Shown one piece after another: positions 1 through 64,000 of a stretch of DNA of 64,000 bases. The translations under genes were made by a program, and so were the position numbers. This stretch comes from Candidatus Eiseniibacteriota bacterium (GTDB taxonomy: Bacteria; Eisenbacteria; RBG-16-71-46; CAZAMP01), in contig OZ245046.1 in NCBI GenBank assembly GCA_965224245.1, forward strand, positions 4,384,001 through 4,448,000, written 5' to 3'. The first letter of the stretch is position 1. Every line of letters begins with the position of its first letter. Below the pieces are notes generated by a model. The model was not told the origin of the DNA. It did not search any database and worked only from the letters and a program-made list of their open reading frames with translations.

Positions 1-972
1 GAACGACGAGCACCACAGCACGCGGCCGGTCGTGTCGAACGCCTTGACCGCTTTCGGACGGGTTCCCTCGAACGAGAGGTCGCCGTTGATGTCGTCCTCG
101 ATCAGGGGCACGTCGTACCGGACGAGCAGGTCCGCGAGCGCGCGCTTCGCGTCGTCCGGCATGCGGTGCCCGAGCGGGTTTCCGAAGTTCGGGACGAGCG
201 CGCACGCGCGCACGTGCCCGCCCGCGAGGGCCGCCTCGAGCTCGCTGAGGCAGATCCCGTCGCGCGGGTGGGTCGCGATCTCGAGCGCCTTGAGCTGAAG
301 CAGCTCCATCGCCTCCAGGAGTCCGTAGTACGTCGGCGACTCGATCGCGACCGTGTCGCCCGGACGGGTGACCGCGCGCAGGCACAGATGCAGCGCCATC
401 TGGCAGCCCGCGGTGGCGACGACGTCGGTGGGCGCGAGCGAGCATCCCGCCTCCAGAGCCCGCCGCGCGATCTCCTTGCGAAACGTGTCGGCCCCGGAGA
501 CCGGTCCGTACCGCGCGGCGGTATCCGGGTTCTCCCGCGCCACCCGGGCGACCAGCCGGCCGAGGCGGGTTGCCGGGAAGAATCGAGAGCTCCCGGTTGC
601 CGCGCCGAGGGGAACGATGCCCGGCTGGTTGGCCTCGCGCACGATGCGCAGGATGAGGTCGCCGATCGCGAGCTCGGTGGGGGCGGCCCCCTCGGTCCGC
701 CGGGGCTCGGCCGGTAGCTGGCGCCGGGGACGCACGTAGTAGCCGGACTGCGGCCGTGCCTCGACCACGCCGCGGTCCTCGAGGACGCGGTACGCCTCGA
801 GCACGGTCGACACGCTGACCGACAGCTGGGTGCTGAGCTTCCGGATCGACGGAATGCGATCGCCGGGCTGCAACGTACCGGCCGCGACGAGTCCCTCGAT
901 CCGCGCGGCCACGCGCCGGTACAGCGGCTCCCGCTCCCGCGTCGGTGGCTCGGGTGGTGTCGTCTGGGCCAT
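1..972 (-). CDS. MocR/GabR-family (GntR HTH + PLP aminotransferase-like) transcriptional regulator, 3' end truncated by window edge
   Basis: Manual translation from ATG 972: MAQTTPPEP...LYRRVAARIEGLVAAGTLQPGDRIPSIRKLSTQLSVSVSTVLEAYRVLEDRGVVEARPQSGYYV (GntR wHTH), then VAIESPTYYG, NFGNPLG and IEDDING (aminotransferase motifs). Missing from the ORF track because no stop codon lies in the window. Confidence 0.9.
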   Translation of the reverse strand, partial: MAQTTPPEPPTREREPLYRRVAARIEGLVAAGTLQPGDRIPSIRKLSTQLSVSVSTVLEAYRVLEDRGVVEARPQSGYYVRPRRQLPAEPRRTEGAAPTELAIGDLILRIVREANQPGIVPLGAATGSSRFFPATRLGRLVARVARENPDTAARYGPVSGADTFRKEIARRALEAGCSLAPTDVVATAGCQMALHLCLRAVTRPGDTVAIESPTYYGLLEAMELLQLKALEIATHPRDGICLSELEAALAGGHVRACALVPNFGNPLGHRMPDDAKRALADLLVRYDVPLIEDDINGDLSFEGTRPKAVKAFDTTGRVLWCSSF

Positions 973-1031
973 GGGGCGCCTCCGGGGTCCCGATTCGACT
1001 CCTCGAACCGTATCGACGGGCCGCGTCCGGC

Positions 1032-1118
1032 ACCAGACACAGGTCACGGCCGACTCGAGGATAACAGTTTCCGTAGACCGAATTGTTAGGGGCTCAATTT
1101 ATCACAACTGCATCTGGT
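1032..1118. promoter_or_regulatory. Putative MocR operator (imperfect inverted repeat) between divergent regulator and EamA
   Basis: ACCAGACACAGGT (1032-1044) versus the reverse complement of AACTGCATCTGGT (1106-1118) matches at 10/13; partial copy ACAGTT at 1064-1069; AT-rich island. Confidence 0.5.
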
Positions 1119-1200
1119 TGGCTCCCGGCAGTTGCGCGATCATCCGGCGCGTCGACTCCGAGGGACGAGGCACCCGCTTCTCCAACGCGCGAGACGTCGC

Positions 1201-2301
1201 ATGAGCCGGTTCGGGTCACATCGACTGCAGCTGATCGCCGCCTTTGCCGCGGTGTACCTGATCTGGGGCTCGACGTACCTGGCCATCCGGGTCGGGATCG
1301 AGTCTCTGCCGCCATTCGTCATGGCGGGCTTCCGGTTCCTCCTGGCCGGGGCGATCCTCCTGGCCTGGGAGCGGCATCGGGGCACGCCCCTGCCCACGCG
1401 ATCCGAGTGGCGAAACGCGGCGCTCGTGGGAGGCCTGCTGCTCGTCGGCGGCAACGGCATCGTGACCTGGGCCGAGCTGCGCGTCCCGTCCGGACTGGCG
1501 GCCGTGCTCGTGGCCGCCGTCCCGATCTGCGTCGTCGTGCTGGATCGCGTCTTCTTCGGTGGACCGCGCCTGACGGCTCGCGTGGGCGCCGGGCTCGTGC
1601 TGGGCATGGCCGGCGTCGTGATGCTGGTCAAGCCCGATGCCGAGGGCGTCCGAGCGGTGGATCCCATCGGCGCCGTCGCGATTCTCCTCGCCGCGCTCTT
1701 CTGGGCGCTCGGATCGCTGCGCTCGCGCGGCGGGGGGCTTCCGCCCGCGCCGTCGATGTCGACGGCCGCCCAGATGCTGGCAGGCGGCGCGCTGAACGTG
1801 TTCGCGGGAACCCTGCTCGGTGAGTGGGCGCGACTCGACGTCGCGGCGATCGGCGGGCGGTCGGTGATCGCGTTCGGGTACCTGGTCACGCTCGGGTCGA
1901 TCGTCGCGTTCCGCGCCTACATCTGGCTGCTCCGCGCAACACGGCCGGCGGCGGTCGCCACCTACGCCTTCGTCAACCCGGTGGTGGCCTTGGTGCTGGG
2001 GTGGGCCCTCGGACACGAGCATCTCACCGCGAACGCGATGCTCGCCAGCGGTCTGATCGTGGCAGCGGTGCTGGCTCTCCAGCTGACGCGCGCGGCGACC
2101 CTCCCGCATCGTCGTCGCCGGCCCGTGCCGGCGGCCACGCCTCCTGTGGTCGCGATGCCCCCACACGACGGACGCCCGGCGGAGGATGTCCCCCACCGGG
2201 CGTCGCCGTCAGTCTCGGCGACCGAGGTCGCCGCGGCCTATCGGATCAACCTCGCGAGCGACACCTCGCGCTGCCCACCGGCCTCCACGACCACCGAGTA
2301 G
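1201..2301 (+). CDS. EamA/DMT-family transporter (YedA-like)
   Basis: AVYLIWGSTYLAIRVG, FRFLLAG, YAFVNPVVA motifs; about 10 TM segments; divergent from MocR regulator. Confidence 0.92.
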   Translation: MSRFGSHRLQLIAAFAAVYLIWGSTYLAIRVGIESLPPFVMAGFRFLLAGAILLAWERHRGTPLPTRSEWRNAALVGGLLLVGGNGIVTWAELRVPSGLAAVLVAAVPICVVVLDRVFFGGPRLTARVGAGLVLGMAGVVMLVKPDAEGVRAVDPIGAVAILLAALFWALGSLRSRGGGLPPAPSMSTAAQMLAGGALNVFAGTLLGEWARLDVAAIGGRSVIAFGYLVTLGSIVAFRAYIWLLRATRPAAVATYAFVNPVVALVLGWALGHEHLTANAMLASGLIVAAVLALQLTRAATLPHRRRRPVPAATPPVVAMPPHDGRPAEDVPHRASPSVSATEVAAAYRINLASDTSRCPPASTTTE

Positions 2302-3467
2302 ACACCGCTGGCGAGCCGGCTGCCGTCGAGCGGAATCTCGTACGTGCCGCCGGTGCGGGTCTCGTCGAGCAGCGTGCTGATGCGACGACCGACGAGGTCG
2401 TACACCGTCACGCGGACGTGCGACTCGGCGGCCAGCTCGAAGCGCACTGTCGCCGACGGGTTGAACGGGTTCGGGGCGACCCGTGCGTGGAGGATCGTGC
2501 CCGCCGCGATCTGCGGCAACGCCTCGCGCCACTCGGGCGTGATCACGTCGCCGGCCATCCGGCCGAGGCTCGGCCGGTACAGCGCGACCTGTGCGTTCAT
2601 CCGCGTGGCCTGATCGGACGTGAAGTGGTCCATGCAGGCGTCGTCCGTGTAGTCCATGAAGTTGAAGATGGGATCCAGTCCCGCGCTCGGACACGTGTCG
2701 CGACCGATCGGGCAGCCGAAGGCCGCCGAGGCCTCGTACGGCGTGTCGTCGATGTAGTCGCCCGGGGCCGAGCAGCCCCCCTGGAACGTGTGATAGAGCC
2801 CGAGATAGTGACCGACCTCGTGCGTGGCCGTGTCGCCCTCGTCGTACGGCACGGCGCCACCGCCGGGAAGCGACGACCAGAGCAGCACGCATCCGTGCCA
2901 GTAGCTGTCCTCGGGGAAGTCCGACGGGAAGTACGCCCATCCGAGGAGATTCTGACCCGGCTCGCAGGTGTAGATGTTCAGGTTGTTGGCCGGATCGATG
3001 GCCAGCGCCTGCTTCATCTGCTGCTCCTTGCGACCCCCGGGCGTCATCGAGAACCACCTCTTGCTATCGGTGCGGTCGATCGACGCCAGCGTGAACGAGA
3101 AGCCCGTGCCGGCGTAGGCGGCGTTCAGCACCGAGATCTGGTCGTTGATCATCGACGTTGGGACGTTGCCGACGTCGCTGCCCCGATGACGCTTGTAGAT
3201 GACGTGGAACCGAACCGGGATGCTGACCGCCGCGCGATCGGTGCTCCCATGCTGGGCGATCCACTGGTCGATCTGGAGCCGCTGTGCATCGGACAGCTGA
3301 CCGTCGGCGGTGCCGCAGCGGACGCCGTCGACGAGCTGACCATCGGATCCCTGGAACGTGATGTCGGGGGTGACGCCGAGCTCGACGTCGATGGCGAGGG
3401 TGGGTGCCGTCACGACGAGCGACGCGACGACGATCGATAGAAACGGACGAATTGCACGCTGCACCAT
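2238..3467 (-). CDS. Secreted zinc metalloprotease, M43 (pappalysin/ulilysin) family, with C-terminal T9SS/FlgD-like sorting domain
   Basis: Signal peptide; HEVGHYLGLYHTF zinc motif; NFMDYTDD Met-turn; tail PNPFNPSATVRF...VYDLVGRRI...LASGVY. Confidence 0.92.
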   Translation of the reverse strand: MVQRAIRPFLSIVVASLVVTAPTLAIDVELGVTPDITFQGSDGQLVDGVRCGTADGQLSDAQRLQIDQWIAQHGSTDRAAVSIPVRFHVIYKRHRGSDVGNVPTSMINDQISVLNAAYAGTGFSFTLASIDRTDSKRWFSMTPGGRKEQQMKQALAIDPANNLNIYTCEPGQNLLGWAYFPSDFPEDSYWHGCVLLWSSLPGGGAVPYDEGDTATHEVGHYLGLYHTFQGGCSAPGDYIDDTPYEASAAFGCPIGRDTCPSAGLDPIFNFMDYTDDACMDHFTSDQATRMNAQVALYRPSLGRMAGDVITPEWREALPQIAAGTILHARVAPNPFNPSATVRFELAAESHVRVTVYDLVGRRISTLLDETRTGGTYEIPLDGSRLASGVYSVVVEAGGQREVSLARLIR

Positions 3468-3735
3468 GTGCCCTCCAGCGTGGAAGATCGGCGACGCGTG
3501 CCGGCAAGGGGTTGGTTGCCTCGAATCCTGCGGGCAAGCCGACGTGTTCGCCGATCATGTCCCAACCCCGGCGAGATTGTCGCGGCGATGGGCCGGGCTG
3601 ACAAGCGCCGACTCGTCCCGATCCGATCCCGCGCGGCGACGGTGGCCGGAATGGAACCCGCGTTCGGCTCGACGCCGGGAGATCGATCGACACGACCGGC
3701 GAGCGGCCGCCACACGGCTGAGGTAGGATGGATCG

Positions 3736-6120
3736 ATGCGATCTCTTGCCTGTCGGCTGGCGTGGGCCGGCCTGATGGCGTGGTGCATGACCACGACGCC
3801 GCGCGCCGGTGAGGTGCCCGAGGGCTATCTCGGCCTCCGCCTGCGCGACATCCCCGGTGACCACACGATCGTGAGCTGGATCCTGCCCGGTCCGCTCGAC
3901 GGTGAAGGCATCACCTCGCCGGAGCTCTGCCGTCCCGATCTCGTCGTCGCGGTGGACGGGACGCCCATGAACGCCGACGCGTTCGATGCGTACGTGTCGT
4001 CGCGGCCACCCGGCTCGACGGTGGAGATCACCTGGCGCCGCTCGAACGCCCGGGGCGGGGCGATCCCGACCGAGCTCGATCACGAGACCGAGCGACGCAC
4101 CTCCACGTTCACGGTCGTCGCACGCGACGAGTGGACCGGCACCATCGGGCGCTCCGAACGCGTTCCGGCCCTGGCGCTCGGCGCCGAGCGCCTCCTGGAT
4201 CCCCGGGACGCCGCGTCCCCGCTCGGCGGGGCGATCGCCGAAGCGGACCTCGGCGCGCCCGTCGACACGCTCGTCGGCGTACTCCGCGCGCGGGCGGCCC
4301 GCGATGCCGACGTGAACGGACTCATCCGCGTGTGGGCCGGGTTCGACGCGCCGTTCCGACTGCCGGAGATCCAGTCGCGCGTGGTGGCCGCCGCGGTCGA
4401 GGCGATCGACGACACCCTCGACGTGCGACCGATCGATCTCGCCCTGCGCCTGGCCGCCGAGAACCTCGACACGGCCCAGCCGGCTCCACGCCCGGGACGC
4501 GGCGACGGAAACCCATCTCCCACCGTCGGAACGGACGCGACACGCGCAATCGCCAGCGCCCCCGACGCGGCGTGCCGGGACCTCGCTCGCGCGATGGACG
4601 CGAGCGACGCCCGCGTCGCCACGGCTCTCGGCGCGATGGCCGGCGACGAGACCTTCGCCGGGGACGTGCTCGCGTTTCTCGGCGTGCCCGGCGAGACGTT
4701 CTACATCGCGGGTGCGGATGCCAAGCCCCACATCGACGTGATCCGGCGCTCGATGGACGTCGACTTCGATGCGCTCGTGGCTGCGCTCGCCTCGCTCGCC
4801 GATCCGATCGGACCGGACACCCGCTCGGCCGGAACCGGCGGTGCCGCGGTCGACGCGGTGGCCGGCTCGGAGGTGGTCATCGACACCGCCGGCGTGGCGG
4901 TTCCCGACGCGCTCGCGGATGCCGTTGACGGCGTGCTCCTGGCCGCCATCGAGCGCGGGAACGGCACGTGGGTGGTCGTGGGCGGCCCGAGCGCGAATCG
5001 CTACGACCTCTGCCGCGTCGCCGGCGTGATCGACCTCGGTGGAGACGATCGCTACGAGGCCTCGGGAACGCGGCTCGGGAGCCGCGTGGTCCACGACCTC
5101 GGGGGGGACGACCTCTACGGCGGCTCGGCCACACAAGGGCCGGCCTCGGCGCTGCTCGGCGTCTCGCTCGTGGACGATCGAGCCGGCGACGACCGCTACG
5201 AGGGCGAGCGGCTCTCGGCGGCGGCCGCCGCGTTCGGCGTATCGGTGCTCGTGGACCGGGCCGGCCACGACGAGTACGTCGGCACGGACTGGTCGATCGG
5301 CGCGGCCTGCTACGGCGCGGGAATCCTGATCGATCTGGCCGGCCAGGACGTGTACCGCTCGGTGTTTCTCTCGCAGGGAGCCGGGGGTCCACGGGGTCTC
5401 GGGATGATCGTCGACGCGGCGGGGCGCGACCTCTATCGCGCGAACGGCCCCATGCCTTCGGCGTACGGGACGCCCGCGGTGTACCAGTCGTTCAGCCAGG
5501 CCATCGGCTTCGGCTACCGGAGCTACGCGGCGGGCGGCATCGGCGCGATCTGTGATCTCGATGGAGACGACCGGTACGAGGCCGGCGAGTTCGCCCAGGG
5601 TGGTGCGTACTACTACGGCCTCGGCGTGCTCTACGACCGGCGGGGCCGGGACCTCTACTACGGAAACCGATACGGACAGGGCTTCGGCGTCCATCAGGCG
5701 ATCGGTGCGCTCGTGGACGACGCGGGAGACGACACCTACTGGTCGATGACGGCGGCGAGCCAGGGCGCGGCCTGGGACATGGGCGTGGGGCTCCTTCTCG
5801 ACCGGGCGGGAGACGACACGTACCAGTGCGATGGGCTGGGACAGGGCGGTGCGGCGCACCAGGCCATCGCGATGCTCGTCGACCTCGCGGGTACCGATCG
5901 CTACTCCGCGCGCGGCGGCGCCACGCAGGGCCAGTCCGGACAGGATCACTACCACTACGACGTGACCGGCGTGTACTCGTTCAGCCTGCTTCTGGACACC
6001 GGGGGAACGATCGACACGTACTCGCGCGCGCGCCCCCAGGATGCGGTGACCCCGACCGGCGAGCTCGACGGCGACAGACCGGCCAGCGCGAGCCTTCACG
6101 GACTCGTCGTGGATCGGTGA
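3736..6120 (+). CDS. Secreted protein with N-terminal PDZ-like region and about 12 DxxGxDxY repeats
   Basis: GYLGLRL...VVAVDGTPM...VEITWRR (PDZ-like); repeats such as DLGGDDRY, DRAGDDRY, DLAGQDVY, DDAGDDTY. Confidence 0.75.
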   Translation: MRSLACRLAWAGLMAWCMTTTPRAGEVPEGYLGLRLRDIPGDHTIVSWILPGPLDGEGITSPELCRPDLVVAVDGTPMNADAFDAYVSSRPPGSTVEITWRRSNARGGAIPTELDHETERRTSTFTVVARDEWTGTIGRSERVPALALGAERLLDPRDAASPLGGAIAEADLGAPVDTLVGVLRARAARDADVNGLIRVWAGFDAPFRLPEIQSRVVAAAVEAIDDTLDVRPIDLALRLAAENLDTAQPAPRPGRGDGNPSPTVGTDATRAIASAPDAACRDLARAMDASDARVATALGAMAGDETFAGDVLAFLGVPGETFYIAGADAKPHIDVIRRSMDVDFDALVAALASLADPIGPDTRSAGTGGAAVDAVAGSEVVIDTAGVAVPDALADAVDGVLLAAIERGNGTWVVVGGPSANRYDLCRVAGVIDLGGDDRYEASGTRLGSRVVHDLGGDDLYGGSATQGPASALLGVSLVDDRAGDDRYEGERLSAAAAAFGVSVLVDRAGHDEYVGTDWSIGAACYGAGILIDLAGQDVYRSVFLSQGAGGPRGLGMIVDAAGRDLYRANGPMPSAYGTPAVYQSFSQAIGFGYRSYAAGGIGAICDLDGDDRYEAGEFAQGGAYYYGLGVLYDRRGRDLYYGNRYGQGFGVHQAIGALVDDAGDDTYWSMTAASQGAAWDMGVGLLLDRAGDDTYQCDGLGQGGAAHQAIAMLVDLAGTDRYSARGGATQGQSGQDHYHYDVTGVYSFSLLLDTGGTIDTYSRARPQDAVTPTGELDGDRPASASLHGLVVDR

Positions 6121-6282
6121 TGCGGACGGCCCGATGGGCAACCTTTGCCGCGCGGGTTCGTACCTGATCGGGTCAGCCCCCCAACCCAGCCCATCCGTAT
6201 GTCCGGTCGGCAGGATTGTATGCAGTGGCCGTGTGCGCGGGCCGGTGCACGCGACGAGACCTGAACCCGAAAGGGGTCGTGC

Positions 6283-8655
6283 GTGAAGAATCAGCCGCTC
6301 CCTCGTCCGGCGTCCCCGGGAGTGCCGCTCTTTCGTGCGGAAGCCGGCACGGGAGCCTCGTGCGCTCGGCGCCTCGCCGGCATCCTCGCCGTCGTGAGCG
6401 GTTCCCTGAGCCTCGCCGGCGTGGCCGCCGCCCAGCCGGACGGGGACTTCGAGCCGCAGTGGAAGCCCCACCTCGACGTCACCAAACGCAGCGGCTCGAT
6501 CCGGATCGACGGCGACCTCGGTGACGCCGGGTGGCGCACCGCGGCCCGGGCCTCCGGCTTCGCCGAGGTCAATCCCGGGGATCAGGTGCAGCCCGACGTC
6601 GAGTCGGAGGCCTGGATCACCTATGACGCCCAGACGCTCTACGTCGCGCTGATCGCGTACGACGATCCGAGCGAGGTGCGCGCGTCGTTTCGCGAGCGGG
6701 ACGCGATCTTCCGGGACGACTACTTCGGCGTGATGCTCGACACCTACGGCGACTTCTCGTGGGGCTACGAGCTGTTCGTGAATCCGCTGGGGATCCAGGG
6801 GGATCTCCGCATGCTCTCGGACGGCAACGAGGACATGACGTTCGACATCGTGTTCGACTCGGTGGGCAAGGTGACCGAGACGGGGTACCAGGTCGAGCTC
6901 GCAATTCCCTTCGCCAGCCTGCGCTTTCCGGAGCGTGCCGAGCACGTGTGGAACCTCAACTTCTGGCGTGACCGGCAGCGCGAGATCCGGCGGCGGTACG
7001 CGTGGGCCGCGATCGATCGCGACGACTCGTGCTTCATGTGCAACTTCGGCACGCTGCACGGCATCGAGGGCATCGCGCCCGCGAGCAACATGGACGTGAT
7101 CGTCAGTGCGCTCGGCACGCAGGCCGGGGCGCTCGAGGACCGCGACGATCCGACCTCACGGTTCGACAACCAGAATGCCGACTTCGACGCGTCGTTGAGC
7201 CTGCGCTACGGCGTCACGTCGAGCTCGTCGGCCGAGCTGACGCTGAACCCCGACTTCAGCCAGATCGAGTCGGATGCGGGCCAGATCGACGTCAACACGA
7301 CGTTCGCGCTCTCGTTTCCCGAGCGCCGGCCGTTCTTCCAGGAGGGCTCGGACCTCTACCAGACGTGGATCTCGACGATCTACACCCGCTCCATCAACAA
7401 TCCCGACGTGGCCGGCAAGGTGACCGGTCAGACCGGCAGCACGAGCTATCTGTACTTCGTCGCCCGCGACGACAACGCGGGGCTGATCGTCCCCGGCGAG
7501 GAGGGGAGCGACTTCTACGAGGCCGACAACGCCGTCTCGAACATCGCCCGCGTCCGGCAGGCCTACGGGACGGGCTCGTTCGTCGGCGCGCTCGGCACCG
7601 ACCGGCGCATGACCGGCGACCTCGAGGGATCGGGCTCGGTGGTCAGCGTGGACGGGCGGCATCGCTTCGACGACAAGTGGCAGATCGAGTACCAGCTGGC
7701 GGGGAGTCACGTCGACGAGCCGGATCTCCACGAGGCCGAGACCGACCCCACGTTCGTGGCCACACCGATCGATCGGGACGGCCACACCCGCGAGCTGGAC
7801 GGGGAGTCGTTCACGGGACACGCGCTCTACACGAGCCTCGAGCGCAACGGCCGGACGTGGAGCCACGACATCGACTACTGGGAGTACAGCCCCCGCTTTC
7901 GCACCGACAACGGCTTCACGACGCGCGTCAACTACCGCGTGGTCTCGATCAACGAGCAGCTCTGGTTCCGGCCGAACGGGCGCATCCTTCAGGGATGGGG
8001 CCCGTGGATGAACGTCGGCCGGGAGTGGAACTACAACACCGACCTGTTCGAGGACGAGTGGTTCCGGATCGGGGCCAGCGCGAACCTGACCGGACAGTCG
8101 AACCTGTGGTCCAACGTGCTCTGGAGCAACGAGCGCTTCGGGGGCCGCGTCCACGAGGGAATCCGGGCCGTGCTCGTGGGCGCCGAGACGCAGCCGTCCG
8201 AGACCTTCTCGATCGGATCCGAGCACCGCTTCGGAAGGCTGATCGGCCGGACCGACGACCCGTTCCTGGGCGACTCCTATACCGCGAGCGTCTGGGGCAC
8301 GTGGAAGCCCTCGTCACGACTGGTGATCGCACCCAGCTGGAACTACGGCGAGCTCGGGTTCGCGTCGCGCGAGGGCAAGCTCTTCGCCGGATACATCCTC
8401 CGGACCCGGGCCACGTACCAGTTCTCGCGCGAGCTCTCGGCACGTTTCGTGACCCAGTACAACAGCTTCGCGGAGCGGCTGGACCTCGAGCCGCTGGTCA
8501 CCTACCGCGTGAACCCGTTCACGGTGTTCTTCGTCGGCGCGACCAGCAATCACCGGCACTACACCGAGGACGCGTTCGATGCCGTGGACCGCTCGGAGTG
8601 GGAGATGACCGATCGCCAGTTCTTCGCGAAGGTGCAGTACCTGTTCCGGCGCTGA
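6283..8655 (+). CDS. CBM9-like/DUF5916 outer-membrane protein
   Basis: IRIDGDLGDAGW, ELAIPFASLRF, LNPDFSQIESDAGQ, FPERRPFFQEG motifs; C-terminal beta-signal-like KVQYLFRR. Confidence 0.85.
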   Translation: MKNQPLPRPASPGVPLFRAEAGTGASCARRLAGILAVVSGSLSLAGVAAAQPDGDFEPQWKPHLDVTKRSGSIRIDGDLGDAGWRTAARASGFAEVNPGDQVQPDVESEAWITYDAQTLYVALIAYDDPSEVRASFRERDAIFRDDYFGVMLDTYGDFSWGYELFVNPLGIQGDLRMLSDGNEDMTFDIVFDSVGKVTETGYQVELAIPFASLRFPERAEHVWNLNFWRDRQREIRRRYAWAAIDRDDSCFMCNFGTLHGIEGIAPASNMDVIVSALGTQAGALEDRDDPTSRFDNQNADFDASLSLRYGVTSSSSAELTLNPDFSQIESDAGQIDVNTTFALSFPERRPFFQEGSDLYQTWISTIYTRSINNPDVAGKVTGQTGSTSYLYFVARDDNAGLIVPGEEGSDFYEADNAVSNIARVRQAYGTGSFVGALGTDRRMTGDLEGSGSVVSVDGRHRFDDKWQIEYQLAGSHVDEPDLHEAETDPTFVATPIDRDGHTRELDGESFTGHALYTSLERNGRTWSHDIDYWEYSPRFRTDNGFTTRVNYRVVSINEQLWFRPNGRILQGWGPWMNVGREWNYNTDLFEDEWFRIGASANLTGQSNLWSNVLWSNERFGGRVHEGIRAVLVGAETQPSETFSIGSEHRFGRLIGRTDDPFLGDSYTASVWGTWKPSSRLVIAPSWNYGELGFASREGKLFAGYILRTRATYQFSRELSARFVTQYNSFAERLDLEPLVTYRVNPFTVFFVGATSNHRHYTEDAFDAVDRSEWEMTDRQFFAKVQYLFRR

Positions 8656-8724
8656 GCGGTCGATCCCGACCCGTGCGGAGGAGAGCCGGTGACGTGGTGT
8701 GAGGCATGAGCTAGACTCGGTCGC

Positions 8725-9264
8725 ATGTCGACTCCACTCGAGCGCCGTCACGACGCCACGCTGAGGTTCCTCACCACCCACGTGCCCTCGTCGGCCCGGA
8801 TCCTCGACCTCGGCGCGGACAATCCGTTCGCGGCCCGAATGAGAGCGGCGGGCTACACGGTGTTCAACACCGACGGCGACCTGGACCTCGTGCCGTCGGC
8901 TGCCGCCCGCGACGACGTCGACGTGGTCACCGCGTTCGAGATCCTCGAGCACCTGGTGGCGCCGTTCAACGTCCTGAGCTCGATTCGCACCGGCCGGCTG
9001 GTCGCCTCGATTCCGATGCGGCTCTGGTTCGCGTCCGCCTATCGAAACCCGCGCGATCGGTGGGACCAGCACTTCCACGAGTTCGAGGTCTGGCAGTTCG
9101 ACTGGTTGCTGGAGAAGACGGGCTGGCGCATCGACGCCTCGGAGAAGTGGACGAGCGTCGCGGGCGGAATCGGCTTCCGCCCCTTCCTCAGGCGCATCGT
9201 GCCCCGCTACTACGCGGTGGTTGCCACGCGTACGTCCCCACCGCGCGTGGTCACGGTGGACTGA
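8725..9264 (+). CDS. Class I SAM-dependent methyltransferase
   Basis: ILDLG motif I; DVVTAFEILEHL. Confidence 0.8.
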   Translation: MSTPLERRHDATLRFLTTHVPSSARILDLGADNPFAARMRAAGYTVFNTDGDLDLVPSAAARDDVDVVTAFEILEHLVAPFNVLSSIRTGRLVASIPMRLWFASAYRNPRDRWDQHFHEFEVWQFDWLLEKTGWRIDASEKWTSVAGGIGFRPFLRRIVPRYYAVVATRTSPPRVVTVD

Positions 9265-9316
9265 GGGCACGGACCCCCGGCCTTCGGCAACCGCAGTGGA
9301 TCGCCGCGGCGTCGCT

Positions 9317-9814
9317 CTACAGCTTCGAGAGCGCCGCGTCGTAGTCCGGCTCCTGACCGATCGCCGGCACCTGCTCGGTGTGAATCACCGTCCCGTCGGG
9401 ATCGATCACGACGACCGCACGGGACATCAGGCCCTTCCACGGACCGTCGACCATGATCACGCCGTAGCGCTCGCCGAACTCCGGATGGCGAAACGTGGAC
9501 AGGCTGACCACGCCGTCGATCCCCTCGGCGGCGCAGAACTGCTTGTGCGCGAACGGCAGATCGGCCGAGACGCACAGCACGACCGTATCGTCGTGTCCGG
9601 CCGCGCGCTCGTTGAACTGGCGAACGCTGTTCTGGCACACGCCGGTGCCGAGGCTCGGGAAGACGTTCATCAGGATGTTCTTGTCCGAGAAGTCGGACAT
9701 CGAGACGTCCGCGAGGTCGGTGCCGGTCAGCGTGAAGTCGGGGGCCGCGCTCTCCACGCGTGGAAGATCCCCGAAGGTGTTGACCGGAATGTCCCTGAAG
9801 AGAATCCGCGCCAT
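9317..9814 (-). CDS. tpx: Thiol peroxidase (atypical 2-Cys peroxiredoxin)
   Basis: APDFTL, FPSLGTGVC, SADLPFAHKQFCAAEGI, EPDYDAAL. Confidence 0.95.
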   Translation of the reverse strand: MARILFRDIPVNTFGDLPRVESAAPDFTLTGTDLADVSMSDFSDKNILMNVFPSLGTGVCQNSVRQFNERAAGHDDTVVLCVSADLPFAHKQFCAAEGIDGVVSLSTFRHPEFGERYGVIMVDGPWKGLMSRAVVVIDPDGTVIHTEQVPAIGQEPDYDAALSKL

Positions 9815-9898
9815 GGCTTTCGTCTCCTGTCGATCGACGTGCGTAGCCCGGACCGGGCATCGTCGGTGTGGATCGTTGCGAGTTGCGAGCCCGGAATG

Positions 9899-10639
9899 CT
9901 ACTCGCCGTCGGCCGCCGGCACAACGGTCGGGTCGAGTGTCCAGATTCCGCGCCGCGTCTCGCTCTCCAGGGCCTCGGCCAGCAACGCCGTGAACGCCGC
10001 ACGAGAACGCGGCGTGGCGCCGAGGCTGGCCAGGTGCGCCGTCGGCAGCTGGCAGTCGACCAGCGTGAACCCCCACGCGTCGAGCTGCCGGGCCAGCGTG
10101 ACGAATGCCATCTTCGATGCGTCGGCGCGATGCGTGAACATGGACTCTCCGAAGAACGCGCCTCCCAGCGATACGCCGTAGAGCCCGCCGACCAGCTCTC
10201 CCGGGGCATCTCCCGGTGCGCCGGGAGCGGCCGCCCACACCTCGATCGAGTGCGCGAACCCGAGCCGGTGCAGCCGTCCGTAGGCCTCGATCATGTCCGA
10301 GGTGATCCACGTGCCATGCTGGCTCTCGCGTGGCGTGGACGCGCACGCCCGCACCACGCGATCGAACGCGACGTCGGCGGTCATGCGGAACGTCCCGCCG
10401 CGCAGGCGGCGGCGGAGCGACCGGCTGACCCGCGCGCGGCAGGGCGCGAGCACCATGCGCGGGGCCGGCGAGAACCAGAGGATCGGCTCGCCCTCGGAGT
10501 ACCACGGGAAGATGCCGCTGGCGTACGCCAGGAGCAGCCGATCGGGCGACAGATCACCCCCCACGGCCAGGAGGCCGTCGGGCTCGGCGTGCACGGCCGG
10601 CGGAAACACGAGCTCGCTCGTCAGACGGTAGACGGGCAT
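9899..10639 (-). CDS. aat: Leucyl/phenylalanyl-tRNA--protein transferase
   Basis: GLLAVGGDLSPDRLLLAYASGIFPW, LVGGLYGV, FFGESMF, DASK; start taken at MPVYRL. Confidence 0.95.
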   Translation of the reverse strand: MPVYRLTSELVFPPAVHAEPDGLLAVGGDLSPDRLLLAYASGIFPWYSEGEPILWFSPAPRMVLAPCRARVSRSLRRRLRGGTFRMTADVAFDRVVRACASTPRESQHGTWITSDMIEAYGRLHRLGFAHSIEVWAAAPGAPGDAPGELVGGLYGVSLGGAFFGESMFTHRADASKMAFVTLARQLDAWGFTLVDCQLPTAHLASLGATPRSRAAFTALLAEALESETRRGIWTLDPTVVPAADGE

Positions 10640-10965
10640 GTGGATCCTCGACCTCGGTTGAAACGAGCCGTTGCATGCACGGACCCCCGGGCGCGGCTCC
10701 GGTGATCGTGGACGCGATCGAGCCCGACGCCGCGCCCGTGCTCCGCAGCGGGTCCGGGTCGGCGCCCGCCGACCCACTCGCCCCCCGCTCTCGTCCGATG
10801 ATATACTCGGCCGCGTGCGAATGCGCGGCGTGCCTCTCACGTGCATGCGACGCGCGCCGGGATCCGTGCGTTCGCTGGCCGTCTTCCCCCACGGCGCGAC
10901 GACTTTCGCGAGTCGACACACTCACAAAACCGCCACCGGTCGGCCGGCAGCCGGAAGGGTATGTC

Positions 10966-13284
10966 ATGTCTCCACGTCCGCACGCGTGCTTCGCCGTCCG
11001 CCGGCCGTCCCGTCTCCGGGCCGTGCTCCCCGTCCTCGTCACCGGCCTCGCCACGACGCACGCGCTGGCCGGCGCCGGAGATCCGGTGGTCACGGTCCAC
11101 TTTCCGAACGGCGGCGAGTCCCTGAACGGCGGCGACACCACCAACATCGTGTGGACCGCGACCGACGACACGGCGGTGACGCTGGTCAACGTGTACTACC
11201 GTGACGGTGCGGCCGAGGAATGGACCCCCATTGCCCTCGGGCTGGCCGACTCCGGCGCGCTCCCGTGGTCCGTGCACAACACGCCGACCTCCGAGGCACG
11301 CGTGCGCGTGGTCGCCGAGGATCCGTTCGGCAACACGGGCGAGGATCAGAGCGACACCGACTTCACGATCAACGCCCAGACGGGATCTCGCGTGTCGACG
11401 ACGCTTCGCGACTTCGAGCAGCCGGGCACGCAACCGTTCGAGGCGGGCTTTCTGCATCCGAACTCGAACTGTCTCTCGTGCCACAGCGGATACGCCGACC
11501 ACTCCCCTGGAAGCAGCTACCTGGGCTCGATGATGGCCAACGCGGCCCGCGATCCGCTCTTCTACGCGGCGCTCGCCATCGCCGAGCAGGACGCCGCGTC
11601 GTCGGGCGACCTGTGCATCCGCTGTCACTCGCCCTATGCCTGGGTCAACGGCCGCAGCAATCCCACCGACGCCGGTGCGTTCACGACCGAGGATCGCGAG
11701 GGCATCACGTGTCACTTCTGCCACAAGCTCGTCGATCCGGTGTACACGGGCGAGAACCCCGCCGACGACGTCGCGGTGCTGGACGCCCTCGACGAGGTCC
11801 CGACCGAGTTCGGGTCCGGGCGCTACGTCGTCGACCCCGAGGACCGACGCCGCGGCCCGTACTCGAGCGTCTCGCCGCCGCATCAGTGGCGATACTCGCC
11901 GTTCCACAACTCGAGCGACCTCTGCGCGACGTGCCACGACGTCTCCAATCCCGCGTTCGAGCGCGTGGGCCCGATGGACTACGCGCTCGGGAGCATCGAC
12001 GCGCCGCCCGCCGACTTCGGCGCCGGGCACCTGTTCCCGGTCGAGCGCACGTACAGCGAGTGGCTGGCGTCGGACTTCGTGTCCGGTGTGTTCGCGCCCG
12101 AGTTCGCCGGCAACCGTCCCGACGGCATCGTGTCGACCTGTCAGGACTGCCACATGGCCGACGTGCTGGGTAAGGGCTGTGGCTTCGAGTCCGCTCCCGA
12201 GCGCTCGGATCTGGGCGTGCACGACCTGACCGGCGGCAACACGTGGATGCCGCAGGTGATCAAGAAGGCATTCGCGAGCGAGATCGTTCCCGAGTACATG
12301 GACGCCGCCACCCTGCGCGCGCAGGCGATGCTCGAGAAGGCGGCGGTGCTCTCGATCGCCATCACGGCCGAGGCCGATTCGTTCCGCGCGCACGTGACGG
12401 TGACCAACCGCTCCGGTCATCGGCTGCCCACCGGGTACCCCGAGGGACGCCGGATGTGGGTGAATCTCGCCGCGTACGACGGCGTCGGCACCAAGGTGTA
12501 CGAGTCGGGCGCCTACGACGTCGCGACCGCCGAGCTCACGTACGACTCCGACCTGGCCATCTACGAGGCCGAGCTGGGTCTGTCGCCGTCGCTCGCCGCG
12601 TCGCTGGGTCTGCCGGCGGGTCCATCGTTCCATTTCGTGCTCAACGACACGCTCTACAAGGACACGCGCATCCCGCCGCTCGGATTCACGAACGCCGCCT
12701 TCGAGGACTTCGGGATGCCACCGGTCGATCCCGATCACGAGGGTCCCGGCCCTCGGTACGAGGACGGCCAGAACTGGGACACGCCCACCTACGCGCTGCC
12801 GGCCTCCGCCGCCGAGGTGATCGCCACGCTCTACTATCAGACCACGTCCAAGGAATACGTCGAGTTCCTGCGCGACGAGAACGTGACCAGCTCGGCCGGG
12901 TCGGACATGTACGACCTGTGGGTGGCCAATGGTCGCGCGGCCCCCGTCGTGATGGCCGCCGACACGACGTCCACCGACGTCATCGGCGTGCCCGGCCACG
13001 ACGTCGCCGCGGGGATCGGCCTCGACGCGATCGCGAACCCGTTCCGGGGTCCTCTGGCGCTCCGGCTGGATCTCGCCGCGAGCGCCGACGTCTCGCTCGA
13101 GGTGTACGACGTTCACGGCCGGCGGATCGCGAGGGAGCGCTTCGGCGAGATCGGCGGCGGCGCGCACCGTCTGGTCTGGGACGGCACGACCGCCGGCGGA
13201 CACGACGCCGGCCCCGGCGTGTACTTCGCGCGTGTCCGCGTCGGTGACCGCGTTCTCTCCCGGCGAGCCGTGCGACTCGACTGA
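10966..13284 (+). CDS. Secreted multiheme c-type cytochrome (5 CxxCH) with N-terminal Ig-like and C-terminal FlgD-Ig/T9SS-like domain
   Basis: CLSCH, CIRCH, CHFCH, CATCH, CQDCH; GHRLPTGYPEGRRMW; PNGGE Ig motif; NPFRG...VYDVHGRR...WDG...PGVYF. Confidence 0.88.
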   Translation: MSPRPHACFAVRRPSRLRAVLPVLVTGLATTHALAGAGDPVVTVHFPNGGESLNGGDTTNIVWTATDDTAVTLVNVYYRDGAAEEWTPIALGLADSGALPWSVHNTPTSEARVRVVAEDPFGNTGEDQSDTDFTINAQTGSRVSTTLRDFEQPGTQPFEAGFLHPNSNCLSCHSGYADHSPGSSYLGSMMANAARDPLFYAALAIAEQDAASSGDLCIRCHSPYAWVNGRSNPTDAGAFTTEDREGITCHFCHKLVDPVYTGENPADDVAVLDALDEVPTEFGSGRYVVDPEDRRRGPYSSVSPPHQWRYSPFHNSSDLCATCHDVSNPAFERVGPMDYALGSIDAPPADFGAGHLFPVERTYSEWLASDFVSGVFAPEFAGNRPDGIVSTCQDCHMADVLGKGCGFESAPERSDLGVHDLTGGNTWMPQVIKKAFASEIVPEYMDAATLRAQAMLEKAAVLSIAITAEADSFRAHVTVTNRSGHRLPTGYPEGRRMWVNLAAYDGVGTKVYESGAYDVATAELTYDSDLAIYEAELGLSPSLAASLGLPAGPSFHFVLNDTLYKDTRIPPLGFTNAAFEDFGMPPVDPDHEGPGPRYEDGQNWDTPTYALPASAAEVIATLYYQTTSKEYVEFLRDENVTSSAGSDMYDLWVANGRAAPVVMAADTTSTDVIGVPGHDVAAGIGLDAIANPFRGPLALRLDLAASADVSLEVYDVHGRRIARERFGEIGGGAHRLVWDGTTAGGHDAGPGVYFARVRVGDRVLSRRAVRLD

Positions 13285-13480
13285 GGCGTCCCCCATCTCG
13301 TCTCACGGCGCCGGGCGTCCCTCGTGAAGGCGTGTACCGGCGTCGTCGTATTCGACTCCTTCGTCGTCTCTGGTCATTCGATGCTGTTCTCGGGGCGCCG
13401 GCGATGTGACCATCGTGCGCGGGCATGAGTCCAAGCTCCCGCCATTGCGGATCTCGTCGGCTCCGAGAAAGGAACGTCAC

Positions 13481-14308
13481 ATGGACGGAGACAACGTTCA
13501 GCAGGCACTCGACGCGGTGATTCCGGTGGTGACCCACTACGGTCTTCAGATCATCGGGGCGGTGCTGATCCTGATCGTGGGACGGATCGCCGCGAGCGGG
13601 GTCGGCTCCTTCGTCGACCGGGCACTCGTCCGGGCCAAGGTCGACGACTCGCTCCGGAAGTTCCTGGTGAGTCTGGTCCGGATCGCCGTCATCGCGTTCG
13701 CCGTGATCGCGGCACTCGCGAAGTTCGGCGTACAGACGACGTCGTTCGTCGCGGTCCTCGGAGCCGCCGGCTTCGCGATCGGCTTCGCGCTCCAGGGTTC
13801 GCTCGGGAACTTCGCGTCCGGCGTCATGCTCCTGATCTTCCGCCCCATCAAGGTCGGTGATCTGATCGAGGCCGCCGGCTACCTGGGCGTCGTGGAAGAG
13901 GTCGGCCTCTTCGTGACCACGATCAACACGCTCGACAACCAGCGCGTGATCATCCCCAACAGCACCCTCACGCGCGGTGTCATCAACAACGTCAACGGAA
14001 ACGGGCTGCGTCGCGTGGACATGACCGCGGGCATCTCGTACGCCGACGACATGGACAAGGCCAAGACGCTGTGCATGGAGGTTCTCCGGTCGCATCCGAA
14101 AGTGCTGGCCGATCCGGAGCCGACGGTCGCGGTGTTCGAGATGGCCGACTCCTCGGTGAATCTCGTGGTCCGACCCTGGTGCAACGGCGACGACTACTGG
14201 ACCGTCTGGTTCGAGTGCACGCAGCGGGTGAAGGAGGCGTTCGACGCCAACGGGATCACGATCCCGTTCCCGCAGCGGGACGTTCACCTTTTGCAGCCCA
14301 GGACCTGA
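13481..14308 (+). CDS. mscS: Small-conductance mechanosensitive channel
   Basis: GAAGFAIGFALQGSLGNFASG, IPNS, IPFPQRDVH; RBS AAAGGA. Confidence 0.95.
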   Translation: MDGDNVQQALDAVIPVVTHYGLQIIGAVLILIVGRIAASGVGSFVDRALVRAKVDDSLRKFLVSLVRIAVIAFAVIAALAKFGVQTTSFVAVLGAAGFAIGFALQGSLGNFASGVMLLIFRPIKVGDLIEAAGYLGVVEEVGLFVTTINTLDNQRVIIPNSTLTRGVINNVNGNGLRRVDMTAGISYADDMDKAKTLCMEVLRSHPKVLADPEPTVAVFEMADSSVNLVVRPWCNGDDYWTVWFECTQRVKEAFDANGITIPFPQRDVHLLQPRT

Positions 14309-14428
14309 CTCGGGTCGCGTCGTTGCGCCGGCGCGGCCTCGATCGCTCGACTCGCGCTCGACGGCGAGGGACCCGCTGACGGGTTCCTGCCGTTGTCGCC
14401 GGCCCCGCGCGACGGGTAGACTCGCGCC

Positions 14429-15010
14429 ATGTCGCGAACGCTGCTTCTCGCCTCGACGTCCCGCTATCGGCGGGAGCTCATGGACCGACTCGGCGTCGCC
14501 TACCAGGCGATCGCCCCGAGCTACGTGGAGGCGCCGATGCCCGGAAGCGCCCCCGACGTCGTCACGTCGCACCATGCGCTCGAGAAGGCCCTCAGCGTCG
14601 CACGGGAGCACCCCGACGCGTACGTGATCGGGTCGGATCAGGTCGCGTACTTCGAGGGAGAGGCGCTGGGAAAGCCCGGCACCCCGGAGCGGGCTCGAGC
14701 CCAGCTCCGGCGCCTGAGCGGGCGCGAGCACGTGCTCGTCACGTCGGTGGCTCTCGTTCGTCTCTCCGACGGACACACGCGGACGCACGTCGATCAGACG
14801 ACGATCGGGATTCGTCCGCTCGACGACGCGGAGATCGCACGGTACGTGGAGCGCGACGACCCGAGCGACTGCACCGGCTCGTACAAGTCCGAGGGGCTCG
14901 GGGTCACGCTGCTCGACCATCAGACGGGGCGTGATCCGTCCGCCGTGGTCGGGCTGCCGTTGATGGCGGTGGCGTCGATGCTGCGCGAGGTCGGCTTCGA
15001 CGTGCCGTGA
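14429..15010 (+). CDS. maf: Maf-family nucleoside triphosphate pyrophosphatase (YceF-like)
   Basis: LASTSRYRRELM, IGSDQV, GKPGT, GSYKSEGLG, VGLPL. Confidence 0.92.
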   Translation: MSRTLLLASTSRYRRELMDRLGVAYQAIAPSYVEAPMPGSAPDVVTSHHALEKALSVAREHPDAYVIGSDQVAYFEGEALGKPGTPERARAQLRRLSGREHVLVTSVALVRLSDGHTRTHVDQTTIGIRPLDDAEIARYVERDDPSDCTGSYKSEGLGVTLLDHQTGRDPSAVVGLPLMAVASMLREVGFDVP

Positions 15011-15043
15011 GGCCGCGCCCCGGGCCTCGACGGCTCGCGGACC

Positions 15044-15847
15044 CTATGCGAGCAGCGACGGGATCGACGCGACCGACTTCACGACGGCATCGGGCGTGAC
15101 GCACGCCTCCGTCGCGTCGCCGGGACGGAACTTCCCGGTCCGCACGAGGACGCCGCGCATGCCGGCCGCCTGCGCCCCCCCGACGTCCGAGACGACGTCG
15201 TCACCGACCATCACCGCCTCGGTCGCCTCGACCCCGGCGTCGGCCAGGGCAAGGCGAAAGAAGTCCTCCGACGGCTTCCCCAGGACGAGTGCGCGTGTGC
15301 CCGTGGCGTACTCCAGCGCGGCGACGAAGGCACCGATGTCGATGCGAGGACCGTCGGGCTCCTGCCAGTAGCGACCCTTGTGGAGCGCGACCACCTCGGC
15401 ACCATCGAGAACGGTCCGGAACAGCTCGTTGATCAGGTCGTAGGTCCACGATCCTCCGATGTCGCCGATCACGACGACGTCCGCCGGCGATCGCGGCGTC
15501 GCGACGATCGCGCCGGCGAACTCCGATTGCACGTCGTCGGCCACCACGAGTCGGACCCGATCGCCCGATCTCGCCGACACGTGGAGCACGCCGGCGGACA
15601 GCGCGCTCAGGACCTCGTGTGGCTCGATCGACAGCCCCAGCGAGCGTAGCCGTCGGTGCAGGCCTTCTCGGCTCACGCGCGTGGTGTTCGTGACGAAGCG
15701 AAGCGTCAGGCCGCGGTCCCGGAGCGAGGCGATCGTCTCGTTGCCGCCCGGGACGAGCGCATCCCCGACGTAGAACACTCCGTCCAGATCGAAGAAGACG
15801 GCGCGGACGTTCGAGAGGGAAGCCGTCGCGTCAGGCATGGGGCTCAT
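15044..15847 (-). CDS. HAD subfamily IIA hydrolase (LHPP/TIGR01458-like)
   Basis: FDLDGV, VTNTT, GKPSEDFF, MVGDDVVSDVGGAQAAG, VRTGKFR. Confidence 0.92.
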   Translation of the reverse strand: MSPMPDATASLSNVRAVFFDLDGVFYVGDALVPGGNETIASLRDRGLTLRFVTNTTRVSREGLHRRLRSLGLSIEPHEVLSALSAGVLHVSARSGDRVRLVVADDVQSEFAGAIVATPRSPADVVVIGDIGGSWTYDLINELFRTVLDGAEVVALHKGRYWQEPDGPRIDIGAFVAALEYATGTRALVLGKPSEDFFRLALADAGVEATEAVMVGDDVVSDVGGAQAAGMRGVLVRTGKFRPGDATEACVTPDAVVKSVASIPSLLA

Positions 15848-15909
15848 CCACGTAGCAGGTCGACCTCAGTCCATCCTCCCGAGCTCGCCGGCTCCGGGAG
15901 TCGAGTGCG

Positions 15910-17541
15910 CTATTGCCCCGGTGCGTTGTCGGAGTCCTCCGCCCTCCTGCTGGACGGAACGAAGGCGAGGACGAGCCGCGCCAGGGCAAATCCGATGACG
16001 AAACCCACGACGCCACCCTGGGCTCCACCGGGCACCGCACCGCCCGTCGTCCAGTTCAGAACGACGAACACACCTCCGCCCACGAAACCGGCGGCCATCG
16101 CGATCTTGTTCTTGTCGATCGACTCCCGTCGAGCCGTCTCGATGACCGGACTTTCGCTCCTCTCGGCGCTACCCAGGAGCCCGTACTGCCTCCCCACACG
16201 GAGCGCCAGTACCAGCCAGATGACGACGAGGATGACGTTGAAGATCGCGAATCCCCGCGTCCCGAGCCCCAGAAACGTCGTGCCCAGAAACACCGTGAGG
16301 GCCTGGAGCGCGTCCCCGGCCCGCACGAAGATCGTGTCGATCGCCTGCTTGGCCATGTACTTCTGCTCACGCGTGGTGGGCAGGAAGAGGACGCCCCTGA
16401 GCGTGTTCTGAAGCGAGTAGTCGGTCGCGTTCTCGGCCGTCTTGATCCACCGGACGTAGGCCAGCACCGGGACCACCGCCGCCATCAGGTAGCCGCCGAG
16501 TGCGATGACGGGGAGGATCATCAACGCCACGCGGACGCCGAGGTACTTGAGTACGCGCGAGACGAGGAACAGCTGGATGACCACGCCGGCGATGTTCACC
16601 CACTTGAAGAACCCCGAGTAGAAGCGTCCGATCCACTCCCCCTGGGAGAGCCCGCCTGCGGTCCCGTCCGCGACCGCGGCCGAGGCGGCGTCGGACACGA
16701 GGCGACTCAGGATGTACTCACCGGTGGTGTTGACCCAGTTCAGCACCAGGATCAGAAGCGCGATCATCAGAAGGTACCGCTCGCCGATCACGAGCTGGAA
16801 CGCGCGCAGCGGTCCCCCGGTCGTGATCGGCTCGTCCTCCCGGGTGGCGACCGTTCCCGTGCCCTCGCGGCGGCGCTCGCGCGCGTCCACGACGTTCGTG
16901 ATCCCCATCGCGATCGTCAGGAGCACCGCCGACAGGATCAGGAGCTGGTAGACGTTCAGCGGCGCGACGGCGACGCCGGCCAGCGGCACCGTGAACCCGT
17001 CCAGGAGCTTCTCGGTGATCGCGCTTCCCAGGACGGCGCCGATGGACGCGCCGAAACCCACGATGGCGAACAGGCGCTTTCCCTGATCCTCGGTGTAGAC
17101 GTCGTTCGCGAAGGCCCAGAACTGCGCGATGACCATCAGGTTGAAGATGCCGACCCAGAGGTAGAACACGACGCCGAGCGGCAGCCCGGTCCGCGACAGC
17201 ACGAAAAACGCGACCAGACACGCGGCGAAGAAGACCGTGACCACGTTGATGAGGCGCCGGCGGGACATCTTCCGCGCCAGCATGCCGTACAACGGAACCA
17301 CCACGAGCAGGAGCAATCCCTGGAAGAAGGACATGTACGCCTTCAGCTCGGGGCCGCCCTCGGTCGCGAGGATCAGCGCCTCGCGCACGGGCTTGATGAT
17401 GTAGTAGCACGTCAGCAGCAGGAAGACGTTCAGCATCAAGAGCAGCGCCGTCCCGGGCTCGCCCGGGCGCACGTCCGCGAAGAGGCTCAGGAATCGCTCG
17501 AGGGGACCCTTGCGACCGGCGTGCGCGCTGTCGGACGTCAT
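15910..17541 (-). CDS. NTT/Tlc (AAA family) ATP/ADP or nucleotide translocase, MFS fold
   Basis: YYIIKPVREAL, FWAFANDVY..QGKRLF, DYSLQNT, KYMAKQAIDTIFVRAGD motifs; about 12 TM plus two extra C-terminal hydrophobic segments. Confidence 0.88.
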   Translation of the reverse strand: MTSDSAHAGRKGPLERFLSLFADVRPGEPGTALLLMLNVFLLLTCYYIIKPVREALILATEGGPELKAYMSFFQGLLLLVVVPLYGMLARKMSRRRLINVVTVFFAACLVAFFVLSRTGLPLGVVFYLWVGIFNLMVIAQFWAFANDVYTEDQGKRLFAIVGFGASIGAVLGSAITEKLLDGFTVPLAGVAVAPLNVYQLLILSAVLLTIAMGITNVVDARERRREGTGTVATREDEPITTGGPLRAFQLVIGERYLLMIALLILVLNWVNTTGEYILSRLVSDAASAAVADGTAGGLSQGEWIGRFYSGFFKWVNIAGVVIQLFLVSRVLKYLGVRVALMILPVIALGGYLMAAVVPVLAYVRWIKTAENATDYSLQNTLRGVLFLPTTREQKYMAKQAIDTIFVRAGDALQALTVFLGTTFLGLGTRGFAIFNVILVVIWLVLALRVGRQYGLLGSAERSESPVIETARRESIDKNKIAMAAGFVGGGVFVVLNWTTGGAVPGGAQGGVVGFVIGFALARLVLAFVPSSRRAEDSDNAPGQ

Positions 17542-17563
17542 GCGTGCTCCCTTCCGAGGGACG

Positions 17564-19354
17564 TCAGCGATCGATGGCGACCACTCGGCCCGACGCGCGC
17601 GAGACGTAGGCGACGACCGATCCGCTCCAGCCGTCGCCGCGGTCCACCTGGTAGTCGAGGGCCACGAACGGACGGTCGTCGGCCGGAGCGGCGTCGATGG
17701 CGTGTCCGATGCGCGGGTCGGCGAGGTCCACCCTCAGCTCGGAGAGATCGAACCAGCGCGACCACGACGCCGCGTTGCGGTCGGCGTTCACGGCCGCCAC
17801 CCGGACGCGGTACCGCGTGGTCTCGCCGTCCGCGAGGCCACGTTCGACGGCGAGGTCGTGTCCGACCACCTCCGAGCCGTGAACCTGGAAGAACTCGAGC
17901 GGGGGGATCTTCGCGAACCAGGTGCGCGCGATCGCGTCTCGCCGCTCTCCGATCACCCGAGCCAGGTACCGGGTGGCCTCGGGATTCTGGTAGTGGGCCT
18001 CGCGGCACGCGGCCATGATGTGCGCGTCGGTGAAGGCCGAGATGATCTTGGCCGCCCAGTACGCGTCGTCCGTGGTCTGGTTTGCGAACGCGGGATTGGG
18101 CTGCAGCGGCTTGTACTCGCGCGGGTCGTACGGATCGCTCACGTACGCGCCCACCTCGGCGAGCCCCTCCGGTGGATGCACGCGCCGCCAGGCGTCCTCG
18201 TGGATGCCCAGAGCGAGGATCCGTCCGCCGACGGGCATCACGTCAACTGTGTACTCGTAGCCCCAGCGCTGGGTCGGGCCGTGCGCGCCCGTCCCCAGGG
18301 TGCTGGCGAAGTCGATCAGATGGTGCCGGATGAACCGACGCCCATCCTCCTCGACGAGCATGTCGAGCGAGTTGTGCTGCTTGGTGTCGAAGTGCGCGAT
18401 CCACGCCGCGAACGTGTAGAGGCCCCGGAGCTCCCGGCGATGCTCGTGATCGATGCGATCGTTGGGGTCGTCATCGCGCCGACCGATGTAGTCGAACGGA
18501 CCCACCGGTCGGCCGTCCAGGAACTTGCTGGCGATGGCGCGCCAGGAACCTCCGTCGCTGTGCACGTCGGCCAGGATGGCGTCGATGTCGGCCACCGTCA
18601 TCGGTCGCTTCTTGCCGTCCTTCTCGCTGATCTTCACGTCGTCACCGAGGCGCAGCTGATCCCGCCGGAAGTACACGATGTTGTCGTCGGGGACGAAGTA
18701 ACCCGCGGCGTACAGGAGACGCGCCGAGATCACGCCCGCGCCGCTCGCCATCGACGGATGGTCGGGGGGATCGAACTTGATCAGATACAGCTCGCCGTTC
18801 CCGTCGCGGACCGTGAAGCCCGGCGTGACACCCTCGGTCTTCGCGCGCACGATCGTCCACGGCTCATGGGTCGATGGACCCCGCGAGCCGTCCCCGGGGC
18901 CGGCGGCGACCTCCTCGGGCGTCATCGGGAACAGTCCGATGCGATTGGTGAACCAGGACGAGTTCGGGACCTCGTCGAGCGCGTTCACGTTCGCCGCGTG
19001 GGGCACGTGGTCCCCGCCGAACAGCACGCCGACGTGACGGATCAGGCGGCTCGGCTTCGTCCACCGCCCGAACGGGCGCACGACCGATTCTCGAGGACCA
19101 TCCCAAAGAAGATTGGGCTCGCGCTCCTCGGGCGGCTCGATGTCGTGACGATCGTCGTCGTACCAGACGATCGGCGCGTCCACGAGCGGGGCCTCGGCGC
19201 GAGCGACCCGAGACTCGAGAACAACGACCGTGCCCGCCACGGCCAGTGCGAGTACCGATGCGGCGCCGGCGCCGCTTGCCCCCGCCAGAGCGGCCCTCAC
19301 CGCCCGCCCCGCGCGCCGCGCCGCGTCAGCGCGACGGGACCGGATTGCGACCAT
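17564..19354 (-). CDS. Exported hypothetical protein with atypical kinase-like motifs
   Basis: N-terminal basic/hydrophobic leader ending ARA-EA; AKTEGVTPGF (Gly-rich), YLIKFD (Lys), HFDTKQHNSL (catalytic-loop-like), LIDFASTLG (DFG-like). Confidence 0.7.
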   Translation of the reverse strand: MVAIRSRRADAARRAGRAVRAALAGASGAGAASVLALAVAGTVVVLESRVARAEAPLVDAPIVWYDDDRHDIEPPEEREPNLLWDGPRESVVRPFGRWTKPSRLIRHVGVLFGGDHVPHAANVNALDEVPNSSWFTNRIGLFPMTPEEVAAGPGDGSRGPSTHEPWTIVRAKTEGVTPGFTVRDGNGELYLIKFDPPDHPSMASGAGVISARLLYAAGYFVPDDNIVYFRRDQLRLGDDVKISEKDGKKRPMTVADIDAILADVHSDGGSWRAIASKFLDGRPVGPFDYIGRRDDDPNDRIDHEHRRELRGLYTFAAWIAHFDTKQHNSLDMLVEEDGRRFIRHHLIDFASTLGTGAHGPTQRWGYEYTVDVMPVGGRILALGIHEDAWRRVHPPEGLAEVGAYVSDPYDPREYKPLQPNPAFANQTTDDAYWAAKIISAFTDAHIMAACREAHYQNPEATRYLARVIGERRDAIARTWFAKIPPLEFFQVHGSEVVGHDLAVERGLADGETTRYRVRVAAVNADRNAASWSRWFDLSELRVDLADPRIGHAIDAAPADDRPFVALDYQVDRGDGWSGSVVAYVSRASGRVVAIDR

Positions 19355-20771
19355 GAAAGAGCCCGCCCTTCGCGAACTGGAAGACCTGATCCGCCCGGAT
19401 CCGGAACACGGTGTCGTCCTCGCTCTTCGCGTACTCGATGCGCCCCACGAAGCCCCACCGTCCGACCAGGCGCAGCCCTCCGCCGTATGACGTGGTCGCG
19501 TTGTCGGCGCTGATCTCCTCGTTGTCGCCGAAGACCTGTCCGACGTCGGTAAAGAGGTAGGCGTCGAGCCCGATGTCGTCGGCGTGGGAGGCCGCCCAGA
19601 CCGGCCAGCGATACTCGGCGGTGAACGCCGTCATGCCGCGATCGCGCCAGCGGTAGTCCTCATAGCCACGCAGGAGATCGGGGTCGTCGTTCGTCATCAG
19701 ACGCTGGAACGGCACGCGGCTCGTGCCGCCACCGGCCACGGGATCGATCCACGAGTAGTACGCGCGGAAAGCGAGGACTCGCTTGTCCCGCCACAGGCGC
19801 ACGAACTGCTGGAGCTCCACGCGATACGACCAGAAGTTCAGATCCGGAAGCTCGGACCCGGTCTCGGTGAAGTACGACGCCGTGACCCGGCGGGACCCCG
19901 ACGACACGGGACGGCCGGTCTCGGTGGTGGTGTCGTGGATGAGCGAGGCACCGGCGGTCACGCCGTCCGAACGCGCGCCGTACCCGAACGGCACGTCGTA
20001 CACCTCCGGCAGCGTCGGCGAGTCCTCACGGCGTGGACCCCGCGCGCCGACCGTCGTGTAGCGGACGTCCAGCTCGGAGCTGACCGAGTGCGTGAGCTCC
20101 CGCTCCAGCGTCGCCCCCACCCATGACATCTCGCGGCGGAAGAACGACTCCTCCGCCGACTCGGTGCGGTCGGTCGGTCCGAAGCCGAAGTAGCGCGCGT
20201 TCGGCGTCATCCGGTAGCCGGCACCGACCTGCAGCGCGGTGGGGCGGCCGAGGCCCAGATAGATGCCGAGGTTCACCTTGTGGTGTCCGTTCACCGACGT
20301 CATCCCACCGAGCCGAAAGCGATTGTCGGGTCCGAAGAACGCGTCGTGCACGAGCGTGGCGCCGCCACCGAAGCCGGTCAGGCCACCCGCCGAGAAGCTC
20401 ACGGTCGCGCCGTACGGAAGCTCACGGGGGCCGACCAGCTCGGAGATCCGGTAGACCACGTTGGACTCGTCGAGTGCGATGACGCCGCTGCCGACCGCGC
20501 TGGAGAACAGGCGCAACGGCGCGCCGATGACGTGGTACGGCACGTCCACGGCCGCCTGCCAGGCCGGCGCCCCGGGCTGCTCGAGGGGGGTTCGGACCGA
20601 GTCGTGCTCGGCCGGGATCGGCCCCCAGTAGCTCTCGCCGACTCCGTCGGTGTTGTCGGCGTGCGCGGCCGTCGTGGCCGCGATCATGAACGCGACCACC
20701 GACAGCGCGGTCGGGAGCGCTCCGCTACCGCGCGAACGTCGTCGTACCTCGCGGATCGGACAAACGGGCAT
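19326..20771 (-). CDS. Omp85 (BamA/TamA-like) beta-barrel outer-membrane protein without clear POTRA domains
   Basis: Signal peptide (AAHA-D); LLRGYEDYRWRD (VRGF/Y-like), AEYRWP, FTDVGQVF, SYGGGLR. Start uncertain (20771 or 20687). Confidence 0.8.
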   Translation of the reverse strand: MPVCPIREVRRRSRGSGALPTALSVVAFMIAATTAAHADNTDGVGESYWGPIPAEHDSVRTPLEQPGAPAWQAAVDVPYHVIGAPLRLFSSAVGSGVIALDESNVVYRISELVGPRELPYGATVSFSAGGLTGFGGGATLVHDAFFGPDNRFRLGGMTSVNGHHKVNLGIYLGLGRPTALQVGAGYRMTPNARYFGFGPTDRTESAEESFFRREMSWVGATLERELTHSVSSELDVRYTTVGARGPRREDSPTLPEVYDVPFGYGARSDGVTAGASLIHDTTTETGRPVSSGSRRVTASYFTETGSELPDLNFWSYRVELQQFVRLWRDKRVLAFRAYYSWIDPVAGGGTSRVPFQRLMTNDDPDLLRGYEDYRWRDRGMTAFTAEYRWPVWAASHADDIGLDAYLFTDVGQVFGDNEEISADNATTSYGGGLRLVGRWGFVGRIEYAKSEDDTVFRIRADQVFQFAKGGLFHGRNPVPSR

Positions 20772-20893
20772 GAACGGGCTCCGTGGGCTGGGTGTCCGCA
20801 TGCGAACGGTGGCCGGAGATGGCGGAGTGTTTCCGACGCCCCCCGTGATGTCAACCTTTGGCATCCCGCGAGGAACCCCATAGACTTCTCGAC

Positions 20894-22102
20894 ATGACAC
20901 TCACGACGCTGGCCGACGCTCGGCGGCGGCTCGCCGAGCGCACGGAGCCGCTCCAGACGATCGACGTGCCGCTGGCCGACGCCCACGGGCTCCGCCTCGC
21001 GGAAGACGTCGACGCCGACATGGACATGCCGCCACTCGACGTCTCGGCGATGGACGGGTACGCGGTGCGCGCCGCCGACTCGAACCGGGCCGACGCCCTC
21101 CGCGTCGCGTTCGAGATCCAGGCCGGATGGGTGCCCGAGGCGTTGCCCCCGGGGACCGCTGCGCGCATCTTCACCGGCGCCCCGCTTCCATCGGGCGCGG
21201 ACGCGGTCGTGCCACAGGAGAAGGCCACCCGCCTCGACTCCGGCGCGGTCCGGCTCGCGCCCTCGGAGCCGGGAGATCACGTTCGCCGGCGGGGCGAGCT
21301 GTACCGCCGCGGACGCCGCATCCTCTGCGCCGGGACGCGTCTGACCGCGGCCGCGACCGGGCTCGCCGCCGGGGCCGGGGGCCACCGACTGCGGTGTATC
21401 CGCCGCCCGACACTGGCCATTCTCGCCACGGGCAGCGAGCTGGTCCCGTTCGACGTCACGCCGCCTCCCGGCTCGATCCGCGACTCCAACACCCCGACGC
21501 TCCGATCGCTGGCCACCGAGTCCCGGGTCGACGTGGTCTCGGCGCTCCACTCGACCGACGACGCGTCCGAGCTCGAGGGGCTCCTCGCCTCGTCCCTCGC
21601 GACGGCCGACGTCGTGGTGACGTCCGGCGGGGTGTCGGTCGGAGACTTCGATCTCGTCCCCGGCGCCGTCGAGCGCGCAGGTGGCGAGATCCTCGTCCAT
21701 CGGGTGGCGATGCGACCCGGCAAGCCGATCCTCGTGGCGCGCGTCGGCACGACCTGGTTCGTCGGGCTGCCCGGGAATCCGATGGCCGTCGTGGTGGGGT
21801 GGCGACTGTTCGTCAGGCCGCTCATCGAGGCGCTGGCCGGAGACGAGACCGCGTTCGACGAGGCCCCCGTCGAGGTCGCACTCGACCGAGACATGTCGAA
21901 CCCGACCGACCGACCCGTGTTTCATCCGGTGCGACTGGGTGTGGGCGCCGGTGGACGACCGGTCGCGTCCCCACTCGCGTGGCTCGGCTCCCACGATGTG
22001 GGCGGCGCCGCCACCGCCAACGCCCTCGGTCGCGTCGAGCCCGGAGCCGGTCTCGAGCCGGGAGCGACGATCGCCTGTCTTCCGTTGCCGTGGAGGTGGT
22101 GA
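20894..22102 (+). CDS. moeA: Molybdopterin molybdotransferase
   Basis: SAMDGYAVR, RIFTGAPLPSGADAVV, TSGGVSVGDFD, MRPGKP, GLPGNP. Confidence 0.95.
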   Translation: MTLTTLADARRRLAERTEPLQTIDVPLADAHGLRLAEDVDADMDMPPLDVSAMDGYAVRAADSNRADALRVAFEIQAGWVPEALPPGTAARIFTGAPLPSGADAVVPQEKATRLDSGAVRLAPSEPGDHVRRRGELYRRGRRILCAGTRLTAAATGLAAGAGGHRLRCIRRPTLAILATGSELVPFDVTPPPGSIRDSNTPTLRSLATESRVDVVSALHSTDDASELEGLLASSLATADVVVTSGGVSVGDFDLVPGAVERAGGEILVHRVAMRPGKPILVARVGTTWFVGLPGNPMAVVVGWRLFVRPLIEALAGDETAFDEAPVEVALDRDMSNPTDRPVFHPVRLGVGAGGRPVASPLAWLGSHDVGGAATANALGRVEPGAGLEPGATIACLPLPWRW

Positions 22103-22106
22103 GCCG

Positions 22107-22595
22107 ATGAGCACGGACGAGCTGTCACACCTGGACGCCGCCGGTCGCGTGCGGATGGTCGACGTCTCCGGGAAGGCGAGCACTGCACGCCATGCCGCCG
22201 CCCGCGGCGAGCTGATCGTGGGCGCCACGATCATGCGCGACCTCGCCGGCGGAGACTCCCCCAAGGGCAACGTGTACGAGACGGCGCGCCTCGCCGGCAT
22301 CCAGGCCGCGAAGCAGACCTCGACGCTGATCCCTCTCTGCCACGCGCTCGCGCTCACGCACGTGGAGATCACGTTCGAGCCCCGAGACGATCGGATCGGC
22401 ATCCGGGCCGACGTAAAGACGCACGGTCAGACGGGTGTCGAGATGGAGGCGCTGACCGCGGTGGCGGTGGCGGGGCTCACGCTGTACGACATGCTGAAGG
22501 CGAAGAGCCACGACATGGTGCTGACCCGCGTGCGCCTGGTGGAGAAGTCCGGCGGCCGGAGCGGCCACTACACACGCGACGAGTCCCATCCATGA
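22107..22595 (+). CDS. moaC: Cyclic pyranopterin monophosphate synthase
   Basis: MVDVSGK, LIPLCH, TGVEMEALT, EKSGGRSG. Confidence 0.96.
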   Translation: MSTDELSHLDAAGRVRMVDVSGKASTARHAAARGELIVGATIMRDLAGGDSPKGNVYETARLAGIQAAKQTSTLIPLCHALALTHVEITFEPRDDRIGIRADVKTHGQTGVEMEALTAVAVAGLTLYDMLKAKSHDMVLTRVRLVEKSGGRSGHYTRDESHP

Positions 22596-23104
22596 GCCGG
22601 TCCCGCGCGCGCGCACTCGTGGTCACGGTGTCCGACCGATCGGCGGCCGGCGTCGCCCGCGACCTCTCCGGTCCCGCCCTTCGTCGGAAGCTGATCGACC
22701 TCTACGACATGGAGTGCCCCGAGCCCGTCGTGGTGGCCGACGACGTCGAGGCGATCCAGCAGGTGCTCCACGACGCGGTGGCCGCCGGCGTGGAGCTCGT
22801 GGTGACCACCGGCGGCACCGGCATCGGCGCGCGGGACGCCACCCCCGAGGCCCTTCGGCGGGTCACGCGCGAGACGATACCGGGGTTCGGCGAGCTGATG
22901 CGCCTCCGATCGTCGGAGACGACGCCGATGGCGTGGCTGTCGCGCTGCACGGCCGGCGCGGCGGGTCGCACGCTGATCGTGTGCGTCCCGGGTAGCCCCT
23001 CGGGCGCCGTGGAGAGCATCGAGCACGTGCGCGAGCTGATCCCGCACGCGCTGCGGATCCTCTCCGGAGAGGTCGCGCACCCGGAGACCGACGCGGACCG
23101 CTGA
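22592..23104 (+). CDS. mog: Molybdopterin adenylyltransferase (MogA/MoaB family)
   Basis: TVSDR, DLSGP, TTGGTG..RDATPEA, PGSP. Confidence 0.88.
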   Translation: MSRSRARALVVTVSDRSAAGVARDLSGPALRRKLIDLYDMECPEPVVVADDVEAIQQVLHDAVAAGVELVVTTGGTGIGARDATPEALRRVTRETIPGFGELMRLRSSETTPMAWLSRCTAGAAGRTLIVCVPGSPSGAVESIEHVRELIPHALRILSGEVAHPETDADR

Positions 23105-23145
23105 CCGCCGGCCCCACCGCCACTCGATCCCCCGCTCGGCTCGGC

Positions 23146-24219
23146 CTAGAGGTGCGCCGCCGGCTCGCCGTGCGGCGATCGAGCGGCCGCTCGCTCGCGC
23201 GCGATCACGAGATCCAGCCCCACGAGGATCAGAAGGTTGAACGCCAGACCGACCGAGGCCGAGAGCTGCTCCTCGTAGAAGATGAACGGCTGCGCCAGGA
23301 GCAGCGTCACGATCAGCGATCGCCGGAACTGACGATAGGCCGCGAGCCGGCTGCGACCCAGCTGCACCACGCCCGCGGCCACGAAGACGCCGGACAGCAC
23401 CACGAACGCGAGGCGCGCCCAGTCCACGAAGGCGAAGTCCGAGATCATGCGCACGTGCTGCTCGAGCCCGATCCACGACACGTCCACCAGCGTGCCGCCC
23501 CACCACGTCACTGCCGCGACGTGCACGAGGCGCAGGATGAACTGACCGATGAAGAAGATCTCGACCGCGAGCACGAAGCGGGGGTGCCGGGAGATTCGTG
23601 CGTAGCCCATCCGGAAGTCCCGACGGAGGCGATCCCAGATCGGCGGCGTGGTCGACGGTACGATCTCGGCCGTTTCCAGGATCCGGGTCAGCGGACGCGT
23701 GAGCGGGTGCTGGGGATCGCTCCGCGAGAGGTACTCGAGCGCCCGTGTTCGCTCCTCGAGATCGAGGTCGCACCTCGCCACCTCCTCCAGCTCCCGAACC
23801 GCGTTCAGCAGGTACTCGACCCGCCGATACGCCCTCGACGACTGGATGTGGCGGACCCAGAGAAACGTCAGCACGAACACGACGTAGATGATCGCGATCG
23901 CGGGCTCGTAGAAGTAGTCGTTGTCGTGGGTGACGAACTTCCCCACCTCGTCGATGAACGTCCCGAACCCGATGCCGCCCAGCGCGGCGGCCACGTGAAC
24001 CGATGCACGACTCAGGAACGAGAACGAGATCACGAGCGCGGCGAGCATGACGAGGCCGCCCCACAGCATGTGCGCCACATGGAGCGCATCGCCGCCCAGC
24101 GTCGGATACCCGGTCAGCTTCAGAAACGCGCGGATTCCGAGGATCGCGGCGACCGCGGCCACGATGAACGTCTCGAGATGCTGTCCCGCATCCAGGCTCC
24201 GGATGAAGCGATCTCGCAC
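23146..24219 (-). CDS. Hypothetical integral membrane protein
   Basis: HVAHMLWGG and GIGFGTFIDEVGKF...DYFY motifs; several TM segments. Confidence 0.75.
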   Translation of the reverse strand: MRDRFIRSLDAGQHLETFIVAAVAAILGIRAFLKLTGYPTLGGDALHVAHMLWGGLVMLAALVISFSFLSRASVHVAAALGGIGFGTFIDEVGKFVTHDNDYFYEPAIAIIYVVFVLTFLWVRHIQSSRAYRRVEYLLNAVRELEEVARCDLDLEERTRALEYLSRSDPQHPLTRPLTRILETAEIVPSTTPPIWDRLRRDFRMGYARISRHPRFVLAVEIFFIGQFILRLVHVAAVTWWGGTLVDVSWIGLEQHVRMISDFAFVDWARLAFVVLSGVFVAAGVVQLGRSRLAAYRQFRRSLIVTLLLAQPFIFYEEQLSASVGLAFNLLILVGLDLVIARERAAARSPHGEPAAHL

Positions 24220-24330
24220 CGCGTTGCTCCTCGACGTCGTAATTCCGCGACCGGAAGCACTTTAGACTAAAACGGCCCCGGGCGTACTGGTATCGTTCCG
24301 CGTCGTCCCTCGTAAAGGAGTCCCGGTCCG

Positions 24331-24816
24331 ATGAGCATCACGATCGAGCGCGCCGATGAGGGATGGCTGCTGTCGACGTCGGTCCTCGTCGCGCGGCCGC
24401 GCGACGAGGTCTTTCCGTTCTTCGCCGATGCGCGAAACCTCGAGCGACTGACGCCGCCGTTCCTCAAGTTCGACGTGCTGACCGAGGGGGAGATCCCGAT
24501 GCACGCGGGTACGCTGATCGACTACCGGCTCTCGCTGCACGGCATCCCGATCCGCTGGCGAACCGAGATCCAGGACTGGGACCCGCCGGAGCGGTTCGTG
24601 GATCGACAGGTGAAGGGGCCCTACCGCTGGTGGATCCACGAGCACACGTTCGACGAGCACGCCGGGGGTGCGCTCTGTGGCGACCGGGTGCGCTACGGGG
24701 TTCCCGGGGGCGCGCTCGTGCATCGGCTCGCGGTGGCGCGCGACGTGACCCGTGTGTTCGAGTATCGCCGTGCGAGGTTGCTGGAGCTCTTCGGCGCCGG
24801 ACGGGCCGCCGTGTGA
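24331..24816 (+). CDS. SRPBCC-family protein
   Basis: VFPFFADARNLERLTPP, FVDRQVKGPYRWWIHEHTF; RBS AAAGGAG. Confidence 0.9.
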   Translation: MSITIERADEGWLLSTSVLVARPRDEVFPFFADARNLERLTPPFLKFDVLTEGEIPMHAGTLIDYRLSLHGIPIRWRTEIQDWDPPERFVDRQVKGPYRWWIHEHTFDEHAGGALCGDRVRYGVPGGALVHRLAVARDVTRVFEYRRARLLELFGAGRAAV

Positions 24817-24823
24817 ACACGTC

Positions 24824-26134
24824 ATGCTGAACCGCGCGCTCGACTTCCTGACCAATCACATCTGGCGGATCGAGTTCGAGGAGCTCCCGACCCACCAGCG
24901 AGTGCTGCTGCGTCCGCTTCGCGTGCTCGTTCTCGCCGTCCGGGGCTTCGACGAGGATCGGATCCAGCTTCGCGCATCGGCCCTCACGTTCTACTCGCTT
25001 CTGGCCATGGTGCCCGCACTCGCGGTGGCATTCGGCATCGCGAAGGGCTTCGGGCTGCAGGAGGCGCTGGAAGGCGCGATCACGAACTGGGCGCTCGGGC
25101 AGGAGCCGGCCTTCGGTCAGATGGTCGAGTGGGCCAAGAACCTTCTCGGACGCACGCGCGGGGGGGTCCTCGCCGGCGTCGGTGTGGCGTTCCTGTTCTG
25201 GGCGGTGATCCGGCTTCTCTCCACGATCGAGCTGTCGCTGAACGACATCTGGGGCCTGCCGAAAGGACGCGCGTTCGGCCGTCGCGTCGCCGACTACCTC
25301 GCGGTCGCGCTGATCGGGCCGTTGCTCCTGACCACGACGGCCGCGGTCATGGGCGCGTTCTCGGGCTTTCTCGACACCCAGGTGACCGCCACCGCGCCCC
25401 TTCAGTGGACCGGGCAGATCCTCCGCTCGGGACTGCCCTACGTCGCGCTGATGCTGTTCCTGACCGGGCTCTTCCGCTACATGCCGAACACGCACGTGAC
25501 GCTCCGCGCGGCCGTGCTCGCGGGGGTGGTCGGGGGCACGATCTATCAGATCACGCAGCTCATCTACGTCAGGGTGCAGGTGTACGTGGCCGATCAGAAT
25601 GCGATCTACGGCACGTTCGCGGCCGTTCCGCTCTTCCTGATCTGGCTGCAGGTGAGCTGGCTCGTCGTGCTCTTCGGCGCCGAGATCGCGTACGCGGTGG
25701 ACAACGAGGAGACGTACGCCGCGGACCGCGACTGGGCCCACGTCAGCATCCACTTCCAGCGACTCCTGGCGCTCCGGTTCGTGGAGCGGGCCTGCAAGCA
25801 GTTTCAGGAGGGCGAAGAGCCGCTGAGCGCGGCGGACCTCGCACACGAGCTGGAGCTTCCGGTGCGCCACGTCCGGAGAGTTCTCTACGATCTGGTCACC
25901 GCCGGGGCGCTCGTGGAGATGGACCGCGGGCGCGCCCACGAGTCCACGTTTCAGCCGGCCAGGGACATCTCGGGACTCACGATCAAGTGGGTGCTCGACG
26001 CGCTGAACCACGCGGGCCAGGAGCCCGGCATCGACCTGGATCGCGCCCAGCTCAGCACCCTCGCCGATCGACTCCGGCACTTCGACTCGCTGATCGAAGA
26101 GTCCCCCGACAACGTACCCCTTCACGAGATCTAG
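24824..26134 (+). CDS. YihY/BrkB-family membrane protein with C-terminal wHTH
   Basis: ASALTFYSLLAMVP, IYGTFAAVPLFLIWL..SWLVVLFGAE; C-terminal Rrf2-like region. Confidence 0.9.
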   Translation: MLNRALDFLTNHIWRIEFEELPTHQRVLLRPLRVLVLAVRGFDEDRIQLRASALTFYSLLAMVPALAVAFGIAKGFGLQEALEGAITNWALGQEPAFGQMVEWAKNLLGRTRGGVLAGVGVAFLFWAVIRLLSTIELSLNDIWGLPKGRAFGRRVADYLAVALIGPLLLTTTAAVMGAFSGFLDTQVTATAPLQWTGQILRSGLPYVALMLFLTGLFRYMPNTHVTLRAAVLAGVVGGTIYQITQLIYVRVQVYVADQNAIYGTFAAVPLFLIWLQVSWLVVLFGAEIAYAVDNEETYAADRDWAHVSIHFQRLLALRFVERACKQFQEGEEPLSAADLAHELELPVRHVRRVLYDLVTAGALVEMDRGRAHESTFQPARDISGLTIKWVLDALNHAGQEPGIDLDRAQLSTLADRLRHFDSLIEESPDNVPLHEI

Positions 26135-26137
26135 CAC

Positions 26138-27100
26138 ATGAACGCGACCCCCCCGCCGACGCTCGACACGCTCCGCCATCGACGCATCGTGGTCACCGGG
26201 GCCACCGGGTTCATCGGGCACGCTCTGGTCGATGCGCTCGCGGACGCGGGTGCGGAGGTCATCGCCCTCTCCCGCAACGCGGTGGCCGCCCAGGCCGCGC
26301 TGCCGAGGCTGACCGACGCCGTGACCTGGCAGGCCACCGAGGAGCTCGTTCCCCCCGAGGCGCTGGCCGGCGCGTTCGGCGTGGTGAACCTGATCGGCGA
26401 GTCGGTGGCGAGCGGTCCCTGGACCGACGGCCGCCGCGAGCGAATCCGGGACAGCCGCGTCGTCTCGACCGAGAACCTGGTGTCCGCGATGCGCGCGATG
26501 CCCTCGCCTCCGAAGGTGCTCGTGAGCGCGAGTGCCGTCGGGTACTACGGCGATCGCGGTGACGTTCCGCTGGCCGAGGACGTGCCTCCGGCGAGCGACT
26601 TCCTGGCCGAGCTCTGTCGCGAGTGGGAGAACGAGGCGGCGGCGGCCTCGGAGTTCGGGGTTCGCGTGACGACGCTCCGCATCGGCCTGGTGATCGGTCC
26701 CGACGGGGGCACGCTGTCGGCCATGCTGACCCCGTTCCGGCTCGGACTCGGCGGACGGCTCGGGAGCGGCCGGCAGTGGTGGTCGTGGATCCACCGGTCC
26801 GATCTCGCGCGCCTCATCCGTTTCGCGCTGACCACCGAGGTCCGGGGCGCCATGAACGCGACGTCGCCCGAGCCCGTGCGGCAGGACGAGTTCGCCAGGA
26901 CGCTGGCGCGCGTGCTGGGCCGACCGGCGCTCGTGTCGGTGCCGGCCTTCGCGCTTCGAGTCGTGCTCGGAGGACTCGCCACGGAGCTCCTGTCGAGCAA
27001 GCGCGTCGTGCCACAGAAGGCTCTCGGCGCCGGCTTCCACTTCGAGCATCCCGATCTGGAGGGCGCGCTCCGGGACGCGCTGGGGTCGTCCACCGCATGA
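26138..27100 (+). CDS. TIGR01777-family NAD-dependent epimerase/oxidoreductase (YfcH-like)
   Basis: VTGATGFIG, SASAVGYYG, GSGRQWWSWIH. Confidence 0.92.
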   Translation: MNATPPPTLDTLRHRRIVVTGATGFIGHALVDALADAGAEVIALSRNAVAAQAALPRLTDAVTWQATEELVPPEALAGAFGVVNLIGESVASGPWTDGRRERIRDSRVVSTENLVSAMRAMPSPPKVLVSASAVGYYGDRGDVPLAEDVPPASDFLAELCREWENEAAAASEFGVRVTTLRIGLVIGPDGGTLSAMLTPFRLGLGGRLGSGRQWWSWIHRSDLARLIRFALTTEVRGAMNATSPEPVRQDEFARTLARVLGRPALVSVPAFALRVVLGGLATELLSSKRVVPQKALGAGFHFEHPDLEGALRDALGSSTA

Positions 27101-27723
27101 GTGAGCGCGCGGACACCTCGCAGGAGCCGACCGCACGCGTCGTTCCTCGGGTCGGGGTCAGTCGCTGCCTGCTCGGCGAGCGGGTCCGCTACGACGGGGG
27201 ACACAAGCGGAACGCGTTCGTCGTCGAGGATCTAGCCGGCGTGGTCGAGCTGATTCCGGTATGCCCCGAGGTCGAGATGGGCATGCCGGTCCCCCGCGAG
27301 CCCATTCACCTGGTGCGCGGGCGCGCGGACCGGAGCGCGCTCCGGCTCGTCGGGCGCGAGAGCGGCACCGACTACACCGCGCGCGCGCGGCGTCACGCGG
27401 AGGCTCGCGTTCGTGACCTCGTGGAATCCGGCCTGTCGGGCTTCGTTCTGAAGTCTCGCTCGCCGTCTTGCGGTCTGTCGACGACACCGATCGCCGTGGA
27501 GCCCGAGGACGCGACGGGTACGGGGATCGACACCGGCGCGACCGGAGGGGATCCAGAGACCGTCGAGATCGGGAGCGGCATGTTCGCGCACGTGCTCCGG
27601 AAGGCGCTCCCGGGAATCCCCATCGTGGACGAGACGACGCTCGCGGATCCGTGCGCCCGGCACGCGTTCCTGGTCGAGGTGGCGACGCACGCACGCCTCC
27701 GCGCGGAGAGCCCGGAGTCGTGA
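27097..27723 (+). CDS. DUF523 / 2-thiouracil desulfurase-family Fe-S protein
   Basis: GVSRCLLGERVRYDGGH, PVCPEVEMG, LKSRSPSCG (three conserved Cys). Confidence 0.88.
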   Translation: MSERADTSQEPTARVVPRVGVSRCLLGERVRYDGGHKRNAFVVEDLAGVVELIPVCPEVEMGMPVPREPIHLVRGRADRSALRLVGRESGTDYTARARRHAEARVRDLVESGLSGFVLKSRSPSCGLSTTPIAVEPEDATGTGIDTGATGGDPETVEIGSGMFAHVLRKALPGIPIVDETTLADPCARHAFLVEVATHARLRAESPES

Positions 27724-27775
27724 CACGAGTGGCCCCGCGACGGCTGCCGCCGCGCGGGGCCGGGGCGGGTCGACT

Positions 27776-28426
27776 CTACTTCGCGTACTTCACCGAGCAG
27801 CCGTACGACTTCGTGGCCGCGACCTCGACCGGCTTCCCGGCCATCGAGGCGTCCAGCGCCGCGACGACGTAGTTCGTCGTCTTGGACGCATCCGCGCCGC
27901 GCGGCTGATCGTCGATCGCACCGTCGTAGATCAGCGTTCCCTCGGGATCGATCACGAACATGTGCGGCGTGGTCTTCGCGCCGTACATGCGTCCGACGTC
28001 TCCATCCGGATCCTGCAGATAGGCGGTCGCGTGCAGATGGGCCTTGGTGATGCGCACCTTCAGGGCGTCGCCGGTGAAATGGCCCTGCTGTCCCGGCGCC
28101 GACGAGCAGATCGTCAGCCACACGACGTCCTTCTTCGTGTACCGCTCCTGGAGCGACTGCATGCCGTGGCTTCCGTAGTGTCGCTTGACGAACGGGCAGT
28201 CGAAGTTGATCCACTCCAGGACGACGTACTTGCCCTCGAAGTCCGAGAGCGAGTGCTCGGCGCCGGCGGCATCGGTCAACGTGAAGCCCGGCGCCGCCGC
28301 GCCGATCTTGGCCGTCGGGGCCGACGCGGCCTCGTGATGCTCCGCGTGAAGCGGCGCCACGTTCAGCAGCATGACTCCGGCTGCGACGAGTGCGCTCGTC
28401 GCAAGGAAACCGGTACGAACTCTCAT
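27776..28426 (-). CDS. Periplasmic thioredoxin/redoxin-family protein
   Basis: Signal peptide; APGFTL, VVLEWINFDCPFV, YGAKTTPHMFVI, YGCSVKY. Confidence 0.9.
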   Translation of the reverse strand: MRVRTGFLATSALVAAGVMLLNVAPLHAEHHEAASAPTAKIGAAAPGFTLTDAAGAEHSLSDFEGKYVVLEWINFDCPFVKRHYGSHGMQSLQERYTKKDVVWLTICSSAPGQQGHFTGDALKVRITKAHLHATAYLQDPDGDVGRMYGAKTTPHMFVIDPEGTLIYDGAIDDQPRGADASKTTNYVVAALDASMAGKPVEVAATKSYGCSVKYAK

Positions 28427-28428
28427 GA

Positions 28429-30768
28429 TCACCTTCCCTTCGGGTGTGTCGGATCGACGCGATCGAGGGCGTCGAGCACGATGTCCGACGTCAACAGTTC
28501 GGGCAGAACGATCGGCTCCGACCCGGGGTCGGACCCGAACAACACGTACAACGGCACGCTGTGGCGGTCGAACGACGCGAGCGCCTCGGTGATGACCGGG
28601 TCGCGCGAGGTCCAGTCCGCCTTGACCGGCACCACGCCGAGCTCGGCGAAGCGGCGACGAACCGCGTCCGTCTCGAGCGCGACGCGCTCGTTGACCTGAC
28701 AGCTCAGGCACCAGGCTGCGGTGAAGTCGATGAACGTCGGCGTCCCAGCGCGGGCGGCTCCGAGGGTCTCGGCGTCGAACGCGCGCCACGCGATGCCGCC
28801 CCCGGCTCCGCCGTCACCGGTGAGGGCGGCCGGGGGTTCCAGCGCCCGCGCGGAGAACGCGGCGGTCGCCACGACGCCGACCACAAGGAGCGTGGTTCCA
28901 GCGTGAGCGACACGTTGCCGGGTGGCGAACCGCCCCTCGGTCAGGCGCAGGATCCAGGCACCGAGACCCAGCAGGACCAGAGTCGCCGCCAGGATCAGGA
29001 CGCCCTCGGCGCCCGCTTGCAGGCTCAGCACCCACGCGAGCCAGACGACGGTCCCGAACAGCACGAACCCCAGGATGCCCCTGAGCACGTCCATCCACGG
29101 GCCGGGGCGCGGCACGAGGCGGAGCCAGCCGGGCATGGCGACCAGGGCGACGTACGGAAGCGCCATCCCGAGCCCCAGCATCGTGAACACGAGGAACGAC
29201 ACGATACCCGGCGCGGTGAGCGTGTAGCCCAGCGCCGATCCCATGAACGGGGCCGTACACGGCGTGGCGACCACGGTGGTCATGATCCCGGACGCGAACG
29301 TACCGACCCCGTCGCCGCGCGCGTCCAGCGTCGTCGAGGCGCGCGTGAACGAGGTCCCGATCTCGAACACCCCCAGCAGATTGAGACCGAGCAGGAAGAA
29401 CACGGCCGCCAGCACCATGACGAACGGGGCGGACTGGAGCTGAAACCCCCAGCCGAGGCGCTCGCCACTCGCCTCGAGTAGCGCCATCACCGCGGCCAGT
29501 GCCCAGAATGCGACCAGCACCCCTCCCGAGAACAGCGCCCCGTGCCTGAGCCGCGAGCGCCGGTGCGCCTCGGCCCCCTGGATAAGACCGAGCACCTTGA
29601 CCGAGAGCACCGGCAGCACGCACGGCATCAGGTTCAGGATGAGCCCTCCCAGAAACGCGAACGCCAGCACCCGGACGAGTCCGACCGAGGCTCCGGTACC
29701 GTCTCGATCGGCGCCCTGGACGCCGGTGACGCCGTCGACTCCGGTCGCATCGGACGTGCCGGAGACCGAGAGTCGGGAGACCTCGATCAGGTCCGCGGCA
29801 TCGAGGGGCTCCACCGGCACGTCGAACGTCAGCGCGGTCGTCGTCTGCGCCTCGAGCGCCCACGGGACGTCGGCGACGAGCAGACCCGAGACACGCTCGG
29901 GCGCCGCCAGCGAGAGTCTGGATCGCGAAACGCGGAGCATCCATCCGGCCGGCGTCCGCGACCACGTCTGCGCGCTCGCGTGCTCGATCAGCGTGTCGGA
30001 ACGGGGAAAGAACGTTGCGGTCGACGGCGCGTCGTGTCCGGCGGGACCGTCGACGAGCAGCACCACCACCTCGTCCTCGACGGTGGCCCTCACGCGCCAG
30101 CGCACCGGCGTCACCGGCTCGGCGCCGAGAACGGCGCGGATCGTGGGCGCCCACTGGTCGTCCGTGCGGGAGCGCTCGGCGATCGGAAGCGTCAGCGACA
30201 GACGCGCGTCCCCGGGAAGGCACGCCACGCGGCAGACCAGCCAAGACGCGACCGCCTCCAGGGTCAGGTCGGTCCCGGGCTCCAGCGTCTCGGGGACCCG
30301 TACCTCGAGCGGGAGGATCACGTCGCCCTCCAGACCGAAGCTCGTGAGCGGCGGCACCTGGATGCGCGAGGGAACCGGCCAGCGGATCTCGCCGATCTCC
30401 ACCCCGTCGGGCAGCGTCCAGTCGATCGCCGGGGGAAGACCCGAGTCACCCGGGTTCTCCCAGTAGACGTGCCAGTGCTGATCGAGCGAGATCCTGAGCG
30501 CCACGTGGAACGAGGCACCCGGCTCGACCGCGCTCAGCTCCGAGACCAGAGACGCCGCCGCGGGCTGCGGTTCGGACGTGCCGCCGGCCGTGTCCGAGGC
30601 CGACGACGACGCGGCGGGAGTCTCGGCGGGTACCGACGCGCCCGACGCACCGAGCCCCACCAGGGCGAGGAGAGCCGGGAGCGCGCGCGCCGCGCGGCGT
30701 CGGGCTCGCGCGATCGGCGAAAGCCCGGTGCGTCGAAGCTGTCTCGTTCGCGTCGTGTTGAGTACCAT
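28429..30768 (-). CDS. dsbD: Protein-disulfide reductase DsbD family
   Basis: WHVYWENPGDSG, LNLMPCVLPVL, TPCTAPFMG, FTAAWCLSCQVN. Confidence 0.93.
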   Translation of the reverse strand: MVLNTTRTRQLRRTGLSPIARARRRAARALPALLALVGLGASGASVPAETPAASSSASDTAGGTSEPQPAAASLVSELSAVEPGASFHVALRISLDQHWHVYWENPGDSGLPPAIDWTLPDGVEIGEIRWPVPSRIQVPPLTSFGLEGDVILPLEVRVPETLEPGTDLTLEAVASWLVCRVACLPGDARLSLTLPIAERSRTDDQWAPTIRAVLGAEPVTPVRWRVRATVEDEVVVLLVDGPAGHDAPSTATFFPRSDTLIEHASAQTWSRTPAGWMLRVSRSRLSLAAPERVSGLLVADVPWALEAQTTTALTFDVPVEPLDAADLIEVSRLSVSGTSDATGVDGVTGVQGADRDGTGASVGLVRVLAFAFLGGLILNLMPCVLPVLSVKVLGLIQGAEAHRRSRLRHGALFSGGVLVAFWALAAVMALLEASGERLGWGFQLQSAPFVMVLAAVFFLLGLNLLGVFEIGTSFTRASTTLDARGDGVGTFASGIMTTVVATPCTAPFMGSALGYTLTAPGIVSFLVFTMLGLGMALPYVALVAMPGWLRLVPRPGPWMDVLRGILGFVLFGTVVWLAWVLSLQAGAEGVLILAATLVLLGLGAWILRLTEGRFATRQRVAHAGTTLLVVGVVATAAFSARALEPPAALTGDGGAGGGIAWRAFDAETLGAARAGTPTFIDFTAAWCLSCQVNERVALETDAVRRRFAELGVVPVKADWTSRDPVITEALASFDRHSVPLYVLFGSDPGSEPIVLPELLTSDIVLDALDRVDPTHPKGR

Positions 30769-31013
30769 GGTCGCGGTTCGGTCCGGGTGGATGTCGAGTC
30801 CCGACGGAGATCGGACGCGACCGGCGTCGTCGCGCTCGATCTCGCGGGTCCGGCGGGGTAGCGGTCACTACCGAGGGCGAGGAGTATGATGAATCCAGGA
30901 TCCGGTCGCCATCGCGTCGTGCGGAAACACCCCGGTGGGAGTCAAACCACCGGCGTCGCGGGGAGTTCCTGGAATCGCCGCGGCGTGGGACGCCGCGGCC
31001 GCCGGGCACGTCG

Positions 31014-32216
31014 ATGACCCCACGCGACTGGCGCGAGCTCTGGATGCTCGATCCCGAGATCGTGTTCCTGAACCACGGGTCCTTCGGCGCCACACCCCGG
31101 GCCATTCTCGAGTTCCAGCGCGAGATCCGCGACCGCATCGAGCGCGAGCCCGTCCGGTTCTTCGTGCATCACCTGGAGGGCCTGATGGACGCGGTCCGGC
31201 ATGACCTGGCCGCGTTTCTCCATGCCGATGCGTCGGACCTGGCGTTCGTCAGCAACGCCACCGGTGGCGTGAACGCGGTGCTCCGGTCGCTCGCGCTCGG
31301 CCCGTCCGACGAGCTGATCGTGACCGACCACGCCTACAACGCCTGTCGTAACGCGCTCGACTTCGTCTCGGAGCGCTCGGGCGCCACCGTGGTGGTGGCG
31401 ACGCTCGGCTATCCGATCGCGTCTCCCGAAGCCGTCATCGACGGCATTCTCGAACGCGTGACGCCCCGCACGCGACTCGCGCTGGTCGAGCACATCACGA
31501 GCCAGACCGGCGTGGTGTTTCCGATCGTCGAGCTGGTCCGGGCTCTCGATGCGCGGGGCGTGGACGCGCTGGTCGACGGCGCACACGGCCCGGGCATGGT
31601 GCCGGTCGACCTGGAGGCGATCGGCGCGGCGTACTACACCGGCAACTGCCACAAGTGGATCTGCGCGCCGAAGGGCGCCGGGTTCCTCCACGTCCGTCGC
31701 GACCGGCAGGCCGGCGTGCGTCCCACGGTGATCAGTCACGGCGCGAACACGCCCCGGCCCGGACGCTCCCGGTTCCTGGTCGAGTTCGACTGGACCGGCA
31801 CGGACGACCCGTCGGCCGTCCTGTGCATCGGGGAGTGCATACGGTTCCTGGGCGGTCTCCTGCCCGGCGGATGGCCAGAGCTCATGGCGCACAACCGCGA
31901 CCGGCTGATCGACGCGCGTCGCCTCCTGATCGCGCGAACCGGCCTCGAGCCGGCGGCCCCCGAGCACATGCTGGGAACGCTGGCCAGCTTCCGCCTGCCC
32001 GACGGCTCATCCGAGCCGCCGGAAACCGCCCTCTACGCCGATCCGCTGCAGGACGCGCTCTTCGACGGTCACCGAATCGAGGTTCCCGTGATCGCGTGGC
32101 CGGGGCCGCCCAGACGACTCATCCGGATCTCGAGCCAGCTCTACAACACACTGGCCGATACCGAGCGATTGGCCGACGCACTGTGGGAATTGGTCGGAGA
32201 CCGCCTCGGGGTGTGA
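31014..32216 (+). CDS. Class V PLP aminotransferase (isopenicillin N epimerase / C-S lyase-like)
   Basis: FLNHGSFGATP, VDGAHGPG, TGNCHKWICAPKG. Confidence 0.9.
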   Translation: MTPRDWRELWMLDPEIVFLNHGSFGATPRAILEFQREIRDRIEREPVRFFVHHLEGLMDAVRHDLAAFLHADASDLAFVSNATGGVNAVLRSLALGPSDELIVTDHAYNACRNALDFVSERSGATVVVATLGYPIASPEAVIDGILERVTPRTRLALVEHITSQTGVVFPIVELVRALDARGVDALVDGAHGPGMVPVDLEAIGAAYYTGNCHKWICAPKGAGFLHVRRDRQAGVRPTVISHGANTPRPGRSRFLVEFDWTGTDDPSAVLCIGECIRFLGGLLPGGWPELMAHNRDRLIDARRLLIARTGLEPAAPEHMLGTLASFRLPDGSSEPPETALYADPLQDALFDGHRIEVPVIAWPGPPRRLIRISSQLYNTLADTERLADALWELVGDRLGV

Positions 32217-32293
32217 CAGGCGCGCCCGGGGAGCGTAGAATCCACCGGATGTCGCCCTGCCCTCGCCAGCCTCAACTGCGAAGGAATGCACCG

Positions 32294-33967
32294 ATGTACG
32301 TGGTCGTCCGTGCCGCTCTCGTCGCCGTCGTCTGCGCGGCCAGCGCCGCCGCCCAGTCCGCTCCACCCGGCTTCAGCGTCGAGAACGCGTTTCCCGGCGT
32401 CTCGTTCGGCCAGCCCACGCAGGTCGTCTTCTTGCCCGACGGTCGGGCGCTCGTCGCGGAGAAGAGCGGCTGGATCTCGGTGGTGGCCGCCGACGGGACG
32501 CTGAATCCGAGCCCGTTCATCAGCCTTCGCGCCGAGGTGCTGGCGACCTTCGATCGCGGGCTCCTGGGAATCGCGATCAGTCCCGACTACGAGACCGACC
32601 CGTGGGTGTACTTCCTCTACACCGTCGACCCGAACTTCGACTTCAACGACGAGGAGACCGACGCCTGGTGCCGGCTGATGCGGATGCGGCCTCGGGTCGA
32701 CGAGCCCGATCGGGCCGACACGGCCACACGCGAGTATCTGATCGGTGAGACGTGGGCCGACGGGATCCCGACCCTCGACACCTCGCACACCATCGGCACG
32801 GTCATGTTCGCGCCCGACGGCTCGCTGCTGGTGGGCGCGGGCGACGGCGGTCACTGGGAGGGCCGAGACACCGGCGGACAGGACCCCGACGCGTTCGGGC
32901 CCGGCCTGACCGACCCGGAGGAGGACATCGGCGCGTTTCGCGCGCGATCGCTCAACAGCCTGGCCGGCAAGATCCTCAGAATCGATCCCGAGACCGGCGC
33001 CGGACTGGACTCGAACCCCTACTGGGACGGCGACCCGTTCTCGGACGCATCGCGCGTGTGGCTGTACGGGCTGCGAAACCCGTTCCGATTCAGCCTCGTG
33101 CCGGGCACCGGCAGCGCGAACCCTGCCGACGGCGACCCGGGCGCGCTGCTGATCGGCGACGTCGGCTGGGCCACGTACGAGATCCTCCACTTCGCCCCCA
33201 CCGGGGGCATGAACTTCGGCTGGCCGTGCTACGAGGGTCCTCAGACCACGAGCTACTTCAGTGAGACGACGTTCACCGGCAACACCAACGTGCTCTGCAA
33301 TGCGGTGCCCAATCCGGAGAACCCGACCGCCGAGACGCCCGCCACGCGTTATCTGCATCACTCGGACGGGGCCTCGTCCGCCCCATGGGGCTGGACCGGT
33401 CGCAGCATCACGGGCGGCGTGGTCTACGACGGGACCGAGTACCCCTCCACTTACCGGGGCCGGTACTTCTTCACGGACTGGGTGAACGACTGGATCCGGG
33501 TGGTCACGCTCGACACCGACGGCACGGTGGTCGGCTACTCCACGTTCGTCTCCAACGCGGGCGGCCCGGTCGCGTTCACGACCGACCCGACCAACGGGGA
33601 CATCGTCTACACCGCGTACCTCACCGGCGAGGTGCGACGCATCTCGTACACCGAGGTCGTGGGCGCCGGCGACCCGGCCACCAGCCTCGTCACCGAGGTC
33701 GCGGCCGGTCCCAACCCCTTCTCGAGATCGGCGTCGGTGACGTTCCGGATGTCCGAGGCGATGGATGTGACGGTGCGGATCTTCGACGCCGCGGGGCGCC
33801 GGGTGCGCGATCTCGTCACCGGCCCGCTGATGGCGGGACGACACGACGTCACCTGGGACGGACTGGACGATCGGGGTCTCGACGTGGCGGCGGGTATGTA
33901 CTTCGTCCGGATCTCGGCGAACGGAGCCGTTCTCGGCGAGGCCCGGCTGTCCCGCCTCGATCGCTGA
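32294..33967 (+). CDS. PQQ-dependent sugar dehydrogenase-family beta-propeller with FlgD-Ig/T9SS-like tail
   Basis: DRGLLGIA, LAGKILRID, YGLRNPFRF, GMNFGWPCYEG; PNPF...IFDAAGRRV...WDG...AGMYF. Confidence 0.88.
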   Translation: MYVVVRAALVAVVCAASAAAQSAPPGFSVENAFPGVSFGQPTQVVFLPDGRALVAEKSGWISVVAADGTLNPSPFISLRAEVLATFDRGLLGIAISPDYETDPWVYFLYTVDPNFDFNDEETDAWCRLMRMRPRVDEPDRADTATREYLIGETWADGIPTLDTSHTIGTVMFAPDGSLLVGAGDGGHWEGRDTGGQDPDAFGPGLTDPEEDIGAFRARSLNSLAGKILRIDPETGAGLDSNPYWDGDPFSDASRVWLYGLRNPFRFSLVPGTGSANPADGDPGALLIGDVGWATYEILHFAPTGGMNFGWPCYEGPQTTSYFSETTFTGNTNVLCNAVPNPENPTAETPATRYLHHSDGASSAPWGWTGRSITGGVVYDGTEYPSTYRGRYFFTDWVNDWIRVVTLDTDGTVVGYSTFVSNAGGPVAFTTDPTNGDIVYTAYLTGEVRRISYTEVVGAGDPATSLVTEVAAGPNPFSRSASVTFRMSEAMDVTVRIFDAAGRRVRDLVTGPLMAGRHDVTWDGLDDRGLDVAAGMYFVRISANGAVLGEARLSRLDR

Positions 33968-34030
33968 CCGGGCCAGTGGGTGCGCGCCCGGCGCGCTCGC
34001 GTGGCGCGACGCGTCGCCACGCGAGCACGG

Positions 34031-34387
34031 TCATGCCAGCGTCGCCGTACAGCACTCCGTGACGATCTTGCCGTTGCGACAGATGAGCGTCTGCGTCGCC
34101 TCGACGACGAACGGCTCGGCCTTCCAGACGATGTGTGCCGTGTCGCCCACGACCTCGCGACGAATGGTCGCGAAGCTGTCGAACCAGTTCTCGGGAACCC
34201 GGTCGAAGAACCGCGCGAAGAACCGGCGGAGCTCATCCGCGCCCTGGTAGAAGCCGCACGGGGTCTGCAGCACGGACTCCGGCTCGAACTGGCTGACCAC
34301 CGCGTCCAGATCCTCGTTCGCCAGCGCCTGAAGGTGGCGCGTCATGGCCTGCTCGGCGTGCGTGATCATCTTGGCGACCATCGTCAT
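34031..34387 (-). CDS. NTF2/SnoaL-like protein
   Basis: HLQALANEDLDAVV, GDTAHIVWKA, NGKIV; RBS GGAGGGG. Confidence 0.8.
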   Translation of the reverse strand: MTMVAKMITHAEQAMTRHLQALANEDLDAVVSQFEPESVLQTPCGFYQGADELRRFFARFFDRVPENWFDSFATIRREVVGDTAHIVWKAEPFVVEATQTLICRNGKIVTECCTATLA

Positions 34388-34612
34388 CCCCCTCCGGGTA
34401 CCGGCGGCGAGCGATGCTCGGGTCCGCCGTGAGTGGTGTCGTCGCGGCCGTCCGGCCACCTGGCCGGCCCGCGTGTGCTCATCAGTTCGCGGTCGGGGAG
34501 GGAAAGCTGCAACGCGATCGTGGGATCGATCCCGTCCACGTGGCCGAAGCGAGCCACGTGCACCGCAAGTAGTTGCAAAATAAACAGATAGATCCGGTCG
34601 CGGAAGGGGGTG

Positions 34613-36172
34613 TCAGTCTCCGGGGACGGACGGGCCAGGGTCGGAAAGCCCCGTGATCCGCAGGAGCCGGCAGCCTCCGGGGAAGTCGTGCTCCTCGAGG
34701 ATCTCGAAGTCGCGCCGGATGAAGTAGTCGACCGCGTACGCCTTTCTGGCAGTGAGGACGTACAGTGACTCGGGGTCCCCGGCCTGGCGGGCCACCTCGC
34801 GAATGCGGGTCGACGTGCGGTCGCGGAACCAGATCGGGAAGTGCCGCTCCCGCTCGTCGTCGCTCAGGAGGTACCGGTCGACCGTGTGAGCGGCATTCCA
34901 CGACATCAGGACCGCCCCGTGGCCGCGGTCGCGCCAGAAGGTGACCGCGCCCCGGACGTCCTCGCGGTAGTACCGCGGGTTCGTGTAGTAGTTCGTCAGC
35001 GAGACGCTCCAGATGACGGCCACCGCCGCCGTCGCCGCGATCGCCCAGCGGCGCCGGGACTCCCACAGCTCCCGGAGCCCGATCGCGCACAGGAGGATGA
35101 ACGCCGGGAACGCCCACGACGTGTAGCGAACGTTGAACGTCATGCTCGGTAGATAGGCCACGACCCCGACCCCCAGCACGGGAAGAGCCAGGAGACCCAG
35201 GAGCAATGCATGCCGGCGTCCCGGAAGCGCGTCGAAGGCCCTTCGCAGCCCCAGCACCAGGAGGACGGCGAAGATGACGGTGACCCCGGCGACGATGGGG
35301 AGCTCGGGCGCAACCGCCCCCAAACTTCGGTCCCGGCGTAGCTCGGCCACGCTGGGCCCCAGCGAGAGACCGGCCGAGTAGACAAACGCAGCGTACGGCA
35401 GGTTCATCAGCGACGGACCGGCTCCGCCCAGCGGCGGCTTCAGCTGTCCCACGCGGGCCAGGAAGAACCGCAGCATCGGCAGGAACGCCAGCACCGCGCT
35501 CACTCCGGACGCGATCAGCGGCACCAGCCGGCGCCGGCGACACGCGAGAATCCAGAGTGCGTGGGCCAGGATGCCCAGCGACGCGTACACGTGCGTGTAG
35601 ACCGACGCCGTGATCGACAGCGCATAGAGCGCCCACAGCCGCTTGCCGCCCTCCTCGCTCGCCCGCACGAGCGCGTACGCGGACCAGGTCGAGAGGAACA
35701 TCAGGAGCGAGTACAGCCGGGCTTCCTGACTGTAGTAGACGTGGAACGGGGCCACCGCCATCAGCGCCGTGGCCCATCGCGCCGTCGTGACGTCCACGAG
35801 GCGGCGCGTCATCACGTACGTCATCGCGACGCCGGCCACGCCGAAGACGACCGAGGGCAGTCGCACCCAGGCGTCCGAATCTCCGAACCGCATGAAGAGG
35901 TACGTCACCAGGTGCGACAGCGGCGGGTTCAGCGTGATGCGCGTGTTCAACAGGCGCGCCCAGAACTCCGAGAGCGACGGTGCCGTCGAGACCCAGTACT
36001 GCCACGCCTCGTCCCACCAGAGGCTCTGATTCTCCAGCCGGAACACCCTCAGGAGAGTCGCCACGCCGAGGGTGACCGTCAGGAACACGGCCGTCCCGGT
36101 CCGACCGTCCAGCCAGCGGCCGGTCGATGCCGGGCGGGACGGCGTTGGCGATGCGGGTGAGGCCGGTGACAT
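34613..36172 (-). CDS. Glycosyltransferase family 39 / PMT-like membrane protein
   Basis: QSLWWDE, NPPL, RLPSV, YYSQEARLYSL. Confidence 0.88.
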   Translation of the reverse strand: MSPASPASPTPSRPASTGRWLDGRTGTAVFLTVTLGVATLLRVFRLENQSLWWDEAWQYWVSTAPSLSEFWARLLNTRITLNPPLSHLVTYLFMRFGDSDAWVRLPSVVFGVAGVAMTYVMTRRLVDVTTARWATALMAVAPFHVYYSQEARLYSLLMFLSTWSAYALVRASEEGGKRLWALYALSITASVYTHVYASLGILAHALWILACRRRRLVPLIASGVSAVLAFLPMLRFFLARVGQLKPPLGGAGPSLMNLPYAAFVYSAGLSLGPSVAELRRDRSLGAVAPELPIVAGVTVIFAVLLVLGLRRAFDALPGRRHALLLGLLALPVLGVGVVAYLPSMTFNVRYTSWAFPAFILLCAIGLRELWESRRRWAIAATAAVAVIWSVSLTNYYTNPRYYREDVRGAVTFWRDRGHGAVLMSWNAAHTVDRYLLSDDERERHFPIWFRDRTSTRIREVARQAGDPESLYVLTARKAYAVDYFIRRDFEILEEHDFPGGCRLLRITGLSDPGPSVPGD

Positions 36173-36382
36173 CGAACCCCCGGGGCGGTGCGTCGGCGGC
36201 CCGGACCGTCCGTGGGAGGTCCGGGACGTGTCGATCCCAGCGAGCGGGGCATCATTCCGAAAAAGAGCGCCTCGCGCAACGCCGGCCGGGGGTCGCCGGC
36301 GAGGCCGGGTGGGGGGCGGCCGCACGCCCCGCGCCACGGGCTAAGTCGTTGAAAAGAGATGCGATCGAGATCGACATACCCG

Positions 36383-36411
36383 TTGACACGTCTCTCCCCC
36401 TCGCGTAGGCT
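36383..36411 (+). promoter_or_regulatory. Sigma70-type promoter for speD-speE
   Basis: TTGACA (36383-36388), 17-nt spacer, TAGGCT (36406-36411). Confidence 0.7.
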
Positions 36412-36442
36412 CTTACGGCTTTGTTTCGGGTTTGAGGCCGCG

Positions 36443-36580
36443 CGCCCTGTGATGGGCGGACGATCGTGTTCGGGAGGCGGCGGCCTCTCGTGTTCGCGCA
36501 ACGCTGTTCAGCCGTTTTGCGAAATCGCTGGTAGTCGACCGAGGGCAGGCCGGTCGCTCCGCCGCGAAACGGCGATCGTT
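36443..36580 (+). ncRNA. Candidate structured cis-regulatory leader RNA upstream of speD
   Basis: Five hairpins, four of them enclosed by the pairing GACGAT (36459-64) with ATCGTT (36575-80); not matched to a known family. Confidence 0.45.
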
Positions 36581-36584
36581 GCCT

Positions 36585-36629
36585 GAGGCTCCCGGCTCCC
36601 CAGCGGAGCCGGGAGCCTCCTCTTCTCTC
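36585..36629 (+). terminator. Terminator/attenuator-like hairpin in speD leader
   Basis: Perfect 15-bp stem GAGGCTCCCGGCTCC / GGAGCCGGGAGCCTC with 5-nt loop, followed by pyrimidine tract CTCTTCTCTC (not a pure U run). Confidence 0.6.
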
Positions 36630-36662
36630 ACCCGCCTCGGCGCCAAATCGGAGGACGTATCG

Positions 36663-37118
36663 GTGAAGACGATCGGTCGCCATCTCATCGTGGAGCTCTA
36701 TCGATGTCGCCAGGATCTCCTGAACGACGTCGGTGTCGTGCGCGCTCACATGCTCGAGGCCGCGCGCGTCTGTGGAGCCACCGTCATGGGCGAGTCGTTC
36801 CACGCGTTCAGTCCGCAAGGTGTCAGTGGCACCGTCGTCATCTCCGAGTCGCATCTGTCGATCCACACGTGGCCCGAGAACGGCTACGTCTCGATCGACG
36901 TCTACACGTGCGGGGGCCTGGACCCCCATCCCAGCTTCGACTACCTCGCCACCGCGTTCGAGGCCGATGCCGCGCGCCATCAGGAGATCCTGCGGGGTCT
37001 GCCCGAGGAGCTGGACGAGCACGGCCTGTTACTCCCCGACGACGTCCAGACCATCACCCGCACCGGTCGGGTCGTCGACCTCCGCGCCGGCCGCACGCTC
37101 GAGCCGTCGTCGGTCTGA
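36663..37118 (+). CDS. speD: S-adenosylmethionine decarboxylase proenzyme
   Basis: GRHLIVE, FSPQGVSG..VISESHLSIHTWPE (ESH cleavage site), DVYTCG; GTG start with GGAGG. Confidence 0.95.
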   Translation: MKTIGRHLIVELYRCRQDLLNDVGVVRAHMLEAARVCGATVMGESFHAFSPQGVSGTVVISESHLSIHTWPENGYVSIDVYTCGGLDPHPSFDYLATAFEADAARHQEILRGLPEELDEHGLLLPDDVQTITRTGRVVDLRAGRTLEPSSV

Positions 37119-38092
37119 TGTCCGAGAGGACGACCGACGCGACCGCGCACGGGCCACGCCCGGACGCGCTCTCGACCTACACCACCTCCGGACGCTTCGA
37201 CGGCCGCTGGTTCACCGAGGAGGACTTCGGCGCCACCCGCCTCGGCATTCGCGTCAAGGCACGCCTGCACCACGAGATCAGCCCGCACCAGGAGATCGCG
37301 GTGTACGACAGCGACTTCTTCGGGCGCTTCCTGACGCTCGACAACCTCATGATGTTCACCGAGCGCGACGAGTTCGTGTACCACGAGATGCTCGCGCACG
37401 TGCCGCTGTGCAGCCTCGAGGAGCCGAGCGACGTGCTCATCATCGGCGGTGGGGATTGCGGTGTCGCGCGCGAGGTGCTCAAGCACAGCACGGTCCGCCG
37501 TATCGTCCAGTGCGACATCGACGAGCGGGTCACGCGGGTGTGTGAGCGGTTCTTCGACTGGACCGCTGAGGTGGCCTCGGATCCTCGGGTGATCCTCCGC
37601 TTCGCGGACGGAATCGAGTACGTCGAGAATCACCGCCGTGAGTTCGACGTCATCGTGATCGACTCCACCGACCCGATCGGGCCGGCGGTGGGCCTGTTCG
37701 ATCGTGAGTTCTACCGGAAGGTGGCCGCCGCCCTCCGACCCGGCGGCGTGATGGTCGCGCAGACCGAGACGCCGCACTGGGCGGCCGGCGTGGTGGGCGC
37801 GATCTACGCGGAGATCCGCGCGGTGTTCAGCCACGTCAGCGGGTACATGGGGTTCATCCCCACGTATCCGTCGGGGTCGTGGCTGTGGGCCTACGCGAGC
37901 AACGACACCCGGCACGGGGACTTCGTCGACGAGGGGCGGGTCTCTGAAGTCTCGAAGACGTGCCGCTACTACACCGCGGGGATCCAGCGTGCGGCCTTCG
38001 CGTTACCAGCGTTCGCCACCGCGGCGCTGGACAGCCGAAACGTCTTCGAGCAGCTCGACGAGCGCAACCGACGGAACGCTTCTCCCCGGTAG
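37118..38092 (+). CDS. speE: Polyamine aminopropyltransferase (spermidine synthase)
   Basis: DEFVYHEMLAH, VLIIGGGDCG, DVIVIDSTDPIGP, PTYPSG; TGATG coupling to speD. Confidence 0.95.
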   Translation: MSERTTDATAHGPRPDALSTYTTSGRFDGRWFTEEDFGATRLGIRVKARLHHEISPHQEIAVYDSDFFGRFLTLDNLMMFTERDEFVYHEMLAHVPLCSLEEPSDVLIIGGGDCGVAREVLKHSTVRRIVQCDIDERVTRVCERFFDWTAEVASDPRVILRFADGIEYVENHRREFDVIVIDSTDPIGPAVGLFDREFYRKVAAALRPGGVMVAQTETPHWAAGVVGAIYAEIRAVFSHVSGYMGFIPTYPSGSWLWAYASNDTRHGDFVDEGRVSEVSKTCRYYTAGIQRAAFALPAFATAALDSRNVFEQLDERNRRNASPR

Positions 38093-38279
38093 CGCGACCC
38101 GGGCAGCCGCTGCCCGCGGGGCTCCGATTCATCACAAAAACCACTGTTGACCGGTTCCCTTGTTTCGTATGGTTCCTAGTGGATCCACTGACGTTGCCAT
38201 CGGGGAGGCGACCGGCTGTGTCCTCGCGAGTCCCTCCGCGTGGGAGCGTCCGACGAAGCTCCCCACGCGTGGAGGTCTC

Positions 38280-38600
38280 ATGCCGGTCATTACTCGAGAT
38301 GAGTCACGGGAGGTCGTCCGCGTCGCGTTGCGGACGGTCGCGAGCTTCTCCGGTGACTTCGAGGGATTCACGTTTCGCGCGTTCAGCCGCTATCACAAGC
38401 GCGTTTTTCTTGCGTCGATCAAGAACCAACTGAACACCATTCGACCGGCCGACGGCGAGTATGTCGACATCCGTCTGCGACAGTCGGATTGTGATGGATG
38501 GCCCACTTTCGCGGACTGCATCGACTGGGTGCGCGACAACGCCGTCATCGTGCTTTCCGGGGGTACCGAACCGCTCAAGAGAGCCGACCTGGAGGAGTGA
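38280..38600 (+). CDS. Hypothetical protein (possible ACP-like fold)
   Basis: GGAGG RBS; lower-GC codon usage; overlaps next gene by GTGA. Confidence 0.6.
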   Translation: MPVITRDESREVVRVALRTVASFSGDFEGFTFRAFSRYHKRVFLASIKNQLNTIRPADGEYVDIRLRQSDCDGWPTFADCIDWVRDNAVIVLSGGTEPLKRADLEE

Positions 38601-39790
38601 TCGTGCGCTACCTTGTCCTGACGAGTTTCCTCGTCTGCTTCTCGTCCGCCCAGGCGGCCAATCTGAGAGTCACGAGCGTGTCGGCGGACGTGAACACGAT
38701 CGACGAGCCCGCGCTTTGGATCACCCTGAGCACCGAACCCCTCGACTTTCAGGCGACGAAGGACCGCTACAAGTCCGATGGGATCGTGGTCGAGCTGGTC
38801 GATCTCGGCGATGACGGGAAGCCGGCGACCTACGCGATGCTCCCGGGATTCAACGACGGGTCGATCCAGTTTCAGGTCGCGGACCCCACCGCCGAGCTCG
38901 CGAAGAGGGTCGCGCGCGAGGATGCCGCGATCTACCTGATTGCCTCGGCCGACATCACCGTCACCCTGGCAAATCAGTCCAACGCCTCTCTGGCCCGTGA
39001 CGACCTGAAGATGCTCACGTCATCGCTCAGCCTGAGCCAGGATGCGGTCGACGCCATCATCGACGTCGCCCAGGGTCGTCAGCGGTTGTACGAGGACAGG
39101 ATCGACTTCGCCCGCGAGGTTGACGAGGACGACTCGACACGCGTGGATTATGCGGTGAGCTTCGAGCTCAGTCAGCGGGTCGGGCGTACTCCACTGGCCG
39201 TCGAGACTCGGGGCCGTCTGAGCACGAACGCGGAGAGCCCGATGAATCAGGTCGCGGTGTCACTCGTCGGCCGGACCGGAATCGGTACCAAGTCGATCGC
39301 CGGCGCCGATGTGTTCTACTCCGGGTTCGTCGACGCCGGTGTCGTCGCCCTACAGTCCTTCGACGTCACGGCCGCCACCGTCAGTGTCGGGGTCGACCTT
39401 CTCCTGCCGAACTTCATCGACCTGACGAGCGGCGCGAACCGGCTCCGCCTGAAGCCGGTCGTCGGAGCCAGCGTCGGCTTCAAGCAGCTGTCGGAGGAGA
39501 TCGACGTGTATGGGGACGAGAACGGCTTTCTGGAAGCGCGCTTCGAGCTTGCGTACACGATTCCGATCCTCGAGGCATACGTGCTGCACGTGCGCTCCCA
39601 TGCCGTATTCAATGACAACGTCGAGGGTGACGACGAGTGGTTCCATCTCACGTCGGCGTCACTATCGTACGCGCTCCCCGGAAACAACATCAGCATCCTG
39701 GCAAAGTGGGAGCTCGGCCGAAATGAGTTCGTTTCGGAGTACGACAGCGAGGTGTTGCTGGGCCTGCTGGCGGACTTCCTCCCGATGTAG
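38597..39790 (+). CDS. Hypothetical exported protein, probable C-terminal beta-barrel
   Basis: GGAGG RBS; signal peptide ending AQA-A; alternating amphipathic strands in C-terminal half. Confidence 0.7.
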   Translation: MIVRYLVLTSFLVCFSSAQAANLRVTSVSADVNTIDEPALWITLSTEPLDFQATKDRYKSDGIVVELVDLGDDGKPATYAMLPGFNDGSIQFQVADPTAELAKRVAREDAAIYLIASADITVTLANQSNASLARDDLKMLTSSLSLSQDAVDAIIDVAQGRQRLYEDRIDFAREVDEDDSTRVDYAVSFELSQRVGRTPLAVETRGRLSTNAESPMNQVAVSLVGRTGIGTKSIAGADVFYSGFVDAGVVALQSFDVTAATVSVGVDLLLPNFIDLTSGANRLRLKPVVGASVGFKQLSEEIDVYGDENGFLEARFELAYTIPILEAYVLHVRSHAVFNDNVEGDDEWFHLTSASLSYALPGNNISILAKWELGRNEFVSEYDSEVLLGLLADFLPM

Positions 39791-39843
39791 CCGCCAGAAT
39801 GCGCGGCCGCCCGGGTCGCGGCCGCGCGGATGCGCCCGATGGC

Positions 39844-40920
39844 CTACAGGAACCGGTACGTCAGCCCCAGCGCCAGCGTCTGCTTGAACTGACCCTTCTT
39901 CCGGACCGCCTGCTCGATCTTGATCGCCGACTCGTCGGTCAGCGCGCCGGCGTCGTCGTAGATCGGCACGACCGTGTTGTCGTACTTGTCGTACACGAGC
40001 TGCGTGTACAGGCTCACCGCGATGATCTTGGTGATCTGCGTGGAGAAGATGTTCTCCCAGGCGACGTCGGCGGCCAGCGTGTAGTCCGCCACGTCCGACG
40101 GAATGCGCAGCTCGACGCCGTCGACGTCGCGCGTGAGATCCGCGGCCGTGAACGCATCGAAGTCGTCCTGGGCCGAGTAGAAGACCGGCTGGTAGACGCG
40201 AAGGGCCGTCGCCCAGGTGACGCGATCCTCGAGGACCTTCGTGTCGTACTCGGTGATCCACTCGACACCGCCGTCGCTGCTGTTCTCGTAGATCGTGAAG
40301 TCGTCGGCCGGATCGGACGTGTCGAAGAACCGGCGTATGTTCTGATGGAACGCGAAGCCCAGACGACTCTGGAGCGACCGCTCCTCCTCGTCGATGAACA
40401 CGTGCGCGATGCCGACCGTCTCGCTGATCGTGATCGGATTGAAGCTGATGTTGCGCCCCAGCTCGTCCGAGGCGTCCTGGAACTGCGACGAGACGCCGAC
40501 CGCGACGAACGGGTCGATGGGGCTCCCCAGCGTGAACCGCATCAGCGACTCGAAGTCGATGAGATCGGTGGACTTCTCCGGCCGATCCCACGAGCGACCC
40601 CCGCGATCGTCGGTGGACTGTCCATGCGTCTGTCCGAACGCCAGCTTCAGCGTGTTGTCCCAGTGCATCTTCTCGCTGAGCTTGTTCTCGGCGCGTGCGT
40701 TGGCGATGAGCGTCCAGACGATGGAGCCCTTGTCTCCGCCCGCCCAGTTGTCGCTGTACGCGCTCTGGGTCAGGTTGAGCCCTCCCTCGAGCTCGGGATA
40801 CCACTTGCCGATCTCCAGCACGCGCTTGCTTCCGTCGTCCTGTGCCGGGGCCGGGGTCGAGACCCCGATCGACAGCCCGCCCACGACCAGCGGCACGACC
40901 ATCAGGTTCAGCACTCTCAT
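39844..40920 (-). CDS. DUF3078-like outer-membrane beta-barrel protein
   Basis: Signal peptide; LNLTQSAYSDNWAGG, WDNTLKLAFG, QFKQTLALGLTYRF. Confidence 0.8.
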   Translation of the reverse strand: MRVLNLMVVPLVVGGLSIGVSTPAPAQDDGSKRVLEIGKWYPELEGGLNLTQSAYSDNWAGGDKGSIVWTLIANARAENKLSEKMHWDNTLKLAFGQTHGQSTDDRGGRSWDRPEKSTDLIDFESLMRFTLGSPIDPFVAVGVSSQFQDASDELGRNISFNPITISETVGIAHVFIDEEERSLQSRLGFAFHQNIRRFFDTSDPADDFTIYENSSDGGVEWITEYDTKVLEDRVTWATALRVYQPVFYSAQDDFDAFTAADLTRDVDGVELRIPSDVADYTLAADVAWENIFSTQITKIIAVSLYTQLVYDKYDNTVVPIYDDAGALTDESAIKIEQAVRKKGQFKQTLALGLTYRFL

Positions 40921-40949
40921 GTCAGTCTCTCCTCGATGCGAGAGGGCGC

Positions 40950-41768
40950 TCAGGCCTCTGCCTGCATCATGTGAACGACTCGCTGCGGGAACGGAATCTC
41001 GATCCCGTTGGCGTCGAAGGCCTTCTTGATGGCCTCGGTCAGCTCGAACTTCACGCCCCAGTAGTCGGGGCTCTTCACCCAGACGCGAACGGCGAAGTTC
41101 ACGCTGGAATCGGCCAGCTCCGAGATCGCGATCAGCGGGGCGGGATCGGACAGCGTGCGATCGTCGGCGTCGATCAGACCCATCATGATCTCGCGCGCCC
41201 GGGCGATGTCCGACGCGTAGCCGATGCCGATCAGGAGATCCACGCGCCGCGTGTCGTACGCGGAGTAGTTCTGGATCGTACCGCCGTAGATCTGCCCGTT
41301 CGGGACGATGATCTGCGTGTTGTCCGGGGTGGCGAGAACCGTCGAGAAGATCCCGATCTCCTTCACGGTTCCCGACACGCCGGCCGCGTTGATGAAGTGC
41401 CCGGGCCGGAACGGGCGAAACAGAAGCAGCATGACGCCCGACGCGAAGTTCGACAGTGAGCCCTGCAGCGCGAAGCCGATCGCGAAGCCGGCCGCCCCGA
41501 GAATGGCCACGAAGCTGGCCGTCTCGATCCCGAACTTCGAGAGCGCCGCCACCACCGCGAACGCGATCACGAGGAAGTACGCGATGCTGGCCACGAACCC
41601 GACGAGGCTCGCGTCGACGCCACGGCGGGTCAGGCCCTTGCGAAGCGCGCTTCTGAGCACGTTGGCCACGATCCGCCCGAGGATCAGGATGACGATCGCA
41701 CCGACGACCCGGAGGCCGTAGACGGTCACGAAGTCGGTCATCGTCTGCATGACCTGCTGGGTGTCCAT
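40950..41768 (-). CDS. mscS: Small-conductance mechanosensitive channel (second paralog)
   Basis: GAAGFAIGFALQGSLSNFASG, VPNG, IPFPQR. Confidence 0.95.
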   Translation of the reverse strand: MDTQQVMQTMTDFVTVYGLRVVGAIVILILGRIVANVLRSALRKGLTRRGVDASLVGFVASIAYFLVIAFAVVAALSKFGIETASFVAILGAAGFAIGFALQGSLSNFASGVMLLLFRPFRPGHFINAAGVSGTVKEIGIFSTVLATPDNTQIIVPNGQIYGGTIQNYSAYDTRRVDLLIGIGYASDIARAREIMMGLIDADDRTLSDPAPLIAISELADSSVNFAVRVWVKSPDYWGVKFELTEAIKKAFDANGIEIPFPQRVVHMMQAEA

Positions 41769-42207
41769 GTGGAGATTCCTTTCTCGCGCTCACCCACGGC
41801 GCCGGAATCGCTCCGGCGGTCGCGCGTTCGAGGACCGGGTTCGGCTTTTCACCGGCCGGGCAGTTTGCCGACTTTCCTCCGGACGGTAAAGCAAAACCCC
41901 GTCCGTCGCGACGAACGTCCAGATTCGCCGACTCGTCATTGGACCCGCACGAACGCACGACGTCACCGCCACGGGCGGATTAGGTCCAACTTACGATTTT
42001 CCAGGGTGTTGCGGCGGCCGGTGTGACTTCCCCGGTGGCAATGCCGTCAGTAGCGGAGTAGGTTCTGCACCGACACGGTGCGCGCGCTGCCGCTCGTCCG
42101 TATCGAGCAACCCTCGAGCGCCAACACCCCGGGGTGTGCGCGGAACCGGACATGGATCGCCGGATCGGACACGCGCCGACCCGGCGACGGAACCAAGGAG
42201 GGTCGGT

Positions 42208-43707
42208 TTGGATAGCACGAAGGATCAAGTCGTGACCGCCATCACGGCGTACCTGCCGAAGCTGCTCGGCGCGGTCGTGATCCTGGTGGTCGGGTGGCTC
42301 CTGGCGCTGGCGATCTCGGCCGGCATCCGCGCGGTCCTGAAGCGAACCTCGGTGGACGAGCGCGTGGCCGGCTGGCTGTCCGGCGACCAGAGTCACGTCA
42401 GCGTCGAGAACGTCGTGGGCAAGACGTTCTTCTATCTCGTCCTTCTGGTCACGGTGGTCGCCGCCCTTCAGACGCTGGGGCTGACGCTGGTGACGCAGCC
42501 GCTCAACACCCTCCTGGACGAGCTCCTCGCCTACGGACCGCAGCTCCTGGGGGCGGCGGCGTTGACGCTGGTGGCGGTCCTGGTCGCGAGCGTGCTGCGA
42601 TTCCTGACCACGCGCGCGCTCGGCGCCGCCAGGGTGGACGAGCGCCTGAGCGCCGAGATGCGCGACCCGGAGGCCGCCAGGGAGGTCCCGATCTCCCGCT
42701 CGCTCGCCGAGTCGATCTACTGGCTGACGATCCTCCTGTTTCTGCCCGCGATCCTGGGCACGCTCGGCCTGACCGGGCTTCTGGAGCCGGTTCAGGGTGT
42801 CGTGGACAAGCTCCTCGGCGCCCTGCCGAACATCTTCGCGGCCGCGGTGCTGTTCGTCGTGGGCTGGTTCGTGGCGCGAGTCGTTCAGCGACTCACCACG
42901 AGTCTCCTCGCATCGATCGGCACCGACCGCCTGGCCGATCGGATCGGCGTGGCCGAGGCGTTCGGCAGGCACCGCCTGTCCAGCGTGCTGGGCACGCTGT
43001 TCTATGCGCTGATCCTGATCCCCGTCATCGTGTCGGCCCTGAACGCGCTGCAGCTCGAGGCGGTCACCGCGCCCGCGAGCCGTATGCTGGCCACGATCCT
43101 GGGGGCGATCCCGTCGATCCTGTCCGCGCTGGTGATCCTGGGAATCGGATACGTCCTCGGTCGGGTGATCGCCGGCGTGCTCTCGAACATCCTGGCCGGC
43201 ATGGGGTTCAACAGCGTCACGGCGAGGCTCGGTCTTCCGCAGAGCTCGGGCGAGAGCGCGCGCACCCCGTCCGAGCTGGTCGGGCTCGTGGTCCTGGCCG
43301 GCATCTTGCTGTTCTCGTTCGTCGAGGCCGCGGACGTGCTCGGGTTCGACGGGCTCTCGATCATCATGCTCGACTTCACCGCGTTCGCGGGCCACGTGCT
43401 CATGGGCCTGATCATCCTGGGCTTCGGGCTGTTCCTGGCCACGTTCGCCTCGCGGACAATCGCGTCGAGCAAGAACGCCAACGCCGGCGTGCTGGCCAAC
43501 GTGGCCAGGGTCGGGATCTGGGTGCTGGCCGGCGCGATGGCACTCCGGGAGATGGGGTTCGCGTCGGACATCATCAACATGGCCTTTGGGCTCATGCTGG
43601 GGGCGATCGCGGTGGCCGCGGCCATCGCGTTCGGGCTCGGCGGCCGCGAGTGGGCCGAGCGGCGGCTCGCGAGCTGGGCCGCGCGCTCCGCGGACGATCG
43701 CCGCTGA
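42208..43707 (+). CDS. CmpX-like membrane protein with repeated TM-helix units (MscS-associated)
   Basis: Repeated P.(L/I)..A..(I/L)..(G/A)W/Y units; ends AIAFGLGGRE; TTG start with AAGGAGG. Confidence 0.85.
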   Translation: MDSTKDQVVTAITAYLPKLLGAVVILVVGWLLALAISAGIRAVLKRTSVDERVAGWLSGDQSHVSVENVVGKTFFYLVLLVTVVAALQTLGLTLVTQPLNTLLDELLAYGPQLLGAAALTLVAVLVASVLRFLTTRALGAARVDERLSAEMRDPEAAREVPISRSLAESIYWLTILLFLPAILGTLGLTGLLEPVQGVVDKLLGALPNIFAAAVLFVVGWFVARVVQRLTTSLLASIGTDRLADRIGVAEAFGRHRLSSVLGTLFYALILIPVIVSALNALQLEAVTAPASRMLATILGAIPSILSALVILGIGYVLGRVIAGVLSNILAGMGFNSVTARLGLPQSSGESARTPSELVGLVVLAGILLFSFVEAADVLGFDGLSIIMLDFTAFAGHVLMGLIILGFGLFLATFASRTIASSKNANAGVLANVARVGIWVLAGAMALREMGFASDIINMAFGLMLGAIAVAAAIAFGLGGREWAERRLASWAARSADDRR

Positions 43708-43779
43708 TCGAGGCTCGGGGCTCGTCCTCCCGAGCTCGATCAGGCTCGGGAGGACGACACTCCACGACGACCCCGCCGA

Positions 43780-44601
43780 TCAGATTCGCACGGCGCCCTT
43801 CAGGAACGCGTCGTTGGAGACCGCCACGATGTCGTCCGCACGCTGGATCATCGTCTTGACCGGGGTCACCGCGAGCAGCGTGCCCTCCACGCCGTCGATC
43901 TCGATGCGCTCACCCTCGTCGAATAGCTTGCGGGCGTAGAACCCCGCGACCACGTTTCGCGTGAGCTGCCGCGTACCGAGCCCGAAGGACAGCGCGAACC
44001 CGAGTGCGATCCCCGACAGGATGACCAGGGCCACCGACCGGATCACGGCGGTGTCGATCTTGAGCTGCGTGATCGCCATGATCGCGACCACGAACAGGAG
44101 CAGGCCCGACACGATCCGGCCCAGCGTCTCGGCATAGTCCATGCCCGAGCTCTTCCCCGACTCGGCCACCACGTGGCCGGCGGCGCGCGACACGATCCCA
44201 CCGAGGAGCACGATCACGAACGCCGCGATGATGCTGGGCACGTAGGCGAAGAACGATCGGATGGCGTCCGCGATCGCGATCAACCCCACCGACTGGGTGG
44301 CGCTCTGCGTGAACAGGACGATCAGCAGGAAGTAGACGATCCGCGTGAAGCCCCGGCTCGGACTCGCGCGATAGCCGATCTGGCGCAGCAGTCCGGTGAC
44401 CCCGATCCGCTCGAGCATGGCGTCGATCCGGAGACGCGCGAACGTGGTGTTGAGCGCCCGTTCGATGAGCTTCGCCACCAGGAACCCGATCAGTATGACC
44501 ACGATCGCGGTCAGGACGCGCGGAATGAGATCCGCCAGCGACGTGAGCAGGCTGTCGGCGACTTCGGTCAGCGCCGGTTTGAGCGCGAATTCTTTCTCCA
44601 C
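43780..44601 (-). CDS. CmpX-like small mechanosensitive-channel protein
   Basis: IPRVLTA, YVPSIIAA, ALSFGLGTR, NVVAGFY, GERIEIDGVEG. Confidence 0.85.
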   Translation of the reverse strand: MEKEFALKPALTEVADSLLTSLADLIPRVLTAIVVILIGFLVAKLIERALNTTFARLRIDAMLERIGVTGLLRQIGYRASPSRGFTRIVYFLLIVLFTQSATQSVGLIAIADAIRSFFAYVPSIIAAFVIVLLGGIVSRAAGHVVAESGKSSGMDYAETLGRIVSGLLLFVVAIMAITQLKIDTAVIRSVALVILSGIALGFALSFGLGTRQLTRNVVAGFYARKLFDEGERIEIDGVEGTLLAVTPVKTMIQRADDIVAVSNDAFLKGAVRI

Positions 44602-44903
44602 GGCTCTTCGCCCCTTGGTCTCGTTCCCATGATCATCGACAGAATCATCTGTATGTAACCGATCAGCGCCGCGAACGCGTGCACGATGGCCAGGTCGGCC
44701 GAGTCCGAGACGATGAGGCGGCGGTTGATCCGCCCCTTCACGGCACGCTCGAAGCCCGGCGCCGCCTCTCCCTCGAGATCGGCGAGCTCGGACAGCGGGG
44801 CTCCCGGGTCCACGTCGTCCCCCTCCGTGCCGTTCGGTCCTCGTCCCTCCGAGCCGGCGGCGGGCTCGCCGTCACGTGGATTCGAAGGTCCCTCGTCAGC
44901 CAT
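44568..44903 (-). CDS. Small protein downstream of ECF sigma, possible anti-sigma factor
   Basis: GGAG RBS; acidic N-terminus and one hydrophobic C-terminal segment; position directly after the sigma gene. Confidence 0.55.
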   Translation of the reverse strand: MADEGPSNPRDGEPAAGSEGRGPNGTEGDDVDPGAPLSELADLEGEAAPGFERAVKGRINRRLIVSDSADLAIVHAFAALIGYIQMILSMIMGTRPRGEEPWRKNSRSNRR

Positions 44904-44916
44904 CGGACACGATCTC

Positions 44917-45555
44917 CTAGGAGGCCACCGGGGGCTCCGGCGACCGTTCGTCCCCAGCGGGTCGAGCCACGTCCCGCGCGTCGGCCAGATCGAGTCGACG
45001 GCGGAACTCCTCGCGGCCGCGCTTGATTCGCATCTTCGTGGCCGAGAGCCCGATGCCCAGCGTGTCGGCGATCTCCTGATACGCGAACCCGTCGACGTCG
45101 CACATGACGAGTGGGATCCGTAGCGTGTCGGGTAGATCGTCCAGGATCACCCGGATCCGCTCGCGCCTCTCCACCCGGAGTGTGGCGTCCTCCGGCGTAT
45201 GGGTCTCGCGGAGCTCGTCGACCGTCTCCATCGCCGGATCGTCCACGTCGAGGTTCACGCGGCCCTTGTGCTTTCGAATGTGATTGAGACAGTGGTTGAT
45301 CTTGATGCGCTGTAGCCAGGAACCGAACTTGGCCCGGCCCTCGAACCGTCGAAGACCGAAGTACGCCTTGACGAAGACCTCCTGCGCGAGGTCCTCCGCC
45401 TCCTCCGCCGACCCTGACATGTGGCGGCAGTTGGCCAGAACCCGCCCCTTGTGCCGCGTCATCAGCGTCTCGAAGGCCAGGACGTCTCCCGGCCTGGAGG
45501 CCTTGACGATCTCGGCCAGATCCTCGTCGGTCTGGCTCGCGTCGACGCGCCGCAT
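44917..45555 (-). CDS. ECF RNA polymerase sigma factor
   Basis: AEDLAQEVFVKAY, FGSWLQRIKIN, YQEIADTLGI..SATKMRIKRGR; RBS GGGAGG. Confidence 0.93.
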   Translation of the reverse strand: MRRVDASQTDEDLAEIVKASRPGDVLAFETLMTRHKGRVLANCRHMSGSAEEAEDLAQEVFVKAYFGLRRFEGRAKFGSWLQRIKINHCLNHIRKHKGRVNLDVDDPAMETVDELRETHTPEDATLRVERRERIRVILDDLPDTLRIPLVMCDVDGFAYQEIADTLGIGLSATKMRIKRGREEFRRRLDLADARDVARPAGDERSPEPPVAS

Positions 45556-45796
45556 GTCGCTCCTCCCATTGGACCCCGGCCGGCCGGGCATGGTCACAAC
45601 GACGCGCCCTGACGCGAGCCGGCGCGCGGAGCCGCGGCCGGGCGTGCCGCGCAGTGGGCCAGCGCGCCTCAATCAATTATCAATCAACGCGTTGTGAATC
45701 GCTTGGGAGAGGGTAAACGATTCGGCCTCCGACCGCGACTCCCCTTGTGACCTCGTCGACGACCCCAGGCCGAGGACCGAGACCCGTGAGGACGAC

Positions 45797-46771
45797 ATGC
45801 CGACGTTGCTTCTGAGCCTGCTTCGAGATCCCCGCCACTACCAGATCGGCGTCCTGGCCGCGCTCCTGGCCTACGGGCTCACCGCCCTGCGCTTCCCGAT
45901 CCCGGCCTGGCAGGTCCCGGTCACGGTCTCGGTCGCACTCTCGACCCAGTGGATCCTCACCCGCCTCGTGGGCCTCCCGGCGTTCGACGCCCGGAGTCCG
46001 CTGATCTCGTCGCTGTCGCTGTGTCTGATCCTCCGGTCGGGGAGCCCCTGGATCATCACGCTGGCCACCGTGGCGGCGATCGCGAGCAAGTTCGTCCTCC
46101 GCACCGGGGGGCGGCACATCTTCAACCCGACGAACTTCGGGATCGCGCTGGTCCTGGCGGTGACCCCGAGCCACGGCGCCTGGATCTCGCACGGTCAGTG
46201 GGGCAGCGTGGTTCTGGGCGCGTTCTTCTTCGCCTGCATGGGCGGGATCGTCGTCAATCGCGCCGCCCGAAGCGACGTGACGATCGCGTTCCTGGCCTCT
46301 TACGGCGCGATCGTGATCGGTCGCTCGCTGTGGCTCGCGGAGCCGCTGGCCATCCCCATGCACCGCCTCGCCAGCGGCGCGTTCCTGCTGTTCGCGTTCT
46401 TCATGATCTCCGACCCGAAGGCGACGCCGGACTCCCGGCGGGGTCGGATCGCGTTCGCCGCGCTCGTGGCGATCGTCGCCGCGGTGGGACGGTTCGGACT
46501 CAACGAGCCCAACGCGCTGATGTACGCGCTCGTCCTGTCGGCGCCAACGGTCCCGCTCTGGGACCGGCTGTTTCCCGGAACCCGATACGAATGGGCCTCG
46601 CGCGCGGCCGTCGCGCGGCGCGGGGTCGTCGCGCGGCGCGGGGTCGTCGCGCGGCGCGGGGTCGCCGCGATTCCGAACCCGCGCGTCCGTTCGCGCAAAG
46701 GAGATGCTCATGTGGACCCGAGCCACCGCGATGCTGGTCTTGGCCGGCCAGCTCCTCACGCCGTCGGCTGA
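45797..46771 (+). CDS. Stand-alone RnfD/NqrB-like membrane protein
   Basis: DPRHYQI, SKF...HIFNPTNFG, FFMISDPKATP. Confidence 0.8.
   Translation: MPTLLLSLLRDPRHYQIGVLAALLAYGLTALRFPIPAWQVPVTVSVALSTQWILTRLVGLPAFDARSPLISSLSLCLILRSGSPWIITLATVAAIASKFVLRTGGRHIFNPTNFGIALVLAVTPSHGAWISHGQWGSVVLGAFFFACMGGIVVNRAARSDVTIAFLASYGAIVIGRSLWLAEPLAIPMHRLASGAFLLFAFFMISDPKATPDSRRGRIAFAALVAIVAAVGRFGLNEPNALMYALVLSAPTVPLWDRLFPGTRYEWASRAAVARRGVVARRGVVARRGVAAIPNPRVRSRKGDAHVDPSHRDAGLGRPAPHAVG
46610..46663 (+). repeat. Perfect 18-bp tandem repeat x3 (GTCGCGCGGCGCGGGGTC)
   Basis: Read directly; encodes (VARRGV)3 near the end of the RnfD-like ORF. Confidence 0.9.
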
Positions 46772-48056
46772 GGCGTTCTGCGGCTTCTACGTCGCGAAGG
46801 CGGACGCCGAGCTGTTCAACCAGGCCTCTCGCGTCGTGCTCGTCCGGAGTGACGACAAGACCGTCATCACGATGGCGAACGACTACGAGGGCGACCTCGA
46901 CGAGTTCGCGATGGTCGTGCCGGTGCCGGAGCTGATCACCCGGGACCAGATCCACGTCGGCGACCCGGCCGTCCTCGATCACCTCGATGCGTACAGCGCG
47001 CCGCGCCTGGTCGAGTACTTCGACTCCGACCCCTGCCGGGTCGTCTACGAGCGCGACATGGCGCTGATGGCCGAGGCGCCGACCGCCGGTCGCGGTGGGC
47101 GTCCGGACGAGCTGGGGAAGGCGCTCGGGGTCACGATCGAGGCCTCCTACACGGTCGGCGAGTACGACATCTTGATCCTGTCCGCCGCCGAGAGCGACGG
47201 GCTGGTGACCTGGCTCACCGCCAACGACTACCGGATCCCCGACGGCGCCGAGCGCGTGCTCGACGGCTACATCAAGCAGGACATGCGCTTCTTCGTGGCC
47301 AAGGTCAACCTGGGCGAGCAGCGCGCGCTGGGGGTGACCAACCTCCGACCGCTCCAGATCGCGTACGAGTCGAGGAAGTTCATGCTTCCGATCCGACTCG
47401 GAGTGGTGAACGCGAACGGCCCCCAGGACCTGATCCTCTACACGCTGACCCGCGACGGGCGAGTGGAGACGACGAACTATCGCACGGTGCGGCTCCCGTC
47501 GGACCAGGAGCTCCCGGAGTTCGTGGAGGCGGAGTTCGACGACTTCTACCGCGACATGTTCGCCCGTCAGGTCGCGCGCGAGCGCGGGCGGGCGGTCTTC
47601 CTCGAGTACGCGTGGAACATGTCGTGGTGCGACCCGTGCGCGGCCGACCCGCTGAGCCGGGACGAGCTGCGAAGCCTCGGCGTGTTCTGGCTGGACGACG
47701 GCGACGTCTCGCTCCGTCCGCGACGCGGTGGCGGGCCCCAGAACGTCTTCGTGACGCGCCTCCACGTGCGCTACGACGCCGAGCACTTTCCGGACGATCT
47801 CTTCCTCCAGGAGACCGGTGACAGCTCGAACTTCCAGGGGCGCTACATCCTGCGTCATCCGTGGACGGGCGACGCGACGTGCGACGCGGCGCGCGAGTAC
47901 CGCAAGCAGCTTCGCGATCGGCAGGAGCGCGAGGCAGAGACCCTGGCCAGCCTCACCGGCTGGAATCTGGACGACATCTACGATCGGATCGACCTGGCCG
48001 ACCCGATGACGCCCGGCGGGGATGTGCCCTGGTACAAGAAGCTCTGGCGGAACTAG
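46710..48056 (+). CDS. DUF2330-family exported protein
   Basis: Signal peptide then AFCGFYVAKAD, FAMVVPVP, FMLPIRLG, CDPC, NFQGRY. Confidence 0.88.
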   Translation: MWTRATAMLVLAGQLLTPSAEAFCGFYVAKADAELFNQASRVVLVRSDDKTVITMANDYEGDLDEFAMVVPVPELITRDQIHVGDPAVLDHLDAYSAPRLVEYFDSDPCRVVYERDMALMAEAPTAGRGGRPDELGKALGVTIEASYTVGEYDILILSAAESDGLVTWLTANDYRIPDGAERVLDGYIKQDMRFFVAKVNLGEQRALGVTNLRPLQIAYESRKFMLPIRLGVVNANGPQDLILYTLTRDGRVETTNYRTVRLPSDQELPEFVEAEFDDFYRDMFARQVARERGRAVFLEYAWNMSWCDPCAADPLSRDELRSLGVFWLDDGDVSLRPRRGGGPQNVFVTRLHVRYDAEHFPDDLFLQETGDSSNFQGRYILRHPWTGDATCDAAREYRKQLRDRQEREAETLASLTGWNLDDIYDRIDLADPMTPGGDVPWYKKLWRN

Positions 48057-48390
48057 CGCTCCAAGCCCGGAGCGTCCCGCATCGACTGTTCGGCCGGCCC
48101 TCGACCCGTTCGCCCCCGCCGCGTGCGGACCCCCGGTTGACGGGGCGATGGGTCGGCCTCCAGTTGGACCACCGGCAACTGTGAGGAGACAATCTGGAAT
48201 GGGCATCGGGCATCTTCGTGTGCCTCAGGGGTCCATTCGCCAGGGGCCAGACCTCTCCGCCACCGCTTTCAGTCGGGCCGCCGCCCTATAGACGACAACT
48301 CCAAGTGACGATGCGATCGTTTCGGTGCTATGTTCCGGATGTTGTGGTCGGGCGCTGCCTATCTGGCAGATCAAGGGATTAGGCAGACCA

Positions 48391-48437
48391 GCCTAACCGT
48401 CGCCGAGATACGCGGACCTGTCGAACTGTCGTTAGAA
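48391..48437 (+). repeat. Degenerate/short attC-like site
   Basis: GCCTAAC ... GTTAGAA, only 47 bp with weak internal stem. Confidence 0.35.
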
Positions 48438-48443
48438 GGACGA

Positions 48444-48472
48444 TTGACCCGATGTGCCTTTGGTTGTACGCT
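48444..48472 (+). promoter_or_regulatory. Promoter of Phd/RelE-type TA cassette
   Basis: TTGACC-17-TACGCT; overlapping palindrome GTACG-N6-CGTAC (48466-48481). Confidence 0.6.
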
Positions 48473-48495
48473 TGCACGTACCAATGGAGGTGCGT

Positions 48496-48777
48496 ATGGG
48501 CAAGGTCCCCGAGATCATCCCGGTGTCCGACTTTCGACAAGACGCTGCGGCGGTGCTGAAGCGCGTCCAAGGAGCGAAGGACCCGTTCGTCATTACGCAG
48601 CGAGGGCGGGCGGCCGCAATTCTACTGAGCGTCGAGTCATTCGAGCGAGGCGAACACGAGCGGTCCTTGCTGCGACTTCTTGCTCGCGGTGAGCGGGAGA
48701 TTGCTGCTGGGTCAGGTTACTCGCTCAGCGACGTGCTCGCGGAAGCGGATGCCCTGCTCGCGGACGACGAGGCGTGA
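48496..48777 (+). CDS. Phd/YefM-family antitoxin
   Basis: IIPVSDFRQDAAAVLK...PFVITQRGRAAAILLS; GGAGG RBS. Confidence 0.9.
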   Translation: MGKVPEIIPVSDFRQDAAAVLKRVQGAKDPFVITQRGRAAAILLSVESFERGEHERSLLRLLARGEREIAAGSGYSLSDVLAEADALLADDEA

Positions 48778-49055
48778 GGGTTCGCTTCACTCCGGGTGGA
48801 CGGGCCCAGTTCTTGGCGGCGGTTCAGTACATTCGGCAGGATCGCCCCTCCGCAGCCCGGAAGTTCCGCAGACGTTGCGAGACTGTATTGCGCCGGCTCG
48901 AGCGGTATCCGGAATCTGGTCGGGTGGTTCCGGAGTTCCCCGAGCTTCCGTATCGAGAAGTGGTGGTTCCACCATACAGGTTCTTCTATCGAGTCAAGGG
49001 CAAGACCGTCTGGGTCGTTGGCGTATGGCACACAGCTCAGGTGCCCCGCACATAA
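48774..49055 (+). CDS. RelE/ParE-family toxin
   Basis: YIRQDRPSAA, YPESGRVVPE, YRFFYRV, VGVWH; GTGA overlap with antitoxin. Confidence 0.9.
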   Translation: MRVRFTPGGRAQFLAAVQYIRQDRPSAARKFRRRCETVLRRLERYPESGRVVPEFPELPYREVVVPPYRFFYRVKGKTVWVVGVWHTAQVPRT

Positions 49056-49069
49056 ACGGACGGCCGCCA

Positions 49070-49135
49070 TTCTAACGAGTGCGTGAAGCGGAGGGTCCGC
49101 TGCGCGGCCCGCCGCTTACGCCCAGTACGTTTGGA
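49070..49135 (+). repeat. attC site
   Basis: TTCTAAC; GCGT(G)AAGCGG pairing with CCGCTTACGC leaving an extrahelical G; right end GTTTGGA (one deviation). Confidence 0.75.
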
Positions 49136-49149
49136 GGAACGAAGAATGC

Positions 49150-49434
49150 TCAAGCGGCGAGGCGACGAACCTTGAGTTTCTTTCGATTCTGCTCGGCCAG
49201 CCAGAGGTCGTACTGGACCTGTTGGTTTAGCCAGCTCTCAGCCGACGTATCGAACGCGATCGACAATCGTACGGCCATCTCGGGGCTAATCCCCGCTCGG
49301 CCGTTCAGAATGGCGGAGAGGGTCTTGCGGCTGATACCGAGGGCCTTGGCGGCTTCGGTGACGGTCAGCCCCATGGGCTCAAAGCAGAGCTCTCGAAGTA
49401 CCTCACCTGGGTGGGGCGGGTTGTGCATCTTCAT
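49150..49434 (-). CDS. higA: HigA-family antitoxin
   Basis: [37 protein letters not shown]. Confidence 0.95.
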
Positions 49435-49444
49435 CGTACAGACC

Positions 49445-49726
49445 TCAGTGGTAGTCCTCGTAGTCAACGTTCTCAACATCCTTCCCGCGAAACGAGAAGG
49501 TTATGCGCCAGTTGCCACTGACTTTCACTGCCCAGGTGCCCTTGCGCTTCCCCTTCAAGGGGTGAAGGTCGAGCCCGGGCAGGTTCATATCGCGCGGTTC
49601 GGTGGCCACAGAGAGCCTGCCGAGGATGAGTCGGAGGCGGTCTCTGTGCTTGGCTTGTATTCCGGCTGCGGAGCCCTTGGTGAAGAAGCGCTCCAGGCCC
49701 TTGTGGCGAAACCGAAGGATAGCCAT
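49445..49726 (-). CDS. higB: HigB-family (plasmid killer-type) toxin
   Basis: [33 protein letters not shown]. Confidence 0.95.
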
Positions 49727-49734
49727 CGATGGCG

Positions 49735-49763
49735 AATGTAACCTATAACGTATCGGGTGTCAA
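49735..49763 (-). promoter_or_regulatory. higBA promoter (near-leaderless)
   Basis: Minus strand TTGACA-17-TACATT, ending 8 nt before the ATG. Confidence 0.7.
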
Positions 49764-49776
49764 GTAGGGCAAGTCC

Positions 49777-49882
49777 TCCTAACGACCCGCTGCACCTGAC
49801 GGCCCGCGGCGCGTGGAGGAGGGTGGAGTTAGACGGACCCCGGCTGCGCCGCGGTCCGCAGGTGAGCGTCAGGGCGTTAGGC
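49777..49882 (+). repeat. attC site
   Basis: TCCTAAC ... CGCT(G)CACCTG / CAGGTGAGCG ... GTTAGGC; 106 bp with long central palindrome. Confidence 0.88.
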
Positions 49883-49897
49883 TGAGACCGTAAATAA

Positions 49898-49929
49898 GCC
49901 ATTGACGTAGTAAGTCAATGGCGTATATT
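49898..49929 (+). promoter_or_regulatory. brnT cassette promoter/operator
   Basis: Perfect inverted repeat GCCATTGAC-N7-GTCAATGGC overlapping TTGACG-16-TATATT. Confidence 0.72.
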
Positions 49930-49936
49930 GTTGCAC

Positions 49937-50227
49937 GTGGAAGTCACATGGGATGAGGCGAAGAACCGCGCCAACGTAACCAAGCACGGGCTCTCCTTCG
50001 AGGAGGCGAGTCGGCTCTTCACGTCTGGGATGGACTATCTGGAACTCTCCGACGAGCGTCATTCGGAGGATGAAGAGCGGTTCATCGCGCTCGTGCCCGT
50101 GAACCGAGGTGTCGTACTGGTCGTGTGGACCGAAGAAGACGAGGATGTTCTGCGAATCATCAGCGCTCGGCCTGCGACCAGACGCGAGCGTGAGCATTAT
50201 GAGGCATTCCTGGGAAAACGAAGATGA
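49937..50227 (+). CDS. brnT: BrnT-family toxin
   Basis: WDEAKNRANVTKHGLSFEEA, EERF, RIISARPATRRER..Y. Confidence 0.93.
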   Translation: MEVTWDEAKNRANVTKHGLSFEEASRLFTSGMDYLELSDERHSEDEERFIALVPVNRGVVLVVWTEEDEDVLRIISARPATRREREHYEAFLGKRR

Positions 50228-50514
50228 GTGACATTCCTGAACTTAGTGCGAAACAGCTGGCGCGAGCCATTCCGGCGCGGGTTAGGAAGCGCCTGATGGC
50301 TGGCAAGTTCGAGTCCGGTGCGGATGTTCTAGCACTTCGTCGTTTCGTAGGGCTGACGCAGGTGCGGTTCGCGGAGGCGATGGGGATCAGCGTTCACACG
50401 CTGCGCAATTGGGAGCAAGATCGCCGCTTGCCCGAAGGGCCGGCGATTGCGCTTCTGCGCATCGCGGCAAGGCATCCTCGGATCATCCGCGAGAACCTCG
50501 ACTCGGCTGCGTAA
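50224..50514 (+). CDS. XRE-type HTH antitoxin
   Basis: LTQVRFAEAMGISVHTLRNWEQDRRLPEGPAIALL; ATGA overlap with toxin. Confidence 0.88.
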   Translation: MSDIPELSAKQLARAIPARVRKRLMAGKFESGADVLALRRFVGLTQVRFAEAMGISVHTLRNWEQDRRLPEGPAIALLRIAARHPRIIRENLDSAA

Positions 50515-50590
50515 CTCGCCAGCCTACCCTGCAGTTCTCGTCTTTCGGCGTAGCAGGCTCCAAACCTGGGAAAGTGACGGGGCGGTGAGC

Positions 50591-51097
50591 ATGTCGAGGA
50601 CGGTACCGGCAGCGGTCGTTCTTCGGGTAGTGCTGGCTCTCGGCGGCGCGATCGCCGCCCTGCTGCTGTGGCTGTTCCTAGGTCTGGCGACGGTACTGCT
50701 GTCAGGCGATTGGGGAGCGTCGTCGGCTGAACGTCACATCGGTACTCACTTCTTCGTGACTCTCCCAAGCGCCATCTACTTGGCTACAGCGGCAACCGTT
50801 CGCCTCACGCGCGTGAGGTTTCGTGGCTCGTCGAAGGACGCGCTCCTGTCTTCGCCGTTGCTCGCAGTTGGTCTCTGGACTGTATCGCAGTCGCTGACGG
50901 GGCTACCGTCTTCGGCCCTGTTGATGGCAACGGTTGGTGCATCGGTTGTGGGTACGTTCGCGGGCCTATGGGACGGCTGGCTCAGGGTCATGGCGAGCTT
51001 GATTCCGCGCGCGGTACCGGTGGGGGTTCGTTTGTGGCTGTCGTTGGCGGTCTCGGGAGTGGTCGTGGCATTGGCGCTGGCGACTCGAGTCAGCTAA
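50591..51097 (+). CDS. Hypothetical membrane protein (cassette gene)
   Basis: About 5 hydrophobic segments; stop codon lies within the AGCTAAC of the next attC-like site. Confidence 0.6.
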   Translation: MSRTVPAAVVLRVVLALGGAIAALLLWLFLGLATVLLSGDWGASSAERHIGTHFFVTLPSAIYLATAATVRLTRVRFRGSSKDALLSSPLLAVGLWTVSQSLTGLPSSALLMATVGASVVGTFAGLWDGWLRVMASLIPRAVPVGVRLWLSLAVSGVVVALALATRVS

Positions 51098-51161
51098 CCC
51101 TTTCGAACTACTCCCTGGTGCGGGCAACGTGCGCATCCAGGGCGCAGTCGACTCTCTAGGC
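51092..51161 (+). repeat. Degenerate attC-like site
   Basis: AGCTAAC; CCCTGGTGCG / CGCATCCAGGG stem; right end TCTAGGC instead of GTTAGGC. Confidence 0.5.
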
Positions 51162-51220
51162 GCGGAGAGCATCAGGCTCGAAGCGGTCGAGTATGTAGAG
51201 CCCGATGAAGGGCCAAGCCC

Positions 51221-51282
51221 GTCCAACGGCGCGTCAAGCGGCCGGCGTTTCGCGCCACCGCCGAGCACCGAGGCCGTTAGGC
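51221..51282 (+). repeat. attC-like site (degenerate inner stem)
   Basis: GTCCAAC ... GTTAGGC, 62 bp, imperfect inner stem. Confidence 0.55.
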
Positions 51283-51606
51283 CGCACGTCGCTCAGCGGT
51301 GGTGATGATCCGAGCGACGTCCTTGGTCTTGGCACCAAGCGCGAGAAGTGCGCGCACGAGGAGGTCGAGGGAGACCGTTGAATCGGCAGCTTCCATCTTC
51401 GCGACGCGCGACTGGCTGGATTCCAGGAGCTTCGCTACCTGTGCCTGGGTGAGCTTGCGGCGTGTTCGTCGAAGACGGAGGTTCCTGGCGAGAGCGAGCT
51501 TCATCTCGATGAAGGCTCGCTCCTCGGCCGTGAGCTCGAGGAACTCCCCCGCGGAGCCAACTTGCCAGCCAGCGGCTTCGAGTCGGCTCTTCTTGGTCTT
51601 CTTCAT
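51277..51606 (-). CDS. XRE-family HTH antitoxin
   Basis: LEAAGWQVGSAGEFL, LTQAQVAKLLESSQSRVAKMEA. Confidence 0.9.
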   Translation of the reverse strand: MKKTKKSRLEAAGWQVGSAGEFLELTAEERAFIEMKLALARNLRLRRTRRKLTQAQVAKLLESSQSRVAKMEAADSTVSLDLLVRALLALGAKTKDVARIITTAERRAA

Positions 51607-51610
51607 CTAG

Positions 51611-51955
51611 CTACTCTTCACGCGTGGCTCGGTCGTAGGCCTCGAGCCGCGCCTTGCACGTGTCGATCACGGACGCCGGTGTCTTCTGCGTCTTCTTGCT
51701 GAACACCTCGAGAACGACTACCGCATCCGGGTCGAGCCGGTACATGATTCGCCAGGTTGCGGTCTCGTCTCGAATCCGCAGCTCATGGCAGCGGCGGCCG
51801 ATCGACGGCATCGGTCGCGAGTGGGGTAGCGAGATACTCTCGCCCATCTGGAGCTGGCGCAGCAAGAAACCGGCTTCAAGCCGTGCTGACTTGCTGAATG
51901 GTGGCGATTTCACCTCGCCCTCGAGCCAGACGAGCGGCTTCCCTGCCCCTTTCAT
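51611..51955 (-). CDS. RelE/Gp49-like toxin
   Basis: KPLVWL.GEVKSPPFS, SRPMPSIG.RCHELRI, WRIMYR, VFSKKTQKTP. Confidence 0.92.
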   Translation of the reverse strand: MKGAGKPLVWLEGEVKSPPFSKSARLEAGFLLRQLQMGESISLPHSRPMPSIGRRCHELRIRDETATWRIMYRLDPDAVVVLEVFSKKTQKTPASVIDTCKARLEAYDRATREE

Positions 51956-51963
51956 CAACGAAC

Positions 51964-51992
51964 AGGATATGTCATATCTGACATTCGGTCAA
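51964..51992 (-). promoter_or_regulatory. Gp49-like TA promoter/operator
   Basis: Minus strand TTGACC-17-TATCCT; palindrome ATGTCA-TATC-TGACAT (51969-51984) in the spacer. Confidence 0.72.
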
Positions 51993-52019
51993 GGATCGAT
52001 GCTGGCAGGGAGCGGCCCG

Positions 52020-52079
52020 GCTGAATAGTGGAGCTGGCGGTCGCCTTCGGCGCCCGCAGCTCATCTGTAGACGTTAGAT
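52020..52079 (+). repeat. attC site (left core degenerate)
   Basis: TG(G)AGCTG / CAGCTCA stem with extrahelical G, central TTCG hairpin; right end GTTAGAT. Confidence 0.7.
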
Positions 52080-52118
52080 GATGGAGGAGTGAACCCCTGA
52101 GCTCCGACCCATCATCGA

Positions 52119-52405
52119 GTGTCGAGCATCTTCCTCGAGCCCCCGCCGCTTGCGTGGCGCGCGTGCGGGAACGGGTGCGAAAGGGTGGCCATGCGGTGCC
52201 CGAGACCGATGTTCACTGGCGTTTCCTCCGTAGCATCAGCAACTTCTGGCGCGCTCATCGGTTCGGTGTCCAGCGGCGGCATCTGTTCTACAATGCCGGC
52301 ACCCAGTTCGCGTGGCTGGCTGGCGGTGTTGACGCCGAGGTATCGGTAGGTGATGACCCGCTGTACGAGCGGCTCCTCTCCATCGCCGAAGGAGCGGGCA
52401 AGTGA
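52119..52405 (+). pseudogene. 5'-truncated zeta-toxin-like/AAA ATPase remnant
   Basis: ARVRERVRKGGHAVPE.DV..RF.RS..NF resembles the C-terminal half of this family; no P-loop; apparent frameshift after IFLE. Confidence 0.65.
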
Positions 52406-52554
52406 TCAAACGAAACGACGACGTCGATCTCGATCTCGTCGCAGAGGGGCAAGCGTTTCGACGCATCGAAAGCCGCGCAGTCGAGCAGACACAGGCGGAG
52501 AGTCGCGGGACCGAGCTCGCGGCCGTTCGCCAATCACCAGACCGGAGGATGTAC

Positions 52555-53163
52555 GTGAACACCAAGGCGCTCGTCGCGATGTGGCTCGGAATCATGCTCG
52601 CGCCCCTTTCGCTCGCGGCGCAGTCGGGTGTACGCGTGGAGAGCCACGACGACGAGATGGAATCGTGGACGTATGCGTATACCCGGGCCGACCACGGCCC
52701 CGTCCTGACCATCGACGACCGGGGCATCACCTTCGGCCGCTCCCCCTGCTTGATCTTCCTGTGCACGGCCGGGGGGATGGAGGTGGTCTACTGCTTCGAT
52801 ACGGAGCTGATCGGTGAGGCGGGGACGGTCCTGGTCCAGTCTCGCTTCGACTCCCGTCAGGCCTCGAAGCCGGAGCCGTGGCCGACGGTCGTGGACCCCA
52901 GCGACGAGGGCGGTCTCGAGGCGGCGGCGGCGGCCATGGGCGTGGACGAGACGAACGCGTTCCTGGAGATGTTCGGGAGCACGGTGCGCGCCGCCGGGCT
53001 CTCCGGCGAGGACGTCGAGGCCTTCCTGACCGAGGCCGCCAGCGCCGAGCAGGTCACGATGCGCGTCACCGACCAGTTCGACGGAGAGACTCACACCGAC
53101 GTGTTCTCCCTCGAGGGGCTGACCGATGCCCTCGAGCAGATCCGCGCGACCTGCGAGCGCTGA
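52555..53163 (+). CDS. Hypothetical exported protein
   Basis: GGAGG RBS, GTG start, signal peptide ending SLA-A; GC3-rich codon usage. Confidence 0.7.
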   Translation: MNTKALVAMWLGIMLAPLSLAAQSGVRVESHDDEMESWTYAYTRADHGPVLTIDDRGITFGRSPCLIFLCTAGGMEVVYCFDTELIGEAGTVLVQSRFDSRQASKPEPWPTVVDPSDEGGLEAAAAAMGVDETNAFLEMFGSTVRAAGLSGEDVEAFLTEAASAEQVTMRVTDQFDGETHTDVFSLEGLTDALEQIRATCER

Positions 53164-53275
53164 GCCGGAAGTCGTCCGTTCGGGGTTTCTGATACGATGC
53201 CACCGGCGTTGCAACGTCGCCGCGCGCGCACCCGCGCCGGAGCCGCGACGCCATGGCCTCGACGGAAGAGCCATC

Positions 53276-53476
53276 GTGACCCGAACCTCACCCGACACGT
53301 TCACGTCGCCGTGCACGGGCCTCTGCACGCTCGATCGTGAGACCGGCATCTGCGACGGCTGCTACCGTCACATCGACGAGATCGTCGCGTGGGCAACCCT
53401 CGGTGCGGAGGCGCGCCGTGAGGTGATGCGACTGACCGAGGAGCGCCGCCTCGCGGCCGAAGGGGAGATGCCGTGA
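53276..53476 (+). CDS. DUF1289-family small Cys-rich protein
   Basis: SPCTGLCTLD...CDGCYR.IDEI..W. Confidence 0.85.
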   Translation: MTRTSPDTFTSPCTGLCTLDRETGICDGCYRHIDEIVAWATLGAEARREVMRLTEERRLAAEGEMP

Positions 53477-54231
53477 GCACTCACGACTACAACTACGAGT
53501 CCTTCCCGATCGATCTGTGTGCCGGCGAGTTCGAGGCGTTTCGAGAGGCGGTGCCCGCGGGATCGCCCGCGCCGGACGGAACGCTCGTCGACGCCGCGAC
53601 CGGCGAGCCGGTGTCGCTGTCGACGTTCTGGAAGCGGGGACCGGTGCTCATCGAGTTCGGGTCGATCACCTGACCGTACTGCGGGCTGGCGGCGCCGGCC
53701 CTCGAGCCGATGGCGGATCGGCATCGCGACGACGTCGCGTTCGTCTTCGTCTACACGCGCGAGGCCCACCCGGGCGAGAAGACCCCCGCGCACGCGTCCA
53801 TGTCCGACAAGCTCCGGCGCGCCCGCGAGATGGTCCAGCGCTTCGACATCCGACGGCCGATGCTGGTGGACGATCTCGACGGCACGCTCCATCGGGCGTA
53901 CGGGTCGCTCCCCAACATGTCCTACCTGGTCGCGACCGGCGGTACCGTCACCTACCGCGCCAACTGGACCGACGCCCGGACGGTCGAGATGGCCGTCGAG
54001 CAGCTCCTCCACGAGCGGGCCGCCCGGCGCGATCGCGCGCGTCTCGCCCCGTACTACATGGAGATGCAGCCCCAGCGGATCAACGAACGAGCTCCGTTCA
54101 TGGAGGCGCTCCTGGAGCTGGCCGGGGTCCGGGCCGTCGACGAGTTCATCGCGGCGATCGGGCACTCCTACGGCGACGCGGCCGCGGGCCCGCTCCGACG
54201 ATGGTGGTCGGATCGATCGTCCGCGGGATGA
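53473..54231 (+). CDS. Iodothyronine deiodinase-like thioredoxin-fold selenoprotein (Sec at TGA 53671-53673)
   Basis: ORFs 53473-53673 and 53710-54231 are in one frame; read-through gives PVLIEFGSIT-U-PYC...FVFVYTREAHPG. Confidence 0.88.
53683..53701 (+). promoter_or_regulatory. Candidate bacterial SECIS element
   Basis: GGGCTGGC-GGC-GCCGGCCC 8-bp stem starting at +10 after the UGA, with G in the apical loop. Confidence 0.6.
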
Positions 54232-55259
54232 GACGCGCCGTGATCCTACCGCTCGCCGTGCTGCTGGGCGTCGTCGTGCTGTCGGCTCTCGCCGCCTACG
54301 TGGTGGTCGTCGACATGCCGGGTCGCTCGTTCCGTGGCACGCCCACGGCGCCCACGGCGGCCGAGCGCGAGCTGGCGACGGCGCTGGCCGGGCACGTGAA
54401 CACCCTGGCGGGCGACATCGGCGAGCGCAACCTCGGGCGCTACGAGGCGCTCTGTGCCGCGGCGAACTACGTCGACGTGACGCTGAACGTGATCGGTCTC
54501 GACGTCGTCCGTCAGAGCTTTCAGGTGGATGGGCGCCCCGTCCACAACCTCGTCTCGACGCTGCCCGGACGCGGCGACACCGACGAGATCGTCGTCGTGG
54601 GCGCTCACTACGACTCGGCGCCGGGCACCCCCGGAGCGAACGACAACGCGACCGGCGTGGCGGCGATGCTCGAGATCGCGCGGGCCCTCGCCGGACGCGA
54701 CGACCTCCAGCGCACCGTGCAGCTGGTCGCATTCGTGAACGAGGAGCCGCCCCACTTCCAGACCGACCGGATGGGCAGTCTCGTGCACGCGCGCTCGCTG
54801 GCGTCGGCCGACGCGCGCGTGGTGGCGATGCTCTCGCTGGAGACGATGGGATACTACCGGGACGAGCCGGGCTCGCAGTCGTATCCGTCGCCGCTGTCGC
54901 TCGTGTACCCCGATCGAGGCGACTTCGTGGCCCTCGTGGGCAACCTCCGATCGCGTCCCCTCGTGCGCCGCGCGATCGGCGTCTTCCGGCGGACGACCGC
55001 GTTCCCGTCCGAAGGCGTGGCCGCACCGGGAGGAATCCCCGGGATCGGCTGGTCGGATCACTGGGCGTTCTGGCAGTCGGGCTACCCGGCGGTGATGATC
55101 ACCGACACCGCGCTCTTCCGATACCCCTTCTACCACCGGGCCGACGACACGCCGGACGCGATCGATCCCGAGCGGCTGGCTCGCGTGGTGGGCGGCGTGA
55201 TCGAGGTCGTCGTCGATCTGGCCGGCACCACGCCGGCCGGCGCTACTCGATCACGGTGA
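54228..55259 (+). CDS. M28-family peptidase
   Basis: VVGAHYDS, PGANDNATGVA, FVNEEPP, WSDH, YH...DT. Confidence 0.92.
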   Translation: MRRAVILPLAVLLGVVVLSALAAYVVVVDMPGRSFRGTPTAPTAAERELATALAGHVNTLAGDIGERNLGRYEALCAAANYVDVTLNVIGLDVVRQSFQVDGRPVHNLVSTLPGRGDTDEIVVVGAHYDSAPGTPGANDNATGVAAMLEIARALAGRDDLQRTVQLVAFVNEEPPHFQTDRMGSLVHARSLASADARVVAMLSLETMGYYRDEPGSQSYPSPLSLVYPDRGDFVALVGNLRSRPLVRRAIGVFRRTTAFPSEGVAAPGGIPGIGWSDHWAFWQSGYPAVMITDTALFRYPFYHRADDTPDAIDPERLARVVGGVIEVVVDLAGTTPAGATRSR

Positions 55260-57030
55260 CCGCGATCGTCTCCTGGAGACCGGGCCCGGTGACGCGTGCC
55301 CAGTAGCGCCCGGGCGCAACCGGCCGTCCGTCGGCGGTGCGCCCGTCCCAGCGCACGCGATGCTCGCCGATCTGGACCACGCGGTTCAACAGGCGGCGAA
55401 CCTCGCGACCGTCCACGTCGTAGATCGAGAGCCGCGTGCGTCCGCCGCGTGACGCGCGGAACGCGATCTCGGTCACGCCGGACAGACTGAACGGATTCGG
55501 CGCGACGCGCGCGATCGCCACCGACGGGCCACCCGGGCTCGACACGCCGACCACGCCTTCCTCGCACTCGTCGGGAATGCCGTTGCCGTTGATGTCCGAG
55601 CTCGTGTCGTCGGCGATGTCCTGGGAGTCGCCCACGCCGTTGCCGTTGCAGTCGTAGTCACCGATGCGCAGGTAGTAGACGTCCTGCTCCCCGTTGAACG
55701 TGGCCGCCCACGCGAGATCGGCCCCGACGAGGTCGGAGTGGATGTCGTAGTAGTCGCCCAGCTTGTTCTGACGGGGCCACCCCAGGTAGCTGTCGAACTC
55801 GGGGCTGAGCGGGATGTTGGGAGTCCAGGTGACCCCTCCGTCCGAGGACGACGAGTAGTAGAGCTGCGAGAGGTTCACCGCACCCGAGCTTCGCGTGTCG
55901 TTCCAGACCACGTCGATCCGCCCGTTCGGCGCCACTCCCATCGTGCCAAACCACTGCCAGTTCCCCGGGCCGTCGGTGTTGATCGTCACCGGCGTGCTCC
56001 AGGCGCCTCCGCCGTTCGTCGAGCGCGTGAACTGCACGTCCAGGGGATCCGACCCGGGGGGGTCCACCGAGCAGAGCGCGTAGATGTGGCCGTTCGTCGG
56101 GTTGACCCGCACCCACGCCTGCCCGAGGAGTCCATCGGGGTTGGGACCGCCGCCGAACCCGATGAAGCCGTTCAGCCCCACCAGCGAGGTCGTGTAGACC
56201 GGCTCCTGTCCCGCCTGGTCGGCGTTCGTGGAACGCGAGAGCAGGAACTCGTCGAGGGCGCTGTCGACGCCGATGATCCACACGGTGCCGTCCGGTCCCA
56301 CGTCCATCGTGCCGAAGCGCGGCCGGTTCACGATGGACACCGGCGACTCGAACGACGCGGCGCCGTCGATCGAACGCGTGACGATGTTCGACCCGCAGCA
56401 GGCGGCGAAGTCACTCCACGCGCTGTGGATGAACCCGTCACCGGGACCGCCGGAGTTGTCCACCACCATCCACTGCTTGTCCCCGCCCCAGGCGGGAACC
56501 GCCGATCCCCACGACTGGCCGGCGTCGGTCGACGTGTACACGTCGGTGTCGAACGTCTCGCGCAGGCTGTTGTAATAGAACGTGCCGTCGGTGGCCGCCG
56601 CGAGCACCGGATCGCTCCGGAAGACGCCGGGGTTGATCACGCCCGGAAACGTCCAGGTCCGTCCGCCGTCCTCGGTGAAGCCCCACCCGGCCTGGCGGAA
56701 GTTGGACGAGATCGTGTCGAACTGGCGCCATCCGATCGCCATTCGCAACGGATTGGTCGGATCCACGGCCAGCGAGGGCTCGTTGGCGGCGTCGCCGGGG
56801 ATGTTGGCCCCCATGTCGTCCACGTTCACCTGGACGCTGGCGAACGGCCCGAGTCGATGCACGTCGGCCCGCGGCGCACCGGGCACCGGGAGCGCCGGCT
56901 CACCCGGGGGATCGTCCGGCGCCTCGTAGTGAGGCAGCGGATGATCCTCGGCCAGGGCCCCGGCGGACAGAAGCGCGGCGACTCCGAGCGCCGACGCGAT
57001 GCGCGCGGCGCGGGCTGGGAGGTTGGACAT
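55243..57030 (-). CDS. Secreted BNR/Asp-box (sialidase-like) beta-propeller protein with FlgD-Ig/T9SS-like tail
   Basis: TEDGGRTW, STDAGQSW, STNGGGAW, SSDGGVTW; DCNGNGVGD repeats; PNPF...IYDVDGR...WDG...PGRY. Confidence 0.85.
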   Translation of the reverse strand: MSNLPARAARIASALGVAALLSAGALAEDHPLPHYEAPDDPPGEPALPVPGAPRADVHRLGPFASVQVNVDDMGANIPGDAANEPSLAVDPTNPLRMAIGWRQFDTISSNFRQAGWGFTEDGGRTWTFPGVINPGVFRSDPVLAAATDGTFYYNSLRETFDTDVYTSTDAGQSWGSAVPAWGGDKQWMVVDNSGGPGDGFIHSAWSDFAACCGSNIVTRSIDGAASFESPVSIVNRPRFGTMDVGPDGTVWIIGVDSALDEFLLSRSTNADQAGQEPVYTTSLVGLNGFIGFGGGPNPDGLLGQAWVRVNPTNGHIYALCSVDPPGSDPLDVQFTRSTNGGGAWSTPVTINTDGPGNWQWFGTMGVAPNGRIDVVWNDTRSSGAVNLSQLYYSSSSDGGVTWTPNIPLSPEFDSYLGWPRQNKLGDYYDIHSDLVGADLAWAATFNGEQDVYYLRIGDYDCNGNGVGDSQDIADDTSSDINGNGIPDECEEGVVGVSSPGGPSVAIARVAPNPFSLSGVTEIAFRASRGGRTRLSIYDVDGREVRRLLNRVVQIGEHRVRWDGRTADGRPVAPGRYWARVTGPGLQETIAVTVIE

Positions 57031-57192
57031 GGTTTGCCCTCCTGGCGCCTGCGCCGGCGGCGCTCGACGCACGTTGTCGAACCGAGTGGATGGCGGCCCC
57101 GAAGACCCTGGAGCATATCACCGAACGTCGAGATCGAACGACCTTCCGGTGCAGGACCGTGCGATCGGTGGGCGGAGCCGGGATGGTCGCGG

Positions 57193-58170
57193 CTACGAGG
57201 CGGCGTCGTGGGCGGCGATGAGCTCGCGTTCGCGCTCGCGGCTCAATCCCGCGCGCCAGGCGCGATCGGCCGGGCGCGTGGCCGACCAGGCAGCCGTGTC
57301 GCGCACGGTCTCGGCCAGCGGCCGGCATCGCAAGCCGGCGCCGAACGTCCGGGTGCAGTCGGCCTCGAGGTCGCCACCGGGGATCCACAGCGGGAGCTCC
57401 ATCCAGGGTCCGACCGACTGTGCGGTCAGGAACTCGTCCGACGCCCAGACGAGCGACGCGCCGCTCTCCAGCGCGGCGACGGTGCGGGTGAGGAAGTCGC
57501 GCATCGTCAGCGGCTCCTCGGGACCGGTCGCGTTGAAGACACCCGCGACGCGCCCCTCGGCGCAGGCGACGATCCAGTCCGCGAGGTCGCGCCCGTCGAC
57601 GAACTGCACCTTGGCGCCCTCGCGCCCGGGCGCCAGCACGCGTCCGCCCTCGGCGAGGCGGGCCGGCCAGTACGTGAAGCGGTCCGTCGGGTCGTGCGGG
57701 CCGACGATCAGGCCGGCCCGCACGTGAAGGACGCGCCCGGGCATCGCCCGCTCGGCGGCACGCTCGCAGAGCGCCTTCAGCGGGCCGTACGTCTCGCCCG
57801 TGATCTCCTCGATGCTCTCGTCCTCCAGCGTATCCACCGGGGAATCCTCGTCGACCACGGCTGCGATCTCGGGATAGACGGAGATGGACGAGACGAACGT
57901 GTAGTGCTCCACCGCGTCGGCCAGGAGCGAGGCGGAGTCTCCGACGATGCGCGGGACGTATCCGCAGGTGTCGACGACGGCATCCCAGCGACGGCCCCTG
58001 AGCGCGTCCAGACCGCCGTCGCGATCCCCGACGAGCTGCTCGAGATCTCCGAAGAGATCGGGATTGGACTTCCCGCGGTTGAAGAGGGTCACGTCGTGCC
58101 CCCGCGCCCGCGCGGCGTCCACGACGTGTCGGCCCAGAAAGACGCGGCCACCGAGGAGCAGGATCTTCAT
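57193..58170 (-). CDS. NAD-dependent epimerase/dehydratase-family protein
   Basis: LLGGRVFLG, FNRG, YGPLKALCE, DPTDRFTYW. Confidence 0.9.
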   Translation of the reverse strand: MKILLLGGRVFLGRHVVDAARARGHDVTLFNRGKSNPDLFGDLEQLVGDRDGGLDALRGRRWDAVVDTCGYVPRIVGDSASLLADAVEHYTFVSSISVYPEIAAVVDEDSPVDTLEDESIEEITGETYGPLKALCERAAERAMPGRVLHVRAGLIVGPHDPTDRFTYWPARLAEGGRVLAPGREGAKVQFVDGRDLADWIVACAEGRVAGVFNATGPEEPLTMRDFLTRTVAALESGASLVWASDEFLTAQSVGPWMELPLWIPGGDLEADCTRTFGAGLRCRPLAETVRDTAAWSATRPADRAWRAGLSRERERELIAAHDAAS

Positions 58171-58209
58171 GATCGCCTTCTACGGCGGACGCCGGGATCG
58201 AGTTGCGGG

Positions 58210-58887
58210 CTACTCGCCCGGGAGGTCGGCGGTCGGCTGCGGCATCGCGATGTGGAGCTCGACACGTCGATTGCGAGCCCGACCCTCGGGCGAATCGTTG
58301 TCGGCGAGCGGCCGGTAGTGTGCGTACCCGACCGCCACCATGCGCTCGGGCGCGACGTCGAAGCCGTACACCATGTACCGCACGACCGAGGCGGCACGCG
58401 CGGTCGAGAGCTCCCAGTTCGAGAAGAACCGGGCCTTGGTCGCCCCGCCGATCGGACGATCGTCGGTGTGGCCCTCGACGCGGACCTCGTGCTCGGGGTA
58501 CTTCGCGAGAACGGTCGCCAGCCGCCCGATGAGATCCTGCCCCACGCTGGTCAGCGTCGCGCTCGCGGAATCGAAGAGCACGTGTCCGGGGAGGCGGAGC
58601 ACCGTACAGGCGTCGAGCCGCTCCATCTGGAGGCGATCGCGCTCGGCGATGCGCTCGAGCTCCTCCTCCAGCTCCTGGGCACGCGCGACCGCGGCCGCGT
58701 AGTCGGTCTCCAGCTGGAAGATCTGCGAGTCCTTGGTGCCGAGCCGACTTCGGAGGGAGACGATCTCGGCGTCGCGCGCTTCGAGCGCGGCGTTGTTCGA
58801 GCAGCCGACGACCACGACCGCGAACGGGAGCACGAGCACGATCGGGGTCGACCGTCGGAGAAGTCCGTTGCGGGCGGGAAACGCCAT
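58210..58887 (-). CDS. OmpA/MotB-family peptidoglycan-binding lipoprotein
   Basis: Lipobox VVGC, coiled coil, VEGHTDD, NWELSTARA, RNRRVE. Confidence 0.9.
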   Translation of the reverse strand: MAFPARNGLLRRSTPIVLVLPFAVVVVGCSNNAALEARDAEIVSLRSRLGTKDSQIFQLETDYAAAVARAQELEEELERIAERDRLQMERLDACTVLRLPGHVLFDSASATLTSVGQDLIGRLATVLAKYPEHEVRVEGHTDDRPIGGATKARFFSNWELSTARAASVVRYMVYGFDVAPERMVAVGYAHYRPLADNDSPEGRARNRRVELHIAMPQPTADLPGE

Positions 58888-59194
58888 GACGCCGTACCTC
58901 CTTGTAGCAGCGGCCTCGCGTGCGAGGATCGCACCCTAGCAGAGGCCCACCCGGGGCGGCAACGGTGCGCGGGCACCCGGTCGAGAAGTCCCGGCGAACG
59001 GTGTCCCGCATACGCTTGCGGTGGATCGCGGGTGATGCCGGGCGCCGCTTGGACGTCCCGCGTGAGGGGTATCCCACGCGGGAAGCGCGACGGCGCTTGA
59101 CCCCGACCGTGCGAGGACGGATCATCGTCCGTCCGCGTTTGGCGCCGGTCCCCGCTCCCACGGAGCTCCGGCGCCGCGCGAAAAGGAGGCGACC

Positions 59195-60586
59195 ATGTCC
59201 GAGTCACGAGTCGAACGCGACAGCATGGGCGAGATGACGGTGCCCGGCGACGCGCTCTGGGGCGCGCAGACACAGAGGGCCGTCGAGAACTTTCCCATCT
59301 CGGGCTATCGGATGCCCCGGCCGTTCATCCGCGCGCTGGGGATGATCAAGCGGGCGGCGGCCCGCACGAACCGCGACCTCGAGCGACTCGACCCGACGCT
59401 CGCCGACTACATCGAGCAGGCCGCGAACGAGGTGATGGAGGGCGACCTCGACCCGCACTTCGTGGTGGACGTGTTCCAGACGGGCAGCGGCACGTCGACG
59501 AACATGAACGCGAACGAGGTCATCTCGAATCGTGCGATCGAGCTGGCCGGCGGCACCATCGGATCCCGCGATCCCGTCCATCCGAACGATCACGTGAACA
59601 TGGGTCAGTCCTCCAATGACGTCATCCCGACCGCGCTCCACGTGTCGGTGGCCAACTCGATCAAGACCGACCTGATCCCCGCGCTGGAGGCGCTCGCGAC
59701 CGCGCTGGACACGAAGGCGCGCGATTTCGACTCGATCATCAAGATCGGCCGCACGCATCTCCAGGACGCCACGCCGATGCGACTGGGCCAGGAGTTCTCG
59801 GGCTATGCGAGCCAGTGCCGACACGGCATCACGCGCGCCGAGCGGGCCATCGACGCCCTGTCCGAGCTCTCGATCGGCGGCACCGCCGTGGGGACCGGCA
59901 TCAACACGCACCGCGATTTCGGACGCCGCGTGGCCGCCGATCTGGCCGACGCCACCGGCATCGACTTCGTCGAGGCGGTCAACCACTTCGAGTCGCAGGC
60001 CTCCAAGGACGCCGTCTGTGAGGCATCGGGGCAGCTCAAGACGATCGCCGTGTCGTTGACCAAGATCGCCAACGACATCCGCTGGCTGGGCTCCGGTCCC
60101 CGCTGCGGACTGGGCGAGCTCCGGATCCCCGCGACACAGCCGGGCTCGAGCATCATGCCGGGCAAGGTCAACCCGGTGATGAGCGAGATGCTGATCCAGG
60201 TGAGCGCCCAGGTGATCGGCAACGACGCGGCCGTCCTGATCGGCTGCCGCGACAGCATCCTGGATCTGAACGTCATGATGCCGCTCCTGGCTCACAACAT
60301 GCTCGAGTCGGTCCGGCTGACGGCCCAGGGCGTGCGCGTGTTCACCGAGCGGTGCGTGGACGGCCTCGACGTGGATGCCGACCGCGCCAACGAGATGGTC
60401 GAGAAGTCGCTGGCGATGTGCACGTCGCTCGTTCCCCACATCGGGTACGACGAGGCCGCCGCGATCGCGAAGGAGGCGTTCGCGACCGGGCGTACCGTGC
60501 GCGATGTGGCCCTCGAGCGATCGGGTCTCAGCGAGGAGCAGCTCGCCGAGGCCCTCGATCCGCTGTCGATGACCGAGCCCGACTGA
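59195..60586 (+). CDS. fumC: Class II fumarate hydratase
   Basis: QTGSGTSTNMN, KIGRTHLQDA, GSSIMPGKVNP. Confidence 0.96.
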   Translation: MSESRVERDSMGEMTVPGDALWGAQTQRAVENFPISGYRMPRPFIRALGMIKRAAARTNRDLERLDPTLADYIEQAANEVMEGDLDPHFVVDVFQTGSGTSTNMNANEVISNRAIELAGGTIGSRDPVHPNDHVNMGQSSNDVIPTALHVSVANSIKTDLIPALEALATALDTKARDFDSIIKIGRTHLQDATPMRLGQEFSGYASQCRHGITRAERAIDALSELSIGGTAVGTGINTHRDFGRRVAADLADATGIDFVEAVNHFESQASKDAVCEASGQLKTIAVSLTKIANDIRWLGSGPRCGLGELRIPATQPGSSIMPGKVNPVMSEMLIQVSAQVIGNDAAVLIGCRDSILDLNVMMPLLAHNMLESVRLTAQGVRVFTERCVDGLDVDADRANEMVEKSLAMCTSLVPHIGYDEAAAIAKEAFATGRTVRDVALERSGLSEEQLAEALDPLSMTEPD

Positions 60587-60607
60587 CGTCCCGAGGGTCC
60601 GCGAGCC

Positions 60608-61507
60608 TCAGAGCCAGCCCGCCTGATCGAAGACGGCGAGGACCCCGCACCCGACCGTGGCCCCGACGAGGTAGTTGCAGGCCGCGTTTGCTGGCCCGCC
60701 CCCGTAGAGGCACTTCGCGCGGGCGCCGGCGCCAGCCGCACCGCAGAGGCTCCAGAACCAGCCCGGCAGCCGTTCGAGATCGGTTCCGCCCCCGGCCGAC
60801 GACTGAATGGTGGTCGTCGCGCGGGCCGACGCGCCGCGTGCCGTCCCCCACCCTGGCGAAGTGCCGATGGCGTTGGCCTCGTTCCCCGCCTCCGAGGCGA
60901 TCGCGCTCAGGACGTCACCGTTGGCGATCTCGCCGAGCCACACCCCCAGGCGATTGGCGTCGGTCAGCGTCGAGCGTTCCGGGAACCAAGCCGGATACTC
61001 CGACACGAAGTCATCGGACGGCCGCGTCGCCGACGGGTGCGTCCACTCGCGTCGTCCGGCGCGGCTGTGAACGTACGTCTCGCGGACGCGGCCGTCGGAC
61101 AGCACGCGTCGCGAGATTCGCATGCGCTCGACGGGCGTGAACTCAATGATCACGTCCTCGCCGTCCGCGCCCAGCTCGTGCCGGATGCCGAACAGGTCAC
61201 CCGAGGCCGACACGAGCCGGATCTCGTAGCCCGCCCCGACCGCCGTGAGGTGATACGCGTACGGAGCGTCCTGGATCTCCAGGCGGGCGGTGACCTCGTG
61301 CGTGCGGGCGTCGGTCGTGACCCCGCGGAGCCGGACGTCGGCGCCCGACGGCAGCTGCCAGCTGCGAGAAGCCGCCGGCTCCGTGCCGGCGGTCGGCGGG
61401 AGGCGTCCGGGGGAGACGGGGGCGACCCCACGGGCATCCTCGCCGACCGTGGAGGCATCGCAGCCCAGGATCGTCATCGTCACGAGCACCGCTCCCATTC
61501 GTCTCAC
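60608..61507 (-). CDS. Hypothetical lipoprotein with Cys-rich hydrophobic C-terminal peptide (paralog 2)
   Basis: RBS AAAGGA, GTG start, lipobox ILGC; shares a motif block with the upstream gene. Confidence 0.72.
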   Translation of the reverse strand: MRRMGAVLVTMTILGCDASTVGEDARGVAPVSPGRLPPTAGTEPAASRSWQLPSGADVRLRGVTTDARTHEVTARLEIQDAPYAYHLTAVGAGYEIRLVSASGDLFGIRHELGADGEDVIIEFTPVERMRISRRVLSDGRVRETYVHSRAGRREWTHPSATRPSDDFVSEYPAWFPERSTLTDANRLGVWLGEIANGDVLSAIASEAGNEANAIGTSPGWGTARGASARATTTIQSSAGGGTDLERLPGWFWSLCGAAGAGARAKCLYGGGPANAACNYLVGATVGCGVLAVFDQAGWL

Positions 61508-61545
61508 GTTCAGTCCTTTCGTATGGTGTGGAACCCCGGGGAACG

Positions 61546-62388
61546 TCATCTCGACAGCCAGCTGGCGAGGCAGAACACGGTCGCCGCTCCCGCGCAGGCC
61601 GCGCAGATCGGCGACCCGGGCGCCGCGATGCACCCGTGCACCGTGCAGCGAACGCCGAGAAGGCACAGGAATCCGGCGAGCCGGTCTCCGGGGTCAACGG
61701 CGCCGAGCGACTCCAGGAGCGAGGTCATGGCCGGATCGGACAGGAGCTCCCGGAGGTGCCGGATCAGCGGGTTCGCATCGGTGAGCTCGGAGCCCGCCCC
61801 GAGCCAGTGGAGGTACTCCTCCTGCCAGTCGTCGCCGGCCACGCGGCCGCTCGGGAACACCCAGCTCCGCACGTCGCCGCCGCTGTGTCGATACGTCTCG
61901 ACGAGCGTGCCGTCGGGACGGACGGCGCTCTCGACGATCACGGACTCCGTGCCGGCGGCCTCGCGTACGACGATGCGCGCGTCGGCGTCGTCGCCGGCGG
62001 CTCGGTCGAGCTGGAGAGACGCCCACCGTCCGCCGGCGGCGCGCTCGAGGCGCGCCCAGGCGCGATCGGCGCCCACGTCGATCCGACCGCGATGCGGGAC
62101 GCCATCGACGTCGAGGCGAAGCTCGACCCCCGAGTCGGTCACGCGGGCGGCCCGCACGACGTATCGGGCACCGGTCAGGTGTCCGCGAAACCGGCTCGCC
62201 GCCTGGGACGTCGGGCCGTCAGCAGACGTCGAGGAGATCGTGGGGCGCTCGGTCCCGCGAGCAACGGGGGCATCGACGGCGGGAGCGCCGGACTCGCGGG
62301 TGGGGATGCGGGACGCATCGGTGTTGCATCCGGACACGATTGGCGACAGTGCGACACACGCCGCCAGCAAGCCGCTCCGAACTCTCAT
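61546..62388 (-). CDS. Hypothetical lipoprotein with Cys-rich hydrophobic C-terminal peptide (paralog 1)
   Basis: GGAGG RBS, lipobox VSGC; six Cys in the last 41 aa. Confidence 0.75.
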   Translation of the reverse strand: MRVRSGLLAACVALSPIVSGCNTDASRIPTRESGAPAVDAPVARGTERPTISSTSADGPTSQAASRFRGHLTGARYVVRAARVTDSGVELRLDVDGVPHRGRIDVGADRAWARLERAAGGRWASLQLDRAAGDDADARIVVREAAGTESVIVESAVRPDGTLVETYRHSGGDVRSWVFPSGRVAGDDWQEEYLHWLGAGSELTDANPLIRHLRELLSDPAMTSLLESLGAVDPGDRLAGFLCLLGVRCTVHGCIAAPGSPICAACAGAATVFCLASWLSR

Positions 62389-62558
62389 GGATCCTCCATG
62401 GTCGAGATCGGGGAGAGGCTCTTGGGGGCGGGATCACGCGGTCTCCGGTCGCGACTGCGAACCCGAGCCCGGGGACGGCTCGTGGGGGGACCGGGACGCT
62501 AGGGCGCGCGAGCTCCGGAGTCAACGTCGAACATCCGACGATCGAGATCTCGATCCCG

Positions 62559-63908
62559 TCAGTGAGCCGGCGGCGGCGGCACCGCCCGCTCGGTGAACGA
62601 GATTCCGCACGCCGCGAGCTTCGCGAGGATCGGCTCGTAGATCGCGCGATGCGTCGGGATGTGACAGCCCGTCAATGCCAGCTCGCCCGACAGCAACGTC
62701 TCGACCGCCAGCGCCGCCGGCAGCCCGACGGTCCTGGACATGGCCGTCATGCCGCCGGGCTCGCCGTACTCGACCATCGTCGACTCGAGCCGCTCGGCCC
62801 CGTTGCCGCGATCGAAGTCCACGACGTGGTGGAGGATGACCATGTCGCGCTGGTCCGGGAGGAGCGGGAGCTTCCGCTCGATGAGATCGGTGAGCATCGC
62901 GGCCGCGGTGTCGCCCTTGCACGTGACGCGCTCGTCCGAGAAGAGACCCAGCCACCGGAGGTTCTCCATGATCCGCCCGGTCGGGCTCACGTCCAGCGCG
63001 CGCGCGACGCGCTTCTCGATCGACGAGACCGTCCCCACCAGCGGCAGGAACATCTCCAGGACCTCGCGGTAGCTCCGCTCCCGGAGCTTCGGGATCCGCA
63101 GCGTCTCGTTGGGGAGTCCGATCCGGACGAGCTTCTCCCACGTCTCGCTCCATCCGGGATAGCGCAGCGTGCCGCGCACCATCGTGTCCACCTCGGGCAG
63201 TCCGAAATGGTCCATGTACGTCAGCGAATCGCGATTCGGATACGCCTCCAGCATCCCCACGCCGTCGATCTCCACGTCCCAGGTCTGATGGAAGAGGCGC
63301 CGGTACGGCACGATCTTGATCTTGCCGTTCTGGAGATACTGTGCACCGGCAGCGCCGGCCATGACCACGTTGCGCGGATTCCAGGTGATCACGTACTTCA
63401 GGGGATTGAGGGTCTCCGACGGCGCGGGCAGGCCGGCCCCGTAGGACAGGAACCCGGTGATCCTGGCCCCCTCGTCGCGCAGCCGGTGGACGAGCGCGAG
63501 CGCCGACATGTGATCGATGCCCGGATCGAGCCCCATCTCGGTCAGGATCAGGACGTTCCGTCTGAGGGCGTCGGCGTTGATGTCGCGGATCTCGGCGCTC
63601 TCGTACGAGGCGGACACCATGTGCGAGCCGCGGCTCACGCAGTCCCAGGCCACCATCGGCTGGAACGGCGGGGCGAGCATGTTCACGACGACGTCCGAGC
63701 GACCGATCTGAGCGTCGCGCAGCGCGGCGTCGTTCACGTCGAACGCGATCGCGTCGCCCGACGGGTGATCCCGAACCGCGGCGCGCGCCTGCTCGATGTC
63801 GAGGTCGCCGACGGTGACGAACCATCCGCCGCGCTCGGCGTTGTCGAGCAGGTATCGGATGAGATAGGGCGCGCTCTTTCCGGCGCCCAGGACGAGGATC
63901 TGCTTCAC
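62559..63908 (-). CDS. Saccharopine dehydrogenase-family protein
   Basis: LVLGAGKS, EMGLDPGIDHMSA, TWNPRNVV, YPNRDS, RGTLRY, AMSRTVG. Confidence 0.92.
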   Translation of the reverse strand: MKQILVLGAGKSAPYLIRYLLDNAERGGWFVTVGDLDIEQARAAVRDHPSGDAIAFDVNDAALRDAQIGRSDVVVNMLAPPFQPMVAWDCVSRGSHMVSASYESAEIRDINADALRRNVLILTEMGLDPGIDHMSALALVHRLRDEGARITGFLSYGAGLPAPSETLNPLKYVITWNPRNVVMAGAAGAQYLQNGKIKIVPYRRLFHQTWDVEIDGVGMLEAYPNRDSLTYMDHFGLPEVDTMVRGTLRYPGWSETWEKLVRIGLPNETLRIPKLRERSYREVLEMFLPLVGTVSSIEKRVARALDVSPTGRIMENLRWLGLFSDERVTCKGDTAAAMLTDLIERKLPLLPDQRDMVILHHVVDFDRGNGAERLESTMVEYGEPGGMTAMSRTVGLPAALAVETLLSGELALTGCHIPTHRAIYEPILAKLAACGISFTERAVPPPPAH

Positions 63909-64000
63909 GGGTCATCCTTCGAGGTTGCGGCTCGCCGGGGCCGGCGCTCCGGCCGGTTCGAATGGGCCGGTCGCGATGATACGCGCTGGGGCGTCGCGCG

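Follow-up and report, generated by a model that had tools for sequence, protein, structure and literature searches.

Among described proteins, the closest structural counterparts of the kinase-fold protein analyzed here are the Fam20 secretory-pathway kinases, such as the Golgi casein kinase Fam20C and the xylose kinase Fam20B, to which it aligns with Z scores of 11.5-11.7. The lumen in which eukaryotic Fam20 kinases act depends on a carrier for its supply of ATP. Both are kinase folds outside the cytosol, with the periplasm as the predicted location in the present case. However, the likeness is one of fold only: the bacterial protein does not match the Fam20 profile PF06702 at E 0.1 or better, has approximately 10% identity to Fam20 in the structural alignment, and differs in its D-x-K/R-x-x-N catalytic loop, FN3-like tail, and predicted Omp85 tether. 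The CotH, HipA/CtkA, and PI4KIIα/MavQ enzymes belong to the same structural neighborhood, but the HipA, PI3_PI4_kinase, and CotH Pfam profiles gave no match to this protein at E 0.1 or better, and the site of action of those enzymes is the cytoplasm or a host cell. To our knowledge, none of them has a barrel partner.

Carriers of the NTT/Tlc type are found in Rickettsia, Chlamydia, plastids, and microsporidia. The carrier of this locus also passes the Pfam TLC threshold, and its FW.FAN...KR.F...G.GA motif and D/E..K..AID region align with two solved ADP,ATP carrier proteins (9j3j and 9j3n); in contrast to the known carriers, it falls far under the TIGR00769 cutoff, occurs in free-living bacteria with large genomes, and is proposed here to work in the export direction. 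Major et al. (2017; PMC5381601) describe every characterized NTT as an importer, and report that free-living bacteria also have NTTs, whose function there is not known. As for the third component, BamA, TamA, and the two-partner pore FhaC share with our barrel the 16 strands and the RGY/F motif of loop 6; unlike them, it has no POTRA domains; instead, a hairpin and a helix at its N terminus are predicted to grip the kinase-fold protein, which is encoded by a gene of its own. An exported ATP-requiring enzyme presented in a preprint (bioRxiv 10.64898/2026.03.22.713542) provides a precedent, although its fold and function are unrelated. A search of the literature found no published description of a gene cluster of this kind.

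The locus

The window is the whole 64,000-nucleotide stretch of DNA that was analyzed. Its minus strand carries four co-oriented genes in the ORF list, at 15044-15847, 15910-17541, 17564-19354, and 19326-20900 (Table 1). Neighboring genes overlap by 29 bp (19326-19354) or are separated by 22 bp (17542-17563) and 62 bp (15848-15909). A sequence-only reading had interpreted them as a candidate extracytoplasmic phosphorylation system made of an Omp85 barrel, an exported atypical kinase, an ATP/ADP translocase, and a HAD phosphatase. The gene layout and the kinase motifs that it listed were confirmed by the ORF list and the translations. Its Fam20/HipA/PI4K-like kinase fold, export leader, POTRA-less barrel, and gene linkage were likewise borne out, and a complex model supports its suggestion that the barrel anchors the kinase, whereas the membership of the HAD enzyme was not upheld.

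Table 1. Predicted features of the locus, in positions of the window
Feature	Position	Strand	Remarks
HAD-IIA hydrolase, adjacent bystander	15044..15847	-	267 aa; TIGR01458, 238 bits vs cutoff 175.95
Divergent TLC/NTT-family inner-membrane carrier	15910..17541	-	543 aa; PF03219
Exported atypical kinase-fold protein, unnamed family	17564..19354	-	596 aa; AF2 pLDDT 80, pTM 0.82
C-terminal FN3-like β-sandwich of kinase, residues 484-596	17567..17905	-	VIA-align to fibronectin type III domains
Kinase core, residues 157-483	17906..18886	-	Gly-loop 175-180, K193, catalytic loop D323-x-K-x-x-N328, D348-F-A
Conserved N-terminal region of kinase, residues 55-150	18905..19192	-	poorly ordered in monomer model; in predicted barrel interface
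Kinase leader, ~residues 1-54	19193..19354	-	basic N-region with SRR, hydrophobic core, ARA then EAPL
POTRA-less Omp85-family outer-membrane barrel	19326..20771	-	481 aa from ATG 20771; open frame reaches GTG 20900
16-stranded barrel, residues 116-459	19395..20426	-	loop 6 LLRGY 366-370; model strand list
Omp85 N-terminal extension, residues 40-113	20433..20654	-	SYWG hairpin + long helix; predicted kinase-docking arm
Omp85 leader, ~residues 1-38, ending AHA	20658..20771	-	by inspection; one hydrophobic segment, residues 18-36

The kinase-fold protein

The 596-residue protein had no match in Pfam, NCBIfam, or PDB sequences, and a precomputed Pfam domain was found in none of its 120 listed homologs. 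The family comprises at least 2402 homologs, and 2849 representatives at 50% identity. The hydrophobic segment of the leader covers residues 21-50 in the hydropathy profile, and a hydropathy rule detected a comparable export leader in 108 of the 120 listed homologs. In the region behind the leader, W64, N124, W134, N137, and R138 are invariant in 34 aligned homologs; the monomer model drops below pLDDT 50 at residues 81-112.

Four motifs follow in the translation: GVTPGF (175-180), LYLIKFD (189-195), HFDTKQHN (321-328), and LIDFA (346-350). In the model, K193 ends strand 189-193, D323 and N328 come after helix 307-319, and D348 comes after strand 339-347. These residues, together with D195, K325, and D331, are invariant in the 34 aligned homologs. 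Conservation extends to the representatives at 50% identity, which retain K193 (142/149), D323 (145/151), N328 (143/151), and D348 (145/151); at position 325, 61 of 151 have K and 69 have R. The β3 lysine, the catalytic-loop Asp and Asn, and the metal-binding, DFG-like Asp are present in order and conserved, as expected of a member of the protein-kinase-like superfamily.

Structure comparison points in the same direction. Residues ~150-485 were aligned by VIA-align as a two-lobed kinase fold to eight atypical kinase families (Z 8.6-11.7), with Fam20C (Z 11.7, rmsd 4.6 Å, 264 residues aligned), CtkA (11.7), and hydra Fam20 (11.6) at the top, followed by PI4KIIα (10.7), CotH (10.2), HipT/HipA (9.3-9.4), and MavQ (8.6). 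A Foldseek search with the predicted structure also returned a kinase fold, with Fam20 entries at ranks 1-10 (E 6e-4 to 2e-3, probability 0.92-0.99). The nearest named Atlas clusters, to be taken as leads only, were Fam20C (0.81), HipA_2 (0.79), and PI3_PI4 (0.79). As modeled, the protein is an atypical kinase fold closest to Fam20C, CtkA/HipA, PI4KIIα, and CotH, and its tail resembles fibronectin type III domains (Z 7-8.1, rmsd 2.4-3.0 Å).

Because the Lys, D-x-[KR]-x-x-N, and DF motifs stand in canonical order throughout the family, phosphotransfer is the simplest reading. The same retention makes a role without phosphorylation rather improbable. In such a role the protein would sense nucleotides or serve as a structural stand-in for POTRA domains that gates or assists the barrel, or would catalyze another transfer, such as AMPylation or glutamylation. 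Kinase folds with other chemistry do exist, and SidJ is among the weaker Foldseek matches; moreover, the αC glutamate typical of kinases was not identified in this protein, and in the complex model described below the protein takes the usual position of the POTRA domains.

The barrel and its predicted complex with the kinase

The Omp85 gene product matches PF01103 (39.6 bits, cutoff 24), and its AF2 model has 16 strands (pLDDT 82) and resembles the BamA and TamA barrels (Foldseek, E 6e-13 to 1e-10). The Omp85 (V)RGY/F motif is present in loop 6, where R368 is invariant and G369 occurs in at least 90% of sequences. No profile match to POTRA domains was found, and residues 40-115 of the model form a hairpin and helices instead (strands 45-52, helices 70-113). 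This extension is conserved at W49 (32 of 32 sequences), G50 (31 of 32), and D57 (29 of 32), and in Omp85 orthologs the same leader precedes the SYWG motif.

A neighborhood survey showed that the kinase gene is linked to Omp85 and NTT-like genes in other genomes. Among the related loci, 77 have upstream DNA, and in 76 of these the Omp85 gene adjoins the kinase gene in the same orientation; this adjacency and co-orientation put the arrangement far beyond chance. Further evidence for pairing came from upstream ORFs tested with hhalign, all three of which matched the barrel profile (probability 98.0-98.5). An Omp85 gene was detected by tblastn in 10 of 20 paralog loci, and the most distant kinase class has an Omp85 partner by Pfam (65 and 49 bits).

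When the kinase and the barrel were modeled together, three runs gave ipSAE values of 0.79, 0.82, and 0.78, and the best control gave 0.00; such a score is the program's own confidence and not a measurement. Of 157 solved complexes, 116 attained the same mark, as did 2 of 215 mismatched pairs; these figures apply only roughly here, because our runs used our own alignments. At least 95% of contacts agreed between runs, the partner had a pLDDT of at least 87, and the interface held about 150 contacts. Since neither chain has a PDB sequence match, the program cannot have memorized a similar complex. On the barrel side, the predicted interface is formed by residues 40-106, the periplasmic turns 328-331 and 389-397, and strand residues 402-406; on the kinase side, by residues 61-148, with FN3-like residues 487-499 and 591 touching the Omp85 hairpin. 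According to the strand order of the AF2 model, all barrel contacts belong to the N-terminal arm or to periplasmic turns. This suggests that the kinase docks on the periplasmic face of the barrel, where POTRA domains normally sit.

A large and confident interface on the periplasmic side, as modeled, does not resemble a threading intermediate, and therefore argues against a secretion system in which the barrel would deliver the kinase, as an effector or surface enzyme, to the outside of the cell or into the medium, with the carrier linked for some other reason. Barrel and cargo genes do follow an order like that of TpsB-TpsA systems, the kinase carries a leader as well as an FN3-like domain of a type common in surface proteins, and CtkA, a top fold match, is titled a Helicobacter proinflammatory kinase in the PDB. 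However, two-partner secretion is marked by a pore with two POTRA domains and a cargo with a TPS domain, and neither was found by Pfam or in the model. An enzyme outside the cell would also be left without ATP, and its co-distribution with the carrier would be unexplained. We consider secretion of this kind very unlikely.

The carrier

The carrier belongs to the TLC family by its Pfam score (PF03219, 50.1 bits, cutoff 21), and is a divergent member by its score of 51 bits against TIGR00769 (cutoff 387). Among PDB sequences, it matches only two ADP,ATP carrier proteins (E 1e-6 and 3.5e-6). A crude Kyte-Doolittle analysis revealed 12 overlapping hydrophobic segments in residues 27-449 (~11 distinct), in line with the ~12 helices of the family; approximately 80 extra C-terminal residues contain two more segments (480-530).

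Of 72 loci, 47 have a carrier gene in the neighborhood of the kinase gene, either adjacent (34) or 0.8-3.5 kb downstream on the same strand (13); the other 25 have none within the flank. Of 20 paralog loci, 13 have a carrier ortholog close to the kinase gene. Hand counts over 151 genomes of the phylum gave 71 with both genes, 12 with the kinase only, 3 with the carrier only, and 65 with neither, a 2x2 table that overstates the association because related genomes are not independent. In one family (f2), the carrier was counted in 26 of 26 kinase-positive and 1 of 34 kinase-negative genomes. Nine genomes with a carrier-less kinase locus were checked: seven encode a carrier ortholog elsewhere, and two have only TLC-HEAT-type relatives (28-29% identity). 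A carrier ortholog was absent at E 1e-40 from 12 of 83 kinase-positive genomes, 8 of which hold only the most distant kinase class, and two loci of this class (L101 and L102) are paired with Omp85 and not with a carrier. The coupling of kinase and carrier is therefore not universal.

Proposed mechanism

The fold, the conserved catalytic residues, the leaders, the linkage, the co-distribution, and the predicted complex were all computed. Our main reading, to which we give a probability of roughly 45%, is a barrel-tethered periplasmic phosphotransferase fed nucleotide by the carrier, in which we infer the catalytic activity, the substrate and direction of the carrier, and the target. The core would then be, tentatively, a three-gene envelope module of barrel, kinase-like enzyme, and carrier. 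A POTRA-less Omp85 barrel would sit in the outer membrane, where its N-terminal arm (SYWG hairpin and helix) and two periplasmic turns would hold the exported kinase-fold/FN3-like enzyme. The TLC/NTT carrier of the inner membrane would bring nucleotide, most likely cytoplasmic ATP exchanged for periplasmic ADP, and the tethered enzyme may phosphorylate a substrate (protein, glycan, or lipid) at the barrel or in transit through it. Electrogenic ATP/ADP exchange across an inside-negative membrane favors ATP exit, as in mitochondria; free periplasmic ATP could leak via porins.

The cluster is widespread and undescribed, and it suggests delivery of ATP by these bacteria into a compartment thought to be ATP-free. 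A broader and unlikely extension is a periplasmic ATP economy in some diderm phyla (Gemmatimonadota, Eisenbacteria, Krumholzibacteriota, Acidobacteriota, and relatives). A TLC carrier would export ATP, and a kinase-fold enzyme clamped under the POTRA-less barrel would use it either for phosphorylating cargo during passage across the outer membrane or for powering that passage. If this extension is true, the system would be an outer-membrane machine dependent on ATP and would parallel, in bacteria, the secretory-pathway kinases of eukaryotes.

The HAD gene and accessory genes of relatives

The HAD-IIA hydrolase has a catalytic DxD at residues 20-22 and no hydrophobic leader, and a homolog was found in none of the 80 related loci; it was rejected as part of the system. 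The loci of many relatives also encode an exported metallophosphoesterase and a TLC-HEAT protein, recurrent genes that the sequence-only reading had overlooked. The sole PDB sequence match of the metallophosphoesterase is diphosphonucleotide phosphatase 1 (E 6e-6), and its weak NCBIfam matches are to cyclic-nucleotide phosphodiesterases.

An exported enzyme resembling nucleotide-directed ones, along with the import direction of all characterized NTTs, would fit scavenging of nucleotides or phosphate. External nucleotides would cross the outer membrane, the kinase-like protein and the metallophosphoesterase would bind or process them in the periplasm, and the NTT-like carrier would take them up in the manner of energy parasites. 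We regard this as quite unlikely: the conserved catalytic Asp, Asn, and Asp would be superfluous in a binding protein, it is not evident what a kinase would do in uptake, and this window lacks the metallophosphoesterase, which has no ortholog in this genome. Moreover, we know of no Omp85 barrel that serves as a nutrient pore. Under the reading of a tethered phosphotransferase, the metallophosphoesterase and the TLC-HEAT protein of relatives could carry out the reverse or a clean-up reaction. Export of the metallophosphoesterase is indicated by a lipobox-like LGC, VGC, or DGC, or by a signal anchor.

Gene cluster and its surroundings

An ORF listing of the window bore out the four co-oriented minus-strand frames of the sequence-only reading, along with their spacing: the first two overlap by 29 bp, and gaps of 22 bp and then 62 bp separate the others. 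The upstream flank carries MoeA, MoaC and a MoCF-type gene on the opposite strand, and the downstream flank carries Maf and MscS; since these are unrelated housekeeping genes, the cluster is bounded. A scan of 14300-21500 for terminators and promoters found none exceeding the shuffled expectation. Elsewhere in the window, 10675-13284 (+) encodes a possible surface multihaem cytochrome of 869 aa, in which several CxxCH haem motifs occur alongside weak MtrC/MtrF-type and cytochrome c3 matches and a C-terminal FlgD Ig-like domain.

Genes of the cluster (window positions) and predicted catalytic elements of the kinase-like protein (residues)
Feature	Position	Strand	Description
Omp85-like (barrel)	19326-20771, frame open to 20900	-	481 aa from ATG at 20771; PF01103 39.6 bits, cutoff 24
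Kinase-like (kinase)	17564-19354	-	596 aa; no family
TLC/NTT-like (carrier)	15910-17541	-	543 aa; PF03219 50.1 bits, cutoff 21; TIGR00769 only 51 bits vs 387-bit cutoff
HAD-IIA (HAD)	15044-15847	-	267 aa; TIGR01458 238 bits, cutoff 176
Gly-rich loop	kinase 175-180		between strands 1 and 2 of the model
Lys	kinase K193		end of strand 3 of the model
Catalytic loop	kinase D323-x-K-x-x-N328		after modelled helix 307-319
DFA	kinase D348-F-A		after modelled strand 339-347

Kinase-like family

The 596-aa protein has no match in Pfam, NCBIfam or PDB sequences, and by sequence it falls outside every named kinase family. Its homologues, labelled hypothetical in their sources, number at least 2402 proteins, and at 50% identity the family has 2849 representatives. 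Pfam domains are absent from all 120 homologues listed. The AlphaFold model (34 sequences in the alignment, pLDDT 80.3, pTM 0.82) predicts four parts: first a leader helix, then an N-terminal region that is conserved yet poorly ordered, a core of two lobes, and a β-sandwich at the C-terminus. When compared with about 48,000 solved chains, the modelled core most resembled Fam20C (Z 11.7), CtkA (11.7), hydra Fam20 (11.6), and PI4KIIα (10.7), followed by CotH (10.2), HipT/HipA (9.3-9.4), actin-fragmin kinase (9.0), and MavQ (8.6); the modelled tail resembled fibronectin type III domains (Z 7-8.1). Fam20 entries also came out on top in Foldseek (E 6e-4 to 2e-3), and the nearest named clusters in a protein-language search were Fam20C, HipA_2, and PI3_PI4, with scores (0.79-0.81) that serve as leads only.

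The ordered motifs recognized earlier from sequence sit in the model at the places that a kinase requires, from the Gly-loop and the Lys to the catalytic loop and the DFA. Among 151 distant representatives, K193 is conserved in 142/149, D323 in 145/151, N328 in 143/151, and D348 in 145/151, while at position 325 there are 61 with K and 69 with R. The fold matches and the conserved residues together thus point to a kinase-like fold whose catalytic set is intact.

The kinase N-terminus has a basic stretch and a single hydrophobic segment (residues 21-50), then ARA and EAPL. The proposed export-like leader recurs in 108 of the 120 homologues by a simple hydropathy rule; most of the remaining 12 start within the leader region, which suggests miscalled starts. 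The barrel protein has a leader ending in AHA. The very start of the kinase (19328-19354, residues 1-9) is itself patterned, with 53 of the 120 homologues (P0001-P0120) opening with M-x-[AGT]-[ITV]-[RKQ], often followed by F/S-R-R, as in MDAIRFRRA and, in the window, MVAIRSRRA. The twin arginine fits the usual Tat consensus poorly, and Sec and Tat are both possible.

Conservation of the gene order

A pattern scan with one genome per species yielded 584 stretches encoding kinase relatives, of which the best 80 were taken as loci. These came from Gemmatimonadota, Eisenbacteria, Krumholzibacteriota, Acidobacteriota, and bins labelled Fibrobacteraceae. The suggested linkage of the kinase gene to Omp85 and NTT genes held in these relatives: a co-oriented Omp85 gene lies immediately upstream in 76 of the 77 loci with upstream DNA. 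Among the 72 with downstream DNA, the carrier gene follows immediately in 34, lies 0.8-3.5 kb further down on the same strand in 13, and is missing from the flank in 25. In contrast to the sequence-only reading, which counted the HAD phosphatase as part of the system, a HAD homologue was found at 0 of the best 80 loci; the window's protein, with its catalytic DxD at residues 20-22, has no leader, and on these two results it is rejected as a member. No fusion of the kinase to the barrel or the carrier was found among 8000 candidates of 1044-2980 residues, which is weak evidence.

Kinase and carrier also occur together at the genome level. Among 151 genomes sampled within the phylum of the window, a kinase homologue was found in 83 and a carrier orthologue (match at E 1e-40) in 74; by hand count, 71 have both, 12 the kinase only, 3 the carrier only, and 65 neither. 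The 71 include one unpublished genome (G015), without which the figure is 70/150. In family f2 the distribution is patchy but matched, with the carrier in 26/26 kinase-positive and 1/34 kinase-negative genomes. No P value is attached to this co-occurrence because related genomes are non-independent. Of nine genomes with a carrier-less kinase locus, seven encode a carrier orthologue of at least 55% identity elsewhere, and the other two have solely TLC-HEAT-type relatives of 28-29% identity. Four loci with unlinked carrier orthologues (L106-L109) have nothing in common besides the carrier itself.

Other neighbours recur locally. An NhaA Na+/H+ antiporter gene (446 bits to PF06965 in L017) stands, together with an opposite-strand ORF without assignment, between the kinase and carrier genes in nine loci (L017, L025, L027, and related Gemmatimonadota). 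In 16/80 loci (e.g. L017:2452-4527), a DegP/HtrA-like protease gene (Trypsin_2 + PDZ) is found upstream of the genes for the barrel or the metallophosphoesterase, which could reflect shared synteny or an envelope-quality-control link. As system members, the protease, NhaA, and RNA methyltransferases were rejected: each recurs in part of the loci only, a pattern suggestive of local synteny.

Distant classes and accessory genes

Twenty loci from kinase classes further removed (30-46% identity) show the gene order barrel, kinase, metallophosphoesterase, carrier, and TLC-HEAT protein. In 13/20 the kinase gene has a carrier orthologue within about 3 kb; tblastn detected the barrel in 10/20, and the barrel profile was also matched by each of three further upstream ORFs tested (hhalign probability 98.0-98.5). 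The metallophosphoesterase is calcineurin-like (PF00149) with a lipoprotein-type leader, and its sole PDB sequence match is a diphosphonucleotide phosphatase. It is found in 13/20 of these loci and in 15 of the best 80 orthologue loci, where in 14/15 it lies close upstream of the barrel gene and divergent from it. The TLC-HEAT gene occurs in 13/20 and 30/80, respectively. Both genes are absent from the window, and the window's genome has no metallophosphoesterase orthologue (top match 26 bits). That genome (G000:C1) does contain three carrier relatives near 4327065, 5045525, and 5529184 (L083-L085), far from the window's cluster; at 967-980 aa, their open frames are as long as the TLC-HEAT fusions that adjoin the cluster in other genomes.

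The most distant class (L101 and L102) retains the barrel, with Pfam scores of 65 and 49 bits, but lacks the carrier. Barrel and kinase therefore form an invariant core that the carrier often joins as third member, whereas the phosphoesterase and TLC-HEAT protein are accessories. A non-phosphorylating role of the kinase fold, whether sensing and gating or another nucleotide-dependent transfer, is unlikely; the catalytic residues are nearly invariant among the distant representatives. Both loci examined in the most distant class (L101:4074-5705, L102:4119-5714) also have a Response_reg + HD_5 gene (response-regulator/HD-GYP-type) convergent to the kinase gene.

Predicted barrel-kinase complex

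The barrel model (pLDDT 82.2) shows a short hairpin (45-52) with an SYWG motif, helices at 70-113, and 16 strands, with an LLRGY motif in the long loop joining strands 11 and 12; it contains no POTRA domain. With this model, Foldseek retrieved BamA and TamA barrels (E 6e-13 to 1e-10). Co-folding of the two mature chains (barrel 39-481, kinase 52-596) on separate alignments gave ipSAE values of 0.79, 0.82, and 0.78, compared with 0.00 for the best control; contact agreement among runs was at least 95%, and partner pLDDT was at least 87. The co-folding mark is reached by 116/157 solved complexes and 2/215 mismatched pairs, counts that are rough with own alignments. The model cannot reproduce a complex solved before, as both chains lack similarity to PDB sequences. 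It supports, and does not prove, barrel-kinase binding.

On the barrel side, the predicted interface comprises the N-terminal arm (40-106) and residues 328-331, 387-397, and 402-406, which by strand order correspond to turns on the periplasmic side and to the ends of strands 12 and 13 that face the periplasm. On the kinase side, it comprises the conserved N-terminal region (61-148), residues 300-305, the post-DFA segment (356-390), and the FN3-like domain (487-499 and 591). These are the segments disordered in the monomer model, and the contact would account for their conservation. From the modelled geometry we infer that the kinase is located under the barrel, at the position of POTRA in other Omp85 proteins. 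Secretion of the kinase in a two-partner-like manner is quite unlikely; the predicted contacts lie on the periplasmic face of the barrel.

Proposed function and the carrier

The best explanation, with a probability of roughly 45%, is a barrel-tethered periplasmic phosphotransferase fed by the carrier. In the simplest model, the inner-membrane carrier would deliver nucleotide into the periplasm, and the tethered enzyme would spend it on a substrate at the barrel or in passage through it; the exported metallophosphoesterase of relatives could undo the modification or clear spent nucleotide. The Fam20 kinases are a close eukaryotic parallel, as they act in a lumen that relies on an ATP/ADP carrier. 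In a membrane that is negative inside, an electrogenic ATP/ADP exchanger would run towards ATP exit, as in mitochondria. Nucleotide import or scavenging is an improbable alternative, with which the import direction of every characterised NTT accords (PMC5381601). The same review leaves NTT function in free-living organisms open (Major et al. 2017, PMC5381601). Carrier-fed periplasmic phosphotransfer is put forward as a hypothesis: the carrier is divergent, the characterised NTTs are importers, coupling of carrier and kinase is not universal, and ATP in the periplasm might leak through porins.

The periplasm is usually viewed as lacking ATP, and outer-membrane processes hence as powered indirectly; part of the literature on these processes raises the question of periplasmic ATP. 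Full-text literature searches, judged from titles and the starts of abstracts, returned no published description of such a system and no paper linking a bacterial Fam20 to Omp85. Each part falls within a known superfamily, but the kinase family lacks a name and no described system has this combination, whose proposed function is a hypothesis. If true, a conserved module of carrier, exported kinase fold, and Omp85 would challenge the view of an ATP-free periplasm, give NTT carriers of free-living bacteria a first function, establish a large enzyme family that so far has no name (2849 clusters at 50% identity; 584 stretches at one genome per species), and represent a new way in which an Omp85 barrel can be equipped.

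The window's carrier has about 80 additional C-terminal residues (about 460-543; 15910-16161) with two glycine-rich hydrophobic segments; most orthologues lack this extension, with matches that stop near residues 414-470. In eight genomes (G019, G054, G078, G099, G101, G103, G115, and G158), the carrier is matched in two pieces (residues about 5-235 and 236-467) on the same strand, 100-420 nt apart, which probably reflects a long, variable central loop and not a split gene.

Follow-up and report, generated by a model that had tools for sequence, protein, structure and literature searches.

What kind of element occupies positions 48391 to 52545 of a 64,000-nucleotide window of a Candidatus Eiseniibacteriota chromosome (contig OZ245046.1, positions 4,384,001 to 4,448,000), and why are most of its genes toxin-antitoxin (TA) pairs? 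The region is almost certainly an integron remnant that kept its insertion site and lost its integrase, and its cargo consists mostly of TA pairs: an attI-type site is followed by several attC sites and by seven cassette units, four of which are intact TA pairs, and there is no integrase gene (intI). The array is real and its kind of element is already known; its TA share is unusually high. GC content is 0.619, below the 0.681 and 0.701 of the two adjoining 5-kb stretches, and is equally low in 5 of 1552 same-sized chromosome windows. On the right the array adjoins not the DUF1289 gene named in a preliminary description of this DNA, but a 204-aa host-like gene (52549-53163, GC3 0.92).

Candidate attC sites were evaluated with a class-specific covariance model (R1), built from 28 attC sites of relatives, none from the window, and used in place of IntegronFinder's own model. 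Three matches reached E ≤ 0.005 and a fourth E 0.12, all within 3 kb and on the + strand, while the best match elsewhere in the window reached 12.6 bits and 1,040,361 control bases yielded no match at E ≤ 1. The sites at 49070-49135 (41.7 bits, bottom-strand z −3.07, one change in R′) and 49777-49882 (51.1 bits, or 24.9 as a partial match; z −5.51; long terminal hairpin) have intact folds. The third, 52015-52079 (23.7 bits, z −2.53), retains its L boxes and R′ but has lost the left R box. All three had been described as clear, an overstatement for the last (given as 52020-52079) because its left R box has lost its AAC. Among the sites described as degenerate, 51221-51282 is a weak match (17.6 bits, E 0.12, z −0.09) with R boxes present and L boxes mismatched, and the homologous position in one relative (G034) carries a strong attC. 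Another, 51092-51161, is missed by R1, yet the bottom strand forms a fold (z −2.25) and its R box contains the stop codon of the upstream gene, making it a probable decayed attC. In all, R1 matches 49070, 49777, 52015 and, weakly, 51221, and the bottom strands of the first three fold. A genome-wide scan with strict, manually written attC rules, replaced by R1, had found 49777 alone and missed a second array. The extrahelical G noted previously lies on the top strand; the recombining bottom strand has a C there, and a C at this L-box position is known to recombine (PMC3053210). This C (77 of 90 sites in the class) and an 8-nt right spacer (45 of 90, or 20 of 65 minus the largest array) were considered as novelties and rejected, both being class-wide attC features.

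The remaining candidate, 48391-48437, had also been described as a degenerate attC, yet it has no R1 match and its bottom strand does not fold (z +0.62). Sequence homology to the site that separates intI from the first cassette in relatives marks it as an attI and not as an attC. The attI-type site proper (48409-48437, + strand) comprises an L box (48419-48425), a 5-nt spacer and an R box (48431-48437), with the crossover after 48431. Two relatives (G065 and G066) carry the same motif directly behind intI, ahead of the first attC, and in one metagenome contig it follows the end of an intI. With a matrix from 15 relatives' attI sites, 48409-48437 ranks first of 113,740 GTT positions in the genome, and fourth when the G065 row is removed. 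Its R box is a 7/7 complement of the left box of the next attC. Since the array is headed by an attI, it is not a detached cluster but the front end of an integron. No sigma-70-like site for a cassette promoter (Pc) was found between the DUF2330 gene and the attI, in a scan that misses other promoter types.

Four of the seven units carry intact pairs. Cassette 1 (48432-49129, +) encodes by Pfam a Phd/YefM antitoxin (48496-48777) and a ParE-family toxin (48774-49055), with a palindrome at 48466-48481. Cassette 2 (49130-49876, −) is reversed, with a HigB toxin (49445-49726), a HigA antitoxin (49150-49479) and a promoter-like site at 49763-49735. Cassette 3 (49877-50526, +) encodes a BrnT toxin (49928-50227) and an HTH antitoxin (50224-50514), and its promoter-like site (49902-49929) is overlapped by a palindrome with 9-bp arms. 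Only the first five bases of its attC are left, the rest of the expected site being gone beyond 50526; survival in mutated form was rejected, since 666 of 2000 shuffled sequences scored no worse. Cassette 6 (51277-52073, −) encodes a Gp49 (RelE-like) toxin (51611-51958) and an HTH antitoxin (51277-51606) whose stop falls in the upstream R box, with a promoter-like site at 51992-51964 that is accompanied by a palindrome. Each toxin covers nearly its whole Pfam profile (ParE, HigB, BrnT and Gp49, paired with Phd, a HigA-type HTH and two further HTH proteins, respectively), Phd and HigA exceed NCBIfam cut-offs, HigB matches solved HigB chains (E 2.6e-21), and a toxin-family gene adjoins an antitoxin-family gene in 4/4 pairs. 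These are predicted type II TA systems, with family-level matches and a two-gene overlap layout that point to Phd-ParE, HigBA (PDB 4MCT), BrnT (PDB 3U97, 7VD7), Gp49-HTH and, for unit 7, zeta-like AAA_33. The partner of BrnT is an HTH protein instead of the BrnA of known BrnT systems, a pairing that recurs in relatives. Promoter-like sites, which are consensus matches only, precede three of the four pairs (4 found vs 0.6 expected, none before the attI), and perfect palindromes occur at three of the four.

The other units are less well preserved or less easily classified. Unit 4 (50591-51097, +) is a 168-aa hydrophobic ORF whose stop codon falls within the left box of the site that follows; neither Pfam, NCBIfam, PADLOC nor a homologue search gave a match, and its atlas score of 0.87 is a lead at most. 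Unit 5 (51162-51220, no strand assigned) is a 59-bp gene-less remnant between two sites, presumably a collapsed cassette. Unit 7 (52074-52548, +) is a shortened zeta-like cassette that kept its leader, with the partner gene cut and the attC absent. Its Zeta_toxin/AAA_33 gene lacks the N-terminal half with the P-loop, which was not found in the genome; the C-terminal half is left and matches residues 102-184 of P0001 at 79%. The four pairs and low GC noted previously are thus borne out, and the supposed decayed fifth pair is half a zeta-like protein with a cut-off partner. Unit 7 shows damage at two points, and further damage lies at the attC after cassette 3 and in unit 5, but none inside the four pairs.

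As previously described, the array lacks an integrase: none of 46 IntI candidates exceeded the cut-off in the window or the genome (97% complete, so that an unassembled copy is conceivable), and the best genome tblastn hits for intI reached ~30% identity over long alignments. An intI is present in 31 of 60 relatives, whose arrays lie downstream of it; an upstream search found almost nothing. The genome also has a second array, in leading orientation, with four TA or putative TA units among its first 10 (p 0.64 vs the window array). It contains a cassette (C1:2962990-2963640) identical to cassette 3 at 631 of 651 positions (97%), with identity starting at the crossover; this copy keeps its attC, and its brnT is frameshifted. 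An origin of both from a single array cut in two by a 1.47-Mb inversion was rejected, unless the inversion is ancient: skew in the interval is normal, and 347 of its 601 long genes are encoded on the leading strand. All five TA-type units occur as cassettes elsewhere. Homologues of cassettes 1 and 2 lie in reverse order in one relative (G051), the former flanked by attC and the latter before an attC; one of cassette 6 lies inside the intI-bearing array of G034, and a whole zeta-like cassette in that of G047. Across 205 relatives, the array's modules were found singly and reshuffled in 42, which identifies the TA genes as mobile instead of syntenic core genes.

Rfam gave no match within 47500-53500, tblastx of spacer regions returned low-complexity noise only, DUF2330 was not found in the one same-family genome (G001), no attC lay near DUF2330 in 89 loci, and the right-flank gene was not found in the 205 relatives. 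Among read contigs covering the array (four runs of one study, the best carriers possibly being the assembly's own sample), neither an empty site nor an excision joint was seen. No loss of a cassette from the array was observed, no RNA sequencing run carrying it was found, and no paper on integrons in Eisenbacteria turned up.

From the positions of dnaA (C1:4852377) and of the skew minimum (4,823,248), the bottom strands of the attC sites lie on the template of the lagging strand, an excision-prone orientation that, like the attI, the preliminary description overlooked. In Vibrio, this orientation raised excision from <7e-5 to 3e-2 (PMC13108822) and selected integrase inactivation (PMC11023631), which suggests that non-addictive cassettes were purged here. 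An IntI acting at the array or from elsewhere in the genome may have inserted cassettes singly at the attI, cassette 1 being the last. Ordinary cassettes, silent and free to lose without a recognisable cassette promoter, would excise often in this orientation, while TA cassettes, with their own promoters and the killing or arrest of cells losing them, would have stayed. After IntI loss, point changes and deletions would have removed distal attC sites, and this decay may have hit non-TA units and one toxin gene and frozen the remainder. A TA-laden, excision-prone integron front shaped by retention and then integrase loss is the best explanation we can offer (probability about 0.55), with the odds roughly even that retention bias caused the TA share.

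TA cassettes form 4 of the 7 units, compared to 25 of 195 intervals (13%) in relatives' arrays (Fisher p 0.009, a value that overstates the contrast because the window was picked for being TA-rich). The decay, missing integrase, TA dominance and mobile modules fit the earlier proposal of a decaying array. That addictive cassettes were selectively kept is plausible, but other integrase-less arrays of the class are not TA-enriched (8 of 73 vs 17 of 122 other intervals, Fisher p 0.66), nor are those in genomes without a full intI (5 of 53). The share may possibly reflect no retention bias at all, if a short seven-unit array recently drew on a TA-rich cassette pool and happened to take up four or five TA cassettes ahead of integrase loss. 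Consistent with such a draw, the second array, which runs in the opposite orientation, is also rich in TA at its front, TA cassettes lie next to each other in the complete integron of G034, and relatives show no effect of integrase absence or of orientation (3 of 22 lagging vs 7 of 48 leading in nine arrays of four relatives, p 1.0). At the rate of the two arrays of G005 (4 of 11 and 5 of 13, or 9 of 24), at least four TA among six would arise with probability 0.15, whereas the pooled baseline and the sparing of all four pairs by the visible breaks argue against such a draw. It is unlikely that the cassettes form an antiphage or stress island, as also proposed earlier, preserved by positive selection and not by addiction: among the defence systems recognised in integrons, TA systems are the most common (10.1101/2024.07.02.601686), and four intact pairs with promoter-like sites would suit this role, but PADLOC 2.0, applied to 11 proteins, gave weak HTH matches for three antitoxins, none for the toxins and no recognised defence-system protein, while one toxin is shortened and the second brnT copy is frameshifted. 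That the region is no integron remnant but a TA gene cluster with chance palindromes, or core genes, is highly improbable: two of the six named sites lack a model match and one is weak, but independent-model matches, attI homology, the duplicate's exact cassette ends and the reshuffled modules in relatives contradict it.

Compared to known systems, the array shares with CALINs, as defined in PMC4889954, at least two clustered co-oriented attC sites, small size and no intI nearby or in the genome; it differs in its attI, absent from that definition, and in that most units are TA cassettes. It has the attI of a complete integron, by sequence and position homology, but lacks intI, and with seven units it falls short of a sedentary chromosomal integron (>10 cassettes as defined in PMC13108822). 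From the inverted-integrase integrons of its class (PMC4889954), with which it shares attI motif, attC style and cassette families of relatives' intI-bearing arrays, it differs by the missing intI and eroded distal attC sites. A further parallel is 'cassette loss killing' in the Vibrio cholerae sedentary integron, which, as described in PMC13108822 and PMC11023631, likewise involves self-promoted type II TA cassettes each with an attC, excision set by orientation to replication, and integrase inactivation as an escape. That integron is large, with TA in 19 of 179 cassettes, a leading orientation and an integrase, and was inverted in the laboratory only, whereas this array is small, TA-dominated (4/7), naturally lagging and without integrase.

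Integrase-less arrays and TA cassettes are each common and already described. One locus cannot establish a mechanism, and the small comparative tests did not back a rule linking orientation and TA. The array is nonetheless a compact natural case joining lagging-strand orientation, TA load and integrase loss, linked before only in Vibrio experiments, and the second array, in opposite orientation and with one cassette in common, offers an internal comparison. The locus also shows that an attI can pass for a degenerate attC, so that some arrays classed as 'CALINs' may be integron heads open to reactivation. More tentatively, the array may be a natural end-point of the inverted-integron experiment, in which the attI, lying in the excision-prone orientation, acted as a one-way trap: ordinary cassettes entered and left again, addictive ones piled up and their load selected integrase loss; we found no report of such a natural case in the open-access literature. 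If this reading holds generally, orientation together with TA load would predict the places in which integrons die and the source of chromosomal TA clusters.

The element at 48391-52545 is, with a probability of about 0.95, an attI-headed, integrase-less remnant of an integron; it satisfies the definition of a CALIN (an attC cluster without intI) and fails those of complete and large sedentary integrons. Its attC sites were identified with a covariance model, R1, trained on 28 short sites from relatives only, whose base pairs covary (0 of 500 shuffles attained the score) and which yielded 0 hits at E ≤ 1 in a control of 1,040,361 bases around DUF2330 homologues. Among the six attC-like sites of the preliminary description, R1 recovered three, at 49070-49135, 49777-49882, and 52015-52079, and weakly a fourth at 51221-51282, all on the plus strand, with bottom-strand folding z-scores of −3.07, −5.51, −2.53, and −0.09, respectively. 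The fifth, 51092-51161, folds (z = −2.25) with no R1 match, and the sixth, 48391-48437, had neither an R1 score nor an attC fold. Both head-proximal attC are intact; damage affects those farther along the array. On the bottom strand, the window sites have C as the L-box extrahelical base, shared by 77 of the 90 sites taken from 14 relatives' loci; G is the usual base there (PMC5027507), and C at this position recombines well (PMC3053210). A lone weak R1 match (24.5 bits) lies outside the two arrays of this genome, at C1:3344355-3344408 (L172), and represents chance or a solitary site.

Rather than a degenerate attC, as it had been read, 48391-48437 is best described as an attI. By blastn, its right part aligned to two loci of a relative, G065: one is the site that separates intI from the first cassette, the other the head of an intI-less array. 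Of 206 genomes, four contained the pattern derived from this match (the studied genome, G000, once; G065 three times, all exact; G066 and G050 once each), against 2 hits for the reversed pattern; the G050 match carries two mismatches, and we take it as chance. One metagenome contig has the pattern as well. G066 and the metagenome contig had no part in making the pattern. The end of intI lies ~260, 195, and 900 bases upstream of the motif in G065, G066, and the metagenome contig, respectively, and attC sites follow downstream in the G065 and G066 cases. An attI matrix from 15 relatives' sites, chosen by eye, placed the window site at rank 1 among 113,740 GTT positions, or at rank 4 when G065 is left out. 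The attI R box and the left box of the attC that follows are moreover complementary at 7/7 positions, a relationship that relatives show for 57 of 96 consecutive pairs vs. 8% of random pairs. Position and sequence homology thus both identify this site as attI, making the array the head of an integron. G065 itself carries three attI copies, one following intI; the other two (L239, G065:C16:26598; L244, G065:C42:464897) have no intI within 1.5 kb, share a longer leader, and are possible heads of satellite integrons served in trans.

The lack of intI noted earlier extends genome-wide in this 97% complete, 6.94 Mb assembly (main contig C1, 6.45 Mb): none of 46/46 candidates exceeded the TIGR02249 cut-off, and tblastn with eight relatives' IntI sequences reached ~30% identity over long alignments, with no match better than E = 0.11 inside the window. 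The same search detected intI in 31 of the 60 relatives examined within the class (a tally that takes in the unpublished G053). In these relatives the arrays follow intI on its downstream side and share its orientation, a layout that PMC4889954 names inverted-integrase.

As the preliminary description had proposed checking, a further attC cluster exists in the genome. R1 revealed a second array without intI at C1:2951792-2963731 (minus strand, 11 to 12 sites), and this locus (L170, C1:2951792-2964230) directly follows clpB, begins with half an attC, and has no attI motif; both core triplets are kept in 4 of 12 sites, with decay growing toward the tail. Cassette 3 recurs in it, with 631 of 651 positions identical over a stretch that runs from the crossover to the fifth base of attC. 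This second-array copy kept its attC and has a one-base gap in brnT; in the window, brnT is intact and the cassette lacks attC. Single window modules have DNA homologues in 42 of 205 relatives. An R1 hit accompanied 5 of 29 such loci, so that most homologues (24/29) show no attC nearby; loss of attC from former cassettes, or sites that the short model misses, may account for these loci (L175, L176, L177, L179, L180, and others of L174-L202). In one relative (G051), cassettes 2 and 1 occur in reverse order with attC sites present, and a complete integron of another (G034) contains the Gp49-HTH cassette. By these sequence comparisons the array units are mobile cassettes, and this mobility and reshuffling contradict an interpretation of the TA genes as syntenic core genes.

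All four toxin-antitoxin (TA) pairs initially recognized were supported by Pfam or NCBIfam: Phd (E = 1e-15) with ParE (4e-15) in cassette 1, HigB (1e-17) with an HTH protein named HigA by NCBIfam in cassette 2, BrnT (2e-23) with HTH in cassette 3, and Gp49 (6e-14) with HTH in cassette 6. The toxins cover 88/89, 90/91, 77/77, and 84/90 profile positions, respectively. Three pairs have a predicted sigma-70-like promoter (4 sites seen vs. 0.6 expected), and the leaders of three contain a perfect palindrome. The supposed decayed fifth pair proved to include a truncated Zeta_toxin/AAA_33 match, aligning with residues 102-184 of a 186-aa protein of this family at 79%; the N-terminal half was not found in the G000 genome. 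The whole module is a cassette within the intI-bearing array of a relative, G047, compared to which the window copy retains the leader, is missing the toxin gene's first half, is cut within the partner gene, and has no attC. Going by family names, it would also be a TA pair. Protein searches found no relatives of the 168-aa hydrophobic ORF.

The window spans C1:4384001-4448000. Within it, the array has a GC content of 0.619 vs. 0.681 and 0.701 in the flanks, confirming its visibly lower GC, and lies between a DUF2330 gene (end 48056) and a 204-aa host-like gene (start 52549) without a match in 205 relatives. The zeta-like cassette's truncated partner gene continues in frame into the latter (52402-53163). 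Elsewhere in the window, a short tandem repeat (46605-46670, unit ~18 bases) at which short-read contigs break lies near the end of an NQR2/RnfD-like gene. At 53473-54231, a TGA following "GSIT" divides two in-frame ORFs, the second of which weakly matches a deiodinase; together they may form a selenocysteine-containing deiodinase-like or redoxin gene.

To place this content in context, 12 intI-linked arrays (11 genomes) were split into 127 inter-attC intervals, of which 122 remained after dropping 5 above 3.2 kb. ORFs were chosen by composition, a method that picked up one or both genes of every window pair, and 73 of 88 small ORFs were scanned, omitting presumed duplicates and ORFs of ~180-200 aa, with the G047 zeta cassette among those omitted. 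These intervals held 17 TA modules, counting two unscanned duplicates as well as DUF4160 and DUF433/DUF5615, which we assume to be TA. Arrays lacking an adjacent full intI (n = 16) held 8 in 73 intervals (77 minus 4 dropped; 54/54 ORFs scanned), i.e., no difference (p = 0.66). Since genomes without intI have eroded attC cores (36/64 intact vs. 95/106 with intI), decay is general and TA enrichment is not. The window (4/7) exceeds the pooled 25/195 (p = 0.009), although it was selected for TA richness and an interval may hold more than one cassette. Two arrays of G005 reach 4/11 and 5/13, and the second G000 array has 4 TA or putative TA in its first 10 units and none in ~9 further units. In the TA-richest intI-linked arrays (L142 and L150 of G005, L135 of G007), intI looks damaged (split or short matches; in G007, codon 108 is an internal stop), and these hold 11 TA in 33 intervals vs. 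6/89 for the rest, 9 of the 11 from one genome. A large array of another relative (L140, G021:C8:295100-315000) has at least 25 near-identical attC of 133-137 nt and repeated cassettes, with no TA among ORFs scanned.

Replication landmarks (dnaA at C1:4852377; cumulative GC skew minimum at 4,823,248 and maximum at 1,652,978; 5 of 6 local 40-kb bins consistent) place the array in the excision-prone lagging orientation. Sedentary integrons were leading in 25 of 30 cases, and lagging ones smaller (PMC5371416). Inverting the Vibrio array raised excision to 3e-2, killed cells via TA loss, and selected integrase inactivation (PMC13108822; PMC11023631), which provides a mechanism by which the window's TA residue could have arisen. 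No orientation effect appeared in 9 arrays of 4 relatives, with oriC taken at dnaA (TA 3/22 lagging vs. 7/48 leading). Chance sampling from a TA-rich cassette pool is only narrowly behind as an explanation of the content, the selective retention originally proposed being tempered by the lack of TA enrichment in arrays without an adjacent full intI. An antiphage or stress island, also suggested, is possible on published grounds (10.1101/2024.07.02.601686) but unsupported in this analysis. Retention of addictive cassettes, aided by orientation, is the likeliest cause of what this array contains, narrowly ahead of chance.
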